A stretch of 64,000 nt of DNA, filler included, from Basidiobolus ranarum (lineage: Eukaryota), in the NCBI GenBank assembly GCA_040143965.1. It is 33 parts of 33 records of this genome, joined end to end, with 100 filler letters (N's around TTAATTAATTAA, not from the genome) between each part and the next. Parts side by side here need not be neighbours in the genome. Positions count along the whole stretch, not along the records: positions 46,744 to 48,582 come from JASJQH010011112.1; 32 more parts are not named here. One strand, given 5' to 3'. Below the pieces are notes generated by a model that saw only the letters and a program-made list of their open reading frames with translations, did not search any database and was not told where the DNA came from. Positions 1-64,000 of this stretch are shown here, in pieces (position 1 is the stretch's first letter; every line of letters begins with the position of its first letter). The translations under genes and the position numbers were made by a program.

Positions 1-1526
1 AGCAATGGCTGATGAGTACCAGGCTTTGATTGATAATCAAACTTGGATTTTAATCAACTTACCTGACGATAGATAATCAATTGGCTGCCATTGGGAGTTT
101 AAAGTTAAATATAACTCTGATTGGAATATAGAAAGGTACAAGGCTAGGCTAGTAGCCCATGGCAATTCCCAAAAACCAAGAATAGATTATACATAAACTT
201 TTGCTCCTGTAGCAAAGTTTAATTCAATTAGATTGATTTTAGCTATTTCAGCTTAATATCAGTATATTATATATCAAGTGGATGTTAAAACTGCTTTTTT
301 GAATGCTGAGCTTGCTGAATGATCTATATGGACCAGCCTGATGGATTTGTGGACCCAGAAAACCCTAAAAAAGCTTGCAGACTCCAGAAAACACCCTATT
401 GCTTAAGACAATCTTCAAGAGCTTGGAATAACAAGATAGATGCTTTTTTGAAAACACTCAAATTCCAAAAGAGTACAACTGACTATAGTGTCTACTTCAG
501 GCCAGATAAGACAAACCCAGCTTTATTAGCCTTATATGAAGATGACCTTATTGTAGCAAACTATGACTTGAAGACTTTGGAGAAAACCAAATCTAGCTTA
601 TCTGCCAAATTCAAAATGATAGATCTTGGTGAACTGATGTACTATCTTGGAATCCAAATTAAGATAGATAGAGCTACCAAAACAATAACTCTAAACCCAT
701 CCATGTATATCCTAGACATTATAAAGAAGTTTAAAATGGAAGAATGCAATTCAGTGCCTACTCCAATGGAGACAAATCTTTACTTGACCAAAAATAGCTC
801 AACTCAGACATTTGTGGATTCAAATGAAAGCTAGAAATTCCCTTATTAATCTATGGTTGGTAGCTTGATGTATATTATGGTTGGAACATTGCCAGATATT
901 GCATATTCTGTGGGAGTTTCATGCCAATATCCTTAAAATCATGGATCTCATCAAATCCTACTGGTTAGGTGGATTTTCAGATACTTGAGAGGTACTGTGG
1001 ATCTGTGCTTAAAATACACATATTCTGGATCAAAATTTGATCTGATGGGATATTCAGATGCAAACTGGGGAAGAGATATTGAAGACAGGAGATCTACAAC
1101 AGGATACTTATTTCTTTGCTGTAATGGAGCTATTTTGTGGAATTAAAAGAAACAACCAACTCTAGCATTTTCAACAACAGAAGCAGAGTATATGGCTGCT
1201 TGTGCAGTAACAAAAGAAGCAACATGGTTAATAAAACTTCTAATAGCTTTAGTTTATTCTCAACATTCACCAACCAAAATATTTCAAGATAATCACAGTT
1301 GTATCAAATTAGCAAAAAATCCCATGTCTCATACTAGGAGCAAGCATATATATATAAAGCATCACTTCATTAGATAGACTATAGAGAATAAGTTTATTAA
1401 CTTAACTAATTGCTCTACCAAAGATATAATTGCTGATATATTAACTAAACCATTAGCTAGACAGAAAGTTGAGAAATCTAGACCTTTATTAGGATTAGTT
1501 GATATGACTATTTAGTTGAGAGAGAG
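1..1526 (+). mobile_element. Ty1/copia family A, degenerate RT-RNase H with polypurine tract
   Basis: Translations IYMDQPDGF, LYEDDL (YVDD), GYSDANWG, EAEYMA, RSKHIYIKHHFIR; several in-frame stops; PPT GAGAGAGAG at 1518-1526. Confidence 0.95.
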
Positions 1527-1855
1527 TGTTGAAATTAGCATTGCCTAAATACCTATATAGTCATATATAGCTTAGCACTTGGTTATCTTTTAATTCACTA
1601 AGATATTATCAATTATTCTCAATTGGAATTTACTTGGAATGTTTTGACCAACTTAGAAGTTCTCAGATATTTAAATTTTTGAAAGAAGCCCCAAACTTTG
1701 CACACATGTTCCTAGAACCTTCCTTAACACATTCTGCACATTAGTTTGTTTACATCATGACAAAACTATAAATGTCAACTTTCTACTCAATAAATCAATA
1801 AGTGAAAATCACCAATTTCTCTAGTTCTCCAAACCACTTCCAACAGGCTCCCAAA
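1527..1855 (+). repeat. Copia-A 3' LTR (LTR1), cut by contig end
   Basis: Starts TGTTGAAATTAGC right after the PPT; same sequence at 21506, 50433, 55110 (+) and 5862-6138, 11720-11949, 29259-29367 (-). Confidence 0.93.
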
Positions 1856-1954
1856 NNNNNNNNNNNNNNNNNNNNNNNNNNNNNNNNNNNNNNNNNNNNT
1901 TAATTAATTAANNNNNNNNNNNNNNNNNNNNNNNNNNNNNNNNNNNNNNNNNNN
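1856..1954. other. Artificial contig spacer (N-run + TTAATTAATTAA + N-run), repeated about every 1.95 kb through the window
   Basis: Same ~100-nt linker each time, with stops in all six frames, between contigs of near-equal length. Confidence 0.99.
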
Positions 1955-2078
1955 NGACACTTTTTCCTTCACCAGTACCAGAATAGTCCTTGGTATTATA
2001 TGCGCGCTCCCATACCGCAGCGTTAGCCATGATTAAAGTAGAAGCAGTGAAGATAATTTTAGCAGAAGTAAATTTCAT
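1955..2078 (-). CDS. Small secreted protein, N-terminal part (not in ORF track)
   Basis: Manual translation MKFTSAKIIFTASTLIMANAAVWERAYNTKDYSGTGEGKKC with signal-peptide-like start; TATAAATAG about 60 nt upstream (2139-2147); runs off contig. Confidence 0.65.
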
Positions 2079-3449
2079 TATTGTATTAGAAAGACAGATA
2101 AATGTTTGTGATATGACTCAACTTAATAGTCAGAATGGCTATTTATACTGTTTGGGTGGAATTCCTACCCAAGTGAGTTTGTTGTTGATCTCGGGAGTTA
2201 ACCAAGGGGTAGGCAGTAATATGTCAGATGAATCAATCTGTGCAACAAATGTACCTTGTTTCCAATGTATGTGATTTGATCGGAGAAAAATTCTTGGTAA
2301 TCTTCTAATACTTTCTATGACATGCATTCCTTAAGTTGATCTCTTGAGTTCTCACTAGTTTGAACTGTTCATACCACATGGTTGAAATTGTAAATAAATT
2401 TGTAAATAAATCGAACTTAAAACTACCTCATGTAAGCATGAAGAAGATAATTTCCACAAATGATGTTGCAGCTACAGCGTTGCGGCAATGAATAGTGAGA
2501 AATGTAGGTAAGTGTATATGTGTCACTCATTGCCTATTGTTTGTTGACATATCTAGACTTGGTTCCAGTCCAGAATATCTGACAGTTTATAGATATTTAT
2601 CAGCCACAGGTATTCTTTAATCAAAATGTTTAGAGATAAACAAAATATTTTTCTATCAATATCTATAACCACAGTCACTCAGAAATCTTGCAAAAACATC
2701 AAGCTTTTAGAATTGTCTCAACTGCTTCAAACTTTTCCTCCAACTTCCTTAGTACTCTTTCAGCACAATCATGCTGATGATTTTCATGATCTCCAACAGA
2801 AGTGGCAATACTTATTCAATTCAATAAACATTAAGTAAAAATCACTTATAACTTTTAGCTATCTTAGACATTTCCAGCATGTACAGAAACACTTGTATTA
2901 CTAGGTGTACCATCCAAGGGCATTTCCTATTTATTCAAAAAATCATATAATACTAAATCAATACAAATAATAAATTAGCAACTAAATAACCTAGCATTAA
3001 TACAAATGATTAATGCAGTAACAAAATATCCAAACTTGTTAAACTATTTCAATAAAAAGGAACTCAACCAGGAATGGCTGCACATAGTACTGCTATTGAA
3101 ATTAGCATTGCTATCAGAATGGGACCAATTTGAGTCAATATAACCAGTGCTTCTGAAGAGATAGTATACACTTTTAAAGATGGAAATCTTTCAAAAAATT
3201 GGATCTAATTCATTCAGATTTGTGTGGATTTATGCAAAATTTATCTTTAGATGGAAAAAGATATTCAATCAGATTATTGATAATTATGCAAGATACACTT
3301 GGGTCTATCACATGTGTAGAAAAGAGGAAGCCCAATATTTTAACATGTATGAATACCATCAAAATACCATCAAGAAGCCACCATGAGACCATCAAAATCC
3401 CTGGCCATATACAAGCCAGCAATATTGTGACAGTTCTTTGATGGTTATG

Positions 3450-3777
3450 TGTTGGAGGATCTTGACATTATGGGGGTAGACTTTGGGTATTAGAAGCAAC
3501 TTATGATAGTGTGTTTTAGTTACTTTAATCTTAAGAGTAAATGGTGACTTATATAGTAGAAAAGTAAATCAATTATTTGAGATATTCAGGAGTTTGTGTA
3601 ATAAGATATAATAGATAAGTGCAGATAGTAAGACATACTTGTTATATAGATATAGAGATATTCCTATTTAGAATATAGGGACTATACATACATTACTCTC
3701 TGTTTCTGATATATGTATCATAACTAAAGTTAACTATGATGTTGAATAAAGATTAATTATCCAACACCTTCCCTTAA
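3450..3777 (-). repeat. LTR3 (3' LTR, ~317 bp) with PPT
   Basis: On the minus strand PPT TTAAGGGAAGG precedes TGTTGGATAATT...CTCCAACA; other copies at 5655, 54042, 27313-27462 (+) and 52561-52741, 58434-58751 (-). Confidence 0.85.
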
Positions 3778-3909
3778 TTCTTATTCAGCACTGTGCTTAT
3801 ATTCACTAANNNNNNNNNNNNNNNNNNNNNNNNNNNNNNNNNNNNNNNNNNNNTTAATTAATTAANNNNNNNNNNNNNNNNNNNNNNNNNNNNNNNNNNN
3901 NNNNNNNNN

Positions 3910-4017
3910 AATCCCTGGCAGAATGCAAGCCAACGATATTGTGACGGTTCTCTGACGGTTTTGCTATTTTGGAGGGTGGATCCGATCCGGATCAAATCGA
4001 TTTTATTTTTGTTAGGG
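3910..4017 (+). mobile_element. CACTA-like element, end A (transposase 3' side)
   Basis: Ends ...ATTTTTGTTAGGG abutting copia RNase H; its reverse complement recurs at 40590, 51812, 55977, 60965, 61599. Confidence 0.8.
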
Positions 4018-4713
4018 ACATGGCAGCATCACATACAACAAAGGAGGCTATGTGGTTAAGAAAAGTGTTCAAAAGACTTGGGTATTTTTCAAAGTTCACC
4101 CATTATAACTTTTAAGGATAAACAAAGTTGTATTTCTTTAGCTAAAAATCCCAAATTTCATGCTAGAAGTAAGCACATTGACATTCAACATCACTTTGTT
4201 AGGGAAGCTGTTGAGAATAAGCATGTCCAACTATAGTACTCTCCAACTGAGGACATGCTTGCTACATCCTTACAAAATCATTACCCAAGCCAAAATTTGA
4301 AGAATTAAGATTTTAGTTAGGATTAAGATATATGAATATTGAGTTGAGTGGGAGTGTGAAAGTTTATTGTCTTTATCACATTTGTTAACTCTATTTTTAT
4401 ACACCTAACTACTTAATATATCACATACAAGTTAGTCAACATTGCTTAGTCAAATATCATTTGATTGAAAATTGGAACATATATTATACATATATGTGAA
4501 TAATGTGAGAATTAGCAATTCCATATTGAAAATTTCAAACTCATCCAAATTGCCCCAAAGATGGCTCATTTTACTCCCACAGATGCTCTTAGCACAACCC
4601 CAGTATTAGTTTTCTGTGTTTTCCACCAAAAAGTATAAATGCTTTATTTCTGGACAACAAATAATTATCTCACAAAGCTATTCACAACTCCACTTTTCTG
4701 AAGTTCCTCCAAA
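4018..4713 (+). mobile_element. Copia family B RNase H end, PPT and 3' LTR2 (from 4355)
   Basis: NPKFHARSKHIDIQHHFVRE; PPT GAGTGGGAG; LTR2 matches 45133-45509 and 58959-59336. Confidence 0.9.
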
Positions 4714-5654
4714 CAACTATAATTTCCAAATAGTTTTTCCACCATTGGCTCAAATCAAGGTGATTTTGGGCAAGATTCAGCACAGTTTCCATAATATTAA
4801 ACCACTCATCATCAGAGCAAGTGCTGGTAGCTTTGACATCTACAGTCTTGTGGTTTGCTGGTTTTCCTATGAGATTTCTAGTTTCATGTGCCAAAGCAAT
4901 TTTGGGTCATTGTGTAGGCTTAATGGTCCAACATATATTCTGCACTGCTAGATTGTCACAATGACTTTCATTTATATGGTGTGACATTGATTGAAATTCT
5001 TTATTAGAATGGATGGAGGGTACAGCATGTTGCTATAGCTCAAGCACATCATTCTGAAGGTCTTGTATCATTGTTAAGTGACTCTCCAACTGTTGACTAG
5101 TTGCTTCCAAATGCTGAATTATTTGTAATATTGTGGCATTATTGCTTGTCATGGCCCATATAGCAACTTAGTAGTTTTTACTTATGATCTAATATAAATC
5201 ATTACGGTGTTCTGCCCGTGATTCCCTTGATGTAATAATTTGGTCCAAATTATCTATGGAACATTGTTCAATAGTGGGCAAAGTAACCAATTTGGAAGTT
5301 GATGGCCTTGATGGAGTTTTGGTTGAACTTTGCTCAACTATTGATTTACTATGTAATTAGGGGATTACAATTTCTTTACTTATACTATCACTAGAAAGGA
5401 ACACATCTGGACAATTGATCAATGCTTCATCATTACTAGCATTAGTTCCCAGCATGTTAATGCCTTCCAATGTTGATAGTGGATTTCTAGACTGCTCATC
5501 AATGAAGTCCTCTGTTCTTGCTGGTTTTTTTTCTTTTGTGCCAGCAGGCTTTTGCTTGTAAGCCATTTTTGATTTTGATTTTGATTTTGATTTTAACGCT
5601 TTTTGAATGTCACTGAATTTCTCTGATTGTAAACTTGGTATAGTGAAATGCTTA
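4714..5654 (-). mobile_element. CACTA-like element accessory gene fragment
   Basis: Homologous to 56650-57760 and 41900-42306 (KQKPAGTKEKKPARTED motif). Confidence 0.7.
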
Positions 5655-5861
5655 TGTTGGATAATTAATCTTTATTCAACATCATAGTTAACTTTAGTTA
5701 TGATACATATATCAGAAACAGAAAGCAACATATCTATAGCCCCTATATTCTAAATAGGAATANNNNNNNNNNNNNNNNNNNNNNNNNNNNNNNNNNNNNN
5801 NNNNNNTTAATTAATTAANNNNNNNNNNNNNNNNNNNNNNNNNNNNNNNNNNNNNNNNNNN

Positions 5862-6138
5862 NATTTATTGAGTTGAAAGTTGACATTTATAGTTTTGTCA
5901 AGATGTAAGCAAGTTAACATGTAGAATATATTAAGAAGGTCCCAGGAACATGTATGCAAAGTTTGGGGCTTCCAGCACAAGTTTGAAAAATCAATTTGTC
6001 TGAGAACTTCTAAGTTGGTAAAAATATTCAAGTAAATTTTGATTGAGAATAATTGATAATATATTAGTGAATTATAAGATAGCTAAGTACTAAGCTATAT
6101 ATGACTATATAGGTGTTTAGGCAAAGTTAATTTCAACA
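5862..6138 (-). repeat. LTR1 (partial)
   Basis: Reverse complement of the 1527 LTR. Confidence 0.9.
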
Positions 6139-6792
6139 GCTGGAAACTGGTACATGATGACCCTCTTATTTGTGAACTAGCTTTACAACTGCATGAAACA
6201 AAACAGCTCAAAATTGTTGCTATAGACTTCCAGCTAGACCTTTGGAAGCAATACCTTGCCTCCAAGACACCTTTTCTGATCCCTATTATTCCAGGTTTTT
6301 GTCCTATTGTCCATTTGGTTTGTACCAAGTATCTTCCTTTCTGCTTGCCACCTTTGCCTCTTAACACTATATTTACATCCCCAGAACTGAATTACGTTGG
6401 TCATCAAGTTAAGTATGGATACCATCTAGTTTTGTCACAATATCTTAGAAGATTGATGCCTTACTTGTCACTTTGTTTAGGTTAGTATATAAGCTAAATA
6501 AAGTCCACACCATCTGGTGCTTTTCATCCCCCTAACTCCAGGCAGGGATCACTTCTAAGCCACATACAAGCCATTCACAGCCAATACAACATCTTACCCC
6601 CAACGTTGAAGCTCTTTTTGACTAACCTATGTTTCAATGAAGGAGTTACTTACTGCTAGAAACAAACTGGCAGTTACTTGGTTAAAAAGTGTTACTATTA
6701 TGCTTTATTTTATGCAGACTCCAGTGGAATTTTGCTTTGGCAGAAGAAAGTTAGGCATCATTGTACATTTGTTAGCTATATAGGTTATTTTG

Positions 6793-7440
6793 CTAACGAG
6801 TTACTGTTTTTACCTCGATTGGTGTCATTTCACCGTTTTCAACATATGAAGGTGGAGTACTAGCATTTCTGTTGGATTGCTTTTTGCGGAAAAACAGAAG
6901 TAAACCAACTGCAATAATTGCCACCCCAACCGCAGAACCTATACCAATTCCAGCAATTTGGCCACCATTCAAGCCACTGGAAGGTAATGATTCCGATACT
7001 ACTGGCCCTGAGGTGTTTCCTTTTCCACTACCTCCAGGTACGGTTTTCCAAAAACATTTCAGGTCAGCGGAATTCAACTCGAGGGCCTGACATTCTTTCT
7101 CATCTCTCAGGCACTTGATTTGCTTTTCGTCACAAGCTGGAAGGTAGCAAAGCCCACTGGAGGATATTTCCCACTCTTCGCACTTATTATCTTGAGCAAA
7201 ATCAATCGTACCAGGGAGTCCTTTAGCGACACCACAAAACATATTGTAAGTCCCTCCAAGGCGAATTACCTCAAGCTTATCATCAGTACATTGGCTCCTG
7301 TCACCAGGGAAACAAAGCTGACGACGAGTATGGCATTTGTGACCTGGTACAGGACAGCCATTGGATTTGGTACAGTCGTATTTGTTCATTAAGCAGAGAG
7401 GAAGATCTGATAAGGGTGATGTACTATGAATCGCTAACAC
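6793..7440 (-). CDS. Cys-rich single-pass membrane protein (cell-surface type); true 5' end uncertain
   Basis: Cys-rich N-region, Ser/Gly linker, TM helix GQIAGIGIGSAVGVAIIAVGLLLFF followed by RKK, PPSY in the tail; possible signal-peptide exon from ATG at 7550. Confidence 0.75.
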   Translation of the reverse strand: MLAIHSTSPLSDLPLCLMNKYDCTKSNGCPVPGHKCHTRRQLCFPGDRSQCTDDKLEVIRLGGTYNMFCGVAKGLPGTIDFAQDNKCEEWEISSSGLCYLPACDEKQIKCLRDEKECQALELNSADLKCFWKTVPGGSGKGNTSGPVVSESLPSSGLNGGQIAGIGIGSAVGVAIIAVGLLLFFRKKQSNRNASTPPSYVENGEMTPIEVKTVTR

Positions 7441-7815
7441 TCAATTTATACTTTCTTGATGAGAGATTTTCGGTAAATGAAGGCATAAATGGAGATAGGA
7501 ACACCAACTAGCATTATAAAGTAAACTTTATTTGAAGTATTTTGTTGCATGTAAAGTTTCATTAATCAGATCATTTCCTTATCTGATCTTTTCTTTGTTA
7601 GCTAAATTTCCGTTTTTACTGCCACTTCTGCTCACTTCAATCCCCAAGAAATCGTATGCATGCAACGCTCAGAGTCTATTGCCCAAATCTGGATACACGC
7701 ATTTCCTATTCAAGGNNNNNNNNNNNNNNNNNNNNNNNNNNNNNNNNNNNNNNNNNNNNTTAATTAATTAANNNNNNNNNNNNNNNNNNNNNNNNNNNNN
7801 NNNNNNNNNNNNNNN

Positions 7816-7987
7816 ATAGCTCATTTTACTCCCACAGATGTTCTGAACACAACCCCAGTGTTAGTTTTCTGTATTTCCACCAAAAAGTATAAATGCTTTA
7901 TTTCTGGACAATAAACAATTATCTCAAAAAGCTATTCACAACTCCACTTTTCTAAAGTTCCTCCAAACAGCCCATATTTTCCCAATA
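7816..7987 (+). repeat. LTR2 3' portion inserted in gypsy pol
   Basis: Ends CCCATATTTTCCCAATA. Confidence 0.88.
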
Positions 7988-9667
7988 AACCATTGTCAAG
8001 CAAGATGGTCATTATTTCTTGTCAGTTTTGATTTTGTGATTACATATTGACCAGGTAGCCAGCAAGGAAAGCCTGATGCCATATCACGTAGAGCAGAATA
8101 TCAGCCTAAAGAGGGGGATGAGGCCTTTGGCCAACAAAATACTTCCTTACTGAAGCCCCACCAACTTCAAATTAGTGCAACTGCTCTTTCTCTTCCTAGT
8201 GCAGGCACACTCCATGAAGACATCTACAAACTCCAATCTGAAGACTCATTGGTGCTATCAATCAAGAAAGCCCAGTAAACACCTAAAGACCTCTCAAGCT
8301 TGAACCTGTACTGCCATTTCTCTATCATCAATGAACTCTTGTTTTATAAGAAGCACCTTTACATTCCAGACCACACTTCTAGACTCAAAATCATGCAGGA
8401 AAGACATGACTCACTACTGGCAGGACACTTTGGTGTTGCCAAATCATATATGTTGGCATCCAGGGATTATTGGTGGCCCAAAATGTTTGCATTTGTCAAG
8501 AATTATGTTTCCACCTATGATACTTGTGCTTCAGTGAAGACTCCAAGACATCAGCCCTATGGCCTCCTGCAGCTGCTTCCAATTCCTGATCAACAGTGGA
8601 AATCCATATCCCTGGATTTCATAACTGATCTACCCATGTCTGCCAAATATGATTCAATTTTAGTAATTGTTCACCATCTAACAAAGATGGCTCACTTTGT
8701 GCCCTGCAACAAGTCAATTGATACAAAACAAACAGCAGAATTGGTAACTCAAAACATCTCCCACCTACATGGACTCCCTGAAACTATCATCTCTGACCAA
8801 GGACCTCAGTTTGCTTCCAAATTCTGGAAAAGCCTCCTCTGTACCTTGGGTATCTCTGCCATTCTCTCCACTGCCTTCCATCCCCAATCTGATGGCCAAA
8901 CAAAAAGAGTCAATCAAGTTTTAGTACAATATTTGCAATGAACTATCAACTTTAATCAACATAATTGGGCACAACTCCTGGCTCTTGCTGAATTTGCTTA
9001 CAACAATTCTTGTCATACCTCAAAAAAACAAACTCCTTTCTTTGCAAATTATGGATTCCATCCTTGTTTCACAATTTACCCTCCATCTAATCTACCTTGC
9101 CCTGCTGTCTCAGACCATGCCACTTTTCTTAAGGACATCAATAAATAGTTAATATCCAAGTTGGAACATGCTCAATCCAAATACAAGAGCTTTGCTGATA
9201 AGAAAAGAAAGCCAAGCCCAGATCTCAAGCCTGGAGATTATGTTTGGCTACTCCAGAAAAATATCAAAACCATGAGATCTTGTGATGAACTTGATCATAA
9301 AAGACTAGGGCCTTTTAAGATTATTAAGCAAATCAATTTGGTAGCCTTCTGATTTGAACTCCCAGCCCATTTCAAAGTCCACAATGTATTCCATGTGTCC
9401 CTCTTAGAGCCACATGTCAGAAACACCTTCCAGGGCTGATCCATTGACCCACCCCCATCAATCCAAGTGGAAGAACACCCTGAATATGAAGTTAGCAAAA
9501 TCCTATATTCCAGAATTTATTGACATAAGTTGCAATATTTAGTGGATTGGAAAGGATACTCAACAAATGATCAATCATCGGAGCCAGCAACATATCTTTC
9601 CAATTCCAAGGAACTTTGCCAGGAGTTTCATGAAGCCTACCCAGACAAACAAGGCCCTATGATGTCT
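7988..9667 (+). mobile_element. Ty3/gypsy chromovirus pol: RNase H end, integrase, chromodomain (degenerate)
   Basis: KPDAISR, HDSLLAGHFG, ISLDFITDLP, ISDQGPQF, HPQSDGQT, GPFKI, VHNVFHVS, QYLVDWKGY. Confidence 0.95.
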
Positions 9668-9989
9668 NNNNNNNNNNNNNNNNNNNNNNNNNNNNNNNNN
9701 NNNNNNNNNNNTTAATTAATTAANNNNNNNNNNNNNNNNNNNNNNNNNNNNNNNNNNNNNNNNNNNNTCCTTGATCAGACTGAGGTCTGATCAATGCCAG
9801 TTATCAATAAAGATTCTTGCCAAAGTATCTTCCTTGTCCAGTCTTGTCTTGTGGTCTACACCCAAGTACTCTCCTGCCCTCTAGCCTCTTGTTGTTGTTT
9901 CCAATCCTTGTTCAGTTCCTTATTTTGACAGTATGTTTTGTTATCACATGAAATGCAGTGTTCTTAGCTAGTCAAGTATAAGTTAAAAT

Positions 9990-10900
9990 ATCTTCAAGTA
10001 CAGTAATAGCAGATCCTTACATATAACCTAAGGCTGTAACTAACTTCCTTAACCACACAGCTGCTTGGGTAGTAGCAGAGGTTTCCATATACTCTGCTTC
10101 TGCAGTGGAAAGTGCTATGATTGGAGGCTTCATAATATTCCAAATAATGGTTCCATTAATGTAGAGAGAAGAGTAGCCAATTGTTGATCTTCTACCATCC
10201 AGGTCCCTTCCCCTGTTTGCATCACACTAGCTTTCAGCATTTTATCCATCAGGAGTCCTAGAATAATATAGAACTTAGTCTGCAGTTCCTGCTATTTTCC
10301 TGAATATATGTTATACTGCTGTTTTATGCTCAGAGCCTGGTTTTTTGAGATATTATCTGGCAGTTCCCTATGCCACAGCAATGCGTAGAAAAGATCCAAC
10401 CAGTGTATACATGAAGCCACCCACCATGGACTGATAAGCCAACTCCTGGTTTTGATTTGGGGCATTTGGGAACAAATTGATGAGATTTTGATTAATTTTT
10501 CAACAGGATCCATTGGTGTTGATACCAACTTGCTATTCTCCATTTTCAAGTGCTTTAGAATGTCTGGGACATATGTAGACTGATTCCGCACCGTATTCTG
10601 ATTGGTTTTATCTTTCTTGATTTGGACTTTGGGGAAATTGTTCAAATCCCATATCAATATTCTGAAATTGGTTTGATAAGCTACTTTTTGTCTAATTAAG
10701 AGCTTTTAGATCATTAGTGGCAATGATGAAGTCATTTACCTAAGGTACCAAGAAAAGGATCCTATTACTGGTGGTTTTGATATTAATGCTGTGATCAACA
10801 GTGCCTTTATTTGAAATCTAGATATTCCAAATAGGTATCTGACTTATGTGCCAAGCTCTGTGTGCTTGCTTGAGTCCATATAGCAATTTACCACATAAAG
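9990..10900 (-). mobile_element. Degenerate copia RT-RNase H
   Basis: LYGLKQA, VSTPMDP, RRSTIGY, ALSTAEAEYM remnants; many stops. Confidence 0.85.
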
Positions 10901-11104
10901 ACCATCTTGTTGAATCATGCCTGGGTACTTGCATTAGTCTTTATAATGATTTTTGCAGTTTACCAACCATATGAGGGTGTTTTGGGTCACCAAAAGCATA
11001 TGCTAGCTCCATATAGATTGCATTTGTATATCACCAAAAAGTATAAATGCTTTATTTCTGGACAATAAATAACTAACATTCTTTCAAACAGCCCATATTT
11101 TCCA

Positions 11105-11600
11105 ATCATGGTGTCACCCTAGATGTGGCCCACTAAACCAAATGCTATTTCCTTCCAGATCTGTTGAAGCCTGGAACTTTACACAGCAAGCTTTGAACTT
11201 GCTGGAATCAAATAGCTTTGGTTGCTTTTAGGCCAGTAAATTCTCACAGTAAATATGTCTAGAATTCTTCTGATATGAACTCTATTGAGAAATACTCCAG
11301 GAAATGGAAGGAAATTAGAGTCTCTGAACATTTTGTCCCAGGCATTTTCAACATCATTCATCACTGAAGCTAGATAATTCTCACTTACTTAAAGCCTGGC
11401 ATGAAAGCTTCTCCTACTTTTGCTACCATCAATAGTGCACTTAAATCTGACTGGACAATAGTTTTTGTAGTAACAAAACAAACTTACTAGCTGCTTTCTG
11501 GTAGGTAGTGGAGTATATGAGCCACAGTATTTCTCAAATATAGCTTCTAGGGTGGTGATAGGAAAGCCAGTTGTTGCTTTTGGATTAATGAGGAATGACC
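11105..11600 (-). mobile_element. PIF/Harbinger-type DDE transposase fragment (pseudogene)
   Basis: Manual translation RILDIFTVRIYWP..QSY / SSKFKACCVKFQASTDLEGNSIWFSGPHLG*HHD resembles the DDE_Tnp_4 pattern (D..RP..Q..YSGK..K.Q..D..G..SGP..G..HD). Confidence 0.65.
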
Positions 11601-11719
11601 ATTTAGAGTAGATGGAGTGNNNNNNNNNNNNNNNNNNNNNNNNNNNNNNNNNNNNNNNNNNNNTTAATTAATTAANNNNNNNNNNNNNNNNNNNNNNNNN
11701 NNNNNNNNNNNNNNNNNNN

Positions 11720-11949
11720 GTTTTGTCAAGATATAAACAAACTAACGTGTAGAATGTGTTAAGGAAGATCCTAGGAACATGTATGCAAAGTTTGGGGCTT
11801 CTAGCACAAGTTATCAAAATCTATATATCTGAGAACTTCTAAGTAAATTCCAATATCGAATAGTGGGTGATAACTTGGTGAAATATGGGATAACTAAATA
11901 CTAAGCTATATATGTCTATATAGGTGTTTAGGCAGTGCTAATTTCAACA
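11720..11949 (-). repeat. LTR1 (partial)
   Basis: Ends ATTTCAACA on +; matches LTR1. Confidence 0.88.
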
Positions 11950-12703
11950 GTATTTGAGATGAATTGGAAGTGTTCTAGGATAATTAGAAGAAATATGTGG
12001 GTTGTTTTATGGAATTGAAAATAAGTATTTACAATATAATATAAAAGAAGAGAAGCAGTAACAGAAATATGTTTCTAGGGTATTCAGAAAGTTGGGGTTA
12101 ATGTTCAGGGAGTTTTGGACGAGTTTGAAATTTCTATCTTTTCTGAACATTTCTGACATTGGTCAGATATATCCAAAATGTATGTGACGATTTCGACTTA
12201 TCAAGTATTAACCAAGCAAATATTCACTATGCTAAACAAGATGTATGAGTAGGTGCTGAATTCTAATATTTCGACATTGCTTGCATGAAGCAATATGTTC
12301 AAAAATCCAAATTTTAAATATTACCTAAGGTTGATCAGAAACCATCCAGAATACACAAAGCTGATAAAGTAACACTGCAGATTTAGAATACTCGACAGAT
12401 AATCCTTGGGGACATTCCGTTTACTCCGCTACATTGGGCCCAGATTTGATCACCACCGACCCGATGGAGTAGGCTTCTTAATTGATCGATGATACTTCAC
12501 TACGTTTCCCACCTTCTCATGTATCACGTGTTCTTTGCACACATACTGTAAACGTGTTGGCTGGCAAGGCATCCAAGCCCAGTTAGACAATGTTGTGTCA
12601 CTCTATATACCGTCAATGCTGGATGGGTGTAACTCATCGTTGGATGTAGGGTTTTATTATGTTCAGCTTTACATTTTTGAATCACTCATTATTAGTGGGA
12701 TGT

Positions 12704-13570
12704 TCAAGCCCAACAGAATTTTTCATTATGGTACCAATCGACAGTCCGATTCAAATCAGGTAACCAGGCCATGGATGACAATGTTCGGGTTCTAGTTACC
12801 CATGCGAAACCCTTTTCCTCACCATAATGCTGCTGCAATTCCTTATTATCCAAGTTCCAGATAACCACTTGGGGTAATGCATTGTTTCGCGCCTCTTCGT
12901 GAGCTAGTCGCATGAATCCTTCAAAGATAGCATTGGGCTCATCGTCGGGAAGTCGTATTCGAAGGATGACCAATAGTTTTTCTAAATAATCCGGATACCA
13001 AGTCACAAAATATGGTGTATCAGGCACGTATGCGCCTAACCTGGATATCGTGGCCTTGTTTTCCACCTCAACTGCATGGAAATTACTGCGTTCCCAAAAC
13101 CAATGATACGCCGGTTCAGTGGGTAATAGAAGAACCTGAGGATTCTCAAAGGTTAACGGTGTATCTAGCTCGAATTCCTTTTCAAGTAATTCACAATCCT
13201 GTTGAACTACTCGGGTCAATACATCTTTTCCCATAATTAATTGAACCTTCGGATTTTTCTTGAAGGTCCCGAGAATACTTTCGTCAACTTCAATTTGAAG
13301 GTGTTTCGGCGAATACACATGCCAACCTAATCTTGAGTAAAACTCGGGTCCTACGTCAGAATAAAGGTTTGATATCAATATCCCCTGTTTTTGAAGAAGG
13401 TTAAGTACGCCAAGCAATAACTGTGTGGCAAACCCTCTCCGACGATATTTACTAGGAGTAAAGACGGAAGCTACACTAGCTGCCTGCACTTGTTCAGTTT
13501 TCGGATGGTTTTTATCCTGTTTGACTAAGGCTGGGCGTAGAAATACTTCAAGATGAGACAGAAGGTTTAG
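12704..13570 (-). CDS. GNAT family N-acetyltransferase (LYC1-like), 5' truncated
   Basis: Frame open from contig edge; motif A VASVFTPSKYRRRGFATQLL and LYSDVGPEFYSRLGW. Confidence 0.85.
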   Translation of the reverse strand, partial: LNLLSHLEVFLRPALVKQDKNHPKTEQVQAASVASVFTPSKYRRRGFATQLLLGVLNLLQKQGILISNLYSDVGPEFYSRLGWHVYSPKHLQIEVDESILGTFKKNPKVQLIMGKDVLTRVVQQDCELLEKEFELDTPLTFENPQVLLLPTEPAYHWFWERSNFHAVEVENKATISRLGAYVPDTPYFVTWYPDYLEKLLVILRIRLPDDEPNAIFEGFMRLAHEEARNNALPQVVIWNLDNKELQQHYGEEKGFAWVTRTRTLSSMAWLPDLNRTVDWYHNEKFCWA

Positions 13571-13670
13571 NNNNNNNNNNNNNNNNNNNNNNNNNNNNNN
13601 NNNNNNNNNNNNNNTTAATTAATTAANNNNNNNNNNNNNNNNNNNNNNNNNNNNNNNNNNNNNNNNNNNN

Positions 13671-15356
13671 CTTGATGTTTTCCAGCATTTTCCCAATCAA
13701 TTCAAACTTTGATCCTATCTTGCATGGCTCATTCACATTGAATTTTCCAATATATAGCTGAGTAAGTAGTATTGGAATGTTATTGAATAGTAAGTGCATA
13801 GTGCCTAATGGGAAGCACTGGCTCCAGCTGATCCCCTTCAGCAATATAATCTTAGGCTTATGGCTAATACCAAGTTTGATGTTAGACTGACTATTTGGTG
13901 AATTGATATCAGTGATCATTTTGAAATCTGACCAGGCTCTTGATGGTAAAAACATGGAGTTTAGTGTGGTATTTGGATAGTAGTAATGCATATGCCTGAT
14001 AGAATAAACTCCATTGATTTGACAAAATCCACAGTAAGATAGTGAATTGTGCCTGCAAAAACCTCCAAGTTTACTGATGGCAGGAATGTCACCAATACAT
14101 ACAATGATATTTACTTTGATAAAATATTCACCCATCTGAACCCCATTAGATAACCATTCAAATTCTGCAATCAAAGGCTCCAAGAAGCTATCTATAAGCA
14201 CTGATGATTTAGGTCCAGATATGATGGATAGCATCAAAATATTATGACTCTTATACCATTCAGAAGGAGGAATATTTAAGTTGATTAAAATTATTGGCCA
14301 GCAAGCCTTTCCAATGGTATATTTGTTTAGTAAGAAACCATCAAGAGCCAATACAAATGCATGATCATACATGTTCTCAAAGAAACCTTGACTTTTCCAA
14401 TTCTGGTAGTGATATCCATCAAGTATATCAGTAATACCATCAGCTTTACAGTGTGTACTTTGGTATTGGATTGATGATCTATTTTTGGGTGATTTCATCA
14501 AAACTTTAAGATGGGGAATCAATGGTGTGTATGCCTAATACAAAAGATATTAACCTGATTCAGTGATTGACAATTGTGTACAAAAAGTACATGACTTCAG
14601 GTTTTTCAGATCACTGGTGAAAGCCAAACAACCATTTGGACATGAAGGTAGTTTAATTACTGAAGGATTATAAGTAATACAATTGATAAGTGTTTTTCAC
14701 TTGTACCAGGTCTGTGGCAAGCAACAGTTGCCAATCAACTGTGGTAAAAGTGTAAGAAAACCAATGAACACCTGGTTGCTAAGAATGGATTGAACTCTCC
14801 ACTCCTTGATAATCAAAGCTTCTTCCTTTACAGTAAGTGTTATGAGTTGACTAATATTTGCTGATAACAAAGAGTCCATAACAAAACTGTTGTCTTCTTC
14901 TTCAACTAATGATATACTAACATAGGTACTGGAATCACCAAGGTGAATATCTAGCAGCAAGTCCTCAAAGTTGTCTGGACTTACTGGTTCAACCAAAGTT
15001 GCATTTCTACCTACATCATTCTGGTCATATATCTGTGGTAACTCCACAGTATCTTGACTTTTGGCTGTGTTAACAAAACTTTGAGGCAAAGCACAGTCAG
15101 TGGACTCAATGGGCAAAACTAAAGTTGATTTAGTGCACATATTACTGTTGTCATACACCAGGCTTTGTGCAGCTGGTGGCTTTGTACAGTGACCATGCTT
15201 GTGATTATTTTTTCTATGAAGCATAAGGCTTTCATAGCACAAGAATTTGTGACAATTATAGCAGGGCTTCTTTAAATGTTTGTGTTGTAGCATGAGAAGG
15301 ATATTGTAGAAAAAAGAACACCTCCTATGTAAGGGTGATATCTTAGGTATAGCCAA
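13671..15356 (-). mobile_element. CACTA/EnSpm (Transposase_21-type) transposase, disrupted
   Basis: CPNGCLAF, DILDG, LALDGF, WPIILINLNIPP, IISGPK, DSFLEPLIAE, GDIPAISK, CGFC, MHLLFNNI. Confidence 0.88.
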
Positions 15357-15732
15357 ACAATATCATCAGCTGATTCCAAGACAGTGTCACAGATGAGTCA
15401 TCAGGGGATTTACAAAATATTTCCGGTAATGGATGGCAATTTTGGTTTATTATGAGCTGTTTCTAAGCAACTTCCTTACACCATGTTTACCATCTGAAAA
15501 TTTCAATGCCGTTCAAAAAGNNNNNNNNNNNNNNNNNNNNNNNNNNNNNNNNNNNNNNNNNNNNTTAATTAATTAANNNNNNNNNNNNNNNNNNNNNNNN
15601 NNNNNNNNNNNNNNNNNNNNCAAGGCAGGCTCTTCACAAGCTACTGGCTGTTACTCCACCTACTACTTCTGCTCCCAGTTGCCTACTTCTCCTCAAACAG
15701 TTTGTTTTTCCAGTTCTAGAATTTGGCTTACA

Positions 15733-16951
15733 TTGTATTTGTGCATACCATTCTTGTCTGGCTCCTGTCTCAATCTAGTACGAACTACTTCATGAGGATA
15801 CGTTACTACAGCGGCGAAAAGTTTTGCACTACCTGCAGCAACGAAATATTCCAACCAATCTGAATAGAAAAGGCACTCTATAAGTAATGGGAGGTTATGT
15901 ATGAATTAAGCCAAGAGACGGTTTTACCAATCAATGTTTTGTTGCTTGTGCTGAGGCTATCCCCATATCGCGCATAACGACGCTGATGAATTAACGTTTT
16001 GAATCTCTCATAAATCACCCATTGTAAGGTTCCTTCAACAACCCCTTTTATATTATCAAACTCTTGAGCGGTAAATTTTACGAATATGGATTTCTGAACC
16101 ACTACATACCCAAGTAAGAGGCACTAACACCTCTATAAAGACCACTGATCCCTTCGGCCTTTACCACCTGGTAGGCACAATCCAAGCTATTTCTGTATTG
16201 CTTAAGAGATGCGATATCCATGGTTTGTAACTGCATTCGGGTTTTGACCATCCAAATTGGACTGGTTACTGTAGCAGTAACAATACCGGCGCTGGCAGCC
16301 GCTGTTAAATGAACCATCGGGGAATCCTTTCCACCATTCATCTCTGTAAGTATGCGCTTTCCATTTCCATATGCTGCGAAGTTGATTGCTCTTGCTGGAA
16401 CGATGCCCACCAAATTCGGGCCAAGCCCTCGAAATAAGCCACGTATTCCTTCAAGACGTTTGATTGATCTGGTGTAAAAAAGAAGAGGAGTAAGGAAACT
16501 GGATTTCATTAGTATGGCATTAGCGGCCACTCTTACTTCAATATCTCGAAGGTTTCTACGATATGTGTACCCATGATAGTGATGATAGATTTAGACGTGT
16601 GTGGACATAGAGACGTCGGCTTATACAATGAGGACTAGAGTTTGATTATTAGTAATGAAGTACGCTGTAAAGAAGGCATGTTAGGGCACCTGTAGCCTGG
16701 TTTTGACCACGTCCAAAGGGCATGTCAAAAAGGCACCAACCATGCCACCGGCCCTATATGAGTTATAGAATGGGTTATGCACTGAGTTGATACCCACACC
16801 ACCGATAAAATGACACAACATACCCTCCGGCAATAAAATGTAACCATGCCTGCTTCGTATTTGATTGGAGGATGGTCGAAGTCCCAACTTGTCTCTCGAG
16901 CAAGACTGCCTTCTCAGAAACCAAACCGGGGTGTACTTCCTTTAGGATCAT
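15733..16951 (-). CDS. RIM2: Mitochondrial pyrimidine nucleotide carrier (Rim2/SLC25A33/36-like), multi-exon, 3' end not recovered
   Basis: WLHFIAGG, TCPLDVVKTRLQ, GLGPNLVGIVPARAINF, SPIWMVKTRMQ, LQWVIYE, YPHEVVRTRLRQ; short GT-AG introns. Confidence 0.88.
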
Positions 16952-17570
16952 ATTTAGGGTCTATTCTATGTGACTGTTCTGGGCTGAAGAGTATATCACC
17001 AAAGGAGGCTTTTATGAGGTCGGAATCGATTCTGAGTTAGTTGGTAGAGACCAAAAGAACAACTATGTGGCGTATGGGATGGAAATTATTAGAAACTTCA
17101 AGTCCTCGATCTCAATTTATCTTCTATATATGCATGAAATTCGCAAAGTAAACACACCACGAGCGACTCGCTGTCAATAAGATCTCAATACTGTGTCCCA
17201 TAGCATAATGTCGAAGGTGTTTGGTAGCATCATCGGTGGCATTCCAATTGCTACCACAACTCCACCACCGAATAATTGGCTACTCTTGATCAGTTCACTC
17301 AAATATCAGGTGGTCCTGCTCGAACTATTTCCAAGTAAGTTCTACTTCTGGTTCAGGAGAATGGCTGGACCAATGATATGTGACTAGATAGGCCTATCAC
17401 CACATCAGCCCTTTATTCCACCACCGCCATCCGAAGATAGAAAAATAATCAAGGGAACAATCTACTCAGGNNNNNNNNNNNNNNNNNNNNNNNNNNNNNN
17501 NNNNNNNNNNNNNNTTAATTAATTAANNNNNNNNNNNNNNNNNNNNNNNNNNNNNNNNNNNNNNNNNNNN

Positions 17571-18005
17571 GGGTATCCGCCAGATAGCTGGAAGAATGTT
17601 GATTCAGCAACATTAATACAATGGTGAGCTTTGATGGAGATATTGATACAAACTTGTGTTTGATATGAGCTCAACCTTGGGTATGAAGAACTATATAAAA
17701 ATATTTAGGAGAATATATCAAAGAAACTGGGAATTTCAAAGGTGACAAATTACTGTTCATGTGGTGAATGTGTAAAATTTAAGTTACATTTTTTGTACAT
17801 ACATTGAACCATAGCTCACTGAGATTGTAGCCAATCATGTGCAACAATTTTGCAAGATCTTGAAATTTCACTGCTGAAACTGAAAAAATTGATTAAAATC
17901 AAATCTAACTTGACAATTTTATGATGGTAAGTGAACAGTCAATCCCAAATGGATTAAAATTGTGACAGTTTTCCTACAACAACAATCCTCAAATTTTGGT
18001 TAGGG
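17571..18005 (+). mobile_element. CACTA-like element end B
   Basis: Ends CAATCCTCAAATTTTGGTTAGGG; homologous to 37036-37820, 24308, 42307, 50934. Confidence 0.8.
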
Positions 18006-19420
18006 TAAAGGCAAATTGCTATTTCAATGCTCAAGAGCTAAAACTGCCAAGAAGGTATGGAAAGCCTTGGAAGACATCTACCAAACAAGTTCTGCTGCTA
18101 ACAAGATATCTCTAAGAAGAAAATTCTTTAACTTAAAGATGAGGCCAGGAGAAGACATTAAATCACTAATTAATAGAGTCATTATTTTAGTGGATGAAAT
18201 GAAATATATTGGAGTACCTGTTTCAGATCAAGATATCATAGTTACAGTCCTGAATAGGCTGCCACATGGGTTTCAGAGCCTTGTAATGGCTCTAGAATCA
18301 AGAACTGAAAATTTGACCTTAAATTATGTATTGGCAGACTTCTGGATGGAGATTTATACAATTCAGGATCAAACCAAAAGAATAAAAAAAATGCTTTAAG
18401 AGGCTATAGGAAGCCTTGCTATAAGGTTCAAAAGCACTTGAAGAAAAAAGGTAACACATTCTATGATTTCTGTGAAAGAACTGGCCATTTAAGCAAAGAT
18501 TGCTTTAAAAGATTTGCAAAAGAAGAAAAATGTACTCAATCTGGAAATGTGGTTGCAACAGAAGATCACTTGTTCATATTGGCTCTATCTATAACTACCA
18601 ACAAGGATTCTCAGATGTGGTATATTGATTCTGGAGCTTCCCAACATTTCACAAAAGAAAAACACTGGTTTGTGGAATATTAAGAAATTCCTATTAGAAA
18701 GGTTTTCATGGGAGATGACTGCACATTGGGTGCTATTGGAATGGGAACAATTCAAGTCAATTCAACTGGAGCTTGTGAAGAGTAAGTACGTACTTTTAAG
18801 GATGTACTACATGTTCCAGATATTGCCAAGAATTTAATAACCGTATGCAAGGCTATCTCAGAAGGGCTAAAATTCAATTTTGATAAGTCAGGATGCATCA
18901 TCACTGATCAAAATGGGAATTACTTAGCTTTGGGAGAAAAGGATCAAAAATTGTACAAACTTACATATAATCCAAGAAGGTTATGTGTAAATATAAGTTA
19001 TTCCAATCAAGAAACTCTTCAATCATGGCATAAGAGATTTGCCCATATTGGATTTGTTTATTTGTGCAACATGATCAAAAATTGCCTAATTTCTCAAATT
19101 CAAATTAACTTCCCAACCAAAGTGGAAATTTCTGAGGGTTTTATATATGGAAAACAAGCCAGGCTACCATTCAAGAGCTCTGGCTTAATCAAATCTGTCA
19201 AAAAACTGTATCTAATTCATTCAGATTTGTGTGGACCTATGCAAGATTTATGTTTAGGCAGAAAAAGATATTTAATCACATTTATTGATGATTATACAAG
19301 ATACACTTGGGTCTACTTTATGGAAAGAAAGGAAGAAGCTCTCTCTATCTTTAGAGATTTTAAAACACTTGTGGAGACTGAAACTGGAACTAAAATCAAG
19401 AAAATACATACTAATAATGG
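18006..19420 (+). mobile_element. Copia-A gag-protease-integrase (degenerate)
   Basis: UBN2-type gag, zinc knuckle remnant, WYIDSGASQH, WHKRFAH, LIHSDLCGP, TFIDDYTR. Confidence 0.95.
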
Positions 19421-19520
19421 NNNNNNNNNNNNNNNNNNNNNNNNNNNNNNNNNNNNNNNNNNNNTTAATTAATTAANNNNNNNNNNNNNNNNNNNNNNNN
19501 NNNNNNNNNNNNNNNNNNNN

Positions 19521-19911
19521 GGAAATGGCTCCAACACCACCGGTGGATGGTTTTAGCTCTGAAGATACTTCGCCGTCTCAAGCATCAGATTCAGGGTTCA
19601 ATAATGAGAGTAACGATGCACAAGGTATAACAGATACAGGTTTAGCAGATGCTGAACCCTTCGATCTCCCTTCGCAGTTAGCAAATACTCTTGGTCAATC
19701 TTTACCTCAGCAAGCATTATTTGATCAGGTCCAAGGGAATTCAGCACAAGCAGGCCATGCTCTGTCCGATTCGAATCAGTTTGATCAAGCACAGACAATA
19801 GATCAAACATTATATCAGCCTTCGCAACCCATTGAACAAGAACAGCCTTCTTCGCCAGAAGAGCCGGAAGAGCCTGAATCCTCCGGCTCAAGGTGCGGCA
19901 GGTGTAACTAA
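19521..19911 (+). CDS. 3' end of an acidic, Q/S/P-rich low-complexity protein
   Basis: 128-codon open frame near contig edge, CpG retained, AATAAA downstream; no family motif. Confidence 0.55.
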
Positions 19912-20622
19912 AGATACGATTAGTAACACATTATGTAATTAGTATATATTCATTAATAGCACTCATTAAAAAATAAAGCATGCAATGGTAAAATGTTGCT
20001 TACTACTACTTACCGAAGTCAATATTTGACCAATCATTGAAATTTGTACCAGCATCCTGCCAATGAACAATGTGAAGAAGTACTCATATCTCCCTTTGAT
20101 ACTCCCAATGATTCAACTTTTAATGTTGCATTATACTGTATTATCTTGTTATTCTGCAACACAAGTAGTAAAACTCAAACAGCTTCTTTTAAAATTACTT
20201 CCCTGCATTTCCACAAAATTGCATTTTGGTACAAGCTAAAGTTTTGGATATGGCAAGTAGAAAAGTAGAACTTTTCGATATCTCGGTGTATTAAAAGGAA
20301 AGTGTGCTTTAGTGTGTATATCTTTTTTGAGCATCCTGATCTTGCAATACTACAGTCATATGCAGAGGCTCAAGTAGTAGGTCAGGTACAGTTACAAGCA
20401 GAATCGCAAATTATTCCTTGGGTTCTGTCTCTGTCTCAATCACATCTTTACTAGAATCATATTCTCAGGTTATGTCTGTTCGCCAACATGAAGCAAGTTT
20501 CGATTGCTAGTTAAATGTTATTCAGCTAAGGATACTGTGGTTAGTATAAGCTATGTCTACATTCCAATAATAAACATTGTAAGTGAGAATCAAGATCATA
20601 GTTCTATAGCGATAGTACTGAC

Positions 20623-21370
20623 ACCTGATCCTGCTACTTGTAACAGGACAACTGGATCATAGTTCTGGTTGGGCATTTAATGTGTTGCAAGTGCTCAAAT
20701 AGTGGGATGCTGCATAATTCTGATGACTGGCCAATTCTGTAATGAAACATATCAATTAGTAAAGAACATATGGCATTTCCGTATTACAATTGTAGTCTTA
20801 CCTTGGCTAAATTGAAGTGATCAATAATTCTTGCTTTGTATCTATACATCAGAAACTTACTTAATAAATCCATCAAATCATTGGTTGAAGAAAATCAAGT
20901 TACTGTACGACTTCTAGAAAAGAGCCTCCCACACTGAAGAAGTTCTCTTTTGCACACATATCCTCCGAAGGTACATCAAATATTTTACACAAGAAGGAAG
21001 CTAAAGCGATTTCGTAAAGCGATTTTGGTATCGGAGATTGGCTTCTTATATTTCCAAGGCTTTCTTGTTTGGACGATTTGTTCGACAATCTTAATACTTT
21101 TTCATATCGTTGACGTAGCTTTCCTCTTGACAACTTGCCCAATGAATCTTTAGTCAAGATATTTTTGGAGAGTGGCAGTATTATGTGAGGTGCCTGAGAG
21201 CATTGTTGAATACTGGAATGAGTATCGGATAGCGAGAATGAAGGAAGATAGAAAACGGCAACTTGTTCGGTTTGAGAGTCCTTTGGCCAGATAGGACAAA
21301 CATCATCATATGAAGGAAAAATCCCGTCTATATCTTTTAATGCAGCCTCGAGTTCATTGCTGTAATTACT
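20623..21370 (-). pseudogene. NRPS-like A-T-TE (quinone/furanone synthetase-type) pseudogene fragment
   Basis: A-domain end NELEAALKDIDG..PSY..TEQVAVFYLP..KDSLGKLSR; T domain NFFSVGGSFLEV; HPTI*AL; TE start YDPVVLLQ; stops and deletions. Confidence 0.75.
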
Positions 21371-21505
21371 NNNNNNNNNNNNNNNNNNNNNNNNNNNNNN
21401 NNNNNNNNNNNNNNTTAATTAATTAANNNNNNNNNNNNNNNNNNNNNNNNNNNNNNNNNNNNNNNNNNNNGGATTAGTTTATATGACTATTTAGTTGAGG
21501 GAGAG

Positions 21506-21853
21506 TGTTGAAATTAGCATTGCCTAAACATCTATATAGTCATATATAGCTTAGTACTTAGTTATCTTATAATTCACTAAGGTATTATCAATTATTCTCA
21601 ATCAGAATTTACTTAGAATATTTTTACCAACTTTGAAGTTCTCAGATATATAGATTTTTCTAACTTGTGCTAGAAGCGCCAAACTTTGCACACATGTTCC
21701 TGAGACCTTCCTTAGCACATTCTACACATTTGTTTGTTTACATCTTGACAAAACTATAAATGTCAACTTTCTACTCAATAAATCAACAAGCAAAAACCAC
21801 CAATTCCTCTAATTCTCCAAACCACTTCCAACAGTCTCCCAAATACTTTAACC
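21506..21853 (+). repeat. LTR1, full-length 3' LTR after PPT
   Basis: GAGGGAGAG followed by TGTTGAAATTAGC; ~348 bp. Confidence 0.92.
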
Positions 21854-22310
21854 GATTCCCTGTGATTTGATAATTCACAAGTGAAGTTCGAGTAGTAAGG
21901 GAGAAAAGAACTAGCTAAGCTACAGGTAATAAGATATGAGCCCCATCACAGTCACCAATAATATCTAAAGAGTGTGTCATTGGCATTAGTCAGTATGTAC
22001 ATTGATAATTTCCTAATGAAAATAACGCTACAATGGTTATAGCGTTTGAACCAGGGTAATGGATACTTCTTGACTACCTACAAAATGGAAACTATATTCA
22101 AGGCTGGCTCTACCATGTAGCTTATCTACTAACTAGACAAATGAATTTGGCTAGCATTGATGATCCATCATTTCTTATTATCACGGATAATTTAGATTGT
22201 GATCACAGAAATGAGTGCAAAAGAATTTTATTGTTCAGCAAAAGCTTAAACAACGTGAGTGAATCACGATGGATTGAATGAGTTGTATGAATATTCATAT
22301 AGAGTGATGA

Positions 22311-23128
22311 CTACAACTTATGCTTAACAAACATTGGGTTGGCAATGGCAATTGCTACCTCCTTCGAAACTAACTTCTCTACCAAGGTTAAAACGAATTC
22401 GAAGGTAGTACCGGGTCCGCGACTAGTGATCAAATTCTCACAAATGACAACACGATCCTCCTGATAATCGTAGACTACATGATGGGTATGTAAGTAAGGT
22501 ATTAGATGTACCAAGAATATTTGCTCAGTAAATACCGGAGTCTAATTCGCCTTTGATGCAGGGATGGGAAGTCAATTTAAGGTTGCGAGGAATTCCTGCA
22601 GCTTTCAATGCAAGTGGTCCTAGAAACTTGCGGTAAGATTCGTGTGATTCACGAAATAACAAAAGAATTAAATCCTTACCAGCACAAAGAGAGCCCAAGA
22701 TTTTTCCAGAATCGTATGTGGAACGAAGAAGAGACTTAACGGCATAGTTCTCAGAGAAAATCTTGGCACTTCCAGTACCACCTGGCACAACTACAACGTC
22801 GAAATCGTCCTAAATGCACTATGTCAGAATCCACAGAATACAAAAGGTTGAAAGAAATTGCTTACAAATGATTTGATGTCTTCGAATCGAACATCAGGGC
22901 TAAGTAAGACACCACGACTACAAACGATAGGCAATGTGCGCACATTAACTCCAGCGACCACCACCTCAATATTTGCACGTCTGAGCACGTCAACTACAAA
23001 GAAGGTTAATTCCACGTTTGCTTTCAGTAGGGAAACAAATACGTACTGATGATGACTGTTTCCATTTCTTCGACGCCTTCAGCGATGAGAACTAGAGCCT
23101 TGGGGTTGGATTTGGATTTGATAGCCAT
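22311..23128 (-). CDS. DJ-1/PfpI family protein (glyoxalase/deglycase), about 4 introns
   Basis: KALVLIAEGVEEME, VDVLRRA, VCSRGV, VVVPGG, nucleophile LCAG, TSHP, LITSRGPGT. Confidence 0.93.
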
Positions 23129-23418
23129 GGTAAATGATGAATGTCAAGAAACTTGATTGATGGAAAACAGGCAGCATCAACGAAAATATATAGGAGTTTC
23201 AATTTCTACATGATTTTAAATCAAGGTAATACGACTTCCTAAATCAAATTCACCTCTCATTCAACGAATGATTATCAAGAGCATCTAAGAAAAATAGATG
23301 GAGCGAGCCAATCATTTANNNNNNNNNNNNNNNNNNNNNNNNNNNNNNNNNNNNNNNNNNNNTTAATTAATTAANNNNNNNNNNNNNNNNNNNNNNNNNN
23401 NNNNNNNNNNNNNNNNNN

Positions 23419-24307
23419 ACTAATAGTTTCACTATTTAAGGGGATCCAACACAATGCATTTGTGTACCTACTAATGATCACAATATCAAAGTCACAGTCC
23501 TGAATAGCCTGCCAGCCATGCTCCAGAGCCTAGTAACGGCTCTAGAATCCACAACTGAATCTAACACTGAAGCTTGAACCTAAATTATAAATATAGCCAA
23601 GCTCTGGAGAAATATTGATGTCAAGCAGTATGCAACTAAAAGAATGAAGTCAATGCTTTAATAGGTTATGCAAAGCTGTCCCATAAAGGTCAAAAGCACC
23701 TTGCAAAGAGAAGTAACATATTCTACAATAACTGTAAAAGAACTCACTGTTCAAACAGAGATGGCTTAAATAAAAAGTAAAAGAAGGAAACAAAACAAAT
23801 CTAGACAGATTGGTCTTGCAATCGCTCACTTGCCTTAACCTTGTCTATCTATACCTCCGAACAGCAATGGTGCTCATGGGAGATGAATGCAAAATGAATG
23901 CTATTGGAATGGAACAATTTAAGTCAATCAAACTGGTGTTGTTGAAGAGAGAATGTATACTATTAATGACATACTCTATGTTCCAGATATTGCCATGAAC
24001 TTAATATCTGTATATCAAGATACCATGGAAGGACTCAAATTCAAATTTGATAAGTCAGGTTGCACCATCACTCATCAAAATGATAATTTATTATCTTTGG
24101 GATGAAGGGATCAGAATATATACAAACTTGCATATATTTCAAGTGGTTCATATATAAATATAAATTGTTCCATTAAAGAAACTATTCACTTATGTGATGT
24201 GAGATTTAGCCATATTGGATTTACTTATTTGTGCAAGATGATCAAAAATTGCCTAATTTCTTCAATTCAGATTATCTCCCTAACAAAAATGTAAGTTTGT
24301 GAGGGTT
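23419..24307 (+). mobile_element. Highly degenerate copia-A gag-pol
   Basis: Colinear with 18230-19140. Confidence 0.85.
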
Positions 24308-25127
24308 CCCTAATGGAAATTTGAGGATTGATATTGAAAGAAAATTGTCTCAATTTCAATCCATTTTGGATTGACCATATGCTTACCATCATAATATCAT
24401 CAAGTTAGATTTGATTTTAATCAATTTTTTCAGTTACAGGAGTCAAATTTCAGAACTCACAAAATAGTAGCACATGATTGGTTACAATCTCAGCCACACA
24501 CGTGCAAAAAACATAACACAAATTTTACACATTAACCACTTGAATGCTAATTTGTCATATTTGAAATCCCTAGCTTCTTGGATATATTTTCCTGAATATT
24601 TATATAGAGTTCTTTGTACCCAAGGTTTAGCTCATATCCAACACAGGTTTGTATCAATATCTCCACCAAAACCCACCATTGTATTGACATTGCTGAATCA
24701 ACATTCATCCTGCTATCTGGTAGGTATCCTGCAAAATTGTGCCACTCTATTTTAAGTTCTTCCCTGATATCCACACATTCAACACCAGACTGAATGTCAA
24801 GTTAAATGTTCTTCTTCGGAAGCCATTTTCCACACACTTGCAATGTATTTTTCCCTTCATACTTGTGAAAATACTCTTCAAGTACTTTGATTATTATTAT
24901 ATGTCCTTGTAGTGTAACACTACTCAGTATGCTTTGCAGAGTTTGGGGATCTTTTTTCTTGCCTTTGAGTTTGGGACTAGTTTTGACACTTTGAAAGGTA
25001 CCACTTGAGGTTGCAAAGCTCTGAGTCTTATTTGCTAGTTAATAGCTTGTTGAGAGGTGCCTAGTGTTGTATAAGTTTTCAACTTTTGAACTATCCTAGC
25101 TGGTATACTTTGTTACATGGTTAAATC
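24308..25127 (-). mobile_element. CACTA-like element end B with accessory ORF remnant
   Basis: Starts CCCTAATGGAAATTTGAGG on +; QWWVLVEILIQTCVGYELNLG ORF. Confidence 0.8.
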
Positions 25128-25265
25128 TATTGGGAAACTATTGGCTATTTAGAAGAACTTTAGAAAAGTGGAGTTGTGAATAGCTTTGTGAGATAATTGT
25201 TTATTGTCCAGAAATAAAGCATTTATACTTTTTGATGGAAATACAGAAAACTAACACTGGGGTTG
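25128..25265 (-). repeat. LTR2 3' portion
   Basis: TATTGGGAAA on +, i.e. the ...TTTCCCAATA terminus. Confidence 0.8.
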
Positions 25266-25499
25266 NNNNNNNNNNNNNNNNNNNNNNNNNNNNNNNNNNN
25301 NNNNNNNNNTTAATTAATTAANNNNNNNNNNNNNNNNNNNNNNNNNNNNNNNNNNNNNNNNNNNNCTACGACAACCAAATCACCGTCTACTCCCAAGGAT
25401 ATTGAGTTTCAAACAAACCTCGATCTCACTACGTTTACCAAGCCATTTCCCACTAATGATGTTAAAGAGCCGCAATATATGTCCCATCATTATTTATCC

Positions 25500-26390
25500 T
25501 GTGAGGTTCCAACAAATCTTTCCAATGTGGAATTTACACCACTGAATGACCAGTATTATGCGTCTTTTCCTTTGAGTTCCAATCGATTTTGAATTTCCCC
25601 CACGATCTTTTGTTCGTCTCCATACGAATTCATGTATTTTCAATCAGCCTTTCAATGCTTGTAGATAACAAACTCACATATATAAATATAATCATTCCTT
25701 ACAAAGTACCTTTGTCCTAATTGTGGTTTCCAATGAAAATAGTCGGTCTGTGCCATACAAGTTGAACTACTCCAAGAGTTTCGCTTATATCCAACCTTAA
25801 GGTGGATTCTCCGAAGATATCTAAGTGTTTGCTTTTACTTTAAGACAATTGATGGATGCTTGTTATGATATTATCCTCCATCTCTCCGGTAGCTGTGTTT
25901 ACAGTAGCATAATTAGGTATCCAAATGATTTCGTAATCCTCCACATTTCCTTCAGTTTTGTAAAATGATAGAGTACATTCTAAATTTGATCGACAAAAAG
26001 CCAATAGGTCGGTACCAATTACATATTTGGCTGTATGAACCTGTGCAGCATCATCCACTCTCAAAAGATACCTGATTGGTACGTTAAATTAAAGCAGAGA
26101 GGCACAAATTTAGAGATTCAGGATGTTCCAGTATATAATATACCAGAAAAATTATACCAGAATAGGAATGAGACTCTAACCCAATCGGAGAAAACGAATT
26201 GGTGTTCATCATCATTAATAAGTACGTTTATAAAAGACAAAGTTCATGGACCCATGATATCAATGATTTGGATTGCATTAGGAAGAGAACCAGTTGATGA
26301 AGTTGGTTCCTTGTTTGAACCTCCCTCATCTCGGAGAACCCCCCAGAGAAATCCAGAATTCAATTAAAAGGGTGTTACCTACATGATTCT
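25500..26390 (-). pseudogene. Possible degraded or intron-split gene of unknown family
   Basis: CpG-retaining coding-like patches (LLRVDDAAQVHTAKYVIG; STCMAQTDYFHWKPQLG) broken by stops; no motif recognised. Confidence 0.25.
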
Positions 26391-28563
26391 TTTATCGGCT
26401 AAACGGTGTAAAGGTAATGCAATCTTTTGTTCCAACTATGCCTCGTATCATCAAGCTTGCTCATTGATGATCCTGCTACTATGAGAGTAGAATCCATTCA
26501 ACTAGCTCAATCTCTGCATATCGAGGTTTCATGCATGTTACCCAGGTTTACTTGTAACGAATCTCGAGTTAAGCCGCAGTTACTAATGAGGTCGGTGAAG
26601 ATTTCTTAGGTTTGATACTTGGAAGAATTTTGCCTTCTTGTTCATGTTCATTGTATGCTATGCTGACGAGATAACAGTGAGTGAATAAATGAAGGTATAT
26701 TATTGGTGTGTAAGAAGAGTTATTTCGTATAAGTTTCATTTTTCAACGAACGAAAGTCTTGTCTTGAGAAATACTATCTTGGTGTCTCAGATTATTTTGG
26801 AAGACTGCAAGAGCTGGCGTAGGCGCAGCTATATCAGTGTAACTAGAGGTTTGAACACTATAGCTAAAAGCATGTCTTGATTGTTTTTTGTTTCAATGAT
26901 TGAGAAGGTTCTTTTCCACAGCGATTGGTATGGTTCGCAACAAGCCATACAACATGGATATATCTGTGATTGATCAATTTATAGCTAATTAAAACATGGT
27001 GCGCTAGTCCGGGTTAATGCTGTTTATATAACTTCAGGGCAGGTGCTATAATACCATGGTAAAATTGAGTTGACGGTAAGAATGCTAAACCGATACGAGG
27101 TACCTTGAAAATCCATTCCGCATATACACTATCACGACGTAATACCATTTGAGAAGTAGGTGGCTAATACAAGAAAGTGCTGGCATCAACATGAATATCA
27201 TTTATACCGACTNNNNNNNNNNNNNNNNNNNNNNNNNNNNNNNNNNNNNNNNNNNNTTAATTAATTAANNNNNNNNNNNNNNNNNNNNNNNNNNNNNNNN
27301 NNNNNNNNNNNNCACAAACTCCTGAATATCTCAAACAATTGATTTACTTTTCTACTATATAAGTCACCATATACTCTTAAGAATAAAGTAACTAAAACAC
27401 ACTTTCATAAGTTGCTTCTAATACTCAAAGTCTACCCCCATTATGTCAAGATTCTCCAACAAATATCTTCACTTGGAATTTACTTGGAATATTCTTACCA
27501 ACTTGAATGTTTATTGACTATATATTTTCTCAAACTAGTACAATAAGCCCTAATTTTTATACCCCACATGTTAGAATATCTACTTCTTGATAGAAGTATA
27601 GATATCAACTTACACTCAATAAATCATAAAGTGAAAATTACTAATTTTTCTAGTTCTCCAAATAACTTCCAACCAGTCCCAGAATACTTCAACAGTTACA
27701 CTTTCCCAACTGTTTCACAATGAGCACCTATATTTTAATTTCAAACTTGGCTATTTAAGCTACATATATGACTTGCTTGGAAGAGTCACATATATTGGTG
27801 AGAAGTAAACAATATAAAATTTTTACAAAAATATCTGTTTTCACAGGAAATAAAGCCTGATTGCATTGAAACCACACATTGTATTGTGGCCATATTGTAG
27901 AGGTATTAGAAAAACCACATTTAGAAAGGTCATCCGGAACTACCTAATTTTTCCCTAAACCTTTGGATAAAATTGGTATACACTACAGCATATCACTGAC
28001 ACATTTTCTGATTGCCAACCCTTGTTGCTTTATTTATTGCAATACAATGGTAACTTAAAGAAGAACCTTTTCATTTAGCAACTACATACAGCGTTAATTG
28101 AGTCTTTTCACCGGGTTCATCACTTGGATGAAATGATTCTTTAATTCTACAGATATGACCACTCTTCTGTATTCTTAACTTTACAACGTTCCAAGAATTT
28201 ACAGCTGAAGTGCGGCATTGCGATGTCGAGATCGGTCCGAAATACCTTTCTCCTGGCATGCACATTGTGAAGCTAGTTTGTTTGATACGTGGGGTTTCAT
28301 CGTGAGCAGAGAAGGAATGTTTCGAATGTGACAACTAGGACTCCATCTATCAACTGATTCGCGAACACTTTGTGTTTCATAAGTGAAGCTTTGATTCACA
28401 AGTTAGAGTTGCATCCCACGATGACTGAAACATTGAGAAATTGGGAACTATTTGACTGACGAAAGTATCTAAATGAAATTTACCGCTTTGGTCTATTAAA
28501 GTCTGCACTCTCACTCACTTCTTTGCCTCGTCTTAGCCAACATTCTATTCCGTTTCCCTTAAA

Positions 28564-29019
28564 ATGATGTTCTACTCCATGCTTATGATCGGGAGCATTC
28601 TGTCCTCTTGCTCTCTAATTGTAGCTCAACCTCTGGATAGACTGGCAGAAGTTTCTCAAGACGGGATGGACGTTGATAATTGGATTCTGAAAGATATATT
28701 TATTGACCCCGGTCTCGGATACATTCGCAAAGTCCTCAGCGGAACTGCTGGAGTGGAATTGGGTGGTCGCGCGCGAGTAGCTGCCGAAGTCAATAAAGAA
28801 CGTGGATTTGGAGCAGGATTTAACGGTAACTTCCAGGGTACAGGCTTCGCCAACAATGAAATTGGAGAGGCTCAAGCTCGTTTCGGTGGAAAAGCCAAAG
28901 GAGGCGGCTCAATTTTCAGTGACTATTACGGATATGGAATAGATGTTGGCTCTATACCTGTTGGTAAGACGATGGCAGATTATGATGTGAGGGACTATAT
29001 GGTGAAAGAAACTCAATAG
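28564..29019 (+). CDS. Secreted Gly-rich hypothetical protein (151 aa)
   Basis: Complete intronless ORF, hydrophobic signal peptide ending VA-QP, AAAATG start context. Confidence 0.8.
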   Translation: MMFYSMLMIGSILSSCSLIVAQPLDRLAEVSQDGMDVDNWILKDIFIDPGLGYIRKVLSGTAGVELGGRARVAAEVNKERGFGAGFNGNFQGTGFANNEIGEAQARFGGKAKGGGSIFSDYYGYGIDVGSIPVGKTMADYDVRDYMVKETQ

Positions 29020-30591
29020 TATTCATACATAAAGATATTTACGAATTGTTGACTTGAGAAGCATGTGAATTCGTTTCCTTTGTAAAATCTACTAGAACTA
29101 CATGGGATGTGGGCAATCTCTATCCATGAAACCCACTCTCTGTTTTGTTTTTAACTCCNNNNNNNNNNNNNNNNNNNNNNNNNNNNNNNNNNNNNNNNNN
29201 NNTTAATTAATTAANNNNNNNNNNNNNNNNNNNNNNNNNNNNNNNNNNNNNNNNNNNNAAGTAAATTCCGATTGAGAATAATTGATAATATCTTAGTGAA
29301 TTATAAGATAACTAAGTACTAAGCTATATATGACTATATAGGTGTTTAGGCAATGCTAATTTCAACATACAAAAGGCCCTGAAGGGCTCTCACACAAAAT
29401 TTTGGAAATTTGCAATGGCTGATGAGTACTAGGCTATAATTGTTGGTAAACCTTACACTTTAACCAACTTACCTGATGATAGAAAATTAATTGGCAGCAC
29501 TTTTCCTGGGCATCAATACTGTCATTTCCCACTCTGTACCCATTTCAGTAACAGAGTATAAAAGTGGACAAAGATTTAGTGACATTAGCCATCTGATACA
29601 CACTAGCACATATGATGCCAGACATGAGCAATAATATAACAACTCTTATCAATTGCCAATTATCAACTTATCATGTATCTATCAATCCAAAAAAAATATT
29701 CAGTTTTCCAATGCTATATTGAAGTTACTCTCTTAATGTTAATGACTATCATTTGAGCTCATATTGACCATTGTGACAAATATCAAGCTGAATGATGAAG
29801 TAAGTGCAGTGATGAGGACATTTTGGAAATGAATGCAAAAAAGAGAACCTGATATGAATGCTGGTATAGCAATTTTGGATGACTAGCTTACAGGTATTGC
29901 AATTAGCACTAACAAAAGCAAGATTATATAGATTGGGTGTCTTAGCTTACACCAATGATGTAGATTAAACTATATGTGATTCGAAATAATTGAAGCATAT
30001 GTGTGTTTACAGTGAAGACGTGCCTGAAGTAATTTGAACTGCTAATGCTGAGCACAAAAAGATTTCAATTGATTTTATGCAAAAATAATGGGAAAAGACA
30101 GCTAATGAGCCAAAGCAGGTATTGTGAGCGAAATAAAAATCGACAAAACTTGGTGTAATATATTATTTTGTATAGCTGGTAAATATTCATTCTTTAGAAT
30201 AAATATTGGTATCTACAGCATATTGAGCATCGTGAAAAAGTTCAACTTATTGTTGCATATCTAGTACCATGTTGTTTCCGGATTCCACACCGTTCCCGAA
30301 ATCTGCTTTTAATAACTTAACGAGCAATCTTGTATTATGTGGCAAAGAAGTCTACTCAATACGAACTATGTCCAGACTTTACTAATGTTCTTTTTAATTC
30401 CCCTTTTACGGATTAGGAAACCCTACATACCCTATTTGACGGATAGTGAGCAACCTATTTGGCCGATTACATAGTATATATGGTAATTGAATATGTTAAT
30501 TCAAGATAACTATCTAAATAGATGATTGAATGAGTACGTTTATTTCATGGTAGGATTTTTCTAGACGAATATGCAATAATTATTTGGATCA

Positions 30592-31103
30592 TTAGTTCTT
30601 ATTACTGTAACTTCCTGCAGTCAACTCTTCAATGCTCTTTCCCTTGGTTTCTCTGACGAAGAAGAGAACCCCTAAAAAGCCTACAGCACAGCATGAAGCG
30701 AAGATGATGAAGACATAGCCATTCATAACATCAGAGAGAGTGGGGAAAATGAGGCCAATGACAAAATTAGATAACCAATTAACTGTGAGGGTGAAACTAG
30801 TAGTGGTAGAAATCGCGTTGGTAGGCATTAATTCACTCATAATGAGGAAAGGAATAGAACCAAGACCGATGGCGAAGGATCCAACAAACATCATGACTTT
30901 AAACGGATGAGAGTTAGTGGAAATTAATATGAAACAATGAAATAGAATGAACACTTACTGGCTGCGACCGTTAGACCATTACTGGGTACTTGAAGTCCAA
31001 CACACATGAGAACACAGAAAATAGCTGCACCGCCACTGGAGACGAGCAATAAAATCTTTCTACCAGCGCGATCGATCTGAGCAACGGAAATGATGCTCAT
31101 CAC
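30592..31103 (-). CDS. MFS sugar transporter (GLUT-like), C-terminal part, one intron
   Basis: IDRAGRKILL, FAIGLGSIPFLIMSELMP, VNWLSNFVIGLIFP, ETKGKSIEE. Confidence 0.93.
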
Positions 31104-31203
31104 NNNNNNNNNNNNNNNNNNNNNNNNNNNNNNNNNNNNNNNNNNNNTTAATTAATTAANNNNNNNNNNNNNNNNNNNNNNNNNNNNNNNNNNNNNNNNN
31201 NNN

Positions 31204-31437
31204 GTTCACAGCGGTAGCGGTACCTTTGCTAAATCCTAGCATCTTGAGCATATAAGGTTGGAATAGGAGAGACGCTCCGTAAAAAGCAAAGCGTTCACAT
31301 AGTTCAGTGATGATAATAAACCAGGCTGCGATAGGAACTTTTCCGGCAACGCGTAATTTAATGTCTTCTGGAGAGGGCTGATCCGCCACTTCATAGTCAA
31401 CCTCTGCGTCCTGTTGGATCTTTTTTTCTTCGCTCAT
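31204..31437 (-). CDS. PTR2: POT/PTR peptide transporter N-terminus
   Basis: ExxERFxYY-type motif ELCERFAFYG. Confidence 0.88.
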
Positions 31438-32301
31438 AGTGGGTTGTGTATCGATGGCAAAGGGTACTAATTACTTAAGGAATATAGACAAACTGTTCTG
31501 ATCTTTATTCACGACTTCTATGGCTCTTTTATAGGGTGTCGTGTGGCCTTAAGATTATATCCTCTATATCAAATTAGAAGAAAATCATGTATGGAATTCT
31601 CAAACTGAGTGTAAAGATGGTTAGATTGAATAAACGCGATACACCTTTCTATTTGTTCAATTTGATCGAATTAATTCCAGATATAGTATCGCGTCCAATG
31701 TTACTGAAAGAACTATATTCTCAAAAATATTATTTAGATTTAGATCTACCCCGTAGAGTTACGCATGTAATCGGTGTCTGTCCAATTAAAGTGAATCGAT
31801 AAAGCACACATCAACTATATGGATTGATTATTTTAGGCCAAATTAAATAGATATATACATTAGCTTTCCCTCCAATAATAATACTAAAAGAGGGAAAACT
31901 CTTTTACATCACTTTTTGCCTAATTAGTCCAATCCATATCTACGAGTGCTGGTTCTACCATTAGAACCTAAGACTGTTTGAAAGCATTGACTCAGAGATA
32001 TATGTTCAATCTACTATATTTAGTTGAACTGAATGACCTATAACGGTTGTTATTAAATCTATCATGACTCAAGTTTCCACTATTAACGTTATTAAAGTAA
32101 TAACTTTAGTAGTATATGTAGTTTACTCGCCACTAAAGTTGTCATCTGTTTGCTTGAGAATCGCACCAGAATAGAAGTTCAACAGTAGTAAGAAAATTCC
32201 ATGATTATTAGTTGTAAACGTAACGTATTTTTTCAAGTTTAACAGCAATCAAATGTTTGTATTACAAAATAAATCAGGGTACAACTCTTCAAGAATGTAG
32301 T

Positions 32302-32428
32302 AAAAAAATATCCTCCGAAGAGGTGTCCACTCAAGATTTACGTGTTATCCTTGTGCAAGGGTCATGCTAGTCTTCTCTGTATCGTTCCAATTTTTCCAAG
32401 TGCCAGCGGTGCCGAAGGACTTGGCGAC
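32302..32428 (-). ncRNA. U6: U6 snRNA (variant)
   Basis: Minus strand AAAATTGGAACGATACAGAGAAGACTAGCATGACCCTTGCACAAGGATAACACG; ACAGAGA box and AGC triad present; ends in T7. Confidence 0.92.
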
Positions 32429-32450
32429 GGATTAACTGGTGTTTGGATTC

Positions 32451-32458
32451 TATATAAA
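32451..32458 (-). promoter_or_regulatory. TATA box of the U6 gene (about -30)
   Basis: TATATAAA about 30 nt upstream of the inferred 5' G. Confidence 0.6.
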
Positions 32459-32900
32459 CTAGTGTTAAATTTTTTGGTAATCTATGGGATAAAGAAAACA
32501 TGCTTGACGAATTGAATTATTCAAGTTCATATATATTTGATTCTATGATATTGTATATTGTAAGGAACTGAGGGATATGTCGGTTTGCACTCTCATCCTT
32601 CAAGTGAAATGTCAATTAAAGATATTGTTATATGAGAGTTGAATATCGATCGTTAGATTCCAGTGATTATTCATATATCTAAACATTGTCAATAATATGC
32701 ACTTGTTCTATTTTCTACGGAGATACCACTTCAATATTATTATAAAAGTGATTTTGACTTTAATCTGGCGAAGGCCCAAGAAGATACTGTTATAGAATGC
32801 AGAGGTATTTATTGAGTATGTATACAGTGAACGAATGGAATATATATATATAATGTAATCAAAGACAGTTAACATTCGATGTTATCATATTTTCTGAACA

Positions 32901-33048
32901 GGAAATAGAATATTCCCGTCATAACTCCCATCAATCCAGTTTGGATTCCAAATACATATACGAAGTTTGGGTCATTACTCCAAATAGCCAAGATGAGTCC
33001 GATCAAACTTCCACCACAATTGGTGAACAAGAACAAAGCAGTAACCAC
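32901..33048 (+). CDS. Possible exon of an unknown gene, runs off contig
   Basis: Acceptor-like AACAG then open frame EIEYSRHNSHQSSLDSKYIYEVWVITP... Confidence 0.3.
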
Positions 33049-33174
33049 NNNNNNNNNNNNNNNNNNNNNNNNNNNNNNNNNNNNNNNNNNNNTTAATTAA
33101 TTAANNNNNNNNNNNNNNNNNNNNNNNNNNNNNNNNNNNNNNNNNNNNCATTGTCTATGTTTTTATTAACATAG

Positions 33175-34936
33175 TAAAGCTGAGAGCATATCTAGTGCTT
33201 TCTAAGAAGACACTACCGAAGAACCTTCAACAATTCAAGTCGACCTTCCACATGACAATAATGGTAATGAGGACCAGGGCGATATAGATGTCCGAGACGC
33301 ATATCTACTTTTCAGAGCTCTTTGCCGTTTGTCTATGAAGCCCATCACTACTGAGGGGGCATCCGATGTAAAATCTCTCTCTATGCGCTCCAAACTTTTA
33401 TCGTTACATCTCATTTTGACCATCATCACGTCTCATCTGGAAACCTTTACTTCATCTAATGTGGGATTTATAACATACACTGAGAACAACCAACCTATCC
33501 ATGTTACCCTTCTGACATCGGTCAAGCAATATCTTTGTTTGAGTTTAAGTAGAAATCTAACTTCAACAGTAAGCAGTATCTTCGAGGTTTCTCTTGAGAT
33601 ATTCTTAAAACTCCTACAAGGATTGAGAATGCTTCTAAAAAAAGAGATTGAGGTCTTTTTTAAAGAGATTTTCTTGCCCATACTGGAAATGCGTTCGGCA
33701 TCTTTTCACCAGAAGTTAGCGTTGCTTAATGTATTGCAAAAGATCTGCAACGATCCTCAAACCTTGGTCGAAATTTACTTGAACTACGACTGCGATAAAG
33801 AAGCTCTGGATAATATATATGAAAGACTAGTTAATGTCATTTCAAAGATTACCACTATTCGTGCAGCCTCTTCATCCTCCGGAGCCTTGTCATCGAACCA
33901 ATATTCGAATTCAATTTCTCCTACAAGTGGGGTTATTCAGCCTTCCTTGACAACCACCTCTGTAAATAATAGTCTGTCCTCTCAATTGCATAATCAAGGC
34001 AATGAGAATGACATTAAGCAGAAAGCGCTTGAGTGCCTTGTTGCTATACTTAGATCTCTTACTACTTGGAGCGACAAGGGGCTGGTGCTTTCCGAAGGAG
34101 AAAATGTTGCTTTTGATGATGATAAGGGGGCTCGATCTGCTTCACGCAAGAGTGAGGATGTATATGACAATAATACGGGATCTCTCACAGAGCCGAATGG
34201 ATTTTCGTCCCCTAGTCCCATATTTAATGGTTCTGCCCAGAGTGTCAAATCACTTGGACTTGATGATCCTGGTCAATTTGAAACCTTGAAACAAAGGAAA
34301 CAGGTTCTTCAACAGGGTATTCAAATGTTCAACTGGAAACCTAAGAAAGGGTTGAATTTCCTTCTTGAAACTCACTGCATTGAAGCCAATGAGCCCAAAG
34401 CTATCGCTCAATTCTTTCTCAGATCAGAAGGCATTAATAAAACGACTTTGGGTGAGTTTTTAGGCGAAGGGAATGAGGAGAATATTGCTATTATGCATGC
34501 TTTTGTTGATGGTATGAACTTTAGTAAAACCCCCTTCGTTGAAGCTCTGCGAAAATTTCTCCAACCCTTCCGTTTGCCTGGGGAAGCGCAAAAGATCGAC
34601 AGATTCATGCTTAAATTCGCTGAACGTTATGTTATAGGAAATTCAGGCGTATTTGCCAATGCCGATACAGCATACGTTTTGGCTTACTCAGTGATTTTGC
34701 TCAATACCGATCTCTATAATCCTCAGGTGAAGCATCGAATGACATTGATCGAGTTTCTCAAGAATAATGCTGGGATTGATGATAAGGCTGATTTACCTGA
34801 TGAGTTTCTGGTAGAGATATATGACGATATCTCCAAGAACGAAATTCGCATCAAAGACGAAAAGGAAGCCTCTCCAACTTCAGAATTGATCTTCAAACAC
34901 AGGTATCTGCTAAGGATCAAGAAAATCGATTATTAA
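33175..34936 (+). CDS. SEC7: Sec7/BIG-type Arf-GEF fragment (HUS and Sec7 domains), possibly pseudogenised
   Basis: DAYLLFRALCRLSMK, LKKEIEVF, YLNYDCD, FNWKPKKG, FRLPGEAQKIDR, YSVILLNTD; in-frame TAA at 33203 and early stop after the Sec7 domain. Confidence 0.92.
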
Positions 34937-35092
34937 TGGAAGAGAATTCTAGGAATACTCTAAATAGAGTGGTGGAAGCGGAAGAAAACTGTNNNNNNNN
35001 NNNNNNNNNNNNNNNNNNNNNNNNNNNNNNNNNNNNTTAATTAATTAANNNNNNNNNNNNNNNNNNNNNNNNNNNNNNNNNNNNNNNNNNNN

Positions 35093-35614
35093 AATGCAAA
35101 GCTCAGCAAGACTCCCACATGAAATACTCTCAAGATACACTCAATACTCCCGCGGCAGTAAACTGAAACACGGAAGTGACGTTGCGCCTATATTCGTGAT
35201 CCCAAGGCTGAGCAGGAAACTGTTCACGTGGTGCTTCGTGTGCCACTCCAGAGTTATTGATTAAAAAATCTAAATGTTGTTCTTGCTCAGCGACTCTGTT
35301 GGCTAAAGCTTCGCATCCATGTTTAGATGAAAGATCGGCTTGTATGGCCTTGCATGTACCGGGGCCAAGCTTTGTTAACTCCGCGGCCACACTCTCAATT
35401 AACTCTAAACGACGACTTGCGATATACACTTTGGCTCCATTAGCTATCAGAGCTTTTGCGATCATAAGACCAATACTACATCCAACATTAGTAAATCAAG
35501 GTACGGACCAGATGAAATGAATTCTTACCCAGTGCCGCCTCCAGTAATCAAACCAACACGTCCATAAACATCAAACAGATTTCCGACAGTGAATTGAGAT
35601 AGCTCAGAAGACAT
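35093..35614 (-). CDS. Short-chain dehydrogenase/reductase (RhlG-like), 3' truncated, with intron(s)
   Basis: LITGGGTG / IGLMIAKAL..NGAKVYIASR, ADLS, LINNSG. Confidence 0.92.
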
Positions 35615-35665
35615 TTTAGTAATTTGTTGATCGATAGTTAGAGATTTGTTCGAAAGTGAAGCATG

Positions 35666-35749
35666 CTTTTATACTCTCAGTGCTTAGCAAAAGGCTATCA
35701 ATTCGGCCTGCTTAGTAAAAGACTTCCAATGATCTCTGCTTAGTAAAAG
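35666..35749 (-). promoter_or_regulatory. SDR promoter: TATA plus three TGCTTAG(C/T)AAAAG motifs at 28-bp spacing
   Basis: Motifs at 35681, 35709, 35737; minus-strand TATAAAAG at 35666-35673. Confidence 0.55.
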
Positions 35750-36255
35750 AAATGAGGATACTGTACTGTTTACATATGGCGTATTCATTCACTCACCATC
35801 GGCTTCTATTCGTATATGTTTCAGAATGTATCAACCATGTATTTGTTAGCCAAATAAAACTGATGGTTTTGCTCCGCAGCGGCATTGATTAGTAATATAT
35901 TGATTGCGAATTGAAAATGTTGGTAGTTAGCACCAGTGCCTTGCCTAGTCAAAATGGGAAATAGATGAGAAGGCAACATGGTATTTGTTTGCCCAATGGG
36001 CTTAGGCTAGCTGTAGGTATTCAGAGTGATGTACGTGATTTGGTCGGGAACTTGACACTATGCATTGTCACTTCCAGCAGCCACTGAGCTAACAATTTAG
36101 TTGGTTTTATATCTGTTGCGATTGGCTAATAGATCATACTTGATCCCTTTATTGCTAGATAGTTTTAGGCTCGATATACTCTTGTATATCTTTTGCTATC
36201 AGCCATAGAAATGCAATTCACCACGTTTTCTAGTTAACAAAAAAAGATCACATGT

Positions 36256-36326
36256 ATGGTGATCAATATTAACTATTACGCATGGTGATCAATATTGACT
36301 ATTATGCATGGTATCAATATTAACTA
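36256..36326. repeat. 26-bp tandem repeat, about 2.7 copies
   Basis: Units ATGGTGATCAATATTRACTATTAYGC at 36256, 36282, 36308. Confidence 0.85.
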
Positions 36327-37035
36327 GTGCTAGGAACTTCTGTAAATGTAATTTTATTGACCCATGATATTATTTCTGTATATATAAATTCTGCTTCATA
36401 TATATTGGCGTATGCAAAGTAATGCAGTCAGGTTAAAATTCTGACAAGCCATGAAATCAATACCTCTGCTCTTTATTGTGCAAATAATGTTAAAGTATTT
36501 TGTGAGTGTGATGAAAGTAGTTTTGAAAAACTAGAAGAATTGGTGGTCTTCACTTATTGCTTTCTTGAGTATTGAGCTTGCATTTATAGTTTGGTCAAGA
36601 TGTAAACAAACTAGCATGTATAATGTGTTAAGGAAGGTCCCAGGGACATGTGTGCAAAGTTTGGCACTTCTTTGAAAAGTCTATATATCTCAGAACTTTC
36701 AAGAAAATTCCAATATCAAATAATGGGTGAAATCTTAGGGTTAGGGGGAGACAGTCACCAAAAGGTGAAATCTTTATTTCAAACAAAACAAAGAAGCCAT
36801 AACTACTTTTGTAGCTTCTTAACTAATGTATGGAGATCTGGAGTATTTGTATGAATGTTGCAAAGCAGAAAAGTTAAGTCAGTAGAATCTAAGACACTGT
36901 TAAGTGGAGTGGGAGGGAGTAACAAAGGTAAAAATNNNNNNNNNNNNNNNNNNNNNNNNNNNNNNNNNNNNNNNNNNNNTTAATTAATTAANNNNNNNNN
37001 NNNNNNNNNNNNNNNNNNNNNNNNNNNNNNNNNNN

Positions 37036-37820
37036 GGAAGTTTATCCAACACCTGGCACCTCTCAACAAGCCAAAACACCAGCAAATAAAACTCACAGCT
37101 CTCCAACCTCAACTGGTACTTTTCAAAGTGTTGAAATTAGCCCCAAAGTTAAAGGCAAGCAAAAAGCCACACAAACACCACAAAGCACCCTCAGTAGTGT
37201 CACACTACAAGGATGTACAAAAATAGTCAAAGTGCTTGAGGAGTATTTTCAAAAGTATGAAGGGAAAAATGCAGTGCAAGTATGCAGAAAGTGGCTTCAG
37301 AAGAAGAACATTCAACTTGACATTCAGTCTGGTGTTGACTGTGCAGATATCTGGGAAGAACTTAATACAGAGTGGCACAATATCACAGGGTATCCGCCAG
37401 ATAGCTGGAAGAATATTGATTCAGCAATGTTAATACAATGGTGGGCTTTGATGGAGATATTGATACAAACTTGTGTTGGGTATGAGCTAAACCTTGGGTA
37501 TGAAGAACTCTATAAAAATATTCAGGAGAATATATCAAAGAGACTAGGGATTTTGAAGGTGACAAATTAGCATTCAAGTGGTAATTGTTTAAAGTTGAGT
37601 TACATTTTTTGCACATGTGTTGATCCATAGCTCTCTGAGATTGTAGCCAATCATGTGCAACTATTTTGCAAGATCTTGAAAATTCACTCCTCAAACTGAA
37701 AAAATTGATTAATATCAAATCTAACTTAACAATTTTATGATAGTAAGTAAACAGTCAATCCCAAATACATTAAAATTGTGATGTTTTCCTACAATAACAA
37801 TCTTCAAATTTCTGTTAGGG
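37036..37820 (+). mobile_element. CACTA-like element end B with accessory ORF 37232-37570
   Basis: Ends AAATTTCTGTTAGGG; 112-aa ORF repeated in several contigs. Confidence 0.82.
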
Positions 37821-38878
37821 TATTTACTACTAAGCTATATAGTGTTAGATTCAACATGAATGGGCGATTTCAGATAAGATCCAAGTTTGAATCAATTGGG
37901 AAAATACTTGAAAATGTCAAGATACCCTCATAATTTACTAGGACTCCTATGAATATCCTCTCATCTAGGCTTTTATTCAAATGCATAAACTGGAAGTCAT
38001 GGATTTTTATGTATACAAGTGGAACCTAGAGAAAATATCTGCCTGATAAGTACTGGCAAAATTGGGAGTAGTTTGTGGATATTGTTAAAATATTCTTATG
38101 GCATCAAGTCACATTGGCAGATCTCAGATAGATAGAGCAACTGTGCAAATATTTTGTAATTGGATAGGAAAAAATTGATTACAGATTTAGAGAAGATAGA
38201 CTGAATCTATGGCAATATACATATGTTCTCTACTGCATCTTTCACAATACTTAGGAATTATAGACCCTTGCTATTCATTCAGGGAGCTCCTAATGGAGTT
38301 CACTTGTGGTGAAATGAAGCTCTGTGTGAGATTGTCAGTATTACTATATGCTAATCTTTTTAGCAATGCATCAGCAAAATCTGTGATGAATGTAAACAAT
38401 GGTTTAAGGAGACTCCTCTTTATATTAATCTTCCTACAAAGGGCTCTTTTCTATGTGCTCATGGGTTTTCACATTGTTTGTGCACAATAACAGCAACAAA
38501 CCAAATTGATGGACACAGAGTAAGCACCACTCCAATTGGGACTAGTTTGTTTGTGTGATAATCTGATGATATTTCCAGGAAAGCTGCAAGACAGACTTCT
38601 TGGTGAGATGGAATGAGATACACAGTATTATTGTTTTAACCATGGGTTTATCTATTCATGCAATGACACATCTACTTGTGGCAGGACATTTGTTGACTGC
38701 AAGTTGGGGATATATTGGCTGAATTCTTTACAGAAATTTGCAAAAATCCAAGAGCTTATTCTCAATATGAATGGTAACAAGAGTCAGCTATTTGCCAAGT
38801 GTCAGTGCTATTCAAAATTTCAGATGTTTAGCAATTTTTCCACCATTAGTTTGCTGGTAAAGCATATTGATGTTGTTG
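37821..38878 (+). mobile_element. CACTA-like transposase C-terminal region (degenerate)
   Basis: Homologous to 39249-39590 (GPGYTFWEFPME, DUF4218-like) and to 61330-61598. Confidence 0.8.
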
Positions 38879-38979
38879 NNNNNNNNNNNNNNNNNNNNNN
38901 NNNNNNNNNNNNNNNNNNNNNNTTAATTAATTAANNNNNNNNNNNNNNNNNNNNNNNNNNNNNNNNNNNNNNNNNNNNT

Positions 38980-40820
38980 CCAATACTTCCAGTCTTTGCA
39001 TTTGAATAAACACCTAGATGAGTGGATATTGATGGGAGTCCTGGTAAAATATGATGGTATCTTGATGTTTACAAGCATTTTCCCAATCAATTCAAACTTT
39101 GATCCTATCTCAAATGGCTCATTCATATTGCACTTTTTACTATATAGCTGAGTGAGAAGTATTGGAATGTTGTTGAATAGTAAGTGCACAGTGCCTAATG
39201 GGAAGCTCTGGCTGATACATTGTTAATCAGATGAGCATATGGCAATACTTATAATTTCACATGGAGCATCACTTCACTGCAGCTGCATTCCATTGGGAAC
39301 TCCCAGAATGTATAGCCAGGGCCTATATTCTCTAAGCATTGTGAGAGAAGCAGCAGGGAATGTATTGAATACTGACATAGATTCAGTCTATCTTCTTTAA
39401 ACCTGCAATCATGTTTTTTGTATCCAATTAAAAAATCTTTGCACAGTTGCTGTATCTGCCTGAGATCTGCCAATGTGAGTGGATGCCATAAGAATATATT
39501 AACAATATTGACAAACATCTCCCAATGATGCCAATACTTATCAGGGAGAAATTTTTTCGAATTCCACTTGAATATATATAAATCCAACACTTCCAGTCTT
39601 AGTATTTGAATAAATGCCTAGATGGGTGATATTAATGGGTGTCCTGGTAAACTATGATGATATCTTGATGTTTTCAAGCATTTTCCCAATAGACCAAGTA
39701 TTTGGTGAATTGATATCAGTGTTCATGTTGAAATCTGACTGGGTTCTTGATGGTAAAATCATGGAGTTTAGTGTTGTATTTGGATAGTAGTAATGCATAT
39801 TCCTGATAGAGTAAACTCCATTGATTTGACAAAATCTGCAGCAAGATAATGCATTGTCCCTGCAAAAACCTCCAAGTTTACTGATGGCAGGAGTTTCACC
39901 AATACATATAATGATATTAGCTTTAATAAACTATTCACCCATCTGAACCCCATTAGATAACAGTTCAAATTCTGCAATCAAAGTCTCCAAGAAGCTATCT
40001 ACAAGCACTGGTGATTTAGGTCCAGATATGATATATAGTATCAAATATTATGACTCTAATACCATTCAGAAGGAGTCAAGTTGATTAAATTTATTGGCCA
40101 GTAAGCCTTTCCAATGGTATATTTGTTTAGTGAGAAACCATCCAGAGTCAATCCAAATGCATGATCATTTGTGTTCTCAAAGAGACCTTGACTTTTTGGA
40201 TTCTGATAGTAATATCTATCAAGAATATTGGTAATACCATTGGCTTGACAGTGAGTACTTTGGTAGTAGATCATTGATCTATATTTGGGTGATTTCATCA
40301 AAACATAAAGATGGAGAATCAATGGTCTGTAAGCCAAATATGAACAATATTTACCTGATTCAGTGATTGCTAATTGTGTGCACACAGTACATGACTTGAG
40401 GTTTTTCAGATCATTAGTGAAAGCCAAACAACTATTTGGACATGAAGGTAGTTTAATTACTGAAGGATTATAAGTCATACAATTAACAAGTGTTTTCCAC
40501 TTGTACCAGGTCTGTGGCAAGCAACAGTTGCCAATCAGCTGTGGTATAAGTGTAAGAAAACCAATAAACATCTGGTTGCTAAGATTGGATCCTAACAAAA
40601 ATAAAATTGATTTGATCAGGATTGGATCCACCCTCCAAAATAGCAAAACCGTCAGAGAACTGTCACAATATTGTTGGCTTGCATTCTGCCAGAGATTTTG
40701 ATGGTGTAATGGTGGTTTCTTGATGGTAACTTAACAGTATTCATATATGTTAAAATATTGATCCTCAAATTTGGCATGCATTATTCCATATCAAGCAATT
40801 TTTGCAAAAATATAATTTTC
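38980..40820 (-). mobile_element. CACTA-like transposase (rearranged) with nested end A at about 40590
   Basis: Homologous to 13671-14790; CCTAACAAAAATAAAATTG interrupts the gene. Confidence 0.85.
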
Positions 40821-40920
40821 NNNNNNNNNNNNNNNNNNNNNNNNNNNNNNNNNNNNNNNNNNNNTTAATTAATTAANNNNNNNNNNNNNNNNNNNNNNNN
40901 NNNNNNNNNNNNNNNNNNNN

Positions 40921-42762
40921 AAAGCCGCACAAACACCGCAAAGCACCCTGAGTAGTGTCACACTACAAGGATGTACAAAAATAGTCAAAGTGCTTGAGGA
41001 GTATTTTCAAAAGTATGAAGGGAAAAATGCAACGCAAGTATGCTGAAGTGGCTTCAGAAGAAGAACATTCAACTTTACATTCAGTCTGGTCATATGATTG
41101 ACTGGTACATTCCACTTGTACTAGGTCTGTGGCAAGTAACAGTTGCCAATCAACTGTGGTAAAAGTGTAAGAAAACCTATAGACACCTGGTTGCTAAGAT
41201 TGGATTGAACTCTCCACTCCTTAATAATCACAGCTGCTTCCTTGACTATACATTTTGTGAGTGGACAAATGCTTACCAATAACAAAGAATCCATCACAAA
41301 ACTATCATATTCTCCTGATATACTGCCATCAGCATTGAGAGAGCCACAATTAATATTGGGCAGCATGTCCTCAAAGTTTTCTTGACTTACTGGCTCAACA
41401 GCACTTGCACTTCTACTTGCATCATTTTGGCCTTACAACTTTGGTAACTGCGCAGTATCTTTGCTTTCAGCAGCATTACCAAAACTTTGGGGTTAAGTAT
41501 AGCCTATGGACACAGTGGGCAAAACAAAAGTGGTCTCTGTGCACCTACTTGTAATGATATGCACCAGCCTTTGTGCTGCTGATGGCTTTATACAGAGACC
41601 ATGCTTGATACTATTTTTCTATAAAGTCTCTACCTCTCATAGCACATTACTTAGTGACAAGAATTTCAAGGCTTCTGTAAAATTTGTATTGTGGCATGAG
41701 ATGTAAACTTTTATGGACAACAGAGGACCCAGTACATAAACATGGTATCTAAGGTATATCCCATCAATAGTATTGGCTGATTTCAAGTCAAAGGCACAGA
41801 TGAGTCACCAGGGGATTTGCAAGGTATTTCCAGTAAAGGATTGCAATTTTGGCTTACTATAAGTAACTTTTAAGCAATTTCATTACACCAAGTTTACCAT
41901 CTCAGTATTCTCATGCCATTGAAAAAAATGTCCCTAATCAAAATCAAAATTAGCTTCCAAGAAAAATCCTGCAGGCAAGAAAGAAAAGAAAGCAGCAAGA
42001 ATTGAAGGCTTAATTTTTCCGCAGTCTGATAATCTGCTATCCACTTTTGAAGGTGTTGACATACCAAGTACTAATTTAAATAATATTCAACCGTCACTTG
42101 ATTAACCAGATATATTGATTTCTGGCAGTAGGGCCAGTGGAGAGATTACAATATCCCACTCATATTGTAATTGAATAGTTGAGCAAGTTTAATGAAAGCA
42201 ATGGCAAGACCATGGACTTCAAAAATGACTTCCTCAGCTATTGCATATCCTTGAACAGACATTTTGGATAGTATCATGACAACAAGAGAATCACAGGTGA
42301 ATCACACCCTAACAGAAATTTGAGGATTGTTATTGTAGGAAAACTGTCACAATTTTAATCTGTTTGGGATTGACCATTTACTTACCATCATAAAATCATT
42401 AAGTTAGATTTGATTTTAATCAATTTTTTCAGTTTCAGGAGTGAAATTTCAAGATCTTGAAAAATAGTTGCAAATGATTGGCTAAAATTGCAGAGGGACT
42501 ATTGATCAACACATGTGCAAGAAACATAACTCAAATTTTACACAATTGCCACTTGAATGCTAATTTGTCACCTTTGAAATCCCTAGTCTCTTTGATATAA
42601 TCTCCTGAATATTGTCATAGAGTTCTTCATACCCAAGGTTTGGCCCATACCCAACACAAGTTTGTGTCAATATCTCCATCAAAGCCCACCATTGTATTAA
42701 TGTTGCTATATCAACATTCTTCCAGCTATCTGGCTGATACCCTGCAATATTGTGCTACTTGG
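40921..42762. mobile_element. Mosaic of CACTA-like central region and nested end B (from 42307)
   Basis: Transposase 5' part (-), accessory 5' part (+), CCCTAACAGAAATTTGAGG at 42307. Confidence 0.8.
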
Positions 42763-42955
42763 NNNNNNNNNNNNNNNNNNNNNNNNNNNNNNNNNNNNNN
42801 NNNNNNTTAATTAATTAANNNNNNNNNNNNNNNNNNNNNNNNNNNNNNNNNNNNNNNNNNNNAGTAGTGATTTATCCAAGGATATGAAAAGTTCCTTGCC
42901 TATGCAGACAAAGCTAGGGAAAAAAATATAAAGTATCAGAAATATAACACCTACC

Positions 42956-43606
42956 TGTCAGTACTTCCTTTGATCCAGTCAAGTCCTTTCTAGTGACACA
43001 GTAGCCTGTAACTATCTCTAGTAGTCTCTCTTGAGCTTCCTCTTCAAAGGTCTCATAAGCAGTGATGAAAATAAGGGGTGTTCACAAGTAGTAATTTTTA
43101 GTCAAAAACCAGGATGATTTTTATTTTAAAAGGTATAGCTTCTATTTATACTTTTCTGATGGTAGAAATGATTACTAATGAGAATTTTCCAAAAGTTCCA
43201 GAGAATTTTATTGATAGGGATCTGGGGTTAGGATATGACCATAAATCATAAGATTAGTAATCCGTGAATATTCCAGAAGGTTGTAGAATAATCCAGAAAG
43301 TCATGGAATGTTCCAGCAAAATCAAGATTTGATTGGTCAAACTCAATCAATCATCAAAGATTCCAAGAATTTTATGGAAGGTTCTGGAAGATTGTAGAGT
43401 TTTCCAGAAAAAAACAGGATTAATGTGGGTTAATACAGATAAATCTGAAATAATAGGGGATAATGCTAATGGTGTGATATTATTGGCAAGAAAATATTGG
43501 TAAGTCAAATATGGATAAAAAAATAGAAATTGTGCAATAGTAATGATATGAGGTCGGAGTGGAAATAAGTCAACCTGCAAGTGGGCAGTAATGCTACCCC
43601 ACAACA
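42956..43606 (-). repeat. Putative LTR (~650 bp) with heat-shock-element arrays and TATA, inserted in copia RT
   Basis: Minus-strand start TGTTGTGGGGTAGC at the junction with copia RT; TATAAATAG at 43142-43150; tentative end ...ACTGACA. Confidence 0.55.
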
Positions 43607-43609
43607 CCG

Positions 43610-44501
43610 GATTTTGTTTTCTCCAAAGTCTTCAAGTCATTGGTTGCTATAATAAGGTCATCTATATATATGGCTAATAAAACTGGGTTTATCTTATCTG
43701 GCCCAAGGTTGATAGTATAGTCAGCATTACTCTTTTGGAATTTGAGTATTTGCATAAAAGCATCTATCTTGCTATTTCAAGCTCTTTGAGATTGTTTTTT
43801 AGCTATAGAGTGCTTTCTGGAGTCTGCAAACTTTTTTAGGGTTTTCTGGGTCCACAAATCCATCTGACTGGCCCATATAGATCTCCTCAGCAAGTTCACC
43901 ATTCAAAGAAGCAGTTTCAACATCCATTTGATGTATAATAAACTGATATTTAGCTGAAGTTGCTAAAATCAATCTGATTGAATTAAGCTTTGCTACAGGA
44001 GAAAAAATTTGTGTTTAATCTATTCATGGTGGTTGGGAATAGCCTTTGGCAACTACTTTAGCCTTCTACTTTTCTATGTTGCGATCAGAGTTGTATTTAA
44101 CTTCAAACACTCATTGGAAGCCAATTGATTTTCTATCATCAGGTAAGTTGGTCAGAGTCCAAGTTTGATTATCAATCACAGCCTGGTACTTATCAGCCAT
44201 TGAAGATATCTGAAGCTTTGTGTGAGGGCCATTCAGAGCCTCTTTTATGGTCTGAGGCTCATTTTTTGAGCTGTGCAGGCCTAGGCCCAATCTTGAGACT
44301 AATTTATTCAGTAATCTTGGCTATTTTGGATCTAATTTGATCTCCTGGTTCAGGATAAAGGTTTTACAACTTCTGGCATTGTATTGGGTACTTTAGTAGG
44401 CAAAGTTTTGGTTGAAGGGCCTAAAGGAATGTTATTCTCTTCATTGTTTTGGTTTAAATCAATTTGAATGATTGGATCAGGAGAAAATTGATATTTGTCA
44501 T
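43610..44501 (-). mobile_element. Copia-A RT 5' region (degenerate)
   Basis: Reverse-complement homolog of 1-590 (QMDVETA, IYMGQSDGF, YIDD). Confidence 0.92.
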
Positions 44502-44527
44502 TGTTGAAATTATTTAGGGAGAAATAT

Positions 44528-44600
44528 TGGTCTGGCCAGGATTTGAACCTGGGGCCTCCTTCACTCTAGCAAGGTGCTCTAACCACTGAGCTACCAGTCC
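44528..44600 (-). tRNA. tRNA-like sequence or pseudo-tRNA (anticodon AGA, short variable loop)
   Basis: GGACTGG TA GCTC AGTGGTTA GAGC A CCTTG CTAGAGT GAAGG AGGCC CCAGG TTCAAAT CCTGG CCAGACC A; A and B boxes intact; one acceptor-stem and one anticodon-stem mismatch. Confidence 0.75.
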
Positions 44601-44803
44601 TTGTATGCTATGCCTATATTGCTAGGGAACCTTAACCTAGTCTGTCAATGTATGGTACTTTGGCATTTCAGCTATACAAGCAACTGATTGGCCTTAGACT
44701 TTGNNNNNNNNNNNNNNNNNNNNNNNNNNNNNNNNNNNNNNNNNNNNTTAATTAATTAANNNNNNNNNNNNNNNNNNNNNNNNNNNNNNNNNNNNNNNNN
44801 NNN

Positions 44804-45132
44804 CTTCATAATATTGGTGGCTTGCATTCTGCCAGGGATTTTGATGTTGAGATGGTGGCTTCTTGACAGTTTTTTGATGGCATTCATATATGTTAAAGTA
44901 TTGATCCTCATATCTTGCTTGCTTTATTTAATATCCGGCAATTTTTGCAAAAGTCTAATTATCAAATGGCAAATTACAAGGTTTACTGCTGTAGGAATTT
45001 CAATTATTATGCATGCCTTGCATTAAATGTTTTAGGCTTTGTATTCCAGCCATAATGAGAATCATAAAATACCAGAATCATATTGTGTTTAGTCTCTACA
45101 TATGGACATACTTGACTGATCAGACATAGCTC
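44804..45132 (-). mobile_element. CACTA-like subterminal region near end A
   Basis: Homologous to 61670-62000. Confidence 0.78.
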
Positions 45133-46533
45133 TATTGGGAAATATGGGCTGTTTGGAGGAACTTTAGAAAAGTGGAGTTGTGAATAGCTTTGTGAGATAT
45201 TTATTCATTGTCCAGAAATAAAGCATTTATACATTTTGGTGGTAATACAGAAAACTAACACTGGGGTTGTGTTCAGGACATCTGTGGGAGTAAAATGAGC
45301 TACCTTTGGGGCAATTTGGACAAGTTTGAAAGTTCCAATATGGAGTTGCTAATTCTTACATTTTTTACATATATATATAATATATATTCCAATTTGCAGT
45401 TAAGTGATACTTGACTAAGTAATGTTAACTAACTTAAATGTGATATATGAAGTAGTTAGGTGTGTAAAGATAGAGATAACAAATATGATAAAGTTAATTA
45501 ACTTCAACACTCCCACTCAATTAAATATTCATATATCTTAATCTTAACTTAAATCTTAATTCTTCACATTTTGGCTTGGGTAATGGTTTGATAAGGATGT
45601 CAGCAAGCATGTCCTCAGATGGACAGTACTCTAGTTGGACATGCTTGTTCTCAATAGCTTTCCTAACAAAGTGATCTTGTATGTCAATGTGCTTACCTCT
45701 GCCATAAAATTTGGGATTTTTAGCTAATGAAATACAACTTTGATTATCCTTGAAAATTATAGTGGGTGAACTTTGAAAAATACCCAAGTCTTTGAAGAGT
45801 TTCCTTAACTACATAGCATCCTTTGTTGTATGTCTTACTGCCATGTACTCTGCTTCAGTTGTTGAAAGTGCTACAGTAGGTTATGTCTTGCTATTCCAAG
45901 ATATGGCTGCTTCACTATAGTGAAAGGTTTATCTAGTGATAAACCTTTTGTCCTCACTATCACATCCCCAATCTGCATCACTAATCCCAGTTAGATCCTT
46001 ATTCTGATAAGAATATGTGGATCTTAATCCCAGGTCAATTGTCCCCTTCAAATATCTGTGAATCTACTTAACTGCTGCATAATGCTCAAATCCTGGGTTT
46101 TGTGCATGTTAGCTAACTACTCCCACTGCAAAAGAGATATGTGGTTGTGTTCCAGTAATAGCATCAATCAAAGTATCTACCATAGACTGCTAAGGGAACT
46201 CAAGGCTTTCAAATGACATATTTTGGGCCATATTTGGCCAATTACATCATTTTCAATGGGATTTTTGACTAGTTTTGCACCTGGATCCATGGGAGTTACT
46301 ACTGGCTTACAATTCTCCATTCTATAATGACTGAGAGTGTCTGAGATGTCTTTAGATTGATTCAGAGTGATAGATTTGCTCAATATATCTGCATGGATCT
46401 GCAGGCATAAAAAATACATAAGTTCACCTAAATTGGTCATCTTGTATTGGACTAATAGATCTCATTTGGTGTTCCTGAAAGTTTCATCATTATTGGTAGG
46501 TATAATCAGATGATCTACATATAAGGCAAGTGT
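45133..46533 (-). mobile_element. Copia-B RT-RNase H, PPT (45510-45518) and complete 3' LTR2 (45133-45509)
   Basis: LYVDHL, TPMDPG, SDADWG, KHIDIQDHFVR, DMLADILIKPL. Confidence 0.95.
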
Positions 46534-46743
46534 TGTTGAAGTTTATTGTCTTTATCATATATGTTATCCCTATCTTTATACACCTAACTATTTCATATAT
46601 CACATATTAGTTAGTCATCATTATTTAGTCAAATATCACTTAGNNNNNNNNNNNNNNNNNNNNNNNNNNNNNNNNNNNNNNNNNNNNTTAATTAATTAAN
46701 NNNNNNNNNNNNNNNNNNNNNNNNNNNNNNNNNNNNNNNNNNN

Positions 46744-48582
46744 AAATTCGAACACAAACTTAAAGAAAAATTTGGTCAGGACATAAAATTTGTCCCACCA
46801 AAAGTAGATTACGTTGATGCAATAATTAAACGTAAAACTTATGAAGGACATTACGAACACAGTAATGGCAAAATGGTTTGTAAACTCCCTCTCGTCAACA
46901 ACAAGGGTTATTACATCATCGATGGCATAGAACGAGTCCCTCTGATTCAAGAATTACGAAATATTTTTATCCCCTATGTTTCCAAGGATGAAAATGTTGT
47001 TTATTGCGAAACTAGGTTCAGGGGATCCTTGCTACCATTAAGGGTCTGCGTCAAAAATTCTGTTGATCTTTATCTAGATGTTTCATCAACTCACAAAGAT
47101 CTTAACGGAATTAAACGTATGTCTGTTTATTGGGTCATGAATAACTTAGGTTATGACTTCGGTAAAATATACGAAGTTTTTGCTTTCCTTATTGCCAACA
47201 AGTCTCACGTGAATACTTTCTCAACCGTATTCTTAGCCTCTATGACAGAATCAGAAAATACTATTACCCCCGAAGATTTAAAAATATTAGAATCCAAACA
47301 TTTCCCATCACAGAATAAGGAGAATGTTGTATACACACTCGCCCTCTTATCATATACAGCTCTTATGACTGCCATGGATATCTTCCCGCCTATGGACCGA
47401 GATGATTATGGAAACAAAATTGGGAAGGCTTCGAATATTCTTTTGGATCAGATTTTAAATCGCGCCATTAAGGTATCTGATACAGAAAATCGTCTGCAAA
47501 CCTTTTTGTATGATGAACTCTTTACTATGCTTAAAGAAGGTCAACAAATTATTCACGGAAAAATATATTCCAAAATGGTCAACTTGGTTTCGCGTAAATC
47601 TGTTATAGATGAAGTCTCTATGGTCCGCAAAATTATCGTACCTTGTGACGAAAACACTTCAAATATTCATATGCGAGCTATTCATCCCAGCCAGTTGGGA
47701 TATGTTTGTTTGTGTGAAACCCCCGAAGGAAAAAGCGTTGGTATTATCAAACATCTTGCCATGACGTGTTTGCTTTCGAACATTCCTGAAGAAAAAGTTT
47801 TTGAGGCGCAGAATTGGTTAAAAAATAATTTATCTTATGATAATTGTGACGTAAAACATTCTGTACTTTTTGATGGATACATCGTAGGATTTTATGGTGG
47901 CGATTTCGGATTTCTTAGAAACAAACTCAAACGTATTCATCCTATGATTTCTGTGTCATATTACAAACCAATCCCAAGAATTATTTACGTTAAAACATCT
48001 TCTGGAAGATTTGTGAGACCTTTGTTTAGGCTCTCGGGGGCGCCAATAGATTGGAAAGAGTTGGATAAACTTTCGTGGGATAAACTTTTGGAAAGCGGCA
48101 AGATAGAGTTTGTGGATCCAGATGAGCAATCTCAGATTACGTTGGGTGACATAGGGTATCACGGGAGACATAAGATGTATACTCATATGGAGATTCATCC
48201 ATTAGTCATGTTGGGTATTCCTGCATCTATGGTTCCTTATGCTAATCACAACCAGTCAGCTCGTAATGTTTTTGCTTCTGCGATGATAAAACAAAGTATG
48301 CAAATTTATGTTCCTTCTATAGTAACTTCTGGGGATATAAATTTTTTGGAATATGCCCAGGTGCCGTTGGTTGATACGTTGGCGTATAAATTATTGGGGA
48401 TGGAGGAGCAACCCAACGGGGTTAATTTGGTTGTGATGATAAAGTCGTACACGGGATATAATCAGGAGGATGGCGTTATTATTTCTAAATCTGCTGTTGA
48501 CAGGGGATTATTTAGGTCTTTTACTAAGCATGTTAATGTATGTGAACTTTTAGGTGATGAGTCGGAGATAATTGTTACGGGG
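46744..48582 (+). CDS. DNA-directed RNA polymerase second-largest subunit (RPB2/beta-like), divergent and probably viral; partial at both ends
   Basis: Whole contig is one 613-codon frame: AIIKRKTY, GYYIIDGIERV, DRDDYGNK, RAIHPSQLGYVCLCETPEGKSVGIIKHLA, SGRFVRPL, THMEIHP, HNQSARN..SAMIKQ, TGYNQED, SAVDRGLF. Confidence 0.96.
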
Positions 48583-48859
48583 NNNNNNNNNNNNNNNNNN
48601 NNNNNNNNNNNNNNNNNNNNNNNNNNTTAATTAATTAANNNNNNNNNNNNNNNNNNNNNNNNNNNNNNNNNNNNNNNNNNNNATTCAGCAATGTTAATAC
48701 AAAGGTGGGCTTTGATAGAGATATTGATATAAACTTGTATTGGATATGAGCTAAACCTTTAGTACAAAGAACTCTATAGAAATATTCAGGAGAATATATC
48801 AAAGAAACTAGGGATTTCAATGGTCACAAATTAGCATTCAAGTGGTAAATGTGTAAAAT

Positions 48860-49420
48860 TTGAGAAAATTGATTTTCATCATCATCTGAGATCATTTTGG
48901 GTGAAATGTTTTCATTTTCATTCAACAAAACATCCCCGGACTTGATTAACTTGGAAATTTTGGTATCATAGAGTCTGTAGGCTTTAGTTTGAGTACAATA
49001 ACCCAGAAATATGCATATCTTACTTTTTGGATACAATATGGTCCAATTTTTGTTCATAATTTTGTCATAAGCAATGCATCCAAAGATCCTAAAATGTTTT
49101 ACATCAGGTCTAACTCCAAACCAAGCTTAATATGGTGTAGAGTTACACAGACTTCTGGTAAAACTCCTATTTTCAGATATTCAGCTGTGGTATCATATTC
49201 TGCCCAAAAGTTATGATATAAATTTTGTGCACTTATCATAGCTCTTGCATTTCTATTATATTCCTATTAGCTCTGTCAGCAACTCCATTTTGTTGGGGTG
49301 AATAGGGGGCAGTAGTTTCTAGCTTAAATCCATGAACTTTGCAAAAGTGCCTAAATAGTGTTGAAGCATATTCTCCCCCATTATCAGTACACGTTTTCTT
49401 GATTTTAGTTCCAGTTCCAG
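48860..49420 (-). mobile_element. Copia integrase fragment
   Basis: TDNGGEY, TAPYSPQQNGVADR, CIFLGY..KAYRLYD. Confidence 0.9.
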
Positions 49421-49559
49421 TCTTATGATATATTTTTGATGATATTCTCTCAAGTCTATCCAAATCCAATCTGAGTCATCTAAGCTTACTTTTCCAGATG
49501 GTTAAGTTGCATCTGATCAGCTAGAAAGGTGTCTCACCCACAATGGAAATTCATCTTCA

Positions 49560-50270
49560 CTTGACCAAATGAGCTCAAATAATATGATTTTGAATTCAAA
49601 TGAAAGCAAGCAGTTGCCTTAGTACTGTATGATTGACTATTTGATATATATTATTATTTTAGCATAGCAAGATACTACATATACAGCAGGTGTAATTTAT
49701 TAATAAGTTCAAATTTATGAATATGCCCAAATTTTTGCTTCAAGTGGATTTTCAGATATTTATATTGAACCATGGATGTGTGCTTATGAACCATATATTC
49801 AGGAGCTAATTTTAATCAAATGAGTAACCCAGATGCACACTGAGGAACACATATAGGAGACAGGTAAACTGCAACAGCACATATGTTTCAATTCTATAAT
49901 GGAGTCATTTCTAGGAATGCTAAGAAACAACCTGCTATAGCACATTGCACAACTGAGGCAGAAATTTTGGCTTCTTGTGAAGCAATAAATCAGGAAACTT
50001 GGCTGAGAGAGCTCCTGATAGCTTTTGGCTATTCCCAAAAACCTTTCATTATTATAATTTAAGATAGTCAAAGTTGTATCAGATTAGCTAGAAATCCAAC
50101 ATCTCACACTGGAAACAAGTATTAGAACATTAGACATACTTTATAACAGAGACTGTAGAAAATAAATTGATTTACTTAACTTATTGCTTGACAGAAAACA
50201 TCATTGATGATGTACTAAAAAAACATTAGTGAGGTAGAAATAAGAGAATTATTTACCTTCCTCAGAATTA
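49560..50270 (+). mobile_element. Degenerate copia RT-RNase H
   Basis: Colinear with 810-1500 and 54500-55080. Confidence 0.8.
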
Positions 50271-50621
50271 GTAAACTTGTTCCATTGTGCCAGTATTTAT
50301 TGGACCTTGGCTCAATATATTAGAGTAATTGTGATTGAAATTGATCATGCCAGAGGGTGCTGGATAGTGCCAAATTGTGCCACATATATTTTAGAATACT
50401 ATATCCAATATGATATATACCAAACAATCTGGTGTTGAAATTAGCATTGCCTAAACACCTATATAGTCATATATAACTTAGTAATTAGTTATCTTATAAC
50501 TCACTAAGATATTATCAATTANNNNNNNNNNNNNNNNNNNNNNNNNNNNNNNNNNNNNNNNNNNNTTAATTAATTAANNNNNNNNNNNNNNNNNNNNNNN
50601 NNNNNNNNNNNNNNNNNNNNN

Positions 50622-50933
50622 ATTCTGTCATTCAAAAACGTGTGTTTATTGCTCTAATTGATAGAAATATCAATTAGATCACTTTTACCAATTTTCACTA
50701 TTTTCTCAAAACTTCTCCAAATCACCTCAAATGTTCACCCATGCTTAACAGGCATGTTTGTTAGGATCTAAGCACATCCAATAGTCCTATTCTATAGTAA
50801 ACTATAAATAGGACATATTCAATTCAATGAAACTTAAGTGTCTAATTCACAAATCCAAATCTTGTCCAAAACACTTCCAAATCCCCTAAACACTTTTATC
50901 ATGGTTTGTTCCTATCAAATTTTCCACTATATA
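50622..50933 (+). repeat. Repeat family LTR4 (second copy 52106-52460, starting TGTTGAAATTTTTG)
   Basis: Near-identical ~280 bp shared by both ends of the contig; TG start and TATAAATA inside. Confidence 0.7.
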
Positions 50934-52105
50934 TCCTAACAAAAATTTGAGGATTGTTATCATAGGAAAACCATCACAATTTTAATCCATTTGTATTGAC
51001 CGTATGCTTACCATCATAAAATCATCAAGTTAGATCTTATTTTAATCAATTTTTTCGGTTTCAAGAGTGAAATTTCAAGATCTTGCAAAATAGTTGCACA
51101 TGATTGGCTACAATCTCAGTGAACTACGGATCAACACATGTGCAAAAAGCCTAACTCTTACTCTACACAATTACCACTTGAATGCTAATTTGTCACCCTT
51201 GAAATCACTAGTCTCCTTGATATATTCTTCTGAATATTTTTATAGAGTTCTTCATACCCAAGGTTTAACTCATACCCAACACAAGTTTGTATCAATATCT
51301 CCATCAAAGCCCACCATGTTGTAGAGACTAAATTCACTTGCTCCTTTGCTTCTTCCTTGGGTTTCCCAACTTCCGGCTTCTTGAGTACTTCTATACCTTC
51401 TTTTCTTTCTTTTCCAAGTCCACAATTGCCTGCATTTTTGAGATGTGTCATCAATGGGACTATACTGCCCCAATTATCATTTGCTTGCAAAAACCAGGAT
51501 AAGACCCATGAAATAGGTCAAGATCTTAAAGAGTACCACCTGGTTTTTGGTTCTTCCTCAATTAGGTCAAACCAAGGTGATTTTGTGCAAGATTCCATAT
51601 ATTTCAAAATGTTGAACTACTCATTATCAGAACTAGTGACAGAAGCTCTGACATGCAGAGTCTTGTGGTTAGCTGGTTTTCCTGTGATACTTGTACTTTC
51701 ATGTGCCCAAGCAATTTTGGGTTGTCGTGTAAGCTTCAATATCCAACACATATCTCATAGATTGATGAGGAAATTTCTGGTTTACATTTGAATCCAAAAA
51801 TGTCTATTTTGCCTTAACAAAAATAATTTTAATTTGATCTGGATCAAATCCAATTTTCTGGATGGCAAAACCATCAGAGAATCTTCACAATATTGGTGGC
51901 TTGTATTCTGTTAGGAATCTTATTGGGGAGATGATAGCATCTCATCTGTATTTTGATAATATTGTTACTTGATAAAATATTGATCCGCATATATGGCATG
52001 AATTAAGAAATTTCAAATACTTCATGAATGACAATTGCAGGGTCTACTGCTACAGGACTTTGAACCTATATGCATGCCATTAATTGGATGTCTTAGGGTT
52101 TGTAT
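50934..52105. mobile_element. CACTA-like end B (internally deleted accessory gene) and nested end A at 51812
   Basis: TCCTAACAAAAATTTGAGG at 50934; CCTTAACAAAAATAA at 51812. Confidence 0.78.
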
Positions 52106-52766
52106 TGTTGAAATTTTTGAAATTAGGTAAATAGCAACTAATTATTTAGTAGTTAGTTTATTCATATTCTGATTATTTAGTACTCAATTCTGTCATTCAA
52201 AAATTTGTGTTTATTGCTCTAAATGATAGAAATATCAATTAGATCACTTTTACTAATTTTCACTATTTTCTCAAAACTTCTCCAAATCACCTCAAATTTT
52301 CACCCATGCTTAACAGGCATGTTTGTTATGATTTAAGCACGTCCAATAATCCTATTTCGTAGTAAACTATAAATAGGACATATTCAATTCAATAAAACTT
52401 AAGTGTCTAATTCACAAATCCAAATCTTGTCCAAAACACTTCCAAATCCCCTAAACACTTNNNNNNNNNNNNNNNNNNNNNNNNNNNNNNNNNNNNNNNN
52501 NNNNTTAATTAATTAANNNNNNNNNNNNNNNNNNNNNNNNNNNNNNNNNNNNNNNNNNNNTCAGGAGTTTGTGTAATAAGATATAATAGATTAGTGGGGG
52601 TAATAAGACATACTTGTTATATAAATATAGAGATATTCCTATTTAGAATATAAGGGCTATAAATACATTGCTTTCTGTTTCTGATATATGTATCCTAACT
52701 AAAGTTAACTATGATGTTGAATAAAGATTAATTATCCAACAGAACCCCAAGCTTGCACTCTCTGTA

Positions 52767-54041
52767 ATGTCTACTTCACAAATTTATGGAACTTTTCCCT
52801 CCTCTGAAAAATTGCATAGAACCAATTATCAAGTTTGGAAAATTAAAATGAAAATGCTGCTACAAGATAAAGGACATTGGGACACTGTTGTAGGAGGAGA
52901 AAACAAAGCAAAACTATTTGAAACCAAAGTCTTGCTCCAGATTAAAGAAGAACAAAGTGCCTTTAACACAATTTGTCTTAATGTCAAAGACAAATTGCTA
53001 ATTCAATGTTCAAGAGCTAAAACTGCCAAGAAGGTATGGAAAGCCTAGGAAGACACCCACCAAACAAGTTCTGCTGCCAACAAGATGTTTCTAAGCAGAC
53101 AATTCTTCAACCTAAAGATGGAGCCAGGAGAAGACATTAAATCACTAATTAATAAAGTCACTATTTTGATGGATGAGATGGAATGCTTTGGAGAACCTAT
53201 CACTGATCAAGATATCATACTTACCATCCTGAATAGCCTGCCACACAAGTCTCAGAGCCTAGTAATGGCTTTAGAATTAAGAACTGAAAATTTGGCCTTA
53301 AATTATGTATTTGGCAGACTTCTGGATGAAGATTTATGGAAGTTAGAATACAACCAAAAGAATGAAGAAAATACTTTTCTAGGCTATGGGAAATCTTCCT
53401 ATAAAAGTCAAAAGCACTTTAAGAAGAATAGTAACACATTCTGTGATTACTGTGAGAGGACTGGCCATTTAAGCAAAGATTGCTCTAAAAGGTTTGCAAA
53501 AGAAGAAAAATATAGTGAGTCTGAGAATGAGGTTACAACAGAAGCTCACCTGTTCATATCTGCTCTATCAATGACTACAAACAAGAATTCTCGCATGTGG
53601 TACATTGATTCTGGAGCCTCCCAACATTTCACAAATGAAAAACATTGGTTTGTGGATTATGAAGAAATCCCAATTAGAAACATTTTCATGGGAGATGACC
53701 ACACATTGGATGCTATTGGAATGGGAACAATTCAAGTCAATTTAACTGGAGCTTCTGAAGAGAAAGTGTAAACTTTTAAGAATGAACTACATGTTCTAAA
53801 TATTGCCAAGAATTTAATATCTGTATGCAAGGCCACCTCAGAAGGGCTAAAACCCAATTTTTGATAAGTCAGGACGCACCATCACTGATTTAAATGGGAA
53901 TTATTTAGCTTTGGGAGAAAAGGATCAGAACTTATACAAACTTACATTTAATCCAAGAGGTTTAGGTGTAAAAATATGTTATTCAATTGACAAACAATTC
54001 AAATATGGCATAAAAGACTTGGCCATATTGAATTTGATTGT
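52767..54041 (+). mobile_element. Copia-A gag-protease-pre-integrase
   Basis: EKLHRTNYQVWKIKM, CDYCERTGHLSKDC, WYIDSGASQH; stop at 53046; interrupted by LTR3 (54042), itself interrupted by LTR2 (54125). Confidence 0.95.
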
Positions 54042-54497
54042 TGTTGGATAATTTATGTTTATTCAACATCATAGTTAACTTTGGTTATGATACATAAATC
54101 AGTAACAGAAAGCAATGTATCTATTGTTGAAGTTTATTGTCTTTATCATATATATTATCCCTATCTTTATACACCTAACTATTTCATATATCACATATTA
54201 GTTAGTCAACATTATTTAGTCAAATATCACTTAGCTGCAAATCGGAACATATATTATATATATATGTGAATTATGTGAGAATTAGCAATTACATATTGGA
54301 AATTTCAAACTCGTCCAAATTGCCCCAAAGATAGCTCATTTTACTCCCACAGATGTTCTGAACACAACCCCAGTGTTAGTTTTCTGTATTTCCACCANNN
54401 NNNNNNNNNNNNNNNNNNNNNNNNNNNNNNNNNNNNNNNNNTTAATTAATTAANNNNNNNNNNNNNNNNNNNNNNNNNNNNNNNNNNNNNNNNNNNN

Positions 54498-55457
54498 GAG
54501 TTATGTGCCAAAATCTTCAAAATTATGGATCTGATCAAATCATAGCGGTTAGGCAGATTTTGAGATATTTGAAAGGTCCTGTGGATCTATGCTTAAAATA
54601 CACATATTCTGGATCAAATTTTGATCTGATGGGATATTCAGATGCATATTGGGGAAGAGATATTGAAGACAGGAGATCTACAACTGGATACTTGTTTCTT
54701 TGCTGTAAAAGAGCTATATCTTGGAATTCAAGGAAACAACCTACTGTAGCACTTTCAACAACAGAAGCTGAATATATGGCTGCCTGTGAAGCAGCAAAAG
54801 AAGCAATATGGTTAAGAAAACTCTTAACAGATTTGAGTTATTCTCAAAATTCACCAACTACAATAATTCAAGAAAATAAAAGTTGGATCAAATTAGCTAA
54901 AAATCCCATGTTTCATAATAGAAGCAAAAATATAGATATTAAGCATCACTTCATTAGAGAGACTATGGAGAAAAAGTTTATTGACTTAACTTATTGTTCT
55001 ACAGAAGATATGATTGCTGATATTTTAACCAAACCATTAGCTAGACAGAAATTTGAGAAATTTAGACCTTTATAGGATTAGTTTCTATGACTATTTAGTT
55101 GAGGGAGAGTGCTGAAATTAGCATTGCCTAAACACCTATATAGTCATATATAGTTTAGTACTTGGTTATCTTATAATTCACTAAGATATTATCAATTATT
55201 CTAAATCGGAATTTACTTAGAATATATTTACCAACTTAGAAGTTTTCAGATATATAGATTTTTCAAACTTGAGCTAGAAGCCCAAAACTTTGCACACATG
55301 TTCCTGGGACCTTCCTGAACACATCCTACACATTAGTTTGTTTATATCTTGACAAAACTATCAATGTCAACTTTTTACTCAATAAATGAATAAGTGAACA
55401 TCTCCAATTCCTCTAATTCTTCAAACCACTTCCAACAGGCTCTCAAATACTTGAACA
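54498..55457 (+). mobile_element. Copia-A RNase H, PPT and complete 3' LTR1 (55110-55457)
   Basis: GYSDAYWG, RRSTTGY, VALSTTEAEYMA, ADILTKPL; LTR ends TTGAACA. Confidence 0.96.
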
Positions 55458-55976
55458 GTTTCTTGCTATTCCAAGATATGGCTGCACCACTGTAGGGAAA
55501 GGTATATCCCATGATAGATCTTCTGTCCTCTATATTACAACCCCAATCTGCATCACTTAACCCAATTAGATCCTCATACTCATAAGAATATGTGTAGCTT
55601 AATCCCATATGAATTGTTCCCTTCAAATATCTGAAAATCCACTTAACTGCCACAAAATGTTCAGATCCTGGGTTTTGCACATGTTGGCTGACTACTCCCA
55701 CTGCAAAAGCAATATCTGGCCAGGTTCCAGTCATAACATAGATCAAACTACTTACCATAGATTGATAAGGGAACTCAGGGCTTTCAAAAGATATATTTTG
55801 AGCCATATTCAGCAAATTTTCAGCATTTTTGATGGGATTTTTGACTAGTTTTGCACCTGGCTCCATGAGAGTTGCTACTGGCTAACAATTCTCCATCCTG
55901 TAATGTCTGAGAAGGTCTGAGATGTATTTAGATTGATTCAGAGTAGTATATTTGCGCAATATATCTGTATGGATCT
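55458..55976 (-). mobile_element. Copia-B RT fragment
   Basis: PYQSMVSSL, PDIAFAV, RYLKGT, SDADWG. Confidence 0.92.
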
Positions 55977-56334
55977 CCGTAACAAAAATAAAATTGATTT
56001 GATCCGGATCAGATCTACCCTCAAAAATAGCAAAACCATCAGAGAACCATCACAATATTGTTTGCTTGCATTCTGTCAGGGATTTTGATGGTGTGATGGT
56101 GGTTTCTTGATGGTATCTTAATGGTATTCATACATGTTAAAATATTGAACCTCAAATTGGGCATGCATTATTCAATATCCAGCAATTTTTGCAAAAATAT
56201 AATTTTCAAATGGCAAATTACTGGGTTTACTGCTGTAGGAATTTGAATTAATATGCATGCATTTATTTAGATATTTTTGGCTTAGTATTCCAGCCATAAT
56301 GAGAATCAAAAGATACAAGAATCTTGTTGTGTTT
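55977..56334 (-). mobile_element. CACTA-like end A
   Basis: CCGTAACAAAAATAAAATTGATTTGATCCGGATC. Confidence 0.82.
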
Positions 56335-56434
56335 NNNNNNNNNNNNNNNNNNNNNNNNNNNNNNNNNNNNNNNNNNNNTTAATTAATTAANNNNNNNNNN
56401 NNNNNNNNNNNNNNNNNNNNNNNNNNNNNNNNNN

Positions 56435-56650
56435 TCTGCACTTAATTAACTTCTGATTTTTGGTATCAAACAGTCTGTAGGCCTTGGATCCATCACAGTA
56501 ACCAAGAAATATACATCTTCTGCTTTTGGGTTCCAATTTTGAGCGTTTTTGAGCTGGAATTAGGCAATATGTTGTGCAACCAAAGATCCCAAGATGATCC
56601 ACACTTGGTTTTGATCTGTATAGGGCTTCAAATGGAGTAGAATTTTGTGC
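56435..56650 (-). mobile_element. Copia integrase C-terminal fragment
   Basis: TPFEAL..KPSVDHLGIFGC..RSKLEPKSRRCIFLGY. Confidence 0.9.
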
Positions 56651-58269
56651 TTTGCCCCTTGAGTACTTCTTTATCTGTTTTTCTTTCTTTTCCAAGTTGA
56701 CAATTGCATATGTTTTTGAGATGTTTCATGAATTGTCCTATACTGGCCCAATTGCCATTTGCTTGCAAAACTCTAGGATAAGCCACATGAAAGAAGTCGA
56801 GAACCTTCAGAGTAACTTCTGGTTATTGGTTTCTCCAAAATTGGTTCAAATCCAGGTGATTTTGGGCAAGATAACTCACAGTTTCCAAAATGTTAAACCA
56901 CTCATAATCAGAGCAAGTGATGGCAGCTCTGACATTCAGAGTCTTTTCAGTTGCTGGTTTTCCTATGCAATTTCTACCTTCATGTGCCCAAGTAATTTTG
57001 GGTTATTTTGTGCGCTTAATGGTCTAACTCATATTATGCTCAGCTAGATTGTCTTGGTGATATTCATATGTATGGTGTGGGATTGATTGAAATCCCGTAC
57101 AAGAATGGATGGAGGGAGCAGCATGTTGCTGTAGCTCAGGTAGAGCATTCTGAAGGTCTTGTATCATTGTTGAGTGACTCTCTAATTGTTGACTAGTTGC
57201 ATCCAAACACTGCATTAATTGCAATATTGTGGCATTATTGCTTGTCATGGCATGTATAGCTACTTTGTAGTTCTTGCTTATAATTGTGCACAAATCATTA
57301 TGGTGTTCTGCCTACAATCCCCTTGCTGTAATATTTCTATCCAAATTTTCTACAGAGGGTTGTTCATTAGTGGGCAAAGTAGCCATGTTGGATGTTGATG
57401 GTCTTGATGGTGTTTTGGTTGAACTGTGCTTAACTATTGATTTACTATGTAATTAGGGGACTACAATCTCTTCACTAGCACTATTGCTGGAAAGGAACAC
57501 ATCTGGTATATTGATTAATGCTTCATCATTACTTGAGTTAGTTTTGGGCATGTTGATGACTTTCAGAGTGGATAGTGGATTGCTAGAGTGCTCATTAATT
57601 AAGTCCTCTGTTCTTGCTGGTTTTTTTCCTTTTGTGCCAGCAGGCTTTGACTTGGAAGCTGATTTTGTTGTAGATTTTCAATGCTTTTTGAATGGCATTA
57701 AAACCTTCAGATGGTCAACTTGGTGTAATAAAATTGCTTATAAATAGCTTATAATAAACCAAAATTGTCATTCATTACCACAAATATCTTGTAAATACCC
57801 TGATGACTCATCTGCAACACCTTCTCAGAATCAGCTGATGGGCTATACCTAAAATACCACCTTTATGTAGGTGGTGTTCATTTTTCTACAATATCCTTTG
57901 CATGCCACAACATAAGTGTTTAATGAAGCCCTGCTATACTTCTCCCAAATTCTTTTTCTATGAAAGCCAGAGGCTTCATAGAAAACATAATAACAAGCAT
58001 GCTCACTGTATAAAGCCACCAGCTGCACAAAGCCTGGTGTATAACAGCAGTATTGAGTGCACTACTTTGACTTTAGTTTTGCCCATTGAGTCCACAGACT
58101 GTACTTTGCCTCAAAATTTTGGTAAAACTGCTAAAAGTCAACATACCACGGAGTTACCACAGTTACATGACCAGAATGAAGTAGATCAAAATGCAACTTT
58201 GGTCAAACCAGTAAGTCCAGACAACTTTGAAGACTTGCTGCTAGATGTTGACCTTGGTTATTCCAGTAC
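56651..58269. mobile_element. CACTA-like central region: accessory gene (-) and transposase 5' ORF (+, from 57902), head to head
   Basis: 57902 ORF is homologous to 14697-15356; minus-strand ORFs are homologous to 4682-5566. Confidence 0.8.
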
Positions 58270-58433
58270 NNNNNNNNNNNNNNNNNNNNNNNNNNNNNNN
58301 NNNNNNNNNNNNNTTAATTAATTAANNNNNNNNNNNNNNNNNNNNNNNNNNNNNNNNNNNNNNNNNNNNTTAAATGTTGGAATAATAGTAATCTCCTTTT
58401 GGGAAGAAGACTCTAATTCACTTGTTGCTACCA

Positions 58434-58751
58434 TGTCAGAGGACCTTGACATAATGGGGGTAGACTTTGCATATTAGAAGCAACTTATGATAGTGTGTTT
58501 TAGTTACTTTATTCTTAAGAGTTTTTGGTGACTTATATAGTAACAAAGTAAATCAATTGTTTGAGATATTCAGGAGTTTGTATAATAAGATATAATAGAT
58601 AAGTGGGGGGTAGTAAGACATACTTGTTATATAGATATAGAGATATTCCAATTTAGAATATAGGGGTTATAGATAGGTTGCTTTCTGTTTTTGATATATA
58701 TTTCATAATAAAAGTTAACTATGTTGTTGAATAAGGATTTATTATCCAACA
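58434..58751 (-). repeat. LTR3 full-length copy
   Basis: Matches 3450-3766. Confidence 0.88.
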
Positions 58752-58958
58752 AGAACACTTCGTATTTCACAACAAAAATTTATTGAACATGTTTTAAACA
58801 TATTCAATATATCAGAATGTAAAACAGCTACCAATTCTACTAGATATGATGAGGCTCACTAAGGATATGGAACCAAAGACCTCTCAAGATATTGAAATCA
58901 TCAAACATATTCCTTACCATAGTGCAGTTGGAAATCTCATATATGCAACAACTGGTAC

Positions 58959-60204
58959 TGTTGAAGTTCATTGTCTTTATCATATTTGTTATCTCTATCT
59001 TTATACACCCAACTATTTCATATATTATATATGAGTTAGTTAACATTACATAGTTAAATATCACTAAGCTGAAAATCAGAACATATATTATATATATATG
59101 TGAATAATGTGAGAATTAGCAAATCCATATTGGAAATATCAAACTCATCCAAATTGCCCCAAAGAGAGCTCATTTTACTCCCACAGATGTTCTGAACACA
59201 ACCCTAGTGTTAGTTTTCTGTATTTCCACCAAAATGTATAAATGCTTGATTTCTGGACAATAAACAATTTTCTCACAAAGCTATTCACAACTCCACTTTT
59301 CTAAATTACCCCCAAACAGCCCATATTTTCCCAATAGATTATGAGCCCCACATTCTAACCTTTACTGCATGAAAGAAACCACTACTACCACTTTTGTTAA
59401 CTCAAGTGTTCAAAAGCTTGATGGAGAAAATGACAATTTCTGGAAGTTCAAGATGCAAATCATGCTGGAAGACAGGGAGCTTTGGGATGTAGTCTCTGGA
59501 GATGAAAAGGAACCTTATGACGCTTCTTTATTGGAAGCTTACAAGAAATGAGACAAGAAGGCTTTTAATGTCATTCATGAAAGTTTGAAGGATTCACAAC
59601 TTGTGAATATTCAATATGCAAAGACTTCCCATCAAGCTTGGACTATATTGGAAGAGTGTTATGAAGCAAAGAGTGTTGCTAATATACTCTTTCTCAGTCA
59701 AACTTCTTCAATATAAAGATGCAAAAGTCTGAAATCATGGTTACTCATATTACAAATGTGAGATCTTTGGCAAAACAACTGGAAAATATTGGTGCAACTT
59801 TACAGGAAGAAGATGTCATTATGACTCTTCTAAGTAGTCTACCAGAGCAGTACTCAAGCTTTGTCATAGCTATGAAAGCAAGATCTGACAAGTTGTCTTT
59901 GGAGTTTGTGGTGGCAAGGCTAATGGATCAACATCTCAGAAGTAAGGATTTGGAAAAAGAATCTGAGGAAGTTGCTCTTTTTGGAGCTGGAAAACATAAC
60001 TTTGGCAAGTGCAAAGGTTACAAAACAAGGAAACCATGTTTATGCTATGGTTGTAACAAACCAGGACACCAGTTAAAAGATTGCAAATCAAGAAATTACA
60101 ACAAAAATGAGAAGTCAGAACAAGCAAAGCAGGTTTCAACCAAAGAGGAAGTTTTGTTCATTTTTGCCCTACCAGTGACCTCTGAACAAGACTGTAGGTC
60201 ATGG
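58959..60204 (+). mobile_element. Copia-B 5' LTR2 (58959-59336), PBS (59337-59348) and gag
   Basis: PBS GATTATGAGCCC resembles the copia-type GGTTATGGGCCC; gag KLDGENDNFWKFKM, LLSSLP, CYGCNKPGHQLKDC. Confidence 0.93.
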
Positions 60205-60304
60205 NNNNNNNNNNNNNNNNNNNNNNNNNNNNNNNNNNNNNNNNNNNNTTAATTAATTAANNNNNNNNNNNNNNNNNNNNNNNNNNNNNNNNNNNNNNNN
60301 NNNN

Positions 60305-62138
60305 GCTTCAGAAATATAATCACCCATCAGAACCCCATATGATAACTGTTCAAATTCTGTCAAGAAAGGCTCCAAGAAGCTATCTATATGCACTGGTGAT
60401 TTTGGTCCAGCTATGATGTATAGTATCAAAATATTGTGACTCTTATATCATTCAGAAGGAGGCAGATCTAAATTAATCAAAATTATTAGCCAGCAAGCCT
60501 TACCAATGGTGTATTTGTTTGGTGAAAAACCATCCAGAGCCAACGCAAGTGCATGAGCATACATGTTTGTCAAGAAGCCTTGAACTTCTTAAATTCTGGT
60601 AGTGATATTAATAAGTATATTGGTAAAACCATCAGCTGTATGTTGAGTACTTTGGTAATGGATCAATGATCTATATTTGGGTGATTTCATCAAAACTTTA
60701 AGATGTGCAATCAGCAGTATGTAAGCCAAATATGAAAGATAAATACCTGATTCAGAGAATGCCAATTGTGTGTAAACCGTACATGACTTCAACTGTTTCG
60801 GATCACTGGTGATAGCCAAACAACCATTTGGACATGAATGTAGTTTAATTACTAAAGAATTATAAGTCACACAATTGACAAGTGTTTTCTACTTGTACCA
60901 GGTCTGTGGCAAGCTACATTTGCTAATCAACTGTGGTAAAAGTGTAAGGAAATCAATAAACACCCCCTAACAAAATAAAATTAATTTGATCCCGATTGGA
61001 TCCACCCTTTTGAATTGCAAAACCAACAGAGAACCATCAAAATATTGGTGGCTTGCATGCTGCCAGGGATTATAATGCTAAGGTGGCAGCTTCTTGATGG
61101 TGTTTTGACAATAGTCATATATAGCAAAATATTGATCCTCATGTTTGGCATGTTTTATTTAATTTCTGACAGTTGTTACAAAAAACTAATTTTCAAACAG
61201 CAAATTGCTGGGTTCACCACTGTAGGAATTTGAATAAATATGCATGCCTTCATATTGATGTTTTAGGCTCTGTATTCCGCCATAATGAGAATCAAAAAAT
61301 GCAAGAATCTTGCTGTGCTTAGTCTCTACATATGCATATACTTGACTAATCAGACATTACTCAAGTATATAAATATGCTTTATCAGCAAACTCACATTTG
61401 AACAATTGCTAAACATCTGAAATTTTGAATATCAGTTACACTTGGAAAATAGCTGACTACTGTTACCAATCAAAATCAGAAATGCTTCTGGATTTTGGCA
61501 AATTTCCATAAAGAATTCAGCCAAAATATTACCAACTTGCAGTCAACAGATGTCCTGCAACAACTAGATGTGTCATTGCTTGAATAGACTACCCCATGCC
61601 CTAACAAAAATAAGATTGATTTGATCCGGATTAGATCCACACTCCAAAATTGCAAAACTGTCAGTGAACCATCACAAAATTGGTGGCTTGCATTTTGCCA
61701 GGGATTTTGATGGTGTGACGGTGGTATCTTGCTGTATTTTGAAGGTATTCATACATGTTACAATATTGATCCTCAAATTTAGGATGTGTTATTCAATATC
61801 AGGCAATTTTTGCAAAAATCTAATTTCAAATGGCAAATCACGGGGTTTTCTGCTGTAGGAATTTGAGTTAATATGCATGCCTTTAGTTAAATGTTTTAGG
61901 CTTTATATTCCAGCCATAATGAGAATCAAAAAATACAGGAATCTTGTTGTGTTTAGTCTCTACATATGGACATACTTGACTGATTAGACATAACTCAACA
62001 ATATCAATATGCTTTGCCAGTAAACTAATGGACTTGTTCTCTGTGATAGTGCCAGATTGTGCTGTATATATCATATTGGATAAAGTATTCTAAAATTTAT
62101 GCGGCTCAATTTGGCACTATCCGTCACTGTCATGCTTC
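60305..62138 (-). mobile_element. Three nested CACTA-like copies (end A at 60965 and 61599)
   Basis: Transposase remnant 60305-60964, then two CCCTAACAAAA termini. Confidence 0.85.
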
Positions 62139-63277
62139 NNNNNNNNNNNNNNNNNNNNNNNNNNNNNNNNNNNNNNNNNNNNTTAATTAATTAANNNNNN
62201 NNNNNNNNNNNNNNNNNNNNNNNNNNNNNNNNNNNNNNCTGCGCCAGATGGCGGACAAGCAGGCTGGAGCTAGTGGCAGGATCTGACCTGGGCTGATGGA
62301 ACAAGTCTAGTATTGCCAAATTAAGATTTTGGTTAACTGACAAAGCAAGTTCATCCACAAGCTTGTAACTCACAAATTACTGAATATGAGACCATAAACA
62401 ATATATACTGGTACTTACCCAATCAAATGAATAACCAAGACATTCACATGTTTTTTGGTCAATCATTTGTCCCTCAATAACACAGTTTCCTGATTTTCAA
62501 TCAGGCCTGATGGCTCCTGCATTACAAAACACCAGTAGTTTTGGCACACTGGTGACAAATCACAGCACTCAAAGATGGATTGATCTGCAGTATGAGAGTA
62601 GTGATCAGGATCACTTGATTCATCATTTTTAGATCAGCAAATTGTTCATTTATTCATGTAAGATTCTAATTGGGTGAGAATGTGAATGGATTGAGCCATA
62701 TTGAGCCAATATGGCTGCACAGACTTTATGTTTACAGACATTTTTCATTTAATTGTTGTGAAATCACTTGTATTAATTGGCTATCATTGATTTTTTTTGA
62801 TATATGACAATTCCATGCTATCAGTGTTTCATAAAGACATAAGCAAATGTGATGTAAGTAAAGTGATTTATGATATATTTAACTGCAATCCATATCTATT
62901 TTGCATGCTGCACTAATCAGTAAAGACAGGATAATGTAAGTATTAACAAGTGTATTCAGCAGTTGCCTAGGTTTGAAGCAGTACATACTGATTTGCTTCT
63001 GTTACTTTTGTATTCTTCTTGATATTTCCATGGAAGGAACTTTGCTTGAATCTCTGCACTGAGTTGGCCAGTTGGATCCTGCTGAAGTTCCTCTATCTAG
63101 GCCAGCTTGAGTTGTGGCTTGAGGTTGATGTGCTGTGGTATATGTTGGCTTGTTTGGTCTAGTTGGCAGTTTGTTTGCATCTATAGTAACTTCTTCTGAT
63201 GTGGAGCCTTCACTTAATGGGTCAACCAGCCATTGCTGCTGGCACGCAGCTCTACGCATTGACCCAGAATGTCTCAC

Positions 63278-64000
63278 TTGAGGTTAGTGCTTGACATATA
63301 TGGGCTGACCCAGCCAGAACTGAAAATTCTGAAGGAGTACATTGCAGAAAATCTATAGAAAGGATTAGTCCAACATTCAAAGTCCCCAGTAGACTCTCCA
63401 ATCTTGTTTGTTAAGAAAAAGGATGGATCCCTCCATCTCTGTGTTGATTATCAAGGCCTAAATAGCATTACAGTCAAAAATCAATAACCCTTGCCATTAA
63501 TCAACTCACTCTTGGATCAGCTTGCTTCAGCCAAGGTGTTTACAAAGATTAATCTAAGAGGTGCTTACAATCTTGTAAGAATCAAACCTGGAGACTAATG
63601 GAAAACTGCCTTTTGAACTTGCTATGGACACTTTGAGTACAATGTCATGCCATTTGGACTTACTAATGCCCCTGCATTCTTTCAACACATGATGAATGAT
63701 ATCTTCAGCAAGTATCTGGACCAATTTGTGGTAATCTATCTTGATGATATCTTCATCTTCTGAAAGTCTCAAGAAGAACATAATATTCATGTTTCCCAAG
63801 TCCTAGAAAAGTTGAAAACCTCTGGTCTCTATGCTAAACTTGAGAAATGTGAATTTGATCAAGAGCAAGTTGAATTCCTTGGATATATCATCAGCCCATC
63901 AGACATCTCCATGGACCCTAAGAAGGTTGAATCTGTTCTGTCTTGCAAAATTCCCAAGAATGTGAAGGATGTCCAATCATTCCTTGGATTTGCAACCTTT
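63278..64000 (+). mobile_element. Ty3/gypsy reverse transcriptase (degenerate)
   Basis: [73 protein letters not shown]. Confidence 0.96.

Follow-up and report, generated by a model that had tools for sequence, protein, structure and literature searches.

In the literature consulted here, double-stranded DNA viruses of terrestrial fungi are described only as genomic footprints (PMC7017919 and the literature on this lineage). The closest described systems to the locus considered here are the endogenous "fundsalphavirus" elements of fungi (Gong, Zhang & Han 2020, Virus Evol veaa008; PMC7017919), whose hosts include Basidiobolus meristosporus, B. heterosporus, Mortierella elongata and M. verticillata and whose genes include a DNAP, D5, a D6/D11-like SNF2 helicase, RPB2, RPB5 and RP1n/RP1c. 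The PolB of these elements shows an affinity to Pithovirus, and the Basidiobolus members were called endogenous, some of their PolB copies carrying stops and frameshifts (PMC7017919). Our literature search returned nothing beyond Gong et al. 2020 on the lineage in Basidiobolus, and no exogenous member of the lineage; it also brought up work about Mycodnaviridae and about a 1.5-Mb Rhizophagus region.

Two further systems are relevant to the comparison. NCLDV-like regions of the moss Physcomitrella patens were described by Maumus et al. (2014, Nat Commun 5:4268; PMC4083422), and such moss sequences were later placed inside the fungal lineage by Gong et al. (PMC7017919). According to the sections of the moss paper cited here, these regions carry D5, DNAP, FLAP, UDG, capping enzyme, SNF2, RP1n, RP1c, RPB2, RPB5 and TFIIS, are cytosine-methylated and silent, and did not yield a major capsid protein (MCP) or packaging ATPase (PMC4083422). 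The other system is the RNA polymerase of the yeast cytoplasmic VLEs, K2ORF6p/K2ORF7p; the parts of its description drawn on here propose an NCLDV origin and assign beta-prime conserved regions to both proteins (Sykora et al. 2018; PMC6211774).

The window, that is, the whole stretch of DNA that was analyzed (64,000 nucleotides from the Basidiobolus ranarum assembly GCA_040143965.1), consists of 33 small contigs of 1762-1855 bp each joined by spacers, and the locus is a separate contig of 1839 bp within it (JASJQH010011112.1). An earlier note had read this contig as an intact, compact RPB2-like gene of a candidate large DNA virus, possibly of an undescribed lineage. We propose that the contig is probably an internal piece of a miniaturised RPB2/beta gene from the known moss/fungal NCLDV-like ("fundsalphavirus") lineage, most likely carried as a nuclear insertion.

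A fragment of a compact RPB2-type gene

Frame 1 of the + strand translates to 613 residues with zero stops. Since about 0.068 stops per codon are expected for this composition (an arithmetic estimate), an open frame of that length is not due to chance. As the earlier note had it, the frame is stop-free across the whole contig and open upstream of the listed Met, which lies 43 codons in (Table 1); because the match to relatives already begins within the contig's first few codons, this ATG is not the true start. Residues 4-613 align to about residues 38-658 of a 963-aa relative (P0107), and by comparison with full-length relatives of 963-966 aa, about 35 N-terminal and 300-350 C-terminal residues are missing. 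The contig is a gene fragment, the N-terminal two thirds of an RPB2-type subunit. The description "intact" thus holds for the portion present but not for the gene as a whole, the frame of which runs past both contig ends.

Table 1. Features of the RPB2-type contig and its flanking spacers (positions along the window)
Feature	Position	Strand	Basis or remark
Artificial spacer, N44 + TTAATTAATTAA + N44	46644..46743, again 48583-48682	.	Non-biological, between contigs
Partial ORF, compact RPB2-type second-largest RNA polymerase subunit	46744..48582	+	613 codons, both contig ends open
N-terminal region, residues 1-281, protrusion/lobe equivalent, shortened	46744..47586	+	Confident fold, structural alignment
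First in-frame ATG, 43 codons in; start used by the automatic gene call	46873..46875	+	
Rpb2 domain 3 (fork), residues 282-342; ETPEG at 47716-47730	47587..47769	+	Pfam PF04565
Start of Rpb2 domain 6 (hybrid-binding), residues 494-596	48223..48531	+	Pfam PF00562
NHNQSARN	48244-48267	+	Within Rpb2 domain 6
GYNQED, residues 571-576	48454-48471	+	Within Rpb2 domain 6

Two Pfam domains identify the product: Rpb2 domain 3 (7.2e-15, 55.3 bits against a cut-off of 21) and Rpb2 domain 6 (6.6e-25, 88.4 bits against a cut-off of 23.4, covering profile positions 2-106 of 373). Rpb2 domains 4 and 5 score under their cut-offs. The ordered RPB2 motifs that had been reported, RAIHPSQLGYVCLCETPEG, NHNQSARNVFASAMIKQ and GYNQED, are all found in the translation. 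Across family alignment A1, the invariant residues include E325, T326, P327 and G329 of the fork (ETPEG) and N503, A506, G571, Y572, E575 and D576 of domain 6; the acidic pair of GYNQED corresponds to the metal-B site of multisubunit RNAPs. ASRHAQKG and the four invariant Cys of the zinc ribbon, which belong to the C-terminal wall, anchor and clamp region and are conserved in full-length relatives, lie past residue 613 of the contig. GYNQED had also been offered as a marker of polymerase class, a use that does not survive within this family, where members have GYNQED, GYNMED, GYNEED or GYGMED.

Among solved structures, the best sequence matches are Pol II RPB2 (4.8e-45) and archaeal Rpo2 (4.4e-44), both confined to residues 281-593 at about 35% identity. 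Residues 1-281 show no significant similarity in sequence to RPB2 chains of solved structure, yet they are structurally alignable. The AF2 model (pLDDT 70.4 overall and 75-93 over residues 1-270) aligns with the second subunits of Pol I, II and III, archaea and ASFV at Z 23-26.6 over 435-544 residues (rmsd 4.1-5.6), the shared fold extending over the protrusion, lobe, fork and external domains. In the structural alignment, model residues 1-570 correspond to residues 54-785 of human RPB2 and 58-830 of the yeast protein, so that some 160-200 residues fewer than in either cover the aligned span, in agreement with the compactness claimed previously. The predicted structure likewise bears out the suggestion that the N-terminal (protrusion/lobe) part would be trimmed.

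Relatives, phylogeny and gene neighbourhood

A profile search of the protein collection with alignment A2 returned 11 proteins. The relatives that carry a species name comprise three B. ranarum proteins, at 91%, 88% and 65% identity, and single proteins from Linnemannia elongata and Mortierella sp. GBA30; the clade as a whole draws its members from B. ranarum, Linnemannia, Mortierella and soil metagenome contigs. The closest relatives measure 811-1003 aa, apart from a 1101-aa protein whose tail resembles a coiled coil. In a FastTree analysis of 214 rows, the contig protein grouped with P0107 (support 97) and P0108 (support 100) inside a clade of 39 rows (support 100), which, together with a 5-row sister, was set apart from the other 170 rows by a branch with a support of 100. 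In an IQ-TREE analysis (LG+C20, 50 rows), the family comprised 12 rows (support 100) and was joined by three sister rows (support 99), apart from seven archaea, Nematocida RPC2, Halteromyces RPA2, Rotaria RPB2 and nine IMG/VR viral sequences. Judged from these sequences, the family is a well-supported clade outside the sampled archaeal, Pol I, Pol II, Pol III and IMG/VR giant-virus sequences, in trees that are both unrooted, place the family on a long branch and include four named eukaryote rows.

This placement bears on whether the gene could instead encode a cellular RNA polymerase subunit, be it as a divergent paralog in the host or as DNA of another eukaryote contaminating the sample, for instance a microsporidian. 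The leading matches among solved structures, at about E 5e-45, are cellular, as such an origin would predict, but they span only residues 281-593 at the modest identity given above. Both trees split the family from named cellular sequences, the microsporidian Nematocida RPC2 included, with supports of 99-100; relatives of the gene sit amid viral-type replication and capping genes; and a 91%-identical copy occurs in an independently named Basidiobolus record. We therefore regard a cellular source as extremely improbable. The non-cellular origin put forward in the earlier note, for which a tree had been the proposed check, is upheld: judged by these trees, the gene is not a cellular RPB2, RPC2 or RPA2 paralog or a contaminant.

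The family also stands apart from its best IMG/VR giant-virus matches. IMG/VR yielded 582 relatives, of which the best 80 are generic NCLDV RPB2 sequences (best E 6e-54) with no family-level match among them, whereas the best eight metagenome family members match at E 1e-87 to 3e-100. The top two structural matches in BFVD, by a small margin, are Pithovirus LCPAC104 (2e-26) and Cedratvirus kamchatka (4e-25). The contig protein shares a common fold and domain order with the RPB2 of Pithoviridae, Cedratvirus and other Nucleocytoviricota, its best viral structural matches, and the element family resembles these viruses in encoding its own transcription machinery plus a capping enzyme. In contrast, identity across the 14 best structural rows is only 13-20%, and the full-length targets in those rows are mostly 1048-1433 aa long (two are 909-916 aa), as against 811-1003 aa in the family.

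Gene context was surveyed in 13 related metagenome loci, for which 123 ORFs were compared with Pfam over up to 22 kb per record. D5 (DUF5906/D5_N) was matched by eight of these ORFs, DUF5757 and RPB5 by six each and RPB1 domain 5 by five, with PolB, TFIIS, UDG, XPG/FEN and capping enzyme matched by three each, plus helicases. In related contigs, then, the RPB2 gene lies amid PolB, D5 primase-helicase, UDG, FEN, capping enzyme, SNF2 helicase, RPB5, TFIIS and an RPB1 C-terminal gene. The last of these appears in five related loci as ORFs of 321-377 aa with Rpb1 domain 5 alone, and a catalytic DxDGD-type motif of RPB1 was not found in the ORFs of the 13 locus stretches. A conserved neighbour of 634-785 aa (cluster c6, DUF5757) has no sequence match in the PDB and only weak leads to NCLDV hypothetical proteins in an Atlas search; as a candidate for RPB1, it was ruled out by its alignment. 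Neither a major capsid protein nor an A32-type packaging ATPase is among the matches listed (25 of 32 Pfam families, 123 ORFs), and none was seen in 10 further large ORFs of related loci. Within the window itself, a tblastn search with all related-locus ORFs over about 60 kb gave 30 HSPs, all of them on the RPB2 contig, so no second element gene was found there. The contigs bearing relatives are 35-92 kb long, and the label of a "large" DNA virus is doubtful.

Set beside the published descriptions, these loci share with the "fundsalphavirus" elements their host genera (Basidiobolus and Mortierella/Linnemannia); a gene set of PolB, D5, helicase, RPB2, RPB5 and RPB1 C-terminal gene; and an affinity to Pithovirus, there through PolB and here through the RPB2 structural matches with their small margin. 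They differ in that the published SAM methyltransferase is absent among the matches listed for related loci (25 of 32 Pfam families) and in that decay was stressed for the published elements, whereas the contig copy, known as a gene fragment, is open and CpG rich. As far as the cited sections of the Physcomitrella patens report go, the gene list matches there as well, and MCP and packaging ATPase are likewise not among the matches listed for related loci, although the host there is a moss and here a fungus. Because the gene set of the related loci matches the published moss/fungal NCLDV-like set, a viral origin is supported, as had been suggested: related loci carry PolB, D5, capping enzyme, RPB5 and TFIIS, and the clade is separate from cellular sequences. 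Based on the shared host genera and gene set, we infer that the contig gene belongs to the moss/fungal NCLDV-like lineage. The suggestion of an "undescribed lineage" is not supported, since the same gene set has already been published for fungi, Basidiobolus included (PMC7017919), and, in the sections cited, for moss (PMC4083422).

CpG retention, sister copies and the state of the element

The contig contains 59 CpGs at an observed/expected (o/e) ratio of 0.95, the top of the 33 contigs. Across the window, 21 contigs have a ratio of <=0.19, one has 0.37 and 11 have >=0.54, the other 10 gene-like contigs falling at 0.54-0.89. The four Pfam-confirmed retroelement/transposase contigs (7816-9667, 13671-15520, 17571-19420 and 52561-54397) have ratios of <=0.08, which confirms the claimed retention of CpGs relative to these four transposable-element contigs. 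Codon usage is host-like: RSCU correlates at r 0.59 with that of the host Sec7 gene, and GC3 is 0.35 versus 0.40. The contig is not distinguishable from host genes in composition. The Sec7 contig, part of the same stretch, has 82% and 77% identity to B. meristosporus proteins, the next best matches being at 52-55%.

Sister copies in B. ranarum provide a further comparison. The 91%-identical copy (P0106) differs from the contig copy at 37 of 406 residues, and in 23 of these 37 the underlying change is C>T or G>A and falls on a CpG in the contig DNA (23 of 41 CpGs); the same change occurs at only 5 of 266 non-CpG C/G sites. Of 53 family-invariant residues, P0106 lacks 9, whereas the contig copy retains 57 of 60. 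What is new here, as read from the aligned sequences, is that P0106 differs mainly through CpG deamination, while the contig copy keeps its CpGs and its invariant residues. This decay parallels the methylation and silencing reported in the cited sections on the Physcomitrella patens regions. In the second copy (P0109, at 88% identity), 25 of 212 residues are different, and none of these differences is of CpG type. At one related locus (L091), a VID27 gene follows the RPB2 ORF (E 5e-151); this adjacency, together with the CpG-type decay of P0106, indicates that integration occurs within the lineage.

Retained CpGs and conserved residues fit endogenised and replicating states alike, and an unintegrated virus would likewise show a CpG ratio as high as 0.95. 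Could the contig then come from a replicating or episomal virus, or a capsid-less virus-like element, in the Basidiobolus culture rather than from a chromosome? The open frame, the 57 of 60 invariant residues and the highest CpG ratio among the 33 contigs would be expected, and the contig is without host DNA. Relatives occur on separate, similarly sized contigs, 34,875 bp (Mortierella sp.), 36,706 bp (Linnemannia) and, for metagenome relatives, 36,135, 36,749/36,794 and 35,041 bp, any of which could be a near-complete small genome. Against this, a replicating element at elevated copy number would be expected to yield a long contig rather than 1.8 kb interrupted within a gene, and intragenic breaks would be typical of near-identical repeated copies. 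Codon usage is host-like, a B. ranarum sister copy is clearly decayed, and the published Basidiobolus members are endogenous, some with stops or frameshifts in PolB (PMC7017919). On balance, we consider a replicating source unlikely.

A different account of the same preservation is that an old insertion was domesticated by the fungus and kept intact and unmethylated because the host uses the gene. The conserved residues and the gene-like CpG content and codon usage speak for it, as do the differences in P0109, none of CpG type, which ordinary divergence would predict. A lone RPB2 without an RPB1 partner has no obvious use, however, and repeated insertion of distinct viruses would explain purifying selection equally well, compare the argument in the cited sections on moss (PMC4083422). 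Domestication is, in our judgment, very unlikely. By analogy with relatives and with the published elements, an integrated state of the contig copy is most likely: it would be one among several nuclear insertions in a Basidiobolus species, and it would either be young or have escaped a CpG-mutating silencing that hit transposons and at least one B. ranarum sister copy.

A proposed self-transcribing element and its implications

We posit a model in which the RPB2 subunit would partner a largest subunit that the element encodes in two separate genes, and in which the paired subunits would build the active-site cleft, as in other RNAPs. To this cleft, the fragment would supply the fork with ETPEG, a portion of the hybrid-binding domain with NHNQSARN, and the GYNQED acidic pair. 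Together with the RPB5, TFIIS, capping enzyme and SNF2-type helicase of the element, such an enzyme would allow self-transcription without host Pol II.

The yeast VLEs offer an analogy for such a system, compared here by description. Both present a miniaturised multisubunit-type RNAP in a fungal element, an extrachromosomal one in the case of the VLEs, with a capping enzyme and a D6/D11-like helicase alongside as far as the cited parts of the VLE description go. K2ORF6p has a beta part too, as a beta/beta-prime fusion of about 970 aa; in the family described here, by contrast, RPB2 stands alone and ends with the zinc ribbon, and the RPB1 domain-5 ORF is a separate gene. The PolB of VLEs is protein primed in that description, while a D5 primase-helicase is found in the related loci. 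Given a fungus-associated lineage that combines a compact RNAP with a capping enzyme and a D6/D11-type helicase, we speculate that the fungal cytoplasmic killer plasmids (VLEs) could have received their transcription module, whose donor has long been sought, from this lineage.

As a discovery, the locus is incremental, since a 2020 publication had already reported the lineage and its occurrence in Basidiobolus. Nonetheless, on present alignments the contig copy is unusually well preserved for a known giant-virus-like element. Is the lineage still active? An open, CpG-intact and near-fully conserved copy is a good candidate for asking this question, and there is a small chance that it derives from an element that has remained active in Basidiobolus, namely an NCLDV-derived virus or capsid-less element of small size (tens of kb) whose RNAP is miniaturised. 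The contrast between the contig copy and P0106 suggests that the host treats such insertions like transposons. Finally, with a length about 20% below that of cellular RPB2, the compact polymerase represents a natural minimal version of the enzyme and may bear on the origin of the fungal killer-plasmid polymerase.

A compact RPB2 in its own clade

The window is a set of 33 small contigs (1762-1855 bp each, sorted by length) rather than a single locus, and its joints are artificial spacers of the form N44, TTAATTAATTAA, N44. The RPB2-type frame fills one entire 1839-bp contig: frame 1 of its + strand yields 613 stop-free residues, runs off both contig ends, and has its first ATG 43 codons in. 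The earlier note had reported a divergent RPB2 from a candidate large DNA virus of the fungus, and its coordinates, its codon count and the motifs it quoted are all right according to our contig translation and ORF call. Pfam recognizes Rpb2 domain 3 (7.2e-15) and the start of domain 6 (6.6e-25, profile positions 1-106 of 373 only), with domains 4 and 5 at sub-cut-off scores only. Sequence matches to solved structures are confined to fragment residues 281-593 and are led by Pol II RPB2 (4.8e-45) and archaeal Rpo2 (4.4e-44), followed by Pol III (4.7e-36), African swine fever virus (ASFV; 2.9e-22), Pol I (1.7e-21), and vaccinia (4.8e-9).

An exhaustive HMMER search returned 5371 homologues. The three closest (a 450-aa protein at 91% identity and two others at 88% and 65%) are all named Basidiobolus ranarum. 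They are followed by two full-length proteins spanning the entire fragment, one of 963 aa (45% identity) and one of 966 aa (43%). Other relatives measure 811-1003 aa, among them an 883-aa protein of Linnemannia elongata; that of Mortierella sp. GBA30 reaches 1101 aa owing to a long C-terminal tail. Based on alignment, the full-length relatives are complete RPB2 proteins with the C-terminal SRHAQKG motif and a four-cysteine ribbon, and the fragment matches residues 38-658 of the 963-aa protein. Judged by this comparison, the window copy is a gene fragment from which some 35 N-terminal and 300-350 C-terminal residues are missing only because the contig ends there.

An AlphaFold model of the fragment built on the family alignment (pLDDT 70.4) is effectively tied (Z 23-26.6) among the second subunits of Pol II, Pol III, Pol I, archaeal, and ASFV polymerases, and its first 270 residues are modeled at pLDDT 75-93 even though they have no PDB sequence match. 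Model residues 1-570 align structurally with human RPB2 54-785 and yeast 58-830, so that the fragment is predicted to be about 160-200 residues shorter over the aligned span. About 120 of these residues are lost before the fork (280 here versus human 54-453), and the model alignment and PDB matches thus agree with the earlier suggestion that protrusion and lobe are trimmed. The GYNQED motif, which had been offered as a mark of polymerase class, is indeed present, but it is a weaker class argument than proposed given that the family varies among GYNQED, GYNMED, GYNEED, and GYGMED. What the present analysis adds is that RPB2 is miniaturized (811-1003 aa) throughout the lineage and forms a clade of its own.

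In an unrooted FastTree phylogeny (214 proteins, 1100 columns), the window copy groups with the 963-aa relative P0107 (support 97) and with P0108 (100) inside a 39-row clade (100), and that clade plus a 5-row sister of similarly short proteins is cut from the other 170 rows by a branch with support 100. A quick IQ-TREE search (LG+C20 PMSF, 50 rows, 1077 columns, unrooted) agrees, recovering 12 family rows (100) joined by three sister rows (99). Apart from the family stand seven archaeal RpoB (100), two Nematocida RPC2, Halteromyces RPA2, Rotaria RPB2, nine IMG/VR viral RPB2, and 15 unnamed representatives. The family, which lies on a long branch, is therefore separate from cellular RPB2/RPC2 in both trees, as represented there by four named eukaryote rows only, and we consider it very improbable that the window copy is a cellular or contaminant sequence. 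Among viral proteins, those of Pithovirus LCPAC104 (2e-26) and Cedratvirus kamchatka (4e-25) match the model best in structure, trailed by small margins by Indivirus, ChoanoV1, and an ascovirus; the IMG/VR relatives are generic NCLDV RPB2 (best of 582, 6e-54). Separately, three contigs from bacterial metagenome bins are probably misbinned: a "Neomarinimicrobiota" contig with a nonbacterial RPB2 (61% identity to an IMG/VR giant-virus RPB2), a "Colwellbacteria" contig whose RPB2 is 45% identical to viral and 43% to eukaryotic RPB2, and a "Methylomirabilota" contig at 90% identity to Bathyarchaeia RpoB.

Gene neighborhoods of the relatives

No second element gene was found in the roughly 60 kb of small contigs in the window by tblastn with all ORFs of related loci. 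The genes around RPB2 were examined in 13 densely coding loci (L081-L093) from JGI and ENA metagenome contigs that carry family-level relatives (E 3e-100 to 3e-57). Among 123 ORFs scanned after clustering, Pfam matched D5 primase-helicase domains in eight, a DUF5757 protein in six, RPB5 in six, RPB1 domain 5 as short separate ORFs in five, and PolB, TFIIS, UDG, XPG/FEN, capping enzyme, and HET in three each, together with DEAD/SNF2 helicase domains. Neither MCP nor A32 is among the matches listed for these ORFs or in 10 further large ORFs, and no RPB1 catalytic motif was found in the ORFs of the 13 loci; these loci are partial stretches of their records, and all three may lie outside the stretches examined. 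The DUF5757 protein adjoins RPB2 in 6 of the 13 loci. Some 70 of its positions are invariant, an NYTRE motif among them, and it has no PDB sequence match; alignment rejected it as a candidate RPB1.

Much of this picture is already published. The Physcomitrella NCLDV-like regions share the gene list of our loci (D5, DNAP, FLAP, UDG, SSB, capping enzyme, SNF2, RP1n, RP1c, RPB2, RPB5, and TFIIS) and are described as lacking MCP and packaging ATPase and as methylated and silent (PMC4083422). Gong, Zhang, and Han described endogenous "fundsalphaviruses" from 14 species of fungi, among them Basidiobolus meristosporus, B. heterosporus, and two of Mortierella; they place the moss sequences within the fungal lineage and group the PolB of that lineage with Pithovirus (PMC7017919); our gene set agrees with theirs as set out there. 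Thus, the lineage, the gene set, the split RPB1, and the occurrence in Basidiobolus are known.

Two observations from the neighborhoods are additions of the present analysis. HET-domain ORFs sit amid element genes in three loci, in L081 between RPB2 and the D5 primase-helicase, which suggests that HET-type cell-death genes are element cargo or that the elements act as hot spots for such genes. In addition, five independent contigs with family members, from two Mortierellaceae assemblies and three metagenomes, measure 34,875-36,794 bp and may be near-complete small genomes; contigs of another subclade run to 39-92 kb.

Features of the window and of related metagenome loci
Feature	Location	Strand	Basis
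RPB2-type ORF	window 46744-48582	+	translation, Pfam
Transposase_21 (CACTA/EnSpm-type) and Gypsy-/Copia-type (integrase, gag) fragments	window 13671-14534; 8279-8938; 18786-19418; 53049-53768	-; +; +; +	Pfam
HET-domain ORFs	L081:7360-8865; L083:20762-22057; L090:2-1783	-; -; -	Pfam
DUF5757 protein, 634-785 aa	L088:12074-14251; homologues in L082-L085, L089		Pfam, alignment
RPB2 beside VID27	L091:9884-12460		
VID27, intronless	L091:13294-15513		E 5e-151

CpG decay and the state of the copies

Is the window copy a resident of the host genome? The assembly itself is from a Basidiobolus species, since its Sec7 contig is far closer to two B. meristosporus proteins (82% and 77% identity) than to the runners-up from Mucoromycota and Glomeromycota (52-55%). 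CpG observed/expected ratios are bimodal over the 33 contigs (21 at or below 0.19, one at 0.37, and 11 at or above 0.54), and the low-CpG contigs show TG+CA excess. All four contigs with confirmed retroelement or transposase domains fall at or below 0.08, host-gene contigs (Sec7 and GNAT) lie at 0.72 and 0.75, and the RPB2 contig, with 59 CpGs and a ratio of 0.95, tops the list. This pattern fits heavy C>T decay of repeats, driven by methylation, in this Basidiobolus genome.

The B. ranarum relatives are in contrasting states, a point added here. The closest, P0106, differs at 37 of 406 aligned residues, and 23 of these differences are the exact product of C>T or G>A at a window CpG; 23 of 41 CpGs in the aligned part have changed, versus 5 of 266 non-CpG C/G sites. 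The P0106 gene model lacks most of its C-terminal third, and it carries a substitution (R to Q, H, or C; P to L; G to R) at 9 of the 53 covered positions that do not vary among the ten full-length relatives. Of such positions, 57 of 60 are unchanged in the window copy, and its three substitutions are conservative (F/Y, R/K, and I/V). In the second copy, P0109 (88% identity), 25 of 212 residues are different, none through a CpG-type change. Several copies, differing in condition, are thus present in Basidiobolus genomes: P0106 has been eroded by the same CpG mutation that is seen in the transposon contigs, and the window copy represents the undamaged state.

At least one relative is physically linked to apparent host DNA: in L091, a 27.9-kb soil metagenome contig, RPB2 is followed after about 830 bp by VID27, a cellular fungal-type gene. 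The stretch looks like the host junction of an integrated element, although VID27 may instead have been captured by the element. The window contig is 1.8 kb long and both begins and ends within the gene. Assemblers yield pieces of this kind from near-identical repeats, which favors multiple chromosomal copies. We think that the window copy is probably a chromosomal insertion, either recent or unmethylated. It is unlikely to be an episome or an active virus, and more unlikely still to be a domesticated gene; its codon usage resembles that of the host (RSCU r 0.59 against Sec7; GC3 0.35 versus 0.40), which fits long host association and does not discriminate among insertion, episome or virus, and domestication.

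Proposed element transcription and a possible link to killer plasmids

The fragment combines a catalytic-RPB2 fold with conserved fork, hybrid-binding, and GYNQED elements, and its relatives are complete genes adjoining RPB5, TFIIS, an RPB1 piece, a capping enzyme, and an SNF2-type helicase. By analogy with RNA polymerases and with poxvirus and NCLDV biology, we posit that RPB2 and the split largest subunit would form the active-site cleft and that, with capping enzyme and helicase, they would provide self-contained transcription of the element, independent of host Pol II.

For the transcription module of the fungal cytoplasmic killer plasmids, which comprises RNAP, a capping enzyme, and a D6/D11-like helicase, PMC13348850 reports a proposed origin from Nucleocytoviricota. 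A 2018 analysis, from which the fungus-associated lineage was apparently missing, placed the beta-prime regions of this RNAP close to Poxviridae and Iridoviridae without rejecting other NCLDVs (PMC6211774), and the moss RP1 pieces are reported to have the same affinities (PMC4083422). The fungus-associated lineage would be an obvious candidate donor of the killer-plasmid transcription module.
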